Positions 1-37,063 of a stretch of 37,063 bases of DNA are shown one piece after another; the stretch's first letter is position 1, and every line of letters starts with the position of its first letter. The notes beneath the pieces are model-generated. The model searched no databases. It was given only the letters and a program-made list of their open reading frames with translations, and was not told where the DNA came from. The position numbers and the translations under genes are program-made. The stretch is from NCBI RefSeq assembly GCF_004010195.1, contig NC_057756.1, positions 4,594,413 to 4,631,475 of the forward strand, in the 5' to 3' direction. Source of the DNA: Chiloscyllium plagiosum. Lineage: Eukaryota.

Positions 1-145
1 AGCCTGACCCCTCCCAGTTATCTCTCAGCTGTCCTGGGCCTCCCCAACATTCCTGGTGAAGAGCTGATGCTTGAAACGTCGACTCTTTTGTTCCTTGGAT
101 GCTGCTTGACTGATTGTGCTATTCCAGCATCACACTATTTGACTT
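1..145 (+). repeat. 3' part of short Penelope-derived repeat with degenerate hammerhead motif
   Basis: ctggtgaagagctgatgcttgaaacgtcgac..ggatgctgc..ttccagca; same family as copies at 7367, 25577, 31429 and 34765. Confidence 0.7.
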
Positions 146-149
146 AAGC

Positions 150-1290
150 AGGAAAGCCAACCTGAAACATTGGAGGGGAACTTGAAAGGTATGCTTAGTG
201 AGGAAGATAGTGAGGATGACCAAACTCATCGCAGTCAAAGGCCTGGTGGGGATCTCATTAAATATATGCAAGCATTGCCTAAATTTCATTAGAAGGGTGC
301 AGAAGATATTTTCATCTCATTTGAGAAAATGACTAAAAAAATGAAGTAACCAGTGATTGTGTGGGTTTTGTTGATCCAAACAAAGTTGACATTAGACCTA
401 ATTATGAATTTGCATTACTATCAGAACAGATAAGTTGGTACTATGTGGAGGAGAAGAAAGTCATCTTGAGTGCGTATGAAGACTAGAAACAACGTTTCAG
501 GAACCTAAGGAAGGATTTTGGTTAAACAAATGTGAGTTAGAAAGGATCAAACAAAGAAATTTTGAAAGGGCATTAAAGTTAGATTAAACATAAGGAAACT
601 ATAATTTTAGAGTTCAAAACCTAACTTTCTGAAATAGTGAGAACTCATGTGGAAGAGCAGAGTGTTAAAATGGTAAGGGCTAGCAGCTGAAATGCATGAG
701 CATGAGTATGTTCATAAATCAAAATTCGCTTCCAACATCAATTTCAATCTGTGAGATACAGAAATTAAGAAAATGACAAATCCTCATGCAAGAAGTGAAA
801 AGTAGATCTCGGTGAAGAAAATAAAGATATCTTACCAGAGCATAAACCTGAAACCAAGGAGGGGGAAGAGAAGTTAAAAAGCTTCAATCTTTTCAATGCA
901 ATGAGTGGCCACATGAAATCATACTGTTGTTGGGTTAGAAGAAGTACTGGGAAGATGGAGTACGGAGAACAGGATCAGGCAGTAAAAGTGTTGAAGGGGA
1001 AAAGGAAAGCAAAGTAGAAGCTAAAAATCTGCACCATAATCGATAACCTGGTTGACGTTTGGTTAAGCAGGAAGGGCCGGATCTTCATAAACTATTTACT
1101 TGCGAAGGTAATTTTTACTCCTGTAAGCAAGGAGCATCACGTTATGATGTTACAGCATTAAGAGATGGGTCATGTTAATCTTTGATGTTGAAATATGGGG
1201 AGATATGCCAGTCAGAAAGACTATTTCTAGAAAATGTACTAGTTCATGAACTTCTTGGTGAGGTCATTGGTATTGTTTCAGGACTCCTTT
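150..1290 (+). mobile_element. Degenerate Gypsy (Gmr1-like) LTR retrotransposon gag/protease remnant
   Basis: Broken frames with ALPKF..FISFEK..WVLLIQTKL..ILSAYE..QRFRNLRK..VRTHVEEQ and a decayed CCHC knuckle near 885-930. Confidence 0.7.
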
Positions 1291-1310
1291 ACAGTTCAAC
1301 AATGACTTAC

Positions 1311-1854
1311 TCATTTTTTGCTGTGCAATACCGTGTCTAGGACAATGTAAATATTATATGGTTTCAGAATGTGCTTCACTGAGAAACTATTCAGCAAAGT
1401 TTCCATGATATCATTTTCTGGGACATATCTGCCCACTCGATTTGCCATTTGCCATGCAGCTTAAAATCTCCTCCAATTATAGAACATCTACAGTGGAGAG
1501 ACATGCCCTTCAGCCCAACAAGTCCACACCGACCCTCCAAAGAGTAACCCACCCAGCCCCTTTCCCCAACGTTTACCCCTGACAAATGCACGTAACCTAC
1601 ACATCCCTGGGCACTACTGGCAATTTAGCACGGAAGATTCATCTAACCTTTGCTGCAGTGGTCTTCTGACAGCCTCTGGCTGCTAATTCCATTTTTCTCC
1701 TCGATACGAAATATTTACTAAGAGTGACCCATGGCTCCAATCCCAAAAGTGAATATTTGACTTTGTAATTTATTAACGTTTTTTCAATTATTGTTTTCTA
1801 AACTATGGTCATCCCTTTGTTTAGTCTTATAACATCAAAAACAAGCAAACGTAT
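1311..1854 (-). pseudogene. Decayed death-domain-like exon interrupted by a SINE (1479-1649)
   Basis: Acceptor gttttcag| at 1855, TGA|GTAAGT at 1310; removing the SINE gives LLGLEPWVTLSKYFVSRRKMELAARGCQKTTAAKLEEIL/AAWQMANRVGRYVPENDIMETLLNSFSVKHILKPYNIYIVLDTVLHSKK*. Confidence 0.6.
1479..1649 (-). mobile_element. 5'-truncated HE1-like SINE inserted into the last death-domain exon
   Basis: Matches the 3' half of SINE copies at 15120-15420 and 26380-26660; CR1-like tail ctgtagatgttctat. Confidence 0.85.
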
Positions 1855-1872
1855 CTGAAAACATTTCCTAGT

Positions 1873-2820
1873 TCAAAGTTTGGGTGAAGATTTGTAGCTC
1901 GGGTGCTCGTTGTTGTGGTTCTGTTCGCCGAGCTGGAAATTTTTGTTGCAAACGTTTCGTCTCCTGTCTAGGTGACATCCTCAGTGCTTGGGAGACTCCT
2001 GTGAAGCGCTTCTGTGGTGTTTCCTCCGGCATTTATACTGGCTTGTCCCTGCCGCTTCTGGTTGTCAGTTTCAGCTGTCCGCTGCAGTGGCCGGTGTATT
2101 GGGTCCAGGTCGATGTGTTTGTTGATGGAGTTTGTAGATGAGTGCCATGCTTCTAGGAATTCTCTGGCTGTTCTTTGTTTGGCTTGCCCTATCATGGTAG
2201 TGTTGTCCCAGTCGAATTCAAGTTGCTTGTCTTCTGCGTGTGTGGCTACTAAGGATAGCTAGTCACGGCGTTTCGTGGCTAGGACTTATAACAGCACACA
2301 AACCAACAGCCACCCTCAGACAACAACTCACCAGAACGAAGGACCCGATACCCAGCGTGAGCAAAACTAATGTAATGTACAAAATCCCCTGCAAGGACTG
2401 CACAAAACACAATATAGGACAAACAGGAAGACAGCTAACGATCCGCATCCATGAACATTAACTAGCCACGAAACTCCACGACCAGCTATCCTTAGTAGCC
2501 ACACACGCAGAAGACAAGCAACTTGAATTCGACTGGGACAACACTACCATTATAGGGCAAGCCAAACAAAGAACAGCCAGGGAATTCCTAGAAGCATGGC
2601 ACTCATCCACAAACTTCATCAACAAACACATCGACCTGGACTCAATATACCGGCCACTACAGCGGATAGCTGAAACTGACAAACGGAAGCGGCAGGGACA
2701 GGGGAGGAAACACCACAGAAGCGCTTCACAGGAGGCTGTCACACTGAGGATGTCACCTAGACAGGGGACGAAACGTTTGCAACAAAAATTTTCAGCTCGG
2801 CAAACAGAACCACAGCAACC
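1873..2820. mobile_element. Penelope-like element 3' fragment with inverted duplication (minus 1873-2280, plus 2281-2820)
   Basis: GIY-YIG region VMYKIPCKDCTKHNIGQTGRQLTIRIHEH; arms are reverse complements; 9-bp TSD TTTCCTAGT at 1864-1872 and 2821-2829. Confidence 0.92.
2744..2780 (+). ncRNA. Minimal hammerhead ribozyme-like motif in Penelope terminal repeat (mirror copy on minus strand at 1948-1987)
   Basis: CUGAGGA - stem II GUCACCU/AGGGGAC - GAAAC GUU. Confidence 0.6.
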
Positions 2821-3039
2821 TTTCCTAGTGTTTATATTTCGTATTTATATGTCGTGTCCAATAATCAATACCTATTATAATTCTTTGTGTAACCATGTGC
2901 AATCACGACTAAACTTTTAATATATATTTGCTGCATTACATATGTAATTTTCAATATTGTAATCATGCTGGCACACGGCCTTTAGTTTTATTAATCTTTC
3001 AGTTACTTTTGATAAGGACTGATGTCATATGTTGGTTTA

Positions 3040-3552
3040 CTAACAATTTTCATTTTTTGTTTCTTCCTGTCACATTATATGTCTTGTACTAATAATCATT
3101 TGGCTTTATGTAGCACTTTGATTTGACATGTCTTCTCAAATTTGATGCATGCACTGAAAATTTTGCGTTAAATCCTCTCTACAACCAGTTATGCAGTGCT
3201 AACAAAACTGGCCCCAGTGTCTTTCAAGTGGAATCAACCCTTCAGAGTAGACACCATTTTCTCCACAACGTTTTCAACAACAAGAGTCAAATCTTCCATT
3301 TCAGTTTTGGCGAGGCATTGATTGTTGTTGTCTAGTTATTTGATGCAATTTTATTTCAAGTGTCAGAACTAATAAAGTATAGATTATCACCTTTGGAGTT
3401 CTCCATTCTTATTTGGAGATGAGATGTTACTTTATGTGATATCACAGCAGCTGCATGGACATGAAGACCGCAACCATTTTTCACACGATAATTTCTTCTC
3501 CAGTCTGTGCAGAGAACGCAAACCTCAGTAGACTGATACAGAACAGCCAATT
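3040..3552 (-). pseudogene. Decayed exon containing a TNFR1-like death domain with internal deletion (core 3154-3299)
   Basis: Acceptor aattttag| at 3553; MEDLTLVVENV / WRKWCLL*RVDST*KTLGPVLLAL / ITGCREDLTQNFQ across two frameshifts; 3' boundary approximate. Confidence 0.65.
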
Positions 3553-3737
3553 CTAAAATTTAGTGAGCTAAAATAGTCAGCTCTGTCATACAGCACTTAA
3601 ATAAATGTCCAGTTACTATACGAGCATAACAAACAATGTTCACTATTTGATAATTGCGAATCAGGAAACTGGGACAATTACATCTGTTCCAGAAACATAA
3701 TGCACCGAATTTGATGAAATTGTACCTGTACATGTAC

Positions 3738-4194
3738 CTGCGTTTCATTTATAGCATTTCTTCTGTGTCCATCTCGGTTGATGTTTCTTCTTTAGACTTA
3801 TGAATGCAATGGGCTACATCCTTGTCACTGTGTTCACCTTCACCATATTTCTCATAAAATTCGAATATCACTCCCTGCGCAACAATTTTACCAAACTGGA
3901 TATGTGATGTGTTATCACTACGCAAAGCAGATTTCAGTTTCCCTTATTTGACTTCCTTGACTCCAAGTATTCCGGCAAACAGTTGCTTGCTTCATCCCTT
4001 GCGGATTAATTCAGATAAAACAGATTTTTTTTTTGCATTCGGTTCAAGACAATGTGGATATCATTCGGTAAGCAGGCATTTACTGCTTATCACAAAAAGT
4101 CAAATATGCCAGCTTTAGTTTCTCTTTTGTATAAATTGTTAATGCTTATTCGGTTGCCTTATGTTGGATTTAATTCACTTTCACCCCTTAATTT
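3738..4194 (-). pseudogene. Decayed CARD-like exon 3 (457 nt)
   Basis: Acceptor tgttattag| at 4195, donor CAG|GTACAT at 3737; frameshifted pieces LPNDIHIVLNRMQKKNL / SELIRKG*SKQLFAGILGVKEVK*GKLKSALRSDNTSHIQFGKIVAQ; size and donor context match exon 30692-31143. Confidence 0.5.
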
Positions 4195-4299
4195 CTAATA
4201 ACAGAATGTCCCATGGGAGGATTTGAACTTATTTTGAAATGTCAAAAACGATAACATCGTTTTTGTTTGTTGTTAGAGTATGGGAATATTTCCAAAATG

Positions 4300-4674
4300 A
4301 TATCCACTTAAAAATCATTCATGTTATAATGTTGTGATTATTATGGCTGTTTTCGGTTGTTGTTTTTATTTCGCTTGAACAGTTCGTGTGGTGTTCCTTT
4401 CTATGATGCCCACAAGAATTCCACATTTCTCATGAACAAACAGTCCAAACACTTTAATTTTCGAAAATGACGTTGACAGATTTTTTTAATGCAACTTGCT
4501 TCGTTTTGGCTAACGTGTGTTTGATTAGTCTCTGTTATCCAACAGGAATTAGATTGTCTTTTGCAAATATCGTGCCCAGTGTAGTGACAGAAATTTAATA
4601 GAATATAGTGACATGCAAAAGTAGTTCAGCTGTGCACTTTATTTCAATTCAAAATAAAGGTTTTGCAAAGTCCT
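4300..4674 (-). pseudogene. Decayed CARD-like exon 2
   Basis: Acceptor taatttag| at 4675; EDFAKPLF*IEIKCTAELLLHVTIFY*ISVTTLGTIFAKDNLIPVG*QRLIKHTLAKTKQVALKKSVNVIFEN*...RKEH/ELFKR (frameshift); donor not identified. Confidence 0.4.
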
Positions 4675-6289
4675 CTAAATTACTGTTTAAGTCACAGCGG
4701 CTTCGTTCATTGAATACTCAATTGCAAAATCATAGCGAGAAATATTTAAGAATAATTGTTATGTTGTCTTTGTTGATTCACAGCCATCACTCTTTTGAAT
4801 ATTATTTCTGATTGATACCAATTAATAAAGCACATAACATGAAAAATAGGCTATAATATTTGAAGTGGCTTTCAATGGAAAGCATCGACAGAAAGGTGCA
4901 ATGATATGATTTTTAGGTAAACTGTCATTCCTTAGTTTCCAGGAGAATTGTTTGAAAATGTTTACCGTTCAGAACACAAACGGGTGCTGATCAGAATTTA
5001 TGAAAACAGGTTTCAGTTATCAAATGCTGCATGATGACGTTTTGAGTCATTGCTTTATCTATGGTGAGTTTGGTTAAGTATATGACAACAAAAGTTTGCA
5101 AATTTAATACCCGCCTAAGTTACTGAAGTATTTTTAATGCACTCATTATCGATAAGAAATGTCACCGTCAGAATGAACTACTAGTAATCCATGAAAATTC
5201 AACCTAAAAGTTTAAATGAATTACTCAAAGCGATTGATATATGTTCTGATTTTTTAAAAATTTGCAATGCCATCCTTTTGGAATATCCAATTGAACATGA
5301 CTTTGGAAGTACATAAATTGTCAAAATCAAATGTAAAATGATTGTAATTAATCCATACATTGATCTAATGTGTTCACCCCGTTCCCTGTTCCCTATTCCC
5401 TGAACGCAATGAATATGAAACATGTTGAACGAGCAGAGATTCTTGAAAATATGTTATGCCCCTCGTAATATTCTTTAAGAATGTCATAAGCTCTGTTCAC
5501 GACAGGAGGCACACAACTACTTCATAATAGAGCATTTACCAGATGCAGAAAGCAATGGTTCTATGAAGATTTCGAAATTAGAAGCTATATATGGTTGAGA
5601 CATATTATACTGAGACATGTTATACTTACTCCTCTAATGTGTAGAATCAGTCTCAACTGTCTCTTTAATATGTCGTTCCCCTAAATTAAATCCAATCCTT
5701 TTCGATTTGAAGTAATCAATGCATATTCCTTCTATTTTCTCCTCAGTAAGTGTGTATCATACATGTCACAAAAGTTCGATGAAATAAATTGATTTTTTTT
5801 TGTATGTGATGCCTAAATTTAAAAGGCGTGCATGGTCTCTGAGGTTTTTGATCTGGAGAAACCTGCAAGGTACTGTGTCCAGAATCTATGCCGTTTTGAA
5901 CCGTTTAGCAAATTATAAAAGTGCTATTCTTAGATATGTGTGTTTTATTTTCAAATTTAATTGAGTGTACATGGCAACTTGTGTGGTTTGCAGTTTGCAA
6001 AAGGGTGACTTAATGGGCACGAACTGATCAACTTGATTCGTTTGCTTTGATCATCAAATCTTGCTGAAGCATTATACCAAATTTAAAAGAGGATTATGCG
6101 CTTTAATTTGGCAAACGAAAGGTAACTGTTGATGCTCAGTAATCTCTCGATTGCGAACAGTCAAACTTCAGTGTTACCATGACCTGCTGGTCATTGAAAA
6201 GTGTGATAATTGAAAACTAAAAATCTATAACGAAACATCTGAATCAATGGATCAATTGTGAAAAAATACATAAATATATTCTGCACTAC

Positions 6290-6645
6290 CACTTGTCAGA
6301 TATATTTGTAGATGAATTATGTATCCTAGAAGTCATATGATGGAGAACTGTCTTAGCAATTAAAGATAAAATACTGATGCTTTATATTTCCTTTCTTTCA
6401 TTAATTAAAATAAAATTGGTATGTGGAGCAAGTTGTCGCAATCTTTATTTGCCACATTCTCCTTTGCAGAGACTTGTCCTAATTCAGACTGTTAGAGTGC
6501 ATCTCAGCAAAGGTTTGTCAAACAAATGTTGCCTCAAGCAGCTTCAGTGACAAGGCATCAATCTTAAGGAGTCCAAACAGTGCATTCTTCTCATTCCACA
6601 TGATATGGTATTTCTTTTTGAAATTTTCCGTCCAAGCTAATCTCC
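6290..6645 (-). pseudogene. CARD-like exon 1; open for 42 codons, then TGA at 6520-6518 and further lesions
   Basis: Strong acceptor ttttcttcccattttcag| at 6646; RLAWTENFKKKYHIMWNEKNALFGLLKIDALSLKLLEATFV*QTFAEMHSNSLN*DK shows CARD helix 1-4 hydrophobic spacing by eye; donor at 6289 tentative. Confidence 0.6.
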
Positions 6646-6761
6646 CTGAAAATGGGAAGAAAATAATAGTTTGCCAGCAAGTTTTTTTTTGTTATAATGC
6701 AATCTAGTGAGTCTGTATTAGTGATTAATCTTCAAATTTCACTCTGGTGTCATCACGTCAC

Positions 6762-6863
6762 GTGAAGGTTCGTTAATGAAAGTTGGGTTATCATAGCTTG
6801 GACCAGTTGTAGTAGCAGAAGCTGTCTCTCTTTTTCTTCGAGATCTTGCTAACCTTTCGCAAA
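6762..6863 (-). CDS. Gene A juxtamembrane cytoplasmic exon (102 nt, phase 1-1) CERLARSRRKRETASATTTGPSYDNPTFINEPS
   Basis: Acceptor tttcatttcatgcag| at 6864; donor C|GTGACG at 6761 (moderate); open frame, basic cluster, YDNPTF motif; in frame with the TM exon and the next exon. Confidence 0.7.
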
Positions 6864-7051
6864 CTGCATGAAATGAAATAGATATCATCTTCTTAAAATG
6901 CAAACATATTCACTTGCATATCGAAACATAAGCACTGACATGCAAATATCTTAGGTTCATTCAAGACATGCAATTTCTCCCTTTAACATTTACAATCGCA
7001 GTATACGTTTGTTTGAAATATTTCGTGTCAGTTAAATTCATTGTAACTCAC

Positions 7052-7178
7052 CAAATTCGTGTTTGTGAAAACAATAAATAAACAAAGGGAGAAACAATAC
7101 CAACGACCGTGCAGTGGTCATGATACTTAGGCAGAGAATTCCAGAGCTGGAACTATGACGCAGTGGCCAGGAGCTCAT
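7052..7178 (-). CDS. Candidate exon ending at a consensus donor; open frame MSSWPLRHSSSSGILCLSIMTTARSLVLFLPLFIYCFHKHEF; 5' boundary uncertain
   Basis: Donor TTG|GTGAGT at 7051, phase 1, in frame with the exon at 6863; ATGs at 7178 and 7121. The hydrophobic reading may only reflect a T-rich tract. Confidence 0.4.
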
Positions 7179-7366
7179 TGTCCCCTCGTTGCAAATGGAG
7201 ATTTAAAATATATATATATTAAATTAATCTGGAATAAATCGTCTAGTATCATTATTGTCAGCCGTGAAACGCTTGGTTTCTTCAAATAAAACATCTATTT
7301 CACTAAAAATGTTAACAAAAGCAACGTTACTTTCCTTGGCAGGGTTCTAGGCAACCATTAATTAGT

Positions 7367-7476
7367 GAGGTAATTAATTCCTGATTCCTGATGAAGGGCT
7401 TTTGCCCGAAACCTCGATTTTGCTGCTCGTCGGATGCTGCCTGAATTGCTGTGCTCTTCCAGCACCACTGATCCAG
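7367..7476 (+). repeat. Short Penelope-derived insertion with hammerhead-like core
   Basis: CTGATGA(7388-7394) a GGGC tttt GCCC GAAAC; 14-bp TSD AACCATTAATTAGT at 7353-7366 and 7477-7490. Confidence 0.85.
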
Positions 7477-7923
7477 AACCATTAATTAGTCTCAATTCTA
7501 AATTTGACATACGACAGTCTTGCCACAATTTAACTGCAGAGACCCATCAGTAATGCAAACACATTATACAGAATAAAGTTGCTGGCAGGCTTACGAACAT
7601 GAAATACCAAGTTATAAATTATTTAGAGCGAAAAACTAGAGCTCTGAATAAACTTAGATAAAATTATCATTGTCATTATCGTAAAATAACTTTTAAAATA
7701 ATAATATTAAAGAAAGACATGCACATTTAAGCACATGTGGAAATAACGAAAATGGTGAGGAGCATCCTAAACCTAAAGCCTGATCTGGAAAATAACACAA
7801 GTCTGCGCCAAGCATGTTTCCTAACACTGTTACTTTATTCACTGAACCAACGAATAAGCAAAAATCTGTTCATATCAGCCTGAAACATCTTAAGCAAAAG
7901 GACATTACATATCTCTGGAGCGA

Positions 7924-8569
7924 TGTGATGATGATGATCCTTTAAAAAAAGATTGTGCTGTCCTCGTTTCTTTTTACAGGGTCTGTAAATGCAAGACAAT
8001 TTGGGAGGCCCAGATTTAATGGGTGTAATTTAATTATAGCTAACCAATACTGCCGTAGGCAGAAAACATGCAGTTGGTAAAAAAGATCTTGCACGATGAA
8101 GGGAAAGTGATCGGTTCTCCCAGCTCAGTTTCTATTTGGTTTGGTCTTTGTTTTGAAAGCACTCTGGCGGTTTATGGCTGTCAGCCAGTTGTGAAGCTGC
8201 TGGACAAAAGAAGCAGGTCCATGTTGATCCTCCCTCCCTCCGACGACTCTCCTGTTAGAATCTGTGTTGGATGTTTCATTTTTGTGCAAAGGGATGTTTA
8301 TGGGGATTGTTGCAGGTAATTGGAACAATATCATTAAGTTGAGATAATTTATTGGTTTTTTTGGACAGATTAAGTTATTCCATGTTTTGTTCCCTTTTGT
8401 TTGTGTTTCGCTGGGTAATCGCACAAATAAATTTTGTTTTGTTTAAAACTGTGGTTGGGCCAGCTACATCACTCCTGAATTATCCACTGTGCACCTGCTA
8501 AGACAAACAAATGAGTGTCTGGGATGCATTCTAGAAATGTTTTGAGGGAATCTGGCCTTGTTCATAACA
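7924..8569 (+). mobile_element. Probable solo LTR
   Basis: TGTGATGA...TCATAACA imperfect inverted ends, AATAAA near 8426, about 650 bp; no clear TSD. Confidence 0.6.
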
Positions 8570-9478
8570 ATTGGTTCCCAAATATCCACGATTTCGCCAC
8601 ATGAGACGTTTCTGTTTCTGTTCCCGAAAATACAAATCAAAAGCTCACTTCCACTCTTTCATAGGTTACATAGGCAGCATAGGCAAATATTCTTACACAT
8701 TTTATCAATGAGTTCGACTGACATTCATCGAAAGTCCAGGGTGTACGACTGAATTCAGTCAATGTTTCATCATTGGACGAAGGTCTCATTTATAATCAAA
8801 TCCAGTGAGCTCTCCTTGTACTGATTACCACGCATATGCCTGACTCCTTATCTGACACAAGAATTACTAAAGTGTATCATGTGCATCTTACCAGTGCACT
8901 GTAGAACTACAACCTTATTCTCGACTTTTGTCAGTGTTAATGTTGTTATTATTATTATGATTACCTTAGCAATAAAAGCAGTAGCAGTAGTACTATTGGT
9001 CGGAGTAACACTAGTATCGTATTGAAATTGGGGTCGTTTATCTCAGTTGGCTGAACAGCTGGTTAGGCTGGATTCAATACTTTGCCTTGCTTTGAGGTTA
9101 TATTGAAGGACTCTCCTTCTCAGTCTTTCCCCAAGAAGCGGTAACTTTAAGCCACAGCCAGCTATCTGTCGCCCTAATGCAAGAGCAACCCAGTGACCTG
9201 TTAAGGCTATGATAATATCTTGATGATTTTAAAGTTCCATCTCAAAATCAGTGTGTTACATGTTTTTTTCCAATTTCATGTACCGTCTTTTTTCAGTTAT
9301 GTAGTCCAACGTTTGGGCAATGGAATCTCATTGGTTTGATTACCGCTTCTAGATGCAATACTGGTGTGATACATCTTTACATTATTCAGGATGACTGACG
9401 ACGGGAATTCCACCACTCTTATTGTAAAATACATAGAACATTTATTGCAATTTAAAAGATTGTATTCAAATTTATTAC

Positions 9479-9504
9479 CAAAAACAGACTCCACAGTATT
9501 TCTG
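9479..9504 (-). pseudogene. Gene A candidate mini-exon (23/26 nt, CAGCAG acceptor)
   Basis: ttcctttcag|cagaaatactgtggagtctgtttttg|gtaata; similar in size, acceptor type and sequence to the mini-exon at 33273-33297. Confidence 0.4.
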
Positions 9505-9621
9505 CTGAAAGGAACCATATCACTTCCTTTTCCTCCGCAGAGTAAGTGCTGTTATCAATGTTTGATGGGATCTTTCTTTTGCTCCCAACAAACTGCATGA
9601 ACCTACGGTGCTCTACACTAC

Positions 9622-9665
9622 CTCCACTTTCTAAACGTCGACTTTACTATGCAAATTTGTGAATT
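9622..9665 (-). CDS. Gene A candidate small cytoplasmic exon (44 nt), QFTNLHSKVDV* with TAG at 9633-9631
   Basis: Good acceptor tgttttctcattcag| at 9666; weak donor gtagtg at 9621; if used after the TM exon it ends a 146-aa protein. Confidence 0.4.
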
Positions 9666-9829
9666 CTGAATGAGAAAACAGCCATGGTCTGGTTTCAGAA
9701 GAAAAATCATTTCGCAACGAAATACAAATGGGAATATCTAGCCAAATAGTATATTGTCAGAAGCACTTGACGATGGAAAACGATGTTTTTATGGTATTAA
9801 TGAAATAAGTCAAAAAAGTTCATACTTAC

Positions 9830-9925
9830 GTTTGTCACATTGCACCCAAATGCAAAGTGATAAGACACATAAAACGAACAGTAGTGCAAGAGCGCCAAAT
9901 GCAATTCCAATATAACTTCCAATTC
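9830..9925 (-). CDS. Gene A exon: transmembrane helix (96 nt, phase 1-1)
   Basis: Acceptor ttttatag| at 9926, donor C|GTAAGT at 9829; translation (G)IGSYIGIAFGALALLFVLCVLSLCIWVQCDK. Confidence 0.9.
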
Positions 9926-10469
9926 CTATAAAATAATATAAGAATGAAACCAAATCTGATCTTAACTTTTGAAAAACTAAAAGCACATTAATTCATATCT
10001 TAGGTGTTATAGTCCACAATAGTGAAATGCATTTGATTTTTTTTTTGCGATGAAAGAAATAATTCCAAAGTGCAACTGAATAGTATAGGTGTTCTAAAAG
10101 CAATAGACACAGATGTAGATGCATTTAATACAGATGTTCATTCGTAAAATGTTGTTGAAGACAAATGACATGGCATTTGTAAATTGCAAAACTGAGAATT
10201 GGGGGTGGTCGTGAAGCAGAGTAGGAAAATCTGCTGGTTCACGTTACAAGAAGCCCAGAAAGGGCGGTTGTCATTGTTGGAGGTAAGCAGATACCTGGAT
10301 GTCAATACAAACTTTCACAGGGTCGTGCAACATCATAAGTTGCTTATGGAATACTCTTGCCTCCAAAATATAGTGAGTGATCTGTATAACTGTTGATGAT
10401 TCTGCAACTTTGAGCAACGTGCGTCTGTTCTCGAGTACGCCAGCAGTTGGAGTCGAACTCTCGCAAGCA

Positions 10470-10890
10470 TGAATGAGTGTGAACTGATAATAATAAGTAT
10501 TATTCATGCCTCTCGAGTCCAGGGAGCAAACATGTCGATTAAGAGATAACCTACCAATTGTCCCTTGATGTTAAAATTTACTATCATCGCTGAAAGCAAC
10601 AGTTTCAACATCCTGGTAGCTATCATTCAACAGAAATTAAAAAGGATACGCTGTAAAATCACTATGCCACGAGTGAAAGCTTGGCTTCAGCCAGCGAGTA
10701 AATCAGCATTGATTTCCCCACTGCCTGTCCATTTTGTATAAGACATATGTGTGATGTAAAAGTCTCATCTTGTCTGGACGAATTAAGATTCACCAACAGG
10801 AAGATTATCAACACAAACAACATGAAAGCTTCAGTAACCTGCAAAGCAGTCATTCAAACCATTGGGCAACAGAACTCAGATTTAGTGTGG
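10470..10890 (+). mobile_element. Old degenerate LINE RT 3' fragment (CR1/L2 group)
   Basis: Residual similarity, recognised by eye, to a common elasmobranch LINE (tcaacatcctgg..cagaaat..gcctgtcca..); boundaries approximate. Confidence 0.45.
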
Positions 10891-12744
10891 ATATTCATTG
10901 TTCAGTTGGCAAAGCAGATCAGGTGCTTCACAAACATCACACAAAACGTCAGCACATAAGGATATGACGACATGAAAACTTAAATTGGACACTCTTTTGT
11001 GTATTCTCATAAATTAACGTATTTGTGACAGCTCCTACAGCTGCTTGATTCTCAAGGTCTATCCCCCAGTTCCTAAACCATTATCAATATTTTGTGAGTA
11101 GAAATGTTATGTAGGAATAATGAAAATAATGTTGCATATTGAAGGAGGATTTGTTACTCAGTAGAAATGGAACATGCCTGTCAAACATAATCGCTAGTTC
11201 AGTTGCGCCCAAGGCATAATGGCCAAGTCAAATGTACACAATGCAACATTTCAGGTGCATTTTAAGTCTGGAAATCTTTTCGTTTGCATACACCTAATTC
11301 AAATGCGAAAAATGTGGCAGATTCCTCAATATCAAACTGATCAAAAAAAATATTGATGCGTCGAACAGCAATATCAATACCTGCAGTCAATATCGTTGAT
11401 GTGAAATTACATTTTGCCCCAAGTAGTTTTTACTCCACAAATGAACGAGTTCATCCCTGGTATATTCGTCTTAGAACAAACTAAGAGTATGTCAAAAAGT
11501 TGACTATTAAGCAAGGTCATTGTTGATAGAATAAAAAATCCATGCACTTCGTTAATGCCAAATCACTTATATTGCACAAAGCGGTGGTGGTAAGTGGAAT
11601 CGTTAATTGGATCGAATTTAGGTATGCAGTGCGGTCGCCTGCGAGACATCAGCAGGCCTGGAATTCACTTTATACAGAAAAGAATAGTTTGGCAATGTGC
11701 AGATTGGGCAAATAACGCGTGGAGAAATTTTCACACAGGGAAGTGTGAGATGTTATATAAAATAAGGTATACAATTGTAAATTATTTTCAATTGCAGGAA
11801 AAAAACAAATTGGATGTCGATGTCTGGAGCATTGAAAGCAACACTAATAGTGAACACTTCAGTTAATTAACTCTTCAGTGTCTTCAATGTTCGTGAAGAG
11901 TGCACAGAAGACAGATTTAAGGTTAATATCCAGAGGATTATATTAGAAAGTAGCAGTACAGCTCAGAGCAGAACTGTCATAATAGGATACAGAGAAAGAA
12001 TTCAGAGTTATGGCAGTATCAACGTAAATATTTTATACTGGCAAAACGATGGATAGGCAGCAGACTCGAAGTAAAGCAAATTGTTAAAGAACCGACGGAA
12101 ATATGAGTCTTCTACAGAGTACTTTTTAACGATCTGCCATAATCTATCTAAAATTAACCACATTATAGAATGACGCCTTTACAATGGGAATTGAGTAGGT
12201 TCCTTCAAGGGAACTATGGAACTAACTTCACTAGACATTGCTTCTATCTGTATCTTGATCAATGAATAAATTCAGGTGGAGCACGAACTTCAGATTATTT
12301 ATAAAATGGCGCATTCAGAATGGAATTATCGAAGAATATCACTGGAGACATATTCGGGGAGAAATTTCACAGTCATTCCAAGGAAGTGACAGAGTATGCA
12401 AACATTAAAATATCTAAAGCTTTGAAAGGAACAAACGGGGAAGCCATATTTAATTAGTGGTTTTTCAGTAAAATGTGCAAAGTGTTTGTCATTTAATAAA
12501 TTAATTGGTGGCATTAATAGTGCTTAATGGGTAAGATCTTAAACCCATTAGGGAGACTTGTTTGTAAAGACATCAAAGCTGTGATCTAAGTATTAGAGAT
12601 TTTGGGTCAGCTTGAAAGGACAAATAGAAAAGAAAGTATGGTGAGATAGTTTTGTTTTAGCATGTAATTAAATAATTATGACAGTAAAAGAAAAATCAAT
12701 GAAATTACACAAGTAGGAGCAGGTAAAAAATGGATAGGGAAAGA

Positions 12745-13990
12745 ATAGAATAGAACATAGAACATTACAATACAGCACAGGCCCTTGGGCTCTCGATGTT
12801 GCGCCAAACTGTGGAAACAATGGGAAGCTTATCTATCCCACACGATTCCATTTTCATCAATATGTTCGTACAATGACCATTTAAGTGCCCTTAAAGATGG
12901 CGAGTCTACTAATGTTGCGGGCAGGGCTTCAAAGGTCCATGCTACTCTCTGATTAAAGAAATACCTTTGACATCTATCCTAAATTTATCATCCCTCAATT
13001 TTAAGCTAGATAGTCCTCTCATGCTAGCCATTACCATCCGACGAAAAGGGGTCTCACTGTCCACCATATCTAATCCTCTGATTATCTTATGACTCAATTA
13101 AGTGACCTCCCAAACGTATTGTCTCTAATGAAATCAGCCTCATCTCACTCAGCCTTTCCTCACAAGACCTTCCCTCCATACCAGAGAACATCCGAGTATA
13201 TCGCCTCTGAACGCTTTCCAAAGCTTCCACATCCTTCCTATAATTAAGTGACCAGAACTGTACGCAATACTCCAAGTGCAGCTACACCAGAGTTTTTACA
13301 GCTGTTGCATGACCTCATGGTTCCAAAACGAGATCCCTCTATCAATGAAAGTTCACAGACCATATGCCTTTTAAACAACTCCATCAACCTAGGGAGCAAC
13401 TTTCAGGGATGTATTTGCATGGACACCAAGATCTTTCTGCTCATTTACACTGCCAAGAATGCTAGCATTAGCCCAATATCCCGCATTCCTGTTGCTTCTT
13501 CCAAAGTGAATCACCTCACCCTTTTCCACATTCAGAACTATCCACAACTCCCCTGAACTTACTGTCATCCACAAATTTACTAAAACATCCATCCATGTCC
13601 TCATCCAGGTCATGTATAAAAGTGACAAAGTGGACCAAAAACAGATCCTTGCGATACATCACGAGCAACTGAACTCCAAAATGAACATTTCCTACCGAAC
13701 ATCACCTTCTGTCTACTTTTAGCTAGCCAATTTCTGATCCAAACTGCTAAATGATCCTCAATCACGTGCCTCCATATTTTGTTTAATAGCCTACTTTGGG
13801 GAACCTTATCAAATGCCTTACTGAAATCCATATACATCACATCAACCATTTTACACTCATCCACCTGTTTGGTCACTTCCTGAAAGAACTCAATAAGTTT
13901 TATGAGGCATTACTACACTTCACAAAACCGTTTGACTATCCCGAAACAACTTATTACTTTCTAAATGATTATTAATCTTATCTCTTATAA
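12745..13990 (-). mobile_element. CR1 (HER1-like) LINE, 5'-truncated and decayed
   Basis: ORF fragments YMDFSKAFDKVP, EYCVQFWS..KDVEALESVQRR; tail (gaata/gaacata)n at 12745-12765. Confidence 0.92.
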
Positions 13991-14129
13991 ACTTTTGCAA
14001 GTATTCTTCGGACACACAAAAATCATCGTTTTTGTCAGTTGGAGAATAAGAAAACTGCAAGGTTATGTACCTTCACAGGTAGAATAGAAGAGCTGATGGA
14101 ATTTGGGAGTCATTGTTTTAACACCAACA

Positions 14130-14955
14130 GCAATAACTGCAGACAACATAACTGATGCAAAAATAAATGCAATCCAGCGTCAGCAGGTAGCAAGAAAGGC
14201 AAGTGAACTTTTTATATTATTTTAAGAGGAATCTAGTATCAAAAAAGGGAAACCTGGATTACACTGTACAATGAACTGAACATAGAATATATATTGAAGT
14301 CCAAACTATATATGTCCCCTGGTCTAAAGAAAAACACAATGTTGTGGAAATCTGTACACGGAGGTTTCATTGGTCTGATTTTCCGAATTGAGTGACTTCT
14401 TATGATGAGTTGTTCAACATTTTCTGCTTCTGCTCACTAAAGTTTAGAGCAATGAAAGGAGATATTCTTGTTAGGTATAAGATTGACAGGTGCCTTGCCA
14501 AGATAAATGTAGAGACATTAATTCTCACTGTGTGGTTGTAGGACAAACAGTCATAATCCAAGGGCAGCCCACTTCAGCCAAACATAAAGAGGTATTTATT
14601 CTCTGAAAGAATTATGCATTTCTGAATATTACTGTAAAGCTTAGATCTGACGATGTTGTACTGAGATGTGTATTACAGCCTGGAAATGAGAAATATTTAG
14701 CAATGAGTGTAGTAAAGTTGTTAGAATAGGGAACTGAACTCGAACTGAAGGTTGCAAGATTGGCATGACGTCATTGGCTGGATGGAAAGACTTGATGGAT
14801 CAAAGACCAGCTTCGCTTGCAATGTTTAACAGTCTTAGGATAAAAACGTAGGGTGAATGAGGAACTATGAAAGAGTAAGATGAATCGATTTGGTGGTGTT
14901 GAAACACAAGCACAAACCCAATGGACAAAATGCCTGTGAACATTTTATGTTCTTA
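14130..14955 (+). mobile_element. Highly degenerate CR1 3' fragment
   Basis: Residual CR1 ORF2 C-terminal and 3' UTR similarity, ending ttttatgttctta; boundaries approximate. Confidence 0.5.
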
Positions 14956-15119
14956 TTTCCTTCGATCAGGATTGGCCTATTTTGGACCGTCCAACAGCTG
15001 TGGAAGGCGCAAACTATTGAGAAATTAGTATAATTCAAAAGCTATTTATACGTGTTGTGCATTAATAATTGTTATGCACGAGAAAAGAAAGGGGTAGCAC
15101 AGTGCCCCAATGATGAGTG

Positions 15120-15420
15120 GCATGGTAGCTCACATTGTTTGTGTGGAGTTTTCACACTATCCCCAAGTCTGCATTGGTTTCCTATGGTTTCCTGCCACAT
15201 TCCAAAGATGTACAGGTCAGTTGGTCTGGCCATGCTAAATTGCCATTGGAATCCAGTGATGAGTAGGTTAGGTGGATTAGCCTTGGGGAATACAGGGTTA
15301 CAGGAATAGCGTCAGAAGGTGAGTCTGGATGGGATGCACTTCGGAAAGTCAGTGTGTACTTGTTGGACTGAAAGGCTTTTTCTGCACTGTAGGGATTCTA
15401 CGATTCTAAGGATTCTATGA
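15120..15420 (+). mobile_element. HE1-like SINE
   Basis: tgtgtggagttttcacact..ggccatgctaaattgcc..ctgtagggattctacgattctaaggattctatga. Confidence 0.8.
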
Positions 15421-15448
15421 TAATTATGGAAAAAGTCCATCTACTCAC

Positions 15449-15703
15449 CACGTCCAATGTAGCAATATGAATATGAATACCGATGCCCAGCTGTGCATTT
15501 GTAAATAGTATTCCATTCATCCACAAACTCGTGCTTTGAGATATTTATCGTGAACCGCGGGGTGTTGGATGTCTCCCTGTAGAGGTTATTTGGCCCAGTC
15601 CAAGTGAGAGTAGGGAAGGGGAGACCACCACGATAGTAGCAATCCAAAATAACAAAGTCTTCAGAATAGGACGAAATGCATGATAAGTACGAATTCGATC
15701 TAG
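15449..15703 (-). CDS. Gene A exon: single Ig-like domain with 4 Cys (255 nt, phase 1-1)
   Basis: Acceptor ctttcag| at 15704, donor G|GTGAGT at 15448. Open frame RSNSYLSCISSYSEDFVILDCYYRGGLPFPTLTWTGPNNLYRETSNTPRFTINISKHEFVDEWNTIYKCTAGHRYSYSYCYIGR with Ig-type C..GG.P.P.L.W and Y.C...H motifs; N-glycosylation sequon NIS. Confidence 0.9.
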
Positions 15704-17182
15704 CTGAAAGGTAAGCTAAAATGAAATTGTGAATGTTTATGTCAGTAATTCTGCTTGAGATTTGCAATTAACCGTTAAGAAAGATTTAGTCTAATTATAG
15801 AACATATAGAACTTATTATGTAACAGCACAGTACAGTCCTTTCAATCCTCAATTTTGTGCCGAGCTGTGGAACTAATCTGAAGGCTATCAGATCAACACT
15901 ATTCCATGTGCGCCTCCAATGACTATTTAAATGCCCTTACATTTGGCGAGTCTACTATCGTTGCAGGCAGTGTTCACTCCCCAATTCTTTCTCAGTGAAG
16001 AAACTACCTCTGGCATCTGTCGAATATCGCTCACACTTCAATTTAAAGCTATGTCCCCTGGTGCTAGCCATCACCATCTGAGGAAAAGGGCTCTCACGGC
16101 CCAATCTGTCTAACCCTCTGATTATCTTATATGTTTCAATTAAATCGCCTCTCAACCTTCTTCTCTCTAACGAAAATAGCCTCAAGTCCCACAGCCTTTC
16201 CTCTCAAGACCTTCCCTCCATATCAGGCAACATCCGTGTCAATCTCCTCTGAACCCTTTTTAAAACTTCCGCATGTTTCCTAGAATGTGGTGACCAGAAC
16301 TGTATGCAATACTCCAAATGTGGCCAGAGTTTTACACGGCTGCAGCATGATTTCTTGGTTCCAAACTCAATCGATCTAACTATGAAAAACTAACAGACCG
16401 TATGCCTTCTTAACAAACTTATCAACTTGGGTGGCAACGTTCAATGATCCATGTAGCTGGACACCGAGATGTCTCTGCTCATCTATGCTTCCAAGAATCT
16501 TACCATTAGCCCAGTACTCCGCATTCCTGTTACTCCTTCGAACGTGAATCACCTGACACTTTTCTGCATTAAACTCCATTTGCCATCTCTCAGCCCAGTT
16601 CTGCAGCTTATCTATGTCTCTCTGTAACCTACAACATTCGGCCACGATCCACAGCACTACTAATCTTAATGTCATCTGCAAATTTAAAAACCCATCCTTC
16701 TATGCTCTCATCCAGATTGTTGTGGTTCTGTTCGCCGAGCTGGAAGTTTTTGATGCAAACGTTTCATCCCCTGGCTAGGCGACATCATCAGTGCTTGGGC
16801 GCCTCCTGCGAAGCGTTTCTTTGATGTTTCCTCCAGTGTTTATAATGGTCTGTCCCTGCCGCTTCCGGTTGTCAGTTTCAGCTGTCCGCTGTAGTGGTTG
16901 GTATATTGGGTCCAGGTCGATGTGTTTGTTGATGGAGTTTGTGGATGAATGCCATGCCTCTAGGAATTCCCTGGCTGTTCTTTATCTGGCTTGCCCTATG
17001 ATAGTAGTGTTGTCCCAGTCGAATTCATGTTGCTTGTTGTCTGCGTGTGTGGCTACTAAGGATAGCTGGTCGTGTCGTTTCGGGGCTAGTTGATGTTCAT
17101 GTATGCGGATTGTTAGCTGTCTTCCTGTTTGTCCTATATAGTGTTTTGTGCAGTCCTTGCATGGCATTTTGTACACTACATT

Positions 17183-17493
17183 NNNNNNNNNNNNNNNNNN
17201 NNNNNNNNNNNNNNNNNNNNNNNNNNNNNNNNNNNNNNNNNNNNNNNNNNNNNNNNNNNNNNNNNNNNNNNNNNNNNNNNNNNNNNNNNNNNNNNNNNNN
17301 NNNNNNNNNNNNNNNNNNNNNNNNNNNNNNNNNNNNNNNNNNNNNNNNNNNNNNNNNNNNNNNNNNNNNNNNNNNNNNNNNNNNNNNNNNNNNNNNNNNN
17401 NNNNNNNNNNNNNNNNNNNNNNNNNNNNNNNNNNNNNNNNNNNNNNNNNNNNNNNNNNNNNNNNNNNNNNNNNNNNNNNNNNNNNNNNNNNNN
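17183..17493. other. Assembly gap (N run)
   Basis: Run of n. Confidence 1.
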
Positions 17494-18152
17494 TCTGGCC
17501 CAGAGTTTGGGTTGAATTTGTGGTAGGGCTGTTTGTTCTAACCTTTGCATAACTGCCTCTGCTATGAGTCCAGAGATGGGTGAGGCCATGGGTGTTCCGT
17601 TGATTTGTTCGTATATGTGGTTGTTGAATGTGAAGTGTGTTGTGAGGCACAAGTCCAGTAGTTTGAGTATGCCGTCTTTGTTGATAGGTTCAGCGTCCTG
17701 TTTTCTGTTCTGTATGTCCAGTAGGTTGGCTATTGTTTCTCTGGCTAGGGTTTTGTCAATCGAAGTGAACAGTGCCGTCACGTCGAATGATATCATGGTT
17801 TCTTCTTTGTCTATGTGTATATTTCTGATGATGTCCAAGAATTCCTGTGTTGATTGTATAGAGTGTTTGGATCCGCTGACCAGGTGTTTCAGTTTCTGTT
17901 GTAGTTCTTTGGCCAGTTTGTATGATGGTGTCCCTGGCAGTGACACTATGGGTCTGAGTGGGATGTCTGGTTTGTGTACTTTAGGTAATCCATAGAATCT
18001 GGGGGTGTTGTTGCTTTCCGGTTTCATTCTTTGTAGGTCAGCTCTGGTTATCTGTCCGATTTTTGTAGCTTCCTAAGTGTGTTATTTATCCTATTGGTGA
18101 GTTGTGGTGTGGGGTCAAATTCCTTCATTTGGTGTTAGCAGGAGGCTCCCAA

Positions 18153-18192
18153 GCACTGATGATGTCGCCTAGCCAGGGAACGAAACGTTTGC
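18153..18192 (+). ncRNA. Minimal hammerhead ribozyme-like motif (mirror copy on minus strand near 16754-16794)
   Basis: GCA CUGAUGA (18156-18162) .. GAAAC GUU UGC; stem I GCA/UGC. Confidence 0.6.
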
Positions 18193-18482
18193 AACAAAAA
18201 CTTCCAGCTCGGCGAACAGAACCACAACAACGAGCACCCGAGCTACAAATCTTCGCACTAACTTTGAACTCTCATCCAGATTATTTATGTAAATGAAAAC
18301 AACAGTGGACCCAAAAAAGGTCCTTGCGGTACCAAACTAGTAACTGAACTTCAAGATGAATATTTCCCATCAACCACTACCCTCTGATTTCTTTGAGTTT
18401 GCCAATTTCTGATCCAAACTGCTAAATCACCATCAATCCCATGCCTCCATATTTTGTACAATGGTCCACCTGGGGAACCTGG

Positions 18483-18968
18483 CAAATATGGTGCACCACA
18501 AAATGGAGCAGTTTTATAGGACGTGGTGGCCCTTTTTCAATTATATTGACGCTGACTTGTCCGCAATATTAGTTAGGGCCATGGCATAGGGTGCCCGTGG
18601 GGATCCGGGAGGAGGAGACTGAAAGGAAAAGAATATGGATACTGTAGGTGATACTCGCTGGGATGGGAGCCTCAATTGAGGTGTGATGAATAAGATAGAA
18701 TAAAGTAGTGGTATTATGTAGTTTATGTTACATGAATGTAGTTTAAGCTGGTACATATTTAATATGTTTGTAGTTTAGTTTTAAATAAGTAGATATGTTT
18801 GTTTTGGTAAAATAGTGTGTTGTTTATTAACAATGGTACTACGCTATGAATTTGTTCTTAGTACTACTTTTTTTGACTGTTTTGATAGAGTTATTATTTT
18901 TCTTTTTATATAAATGTTCTGTAAAAGATTTTAAAAAGCTTTTCAATAAAAATAATCTATTTTTAAAA
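18483..18968 (+). mobile_element. L1-clade LINE 3' end
   Basis: ORF2 C-terminus NMVHHKMEQFYRTWWPFFNYIDADLSAILVRAMA* (F..W.PF..Y motif), T-rich 3' UTR, tcaataaaaa tail. Confidence 0.75.
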
Positions 18969-20114
18969 TGCTGTTACGTGAGCAAGGCATGTTTTTGCAT
19001 CATTCTTGTGCATAGAAGTGGTTGTTCTTGCGGAGGTGTAGGTTTCCGCACGATTGCACAGGATGAAACCAACTTCCAAAGATTGACTGGCAGAATTGAA
19101 ACACTTCAGCAATCAGGTAACCTGCTAAACGTTGCAAAATAACTTTATACTTCAAAATCACAACTAAATGGGAGTAAAGTGAAGTCGCCCTAGACTAATT
19201 AGAGATAAACAACTGAAGCTCAGATTTATCTGCCGACCACTGTGCATTGGTTGAGTGGCGTGGTTTAGAACGTGGAGCTTTCACACAACCTCAGTTGATG
19301 CAGGAGACTCTGACCAAAATAAAAAGGACGTTGCCCTAATTGGACCGCCTGAGAGATAACCAAAAATGTCGCTTAGTTAATTTGTAAAACCAAAAGGCAT
19401 GAGATAACGTGGGTGAAAGTTTTGAACACTTCATACTCCTGCACCTTTCGTTTTTAGTCAATAGCATTGACGGCATAAATTCTGCAAAAAAAGTTCCATC
19501 TTTCAAGTAGGAATTCTCCAAGATTTTATTACTGAGGTTTCATTCGCAGGCATCATCATATGCTTAGACCTCAATTGAGGTGGGATTATGGAATGTTATT
19601 TATTTCAAAAGTCACAAATATTTACACTTCTCCAATTGTTCATTATTGGACAAGATAATAAACATGTTGGTATCATCATTATTTCATGATTATTGTAAGA
19701 GGTATTAGTGTCACTGCCAAATTCTGCGTTTGTGTCCCATGCTTAATTGTTATTTCCTGAGTATCTTTAAAACGCCACTTTAAAGAACAATTGGTTTTGG
19801 TTATGGAGAAACCGCTAAGGAGGTATTCTGGTCATTTCTACCTTTCCTCATACAGCTTCTTTAGATTTCACAATGAACAATTTGATTTTTAGTTTCTCCT
19901 GCATTCGTCATAATACAGTCAGTTACAAACATATTTTCCTCAACCCATTTCTGTGCTTTGGATTTGTTGCAAACCTGTCATATCCCTGAGTTTTTCTGTT
20001 TCTAATGGACGATGATCAATCTGCAAAATTAGTTATTTTTCTCTCCTGAAATCTCATCTTTTGTATGTTTAATTTTCAGAATAGCCATTCGCAGTAATTT
20101 GTTTTGGTAACTAA

Positions 20115-20729
20115 TGTGATATATTAGGCCCGGTCACTCAAAATATTCTTAAGCAGGCAGCCTAGACCACAACTTTGCAAGATGCTTTGGTAAGTGTACA
20201 GTGAAAATTATCCGGAGTAAGTTAGCTAGGTTGAAAACAGACAAAACTTTATTCACAATATTTCACGTTGAACCACGACAAGCAGAATAAAGAACCCCGG
20301 CAGAAGTCATTCGAGCCAAACTAGACTTAATTATGCTGTTCTGATTATATACAACAGTCCTAATAAGCAAACCCACTTAAAAAAATAGTAAATGCTTACA
20401 CTTTGAACTTAGAAGGGCAGAAGGAGGGAGATAGCATGTGCCAACACAGCTGAACTCCTGACTACTTATGGACTGAACTGCTCAGCTGGAGAAATGACCA
20501 TTCCCCTTTCATTATACAGGTCACATCTAAAAAAAATGACCACTTTGGCCCCAAAGTCTCATTTGTTTACATATAAACAAAATGCCCCTCAACATCTTTT
20601 TCATCGCTGTACCAAACTAGCACCTCAGAGCAGGGAGCTGTTCACTACTCATTTGGGAAATTTTTTTTATCATATCCTTGAGAAAAGGAACAGCTTTTTT
20701 TATATAAAAAAAGTACCAGCTTTGTGACA
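20115..20729 (-). mobile_element. Solo LTR in gene A intron 1
   Basis: TG...CA ends, flanks ctaa/ttaa (4-bp TSD with one mismatch); related copy at 34660-35204. Confidence 0.7.
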
Positions 20730-20966
20730 TTAAGTAAAATGTGACATTGCCTGAAGAAGTGGGCATGTTGTGCATTCAACTTCATATAACAACAGGGCGA
20801 AATCAAACGATTATTTAGAAATTATCACAAACAACACAATGTATTACAATGGCATTTACGGTCATCTGATAGATGGTTTTACTAACAGTTAGAAGCACTG
20901 AATTGTATGAAAGCATAGTTCATCACTAAAAACGTTTTCATTTCACACGTGAGAAATTTATCTTAC

Positions 20967-21021
20967 ATGTAAATTGAGCCAGGTAGAGAAGACCAACCAA
21001 AGTGATGCTTCTCCGTGCCAT
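20967..21021 (-). CDS. Gene A exon: signal peptide MARRSITLVGLLYLAQFT (55 nt, ends phase 1)
   Basis: ATG at 21021-21019; basic N-region (RR) then hydrophobic core; donor T|GTAAGA at 20966-20961; phase joins the Ig exon in frame (..FT-S-RSNSY..). Confidence 0.75.
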
Positions 21022-22099
21022 AATGTCGGTTGGTACACAGGTGGAATATTTATGCTGATAAAGTTTTCTCTTCAGGTATGGATCTTCAACCGACTATGCC
21101 CAAGCTGTGATCTGCCAATACAGCAGTTAGGAGGAATTTGAAATACACTGCTTGTTAACGGATTCCTCATTTCATCACTTCTCACTTCGCAGATGCATCC
21201 TCTATTACAAAATTTCCTTGTTCGACATCAGGGAAGCAATTCTGATTACACGCTATTTCTGATAGTCACTGGATTTCTCAAAAGCATTGTTTAATTGAAG
21301 GCATCATTTATTTGCAATATAAATTGATTTCATTTGTGACTTCTTGGGAAGAACACCAAATTATCTGAAACACTGAAGCAAAATCCAAACGGGTAGCAGC
21401 ACCCTCTGCTCCCAAATGAAGAAGGACCTAATTCAAGATCGTATCCAGGTGGAATTTTGTCCCCATCTGCCTCATTTAAAGTTGAGATAAATAAAGTCGA
21501 AATTGACAAACTTTTATTTTATGCATATAATTTATTTTGTAGATTCCTCAACTTGAATTTCACTACATCCGCACGAAAGACAAACAAAGGCATTCAGACA
21601 ATTTCGCACCTTGATGATAGGCACAGCACTGTGAAAACAGAAAGATTCCTGATACCAAGGGACAAGAGTTAAAGGGGTGTTTAGGTCACAAGTCATCTTT
21701 GCAGATCAAAGGCAAGTTTTACTGAGCAGATGAAATAGTTCAACTTTCTGATGATTGTCTTTTAAGATTTATTGGCTTGTTGAGTTACTTTAGCTTGTTT
21801 GCCCTGTTACAAGAACGGCAAAACCATTGTAGTTCAATTACATACGATCGCAAAAAACAATTTGAACACGTCAGACCCCAATCCCACATCCAATGTTTCA
21901 TCATTTTACATTCAGGGCATGCAGACATATTGTCAATGGCAAGGTGTATTTACTCTTGATAACCGGTTGGAGAACCAGCTATTTAGACCAATGTATCTTT
22001 CTACTCACGGTTTTGACATAAGGTGTCAGGATTTTGATCCAGCGCAGCAAATGAATGCACATATCAGATCAAACTATGAGGATGTGCAGCTTGAAGCAG

Positions 22100-25000
22100 A
22101 AAATGCAGATGATCCTATATTTATCCTTAGCACGTGCTGGTCTTGCTATTTGAAATGGAGAATTTAGCTGCTTGAGCTCTGTAGTGCAATGGTCGTGCAC
22201 CTACTCAATAATAGGCGTAGCTTTCTGGATACTGTTGGAAGGGGGCAACCATCAGGGGAAAGCCGTAGCGGCCAGTTCTGGTGCAAAACCTGGCTCTGTG
22301 CGTTAGAAGGTAAACGGGGAGAAAAGGAGAGCAATAGTGGTAGGAGATTCAATCTTAAGAGGAATGGACAGGAGATTCTGTGGTTGCGAGCGAAACTCGC
22401 AAAACATATGTTGCCTCCCGGATGCTAGGGTAAGTAATGTCTCTGATTATATGTACAAGATTCTTAAGGGGAAGGGAAAGCAGCCAGAATTCGTTTTTCA
22501 CATCAGTACTAATGACATAGGTAAGGAAAGTGAGGAGGACCTGAAAAGAGAACATAGAAAATTAGTTTTGAAGCTAGAAGGCAAGCCGAACAGAGTAGTG
22601 ATCTCAGGATTGCTATCAGTGCCACGTGCTACTGAGACTAGGAATAGAGAGCGTGTGCAGCCGAACGCGTGGTTACAGGGCAGGTTTAGGAGGAAGGGCT
22701 TCAGGTATGTGGATCATTGGGACATCTTCTGGGAAAGCATGGACTTGTATAAAAAGGACGGTTTGCACCTGCACTGGAGCAGTTCTGATATCCTGGGCGG
22801 GAGGTTTGCGAGAGCTCATTAGGAGGATTTAAATTAGATTGGCATAGGGAGGAGGTTGTTGGAACTTGAGGTTCAGATCAGATGGCGGAGTAGATAGTGA
22901 ACAGCCAGATACAGCGTGTAGAAATTTTATAAGATGGGATAGGCACATGATAGGGAGGGATTCAATCTGTGTGATAGGTTCAATTGTATCTATTTTAATG
23001 TAAAAAGGAATCCGAGTGACGAATTCAGAGCATGAATTAATGCATGGAACAATGTGGTTGTGGCCATTACGGAGACTTGCATATAACAGGGGCTGGAATG
23101 GTTGTTGGATGTTCCAGGGTTTAGGTGTTTCTGAAGGAATGGGAACAAGGTAAAAGAAGTGGAGGAGTGGCATTGCTAATCGGTGATAGTATCACAGTTG
23201 CAGAAAGGGAGACCGTTGAACAGGATTTGTCCACAGAGTCAGTTAGGGTGGAAGTCAGAAGCAGGAAAGTAGAGGTCACTTTATTGGTAGTTTTCTACTG
23301 ACCCCACAATAACAACACAGATGGGGAGGAGCAAACTGGGAGGCAGATTTTAGAAACATATAGATGGTAAAGGTTTGCGGACATGGCTTTCTTTAACTTA
23401 CCTAAAATAGAGTGCACGTTCTTAGGTCAAATAGTTTAAAAAGAACAGTTTTTCTCAGGTATGTCTAAGAGGGGTTCCTGACACAATATGTAAATAGGCT
23501 GACTAGAGCAGAAGTCACATTGGCAACGAACAATGCCAGGTGTCAGATCTCTCGGGTGAGAGAATTTCGGTGGCAGGAATCAAAACTGGCTTTGATATAG
23601 CTAATCAAACGTTTGCTATACTCATCGAGAGGGTTATGAGCAGACAGTATGGGAAAATATTTACTTGGAGGAGGGGGAATTACATTGCTATTAGGCAGAA
23701 ATTCGGGAGCCTAAATTAGGAACAGATGTTCTCAGTGAAATGCACAGCAGAACTGTGGAAGTTGTTTACTAAGCACCTGCTGTTGGTGATGGAGCGATTT
23801 GATCCACTGAGGCAAGGAAGGGATGGTCGGTTGAAAGAACCTTAGGTGGAAAATCTCGTCAATAGGTGGAAGGAAGATTACTTCAGGTTAACGAGGCAAG
23901 GATCAGATATGACTTAAGAAGATGACAAGGTAGCAAGGAAGAAACTGAAGAATGGACGTGGAGAGCTCGAAAAGAGCATGAAAAGCTTTAGTGGGTGTAA
24001 TTAAGCAAAACCGTAACGCATTCCACATTTATATGAGGAAAACGAGGATGCCCATAGTGAGTGTATGGCCGATCAGAGATGGCGGAGGGGGTTTTTCCTG
24101 GTGTTGGACGAGTTCAGGGATGTCATTATTGAATATGTTGCTTCAGTTTTAACTATTTCGAGGGTCCATGATGTTTATGAAAACAGCATAAAGCAGACTG
24201 ATAGGATCGACCCGGTTCATGTTAAGAGGGCAGGTGTACTGAAGTGTTTAAAAACTTGAAGATGGATACATCCCATTGGCCAGATGGAATATATCATGAG
24301 TTATTATGAGAAGCAAGAGAAGACATTGTTGCACTTTCGGCGACAATTTTTGAGTCCTCACTGTCCACTGGAGTAATGTCACATGATTAGACGGTTGCAA
24401 ATGTTATTCCTTTGTTCATGAACGGGAAGATGGAAAATCTTGGGAATTAAAGACCAGTCAATTTCACATCTGTGGTTGGAAAAGTGTCGGAAAGGATTCT
24501 GAGAGACAGAATTTATAATTACTTGGAAAACCAGTTTGATTAGAAATAGTCAGCATGACTTTGTGAGGGGCAGGTCATGTCTCACAAACCTTACTGAATT
24601 ATTTGAGAATGTGACAAATCACATTAGTGAAGGTAGAGCAGTCGATGTAGTGTACATGGACAATAGCAAGTCATTTTATACGGTTCCAAATGGAAGGGTC
24701 AATCAGAAAATATGGAGGTCTAACACAAGGGAAAACTCCCTGTATGGCTACAGAATTGCCTGGCCCACAGAAGACAAAGGGTAGTGGTAGATAGAAAGTA
24801 TTCAGCCTAGAGTTCAGTGAACAGTGGTGTTCCACTGTGATCGGTTCTTGGGCCTCAGCTTCTTGTGATATTTATAAATGACTTGAATGAGAAAGTGGAA
24901 GGGTGTGTTGGTACGTTTGGCGATGACACGAAGGTTGGTGGAGCAGTGGATAGTGTGGAGTGGTGTTGCGGGTAGCAATGAGACATTGACTGGATGCAGA

Positions 25001-26025
25001 ACTGGCTGATAAGTCGCAGATGCAATGCAAACAAGAAAAGCGTTAAGTCATACACTTTGGAATGTCGAACTTGATTGCAGAATACAGGGTTAAATCAGGA
25101 GTCTTTTCAGTGTTTAGGAATAGAGGGATCTTGGGATCCATGTCCACAGATCCCTTAAAGTTACCATCCAGCTTGATAAGGTCGTCACAAAGAGGTATGG
25201 TGTGTTGGCTTTCATTAGCAGAGGGATTGAGTTTAAGAGCCACGAGGTTATGCTGCAGCTCTGTAGCGTCCTGTTTGGACCACATTTGAAATAATGTATT
25301 CAGGTCTGTCCACCTCATCATAGGAAAGATGTGGAAGCTTTAGAGATTTAGTACAATGCTGTCTGCACTGGACAGCAAGTCTTACGAAGAATTGTTGAGG
25401 GAGCTAGGGGTTTTCTCATTGAAGAGAAGAAGGGTAGAGGTGACTTGATAGAGGTGTAAAGATGTTGAGAGGCATAGATAAAGTGGATGGACAGAGACTT
25501 GTTTTCCGATGGTGGAATTGTCAATCACGAAAGGGCATAATCTTAAGTTATTTTGAGAAGGGTTTCGGGGAGATGTGTTGCTGGAAAAGCGCAGCAGGTC
25601 AGGCAGCATCTAGGGAACAGGAGAATCGACGTTTCGGGCATTAGCCCTTCTTCAGGATTCCTGAAGAAGGGCTAATGCCCGAAACGTTGATTCTCCTGTT
25701 CCCTAGATGCTGCCTGACCTGCTGCGCTTTTCCAGCAACACATTTCCATCTCTGATCTCCAGCATCTGCAGACATCACTTTCTCCTTTCGGGGAGATGTC
25801 ACAAGTAGGTTCTTTACTCAAAGAGTGATGGTGCGTGGAATGTACTGCCAGCGGTGGTAATGGAGTCTGATAAATTAGGGACATCCAAGTGACTCTTCGA
25901 TAGTCACATGCAAGTTAGTGCAATGCAGAGTATTTATGTTGTTCCGATCTTGGAGTGGAATAGAAGGCAGGTACAAAATCAAGGACCGAAGGGCCTGTAC
26001 AATGCTGTACTGTTCTATGTTCTAA
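22100..26025 (+). mobile_element. Near full-length decayed CR1 LINE (ORF1 SGNH esterase, ORF2 endonuclease-RT)
   Basis: VGDSILRG..CCLPDARV..HISTNDI..DGLHL (ORF1); VAITET, RPVNFTSVVGK, SQHDFVRGRSCLTNL, FGDDTK (ORF2); tail ctgtactgttctatgttcta. Confidence 0.92.
25577..25785. repeat. Young palindromic Penelope-derived insertion with two opposed hammerhead-like cores, inside CR1
   Basis: Near-perfect inverted arms centred at about 25658; CTGAAGA a GGGC taat GCCC GAAAC on both strands; 14-bp TSD TTTCGGGGAGATGT at 25563-25576 and 25786-25799. Confidence 0.92.
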
Positions 26026-26379
26026 ATCTGAGCCACGGGTGTCTTTATTCAAACCACATTTGCTCCATACCTAACAATATTTGTGTTTTCTCTAGGTTGC
26101 GGAAATTCTGATTAGGTTTCACAGAAGAATCAAAATCTTGAAGTTAATTAAAATATATTTGCATAAGAGCCCAAAAGAATCACAATTACGGTTGGGCATT
26201 GGGAAAATAAGGAACAGGAATTTATTTCAGGCGAAATGCAAAGTGAACCGCGTCTGTATGGTCTGAAGCTACACGTAATATCAACTAATCAGTTCTGTTA
26301 AACTGTGTTAACTGAATATCAGATGTTCTGCATAATAGGCTGCTCGTGCAATACTGCCTATTGTGCAGCTGCAATTGGG

Positions 26380-26660
26380 TGGTGGCGTGGTGCCTCGTTC
26401 AGTGGTTGCCAATGCTGCCTTATTGCAACAGCCTCCAGGTTTTGAATCCATCCTTGGGCGACTACCTGTTTGGAGTTTGCACATTCTTCCACTGACTGTG
26501 TTTCGTCCCACAGGACGAAGAAAAGGGTTAGATGGATTAGCCATGGGAAATACAGGGTCCCAGGAAGGGCGTGGGTCCAGTTGGGAATGGTCTTCGGAGC
26601 GGCAGTGTGGACTCAATTGGACAAAGGGCCTGCCATCAAACTGTACGCATGTATATTTCT
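26380..26660 (+). mobile_element. HE1-like SINE (diverged)
   Basis: tRNA-like head gttcagtggttgccaatgctgcct..tttgaatcc, ggagtttgcacattct core. Confidence 0.75.
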
Positions 26661-27149
26661 AAATGCCAGAAATTGTTGCAACATGGCGTTCAAATCCTTC
26701 TTTAAGGTAACATTGATGCGTGGAAGAAAATAGAGAACAGACACTCAAGAAAGCGTGAAAACGAAAGCACACACACATTAACAATAATTTTATTCTGACG
26801 GAGGAGTCTTATCTAAATGTGCAATAAAGTAAAACTACCAACTTTTAAAATTTCATTTCAATCAGAAAAGCAAAGCATTGACCACATTGGTTACTTGTGG
26901 GCGATGATCAAAAATTTACAATTAACATATACTTGAAAGTGGACATTCTTAACGAGCTGCAGAGATAACAAGGCGCCTGGAAAGAGTTGCTAATACAGAG
27001 GGCATCTCGCTGACAGCCAAAATTAAATGTTCATGTGCCGTGTATTCTCTGAATGGATGGGATGTTGTTAAGGTCTGGAAAAATCGTCTAAATCCCCAAC
27101 AATGAGAAAAGAATAGTACAGCTTATAAACTGAAAATTCCGTTCATCAT

Positions 27150-29015
27150 GCTGGATGGAAAAGTAAGCTTCAAGGCAAGGGTGTAATTGATATGTGGAGC
27201 TTGTTCAAGGAGCAACTATTGAGTGTACTTGATAAGTATGTGTCCGTCAGGCAGGGAGGAAAGGGTCGTGTGAGGGAGCCGTGGTTTAATAAGGAATTGG
27301 AATCCCTTGTTAAATGGAAGAGGGCGGCCTATGTAAAGATGAGGCGTGAAGGTTCAATTGGGGCGATTGAGAGTTATAAGGTAGCCAGGAAGGACCTGAA
27401 GAGAGAGCTAACAGCAGCAAGGAGGGGACATGACTGGTCCTTAGTCGGTAGGATTAGGAAAAACCCTAAGGCTTTCTATAGGTATGTCAGGAATAAAAGA
27501 ATGACTAGGGTAGGAATAGGTCCAGTCAAGGATAGTAGGGGGAAGTTGTGTGTGGAGGCTGAAGAGATTGGGAAGACACTGAATGAATACTTTTCGTCAG
27601 TAACAGGAACAGGACATTGTTGCCGATGTGAATACTGAGTCACAATTAAGTAGAATGGAAGGCTTTGAGGTATGTAGAGAAGAGGTGTTGGAAATTCTGG
27701 AAAGGGTGAAAATAGATAAGTCCCCTGGGCCTGATAGCATTTATCCTAGGATTCTCTGGGAAGCAAGGGAGGAGATCGCAGAGCCATTGGCCTTGATTTT
27801 TATGTCCTCATTGTCTACAGGAGTAGTGCCAGAAGACTGGAGGATAGCAAATGTGGTTCCCTTGTTCAAGAAGGGGAGTAGGGATAACCCTAGTAACTAT
27901 AGACCGGTGAGTCTCACTTCTGTTGTGGGCAAAATCTTACAGAGAATTGTAAGGGATAGGATTTATGAACATCTGGATAGGAATAATGTGATCAAGGATA
28001 GTCAGCATGGTTTTGTGAAGGGCAAGTCGTGCCTCACAAACCTTATTGAATTCTTTGAAAAGGTGACGAAGGAGGTTGATGAGGGGAAAGCGGTAGATGT
28101 GGTATAAATGGATNNNNNNNNNNNNNNNNNNNNNNNNNNNNNNNNNNNNNNNNNNNNNNNNNNNNNNNNNNNNNNNNNNNNNNNNNNNNNNNNNNNNNNN
28201 NNNNNNNNNNNNNNNNNNNNNNNNNNNNNNNNNNNNNNNNNNNNNNNNNNNNNNNNNNNNNNNNNNNNNNNNNNNNNNNNNNNNNNNNNNNNNNNNNNNN
28301 NNNNNNNNNNNNNNNNNNNNNNNNNNNNNNNNNNNNNNNNNNNNNNNNNNNNNNNNNNNNNNNNNNNNNNNNNNNNNNNNNNNNNNNNNNNNNNNNNNNN
28401 NNNNNNNNNNNNNNNNNNNNNNNNNNNNNNNNNNNNNNNNNNNNNNNNNNNNNNNNNNNNNNNNNNNNNNNNNNNNNNNNNNNNNNNNNNNNNNNNNNNN
28501 NNNNNNNNNNNNNNNNNNNNNNNNNNNNNNNNNNNNNNNNNNNNNNNNNNNNNNNNNNNNNNNNNNNNNNNNNNNNNNNNNNNNNNNNNNNNNNNNNNNN
28601 NNNNNNNNNNNNNNNNNNNNNNNNNNNNNNNNNNNNNNNNNNNNNNNNNNNNNNNNNNNNNNNNNNNNNNNNNNNNNNNNNNNNNNNNNNNNNNNNNNNN
28701 NNNNNNNNNNNNNNNNNNNNNNNNNNNNNNNNNNNNNNNNNNNNNNNNNNNNNNNNNNNNNNNNNNNNNNNNNNNNNNNNNNNNNNNNNNNNNNNNNNNN
28801 NNNNNNNNNNNNNNNNNNNNNNNNNNNNNNNNNNNNNNNNNNNNNNNNNNNNNNNNNNNNNNNNNNNNNNNNNNNNNNNNNNNNNNNNNNNNNNNNNNNN
28901 NNNNNNNNNNNNNNNNNNNNNNNNNNNTTAGGTGGGCTTGGATCGGCGCAACATCGAGGGCCGAAGGGCCTGTACTGCGCTGTATTCTTCTATGTTCTAT
29001 GTTCTATGTTCTATG
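27150..29015 (+). mobile_element. Relatively young 5'-truncated CR1 LINE spanning an N gap
   Basis: KSPGPDSIYPRIL, NYRPVSLTSVVGK, SQHGFVKGKSCLTNL; (TTCTATG)4 tail ending near 29015. Confidence 0.95.
28114..28927. other. Assembly gap (N run)
   Basis: Run of n. Confidence 1.
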
Positions 29016-29099
29016 AAAACCTTTTTTTTTGCACAAATCTCCAGTTTTAACGGGAATTGCTTTCCCTGACTTCCTTTCCAAAACCAAAACAAGTCATAC

Positions 29100-29381
29100 C
29101 TTTCAAAGTTTATGTTCATATTTATTTATTGCCCCTGTCCATTCAGTCAACACATTCCAGCCGACAGAAATCTTCTGATGGTATTTTAGTTGTCTCGCCT
29201 TTCCATTTGATTTTTGTTTTTACAACTCCGTTGCATTTAATATATTTAAGTATAAATCCTTCTTCAATGAAAACAATGTTATGATATCAGTCTATACAAA
29301 GTGATGCTGTTTAAAACTATTTTCACTTTTTTTTCAAATATTAATTTAGCTGCCAAGCAAACAATGATTTATTTGTATTCT
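29100..29381 (-). pseudogene. Gene B decayed CARD-like exon (282 nt)
   Basis: Acceptor tcattttag| at 29382, donor AAG|GTATGA at 29099; pieces KVKIVLNSITLYRLI / FIEEGFIL / ILNATEL*KQKSNGKARQLKYHQKISVGWNVLTEWTGAINKYEHKL; KAR.L is a typical CARD helix-4 motif. Confidence 0.55.
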
Positions 29382-29494
29382 CTAAAATGACTGAACCCAT
29401 AATTCTAATTTTTGAACAGAAACTTCTGGAGATAATTTTGCAATCCCATACCCCACGAGAAATTATGCATACTGACAGCTTGAAAATCAATTAT

Positions 29495-29972
29495 CTTTGT
29501 CCAGGCTTTAATATATTGTCAGGGTTGAAGAGTTTGAGCTATAGGGAGAGGACGAATAGCTTGGGGCTGTTTTCCCTGTAGTGTTGGTGACTGAGAGGTG
29601 ACCTTACACAGGCTAATAAAAGCATGAGAGGCATGAATAGGGTAAATGGACAATGTGTTTTCCTTGGGTTTGTGGGAGTCAGGAACTAGAGGCCATACGA
29701 TTAAGTTGACAGGGGAAAGATTTTATAAGCAACTAACTTTTTCACGCAAAGTGTAATGCACTTGTGGAATGAGCTGCCAGTGAAAGTGGTGAAGGCTGGT
29801 GCAATTACAACATTGAAAACGCATCTGGATGACTGCTTGAATAAGAAGGGCTTAGAGGGATACGGGCCAAGTACTCTCAAATGAAATGAAATTAATTTAG
29901 GATATCTGGTCTCACGGACGATTTGGACCGATGGGCATGTTTCCGTGCTGCATATCTCTTAGACTCTGTGAC
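29495..29972 (+). mobile_element. CR1 LINE 3' fragment
   Basis: GLKSLSYRERTNSLGLFSL, tggaatgagctgccag, tail ctcttagactctgtgac. Confidence 0.85.
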
Positions 29973-30691
29973 AGCAGACATTAAGAACAACGTGATGGCA
30001 TTAGAATGCCTGGAAAAAAATATTCAAGACAATTGTTCTATTGATTACTCCTAACAAACTCGGGGGCAATTATAGCACATGAAATCTTAAAATAGTAAAG
30101 AGACTGTAAGTAGGCTTCGAAATATTTAAGGACCATAGAAATTAAAGTTTGAGAAAATGTTCCCATTAGTTGAAGGGTCGAGAATAAGCGGTTACTTTTC
30201 TTAAACGAGATCTAATATAAGAAGGAATTCTCATATGAGGAATAATTTATCACACTATGAGTTTTTGCGTATAGATAGAAATGTGTGCAAGCAAGTTGAT
30301 GATAAGTTCAATCGAGATATTGTGGACCGAAGTGATGGACTATTAATGGAGTAGAAATTTCAACGGTTACACGGAAAATGAAAAAGTTTGTTTGTGAACA
30401 AGTCTTCTAGAGCAGTAGCACAGTCCCAAAGTTTCAATTTATTTATTGTGCTGCCACTTAATAAATTGATATTGTTGAGGAAGTACAAAGAGAACGACTT
30501 CCCTTTATCAGTTAGCCACCTGTTTCCTGTTATAAACTAAAGTTCCATTAAAAAACCCACAAATAATGTGGATGTCATGATAGAGCTTTCCGTAAAAAAA
30601 AGGAACATGCAGTGAAAAATGTATGTGAGGAAGTTGTTACCCATGGTGACTTCTTTTTTATTACTGAAAAGTGAATGCTGTAGCACTGTAC

Positions 30692-31143
30692 CTGTATTTT
30701 CATCAAAATCTGCCAGATTCAGGAGAATTTCTCCATAAGTTATTTTACTTTCAGGTTTTCAAAAGTCGCTGTTTTTGTTTTAACTTTCCCTCACATTATT
30801 GTTCTCACAGATACCATGGAGTTTAACAGGATAAAAAGGTCTTGATGAAAGTTCTCATCATTACCCATTTCCTTCACAAATCTGTTCGTTTATGGTGATC
30901 CCAAACCGAATAAATTCAACATCTTCAGCAAAAGTCTTTTCCCTGTTGCAAGGTTAAGTATATCCTATACTTTTGCACTGACGTTCGTCTGTTGAATGTA
31001 TCCAAGGTTCTGTGAAGATATTGATTATATTTTCCTGGTCCCCAAAGTAAGTTGTGCCCCAACCCGTGTTTCATTCAACGCAAAATGTGCAACTTATTTT
31101 CTCTTTACTCTTTTCAACATCTCAGCCAGTGCATCTGGTTCTG
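30692..31143 (-). pseudogene. Gene B decayed CARD-like exon (452 nt)
   Basis: CAGCAG acceptor at 31146-31141, donor CAG|GTACAG at 30691; EPDALAEMLKRVKRK*...DILNLATGKRLLLKMLNLFGLGSP*TNRFVKEMGNDENFHQDLFILLNSM resembles CARD helices 4-6. Confidence 0.55.
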
Positions 31144-31273
31144 CTGTTACACAATGCACTATATATTGGCACCATTATCAATTACTGACTGAAAACTGAA
31201 GCAGTATTTGCAAAGGTATGTCACGTTATTTGAGATCAACAGAACAATTGTTCTCCAATATCCGAAAATGTAC

Positions 31274-31776
31274 TCAGAACATCAAATTCCTTTTCACAAA
31301 TCGTAGCAATATGAATTCCGAATGCCGGTTTGCATTTCTTCTTTTTAGTCCCTTTGTTTCTGTATTGGTGTTAAGTAACATTTTGCCGAAATTGATAATG
31401 TATATATTGCTGTCATGAGCAACGGTTTGGAGAAAGTTAGGGCTGCAGGTGCTGGGGAGTCAGAGTCGAGACGTGTGGCGCTGCAAAAGGTATAGCATGC
31501 CAGGCAGCATCTGAGGAGTAGGAGATACGAAGTTTCGGGCACAAACACTTCATCAAGACCCCGATGAAGAGCTAATGCTCAAAACGTTGACTCTCCTCCT
31601 CTAATGCTGCCTGAGCTGCTGCGAGCTACTGTTCCAACGACATAGTGACCTGTGCGGATTGTCTTTTACAGCTAGATATCTGTGACATTGGTTGGAGGCA
31701 GGCGGGACAGATATTTGATTTTCATTGAGATAATAGTGACTTTGCTGTGAATCACTTCTTTTGCAAGTAAATACAT
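31274..31776 (-). pseudogene. Gene B decayed exon (possible CARD) interrupted by a palindromic repeat
   Basis: Acceptor at 31777, donor gtacat at 31273; removing the insertion and one TSD copy gives one frame with two internal stops: MYLLAKEVIHSKVTIISMKIKYLSRLPPTNVTDI*L*KTIRTGHYVVGTVAHDSNIYIINFGKMLLNTNTETKGLKRRNANRHSEFILL. Confidence 0.4.
31429..31622. repeat. Diverged palindromic Penelope-derived insertion inside a gene B exon
   Basis: Same family as 25577-25785; degenerate TSD gagcaacggtt (31417-31427) / gagctactgtt (31623-31633). Confidence 0.8.
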
Positions 31777-33272
31777 CTTGTAGGACAAAGGCAACATCAC
31801 CCCACTGAGGGATTGAAACATTCCATTTCGTAATGATTACAAGTCAATAGCCAATAAAATGCCTTTCATTTTATGTCACGAAGTAGATAAATCAATATAG
31901 CATGCTTGTTGCAAATCTGGGAACCTCAGGCATCTCAGAAGTTAAGATTCCTGAAATCACTGCAGTTGATATTCGAATTAGGCTTCACATCTGTAAGTGC
32001 ACATACATTTTCTCCCTTGACAGATGCACATGGCATCACAGACATTCAACCCCAGGAACATTATGGAGTTTTCGTTTTCTTTTGCTAATCGCCAGTCACG
32101 ATCATTTGAAATGCCTTTGATATTTCCTATCAGGTGGATGTTCGAGCAATCTTTTGATGACTATGATATAGCTTAAACTCTGTCCACTAAAAATAAGCAG
32201 TATCAAACACAGAAGTGTCAATTAGTTTGTGATCCAACTAGGCAAATTAGAGAGTAGAAAGTTAATTTTATGTGGCAATTGCCAAAACAACTCAAAGGTA
32301 CCACTGACGAAACTGCTCTATCTAAGATATACTTTGTGAGTTATTTTTCTGTTCTTCTTCATTTTATGAATCATGGCCACAGAAAAATCAACAGCTATTA
32401 ACTAACCACAAATTTTACTGAATTATTTAAACAGGATGAATTTCAGTCTGCATTTCAGCGTGGTTGTTTCTACCAAATGCTCGAAATGTGAAGTATTACA
32501 ACATGGGAGGTAACAGTCACTAATTTCCCTTTTGCCATGACGGCAACATATTGTGTGATCATTAAAAAGATAACATTGACACTTCGAGATAATCACAGTC
32601 ATCACAATCATAACTGGATGTAAATATGCTTAAAGACGAATAATCCTTCCTGACGCAGCTGAAATGCGTTTGCAGACATATAGAGGAGAAAGCTTTTACT
32701 TAAATGCAAATGAAGAGAGCTTTATGTATGATGACATTTACGGTTGGACATGTTGAGTCCCTATTAGATAATATGAAATGATTGAACATTTGAAGTGTGA
32801 TGACCTACAGGGCCATAGAAAAAGCAGGGAGTGGGACTGACCTTTACATTCAGCTAAAATCAAAAGGGGATGGCCAGAATGGTCTCATTTGATGTTGAAA
32901 ATTGTCCATTATTTTCAAGAAAATCGAGGGATTATGAACGAATGATGCTCAGTCTACACTTTAACGTGTTCTGTACATATTTATGACATCATTTTATTAC
33001 ATTTAGGAATTACAAACTACCAAGCACGCATTGTTGATAGTACTGAATCACAGAAACATCAACAGTAATCAATGTGATGTGAGGATAAGACAGGCCTGCA
33101 ATATTTATTTCACACGACCATGTAATCATTAATTAATTTTCATACGTCACCCATAAACGTATTGACTGCAAATGAACATTGATAATTTTGTTCGGGCTGC
33201 ACATGGTAAAGCAATATAAAATTATTGAAAATGTTTCAGAGTTGAAACAGAAGACTGAGGAAGATTTCTTAC

Positions 33273-33297
33273 TTGGAACAAAAACTTCCATAGTCTG
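33273..33297 (-). pseudogene. Gene B mini-exon (22/25 nt, CAGCAG acceptor), DYGSFCS
   Basis: ctttgaacag|cagactatggaagtttttgttccaa|gtaaga; followed after a 76-nt intron by another candidate exon starting at 33196 (PNKIINVHLQSIRLW). Confidence 0.5.
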
Positions 33298-33699
33298 CTG
33301 TTCAAAGTTAAATTAAGAGCTTGAATAATTAGTTGCCTTCATAGGAGAATATTCAACATAACAAGAATAAAATAACACACAAATGTTCTCGTAAAATATT
33401 TGCAATGGGTCATGTGGAACAGAAACAGGAAAAAGTGAAAGCATGTAAACAGTTAGATAACGGACAGCCTTCAAGAATGCTGACAGGATCATTCATACCA
33501 AGCTCATCGGATAGAAACAAAGGTTCTGACTATTCACTTATCTTGCGTGCACATGATGTTAACATCGACAGATAATTCTACCAAAATAAACATGAAGTGG
33601 TAAGTATGCAGGTTTTAGGGAATTCAAATGCATTCTTGTGGATATTCGATTTCAGGCGATAAGAAGAGTGGCTGTTTTATCAGCAGTAGAATGTTGTAA

Positions 33700-34175
33700 A
33701 AATAGTGCAGGAGCTAAGTCTGCAATGTGATTCAATAATGTTTGTAGGAAGGCCCAAATAAAGTGCAGAGGTTTGTGTGCACATCCCAGATCATTGCAGA
33801 AGCAAATCTTCCATCAATGGACTCCAATTATATTTCTCCTTTCTACAGTAAAGCTGCCAGCATTATCAATGTCTCCGACGACCCCGGTGCTGCTCTCATA
33901 CAATCTCTTCCATCATGTTGATGGAACACCCACACCAACATCTTCAAGAAAAGCTTCTTTCCTGCCGACATTAGACTGACGAATAAACTCTCTAACTTCA
34001 CATAAAGTTGACTTAGTTCGTGTTAATCTTGCTTCACACATCTCCTGTGTGGTGTAACCTGCATTCCTCACTTTGTCAAAGCATCCTATGATCAGCATGT
34101 CCTTGCTTACTATGATCTGCCTGTATTGCTCGAAAACAAAGCTTTCCACTGTATATACGTTCATGGGTTCCTGGT
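33700..34175 (+). mobile_element. Degenerate Rex1/Babar-like LINE 3' end
   Basis: aaagctgccagcattatcaa..cacaccaaca..ttcaagaaaagcttctttcctgcc (T..FKKSFFP) and 3' UTR aaagctttccactgta. Confidence 0.65.
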
Positions 34176-34439
34176 GAACATAGTGAAATCGTGGGATGAT
34201 CAAAAACTGCAATTAGTCTGATCATGCAGCAATATGATTAACCTGATTGGATTCACATGTAATCAATTATGATGGTATTATGGCTTTCAGAGGTGAATTG
34301 TGTCCTTATTTTTATTTTGAAGAGAAATTTTGAGCCATAGGTGAGGAATTGTCTCCTCCAAGCAAATACCGCAAATAGCCTGTGAGGCTTTTTATTATTT
34401 TTTAAAAGTTGAAACAGTAGACGCCACTTTAATGGAAGG

Positions 34440-34650
34440 ATCAGGCCCCCACAGAACTGTGTTCTACTTTAGCTTCCATCAGTTCTGATGTTCGATGCCC
34501 TCTATCTCTGAGCTCCCCGACCTCAGGGAAAAGGCTTTGTCTATTTATCCTATCCATTCTCCTCATGATTTTGTAAACCACCAAAAGGTCACCCCTCGAT
34601 CTCTGTCGCTCCAGGGAAATCAGCCCCAGTCTATTCAGCCTCTCATGAAG
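34440..34650 (-). mobile_element. CR1 3' fragment
   Basis: ERLNRLGLISLERQRSRGDLLVVYKIMR. Confidence 0.8.
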
Positions 34651-34659
34651 GATCAGATG

Positions 34660-35204
34660 CTTACAGGTTGAAGTCAGAAGGGCATGAGAGAGAGTTTCCA
34701 CACAGATCATTGTTGAACTCCAAGCCAGTTCTGGACTGAACTAAACTGCTCAGGTAGAGAGCAAGGCGAAAGTGAGTACAGCAGATGCTGGAGTTGAGAG
34801 TCACGAGTGTGGTGCTGGAAAAGCACAGCAATCAAGCAGCATCCGAGGAGCAGGAAAATCAATGTTTTGGGTAAAAGCTGATGAAGGACTTTTGCACGCA
34901 ACTTCGATTTTCCTGTTCCTCGGAAGCTGACTGACCTGCTATGCTTTTCCAGCAACACACTAGCGAGACAGCTGACCATTCCCCTTTCTTTATACAGGTC
35001 AATTCTAAAACATGACCACTTTGGCGAGGAGAAGCACCTGTTTACATATAAACAAAAAGACCTCTCAATACCCTTTAATCTCTGTACCAAACCAGACTGA
35101 TCAGAGACCGGCCTGGTTTGTTACTCCTCTGAAAAAAATCAAGGACAGAGTATCCTTGAGCCTAGGAACAGCTTTATAAAAGAAAAGGGTGTTGCTTTGT
35201 GACA
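34660..35204 (-). mobile_element. Partial LTR related to 20115-20729, interrupted by a palindromic repeat at about 34765-34960
   Basis: Shared tgaccattcccctttc..tgtttacatataaacaaaa..tatccttgag..gctttgtgaca. Confidence 0.75.
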
Positions 35205-36164
35205 AAAGGCACAACCTGTCTCTTGGAATACACTGATAATCGGCACCTGTTGAGTTTCTTGGAGCCAATGGAATGTAAGTGCAATGAATAAAGACAGGAC
35301 ACAATGTAACCAGGAAGAGAATTACACGGATGCAAAAAAAAACAAATTGTGTTTCTGCATATTGTGCAATTTTCAAAATTTCGGCTGGTCTGTAGGATGC
35401 AGGGTAGATAGAGTGCCAAATAGGAGGGTTTACAGTGACTGTGAGAGATTAAAGTGCACTGGCTAGTGTGTAGGGTGACAGATGTATACGGGATACGGTG
35501 CAACATACATTTAGTACCAGAACCCAATTTGGCAATTGGTCCAGGAAATACAGTCGGTGTAGGGGGATGAGGTTGGCAATTCCATCACTCGTCATTATTA
35601 GTGGGAGCATTGGTCCTGGGGAGGACGTAGCTAAATGTGGGCAAGGGGCAAATGTGACCAATCTGGTGGTGTGGTCTGTTACCAGGTTTTTGTCCAGAGA
35701 TGAGGGATGGAAGAAGTTTGAGTCCGTCTTTTTGGCAGAATTGATAGGGTTCACTGGACTTGTTGGTGTTGTCTGAAATGAAAATATAAGTGAGGACTCC
35801 AATAAGGTCGAAGTGCCAGTTCGCACATAAGGGTATGTGAGGCCTAAGCATTTGAAGAGTGGTGTCAATTTCTGCAACGTCTTGGGGAGGCTGTTTTGAG
35901 CGATGAATAGAGGTGCAGTCGTGTCCCGTGACAGAATGGCAATCACATACTTTTGACTGCAAATACCAGAATTGGAGGGTCAATGGATTGCACAGTGTTG
36001 TGGATTGCAAGTGTGCCAGGGGCACAGTGTTGAGTTTGGTCACTTGGATTTAAATTTCACCTGTATGTGCAATGGGGTGTACATATAGTAAGTTGCTGGT
36101 TTCTGTTGAATACATATTCAGGGTTTACACAAGGGCTGTCATGGTTTTAAATTTAAACCAGACC

Positions 36165-36358
36165 CATTTCCCTCGAACCAATGCACCTAACACTACGGGC
36201 AATTTAGCACTGTGGGAGGAAACCGGGCCACCCGGAGGAAACCCATGCAGACACGGGGCGAATGTGCAAACTCCACACAGATAATCATCCGAGGCCAGAA
36301 TCGAACCTGGGACCCTGCTGATGTGAGGCTACAGTGCTAACCACTGAGCCACCGTGCC
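36165..36358 (-). mobile_element. HE1-like SINE 5' half with tRNA-derived A/B boxes
   Basis: Reverse complement ggcacggtggctcagtggttagcactg..ccaggttcgattc..ggagtttgcacattc. Confidence 0.88.
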
Positions 36359-36384
36359 GGAATTGCGATGTTACGCTAATTTAC

Positions 36385-36432
36385 TTGGAGTGTGCTCCAC
36401 TAAGAAACCTGCACTGGAGCCGATCACAATTC
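36385..36432 (-). pseudogene. Gene B shortened TM-type exon (48 nt, phase 1-1) GIVIGSSAGFLVEHTP
   Basis: tag|GAATT start identical to the gene A TM exon; donor A|GTAAAT at 36384; hydrophobic core missing. Confidence 0.5.
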
Positions 36433-36705
36433 CTATTTAATCACTGATTTAATGTCCTTTGCATAATCTGATCCTGTGTTTGTGCTTTGCTCAGAACAAC
36501 CTTTCTTCCCCACATTCCTCTCACCAACAAACGTTGCTCCTCTCTCGAAATAAGATTCAGTGAAAACTTATTTTCATTTCTAACATATTGCAGTGTTTAT
36601 ATTCTATGAAATTGAGTAGCCATTTCGTTTTATTTTCCCCCTTTCTGGTAAAGGAATTAAACAGTTTCGAACACTATGCATTTTTCATGTATGTGCCAAC
36701 TGTAG

Positions 36706-37063
36706 CACCTCCATCCGCCATGAGCAGGGCCTCCAAGCTCTCCGCGTTTTCCTCTCCAGACGTCCCCAACAGTAAAACTCAGAATTGCAAAGGACCCACT
36801 CTGTACTACATCCTCAGGAGAATTTATACTCTCAACAAACAGTATTTCAATTCCATCTCAAACATCAAAAACTGTAAGTACAACAAACTTTTATCTACCC
36901 AGCTCCATAACCAGCGCTCCTCAAACATTCCAGAAGATTCCCCTGGCCTCAGAAACACCATTAGCCATGCGGCTGATGCAGCTACCACCACGACGCTGAT
37001 TGATGATGTCACTTCTGCCCCCATCATGGCCACTCCCACAGCCACTTCCGCCCCTCACATCAT
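36706..37063 (+). mobile_element. Second-family Penelope-like element fragment running off the window
   Basis: TSIRHEQGLQALRVFLSRRP (PLE RT motif), then an open frame QNCKGPTLYYILRRIYTLNKQYFNSISNIKNCKYNKLL.. to the window end. Confidence 0.7.

Follow-up and report, generated by a model that had tools for sequence, protein, structure and literature searches.

What does a short, broken reading frame downstream of an immunoglobulin (Ig)-type receptor gene in Chiloscyllium plagiosum represent, and was it ever part of that receptor? The question concerns one corner of the 37,063-nucleotide stretch of DNA analysed here (the window). An earlier note had singled out three peptide pieces on the minus strand, at 3299-3267, 3265-3194 and 3192-3154, as the remnant of a TNFR1-like death domain (DD), and we read all three exactly as claimed (Table 1). 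They lie in three different frames, one base being left over at 3266 and another at 3193, and amount to 48 codons with two stops, as against ~80-90 residues in one frame for the six-helix bundle of a complete DD. The first piece, going by its pattern, presumably corresponds to helix 1. The pieces are low copy, with no contig pile-up at 80% likeness; they are non-coding today and without present function.

Table 1. DD-like pieces, upstream cysteine-like pieces and parts of the neighbouring single-Ig transmembrane (Ig-TM) gene, in window positions
Feature	Position	Strand	Remarks
DD-like piece 1	3267..3299	-	11 codons, MEDLTLVVENV; VVENV at 3281; no Pfam family
DD-like piece 2	3194..3265	-	24 codons, WRKWCLL*RVDST*KTLGPVLLAL; two TGA stops; no Pfam/PDB match
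DD-like piece 3	3154..3192	-	13 codons, ITGCREDLTQNFQ; GC.ED at 3186; no Pfam match
Putative TNFR cysteine-rich-domain-like pieces	3623..3790	-	three frames; C-x2-stop-x2-G-T at 3756, C-x3-S-F at 3682, H-C-x2-C-S at 3638
Putative 3' UTR of Ig-TM gene	4079..6738	-	~2.66 kb; X9 contig; ATTAAA at 4174, AGTAAA at 4084
Ig-TM last coding exon	6739..6863	-	ends VMTPE-stop; stop at 6741-6739
Ig-TM exon 3 (transmembrane)	9830..9925	-	spliced joint 9830 to 6863 in 3/4 runs
Ig-TM exon 2 (single Ig-like domain)	15449..15715	-	Pfam Ig_3 E 0.055, below cut-off
Ig-TM exon 1 coding part (signal peptide)	20967..21021	-	tblastn of P0001; GT donor

The likeness to the DDs of TNFRSF1A (TNFR1) and TNFRSF25 (DR3), which is one of short patterns only, consists of the order VVENV, LG.VL, GC.ED and of the spacing of helices 4-5. 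VVENV and GC.ED occur once each in the window, and LG.VL twice, at 3217 and once on the plus strand. The three motifs do follow one another in the expected order, on the same strand and over no more than 110 bases. The gap of four letters that had been claimed between LG.VL and GC.ED is not there; VL is separated from GC by 16 bases (5 codons plus 1 base). A tryptophan at 3256 opens the pattern W-x8-T-x-x2-L-x3-L, in register with LG.VL at 3217 and unique in the window, though picked post hoc. This is the helix 4-5 spacing general to death domains, and GC.ED after LG.VL is typical of TNFR1 and DR3.

How often would such a series arise by chance? Had the ordered set of motifs been specified before the sequence was seen, 1.5e-9 occurrences per window would be expected, a figure that does not establish a signal because the motifs were chosen after the sequence had been read. 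A frameshift-aware local match restricted to the 13 letters that match in the motifs scores 33. When random 80-residue queries (n = 120) were run against the same window, with frameshifts and free deletion allowed, the median score was 43 and 120/120 queries reached at least 33. Under this null, then, the ordered motifs do no better than chance. Wildcards were scored 0 in the motif match, so the value of 33 is conservative and understates the real match. The two chance estimates bracket the answer. Both bear on the reading that the resemblance is coincidence, with three short motifs reached in ordinary AT-rich intergenic DNA once two stops, two frameshifts and a deletion of free length are permitted. 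The random-query result argues for coincidence, but the null is blind to conservative matches and to family-level weighting, both of which it leaves out, and the W...T...L...L register is found nowhere else in the window.

Searches for relatives of the pieces came back empty. The check by death-domain profile that the earlier note had proposed gave no match to the Death family of Pfam, nor to any TNFR family, at E up to 10, for three frames of 3100-3599, three frames of 3600-4099, the single pieces, or pieces 2 and 3 read through with X. A caveat is that HMMER filters remove most matches above ~0.1, and the power of such searches is low on broken pieces of 11-37 residues. DD-like and cysteine-like pieces matched no death-domain or TNFR chain in the PDB at E up to 10. 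Two PDB matches at E 0.15 proved to be unrelated bacterial membrane proteins. When a 268-residue frame was read through its stops and compared by phmmer with 1.84 billion representatives, 0 matches were found. A word-index protein search yielded no candidate for pieces 2 and 3, and for the frame containing piece 1 and two cysteine pieces it yielded 64 candidates, none of them at E up to 10. Atlas searches gave nothing usable, the best result (0.85) being without a family. Nor did a TNFR1, DR3, Fas, FADD, RIPK1 or p75 protein come up in the PDB or protein-collection searches. Descent from a TNFR1/DR3-type DD is plausible by pattern and was detected by no profile or database search. The empty Pfam, PDB and protein-collection searches count towards coincidence, but with little weight given their power on pieces of this size. 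The pieces differ from the DDs of TNFR1 and DR3 in that roughly half of the domain would be absent, the frame is broken by two stops and shifted twice, and there is no Pfam or PDB match. Because neither a profile match nor a complete domain was found, we do not file them as a member of that group. Death-domain ancestry is neither shown nor refuted, and we put it at about even.

If the pieces are the fossil of a TNF receptor, then cysteine-rich pieces are expected upstream on the same strand. Candidate TNFR-like cysteine pieces were spotted by eye 330-500 bases upstream of the DD-like pieces. The chain C-x2-C/stop-x2-G-T followed by C-x2-C-S is unique in the window (3756, 3635); it arose in 5/12000 simulated 1-kb bins, or in 0/12000 when the third motif was included, with motifs that were in both cases chosen post hoc. 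Human TNFR1 residue numbers are listed in Table 2 of PMC4251160. With C30 anchored at 3756, 8/22 of the positions H22-C73 given in that table (C30, T37, C55, S59, F60, H69, C70 and C73) carry the human residue at the human spacing to within one base, by an alignment made by hand with two frame changes. The remaining 14/22 landmarks are without a match, and for C33, C43 and C52 cysteines are present on codons one base off. The same table places human intron 2 between C33 and T37, and the name of an intronic variant, c.194-14, is confirmed in PMC13491080. Provided that the cysteine pieces are genuine, the window runs continuously through the human intron 2 position.

One test of the cysteine pieces was fixed from outside the window, namely the published cysteine spacing. 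Taken alone, this spacing is matched as well by 41-66/72 window bins, depending on which of five scoring settings is used, and by 59-91 percent of 4999 simulated bins. Cysteine spacing, being at background, was therefore dropped as support for a TNF receptor. The TNFR_c6 family of Pfam has no match in the cysteine-like region. A transmembrane remnant at ~3595-3510 was also dropped (26/47 control stretches are as hydrophobic), as was a decayed long open reading frame at 3943-3359 (51/300 simulations are as stop-poor). Since the cysteine spacing, the transmembrane stretch and the stop-poor frame are all ordinary, the upstream lead is unconfirmed. The background result of the spacing test again favours coincidence, while the uniqueness of the upstream cysteine chain in the window speaks against it. 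The spacing result also bears on whether the pieces could stem from some other death-domain protein, of the adaptor or kinase type, instead of a TNF receptor. The failure of the cysteine evidence in the one externally fixed test fits such a source, as does the generality of W-x8-T-x-x2-L-x3-L among death domains, but GC.ED after LG.VL would point to TNFR1 and DR3, and we regard this origin as improbable.

The gene beside the pieces encodes a shark single-Ig transmembrane protein and is intact. Its four exons join into a single open frame of 180 residues, all introns being GT-AG, and the product is identical at 172/180 residues to chiPu_0011377 (P0001). Exon 2 can begin after either of two in-frame AGs, at 15715 or, 12 bases further in, at 15703, which give 180 or 176 residues. 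With the Ig exon as query, 6 of 12 candidate proteins matched; they come from C. punctatum, Cetorhinus, Scyliorhinus and Rhincodon, and the gene is already annotated in sharks, where it is uncharacterised. Its orthologs P0001, P0002 (LOC144671664), P0003 (scyTo_0010051) and P0004 (LOC125487965 X3), from Chiloscyllium, Cetorhinus, Scyliorhinus and Rhincodon, respectively, all terminate in TPE or TPK and are without a death domain. The precomputed Death family is assigned to 0/6 relatives, and a Pfam search of P0001 and of the Rhincodon isoforms X2 (P0005) and X1 (P0006) of LOC125487965 detects no death domain. A PDB profile search with the gene returned only 3 VHH chains, at E about 0.5. A Y-x-N-P motif in the short tail of the protein, which we take to be of the endocytosis or PTB/SH2-binding type, is kept in 4/4 orthologs (YDNP, YENP, an HYNP variant and YDNP). 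In P0005 and P0006 the Ig domain is followed by a V-set domain (Pfam E 1.9e-15 in P0006), and the C-terminus of P0005 carries two tyrosine motifs, presumably of the ITIM type. The V-set and other extra parts of these two proteins have no significant tblastn match in the window; the longer forms possibly arise by read-through into an adjacent gene. Upstream of the Ig gene, on the minus strand at ~34200-33780, lies a frameshifted stretch that has few stops and faintly resembles V-type Ig sequence, with no Pfam match in 3 frames.

Four runs were aligned to 2850-10050, three of them as assembled contigs (X9, X13 and X20) and one as raw RNA reads (X21). The joint from 9830 to 6863, whose CT..AC ends are those of a minus-strand intron, is present in all three contig sets, including X9, which had been labelled 'DNA?' by guess yet contains the spliced form. 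In X9 a single contig of 2663 bases covers 6740-4079 at a depth of 1746; the depth then drops to 2-7, and the bins below 4055 hold short pieces at 1.3-5.3. In X13 nothing is covered below 4778, and in X20 nothing below 4537. The X21 reads have near-zero depth on the Ig-TM UTR and are thus uninformative on the pieces. Among the splice joints listed, none enters 3998 or the DD-like pieces, so that in this respect too the pieces differ from the DDs of TNFR1 and DR3: they are not joined into a mature transcript. The Ig-TM 3' end probably lies near 4079, as judged from contigs, which cannot show RNA ends or levels. The DD-like pieces would then begin 780 bases beyond this end; they are 3,440 bases from the Ig-TM stop. 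Within the last Ig-TM intron, at 7380-7480, there is a short, very abundant repeat with a contig depth of about 45,000 in X9.

These data bear directly on the proposal of the earlier note that a TNFR1/DR3-type DD exon had been shuffled onto the Ig receptor and later inactivated. Under this proposal the exon was once spliced to the receptor, giving an Ig-TM-DD death receptor whose tail was later lost. The pieces do lie on the same strand as the Ig gene and downstream of it, and an AG resembling an acceptor (3998) and a GT (about 6760) are present. However, the last exon spliced to 3997 in its own phase runs into a stop at 3921, and none of the listed joints reaches the pieces. The stop is common to the Chiloscyllium, Cetorhinus, Scyliorhinus and Rhincodon X3 proteins, and therefore any DD tail would predate the split of these four genera. 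No Death family is precomputed in the six relatives, and the longer Rhincodon isoforms enter a V-set domain instead. Because its frame is intact and the orthologs share its end, the Ig receptor is not inactivated and is without a death-fold tail. The model is largely refuted, and we consider it very unlikely that such a receptor existed. It is just as unlikely, on evidence from sharks, that cartilaginous fishes once had at this locus an ancestral gene that combined an Ig ectodomain, a transmembrane segment and a TNFR1/DR3-type DD of which the pieces are the last trace. A literature search found no account combining an Ig domain, a death domain and exon shuffling in sharks, another on processed pseudogenes of death-domain TNF receptors in fish brought up nothing on the topic, and the accessible portions of PMC6001812 and PMC6795676 contain nothing on this locus. 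Whichever reading holds, it is well supported that the pieces lie outside today's Ig receptor protein. As they fall outside an intact Ig gene that ends without them, they can be no more than the fragment of a dead gene, and the likeness may be accidental.

The window also contains mobile-element debris. Retroelement pieces with RT-like and GIY-YIG-like text, presumably Penelope-like, lie at ~1870-2830 and 16760-18070 (no Pfam family in two frames searched), and near 2270-2290 two retroelement copies meet in opposite orientation. LINE remnants, which we take to be of the CR1/L2 type, extend over ~22300-28100 on the plus strand, with RVT_1 at 27604-28104 (E 1.3e-9) and a GDSL-lipase-like ORF1 piece at 22307-22819 on the same strand (E 7.7e-5). 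A broken plus-strand frame at ~150-480, without a Pfam match, presumably resembles the gag/SCAN-like start of a Gypsy retrotransposon.

Taken together, the reading that we favour, at a little less than an even chance, is that of a separate TNFR1/DR3-type death-receptor sequence, situated past the Ig-TM 3' end, of which the pieces are decayed remains. Coincidence is nearly as likely. In the favoured reading, the possible cysteine pieces (3790-3623) and the DD pieces (3299-3154), which share a strand and span about 640 bases, may represent an old intronless copy that would have landed downstream of the intact Ig-TM gene. Deletions, the two stops and two frameshifts that interrupt the DD pieces, and a neighbouring retroelement would have left this copy inert. 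Like decayed or processed pseudogene fragments, the pieces have a broken frame, low copy number and an adjacent retroelement; as in processed pseudogenes, there would be no intron at the human TNFR1 intron 2 point, provided that the cysteine pieces are real. Unlike a processed pseudogene, they have no parent that we found, and neither a poly(A) tail nor a target-site duplication is evident in 2700-4300, both of which decay with age. Death-receptor ancestry would also imply a large internal deletion in the domain, put at roughly 35 codons in the earlier note, and the layout demands that more large stretches were lost between cysteine and DD pieces, which argues against this reading.

What the locus would mean differs between the readings. 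If true, the acquisition of a death domain by an Ig receptor would be a case of domain shuffling between two immune receptor families; this is disfavoured because of the conserved stop and the transcripts. If instead the pieces are the decayed leftover of a separate death-receptor sequence, they would simply be another dead gene fragment, useful only as a marker for the loss or duplication of a shark death receptor.
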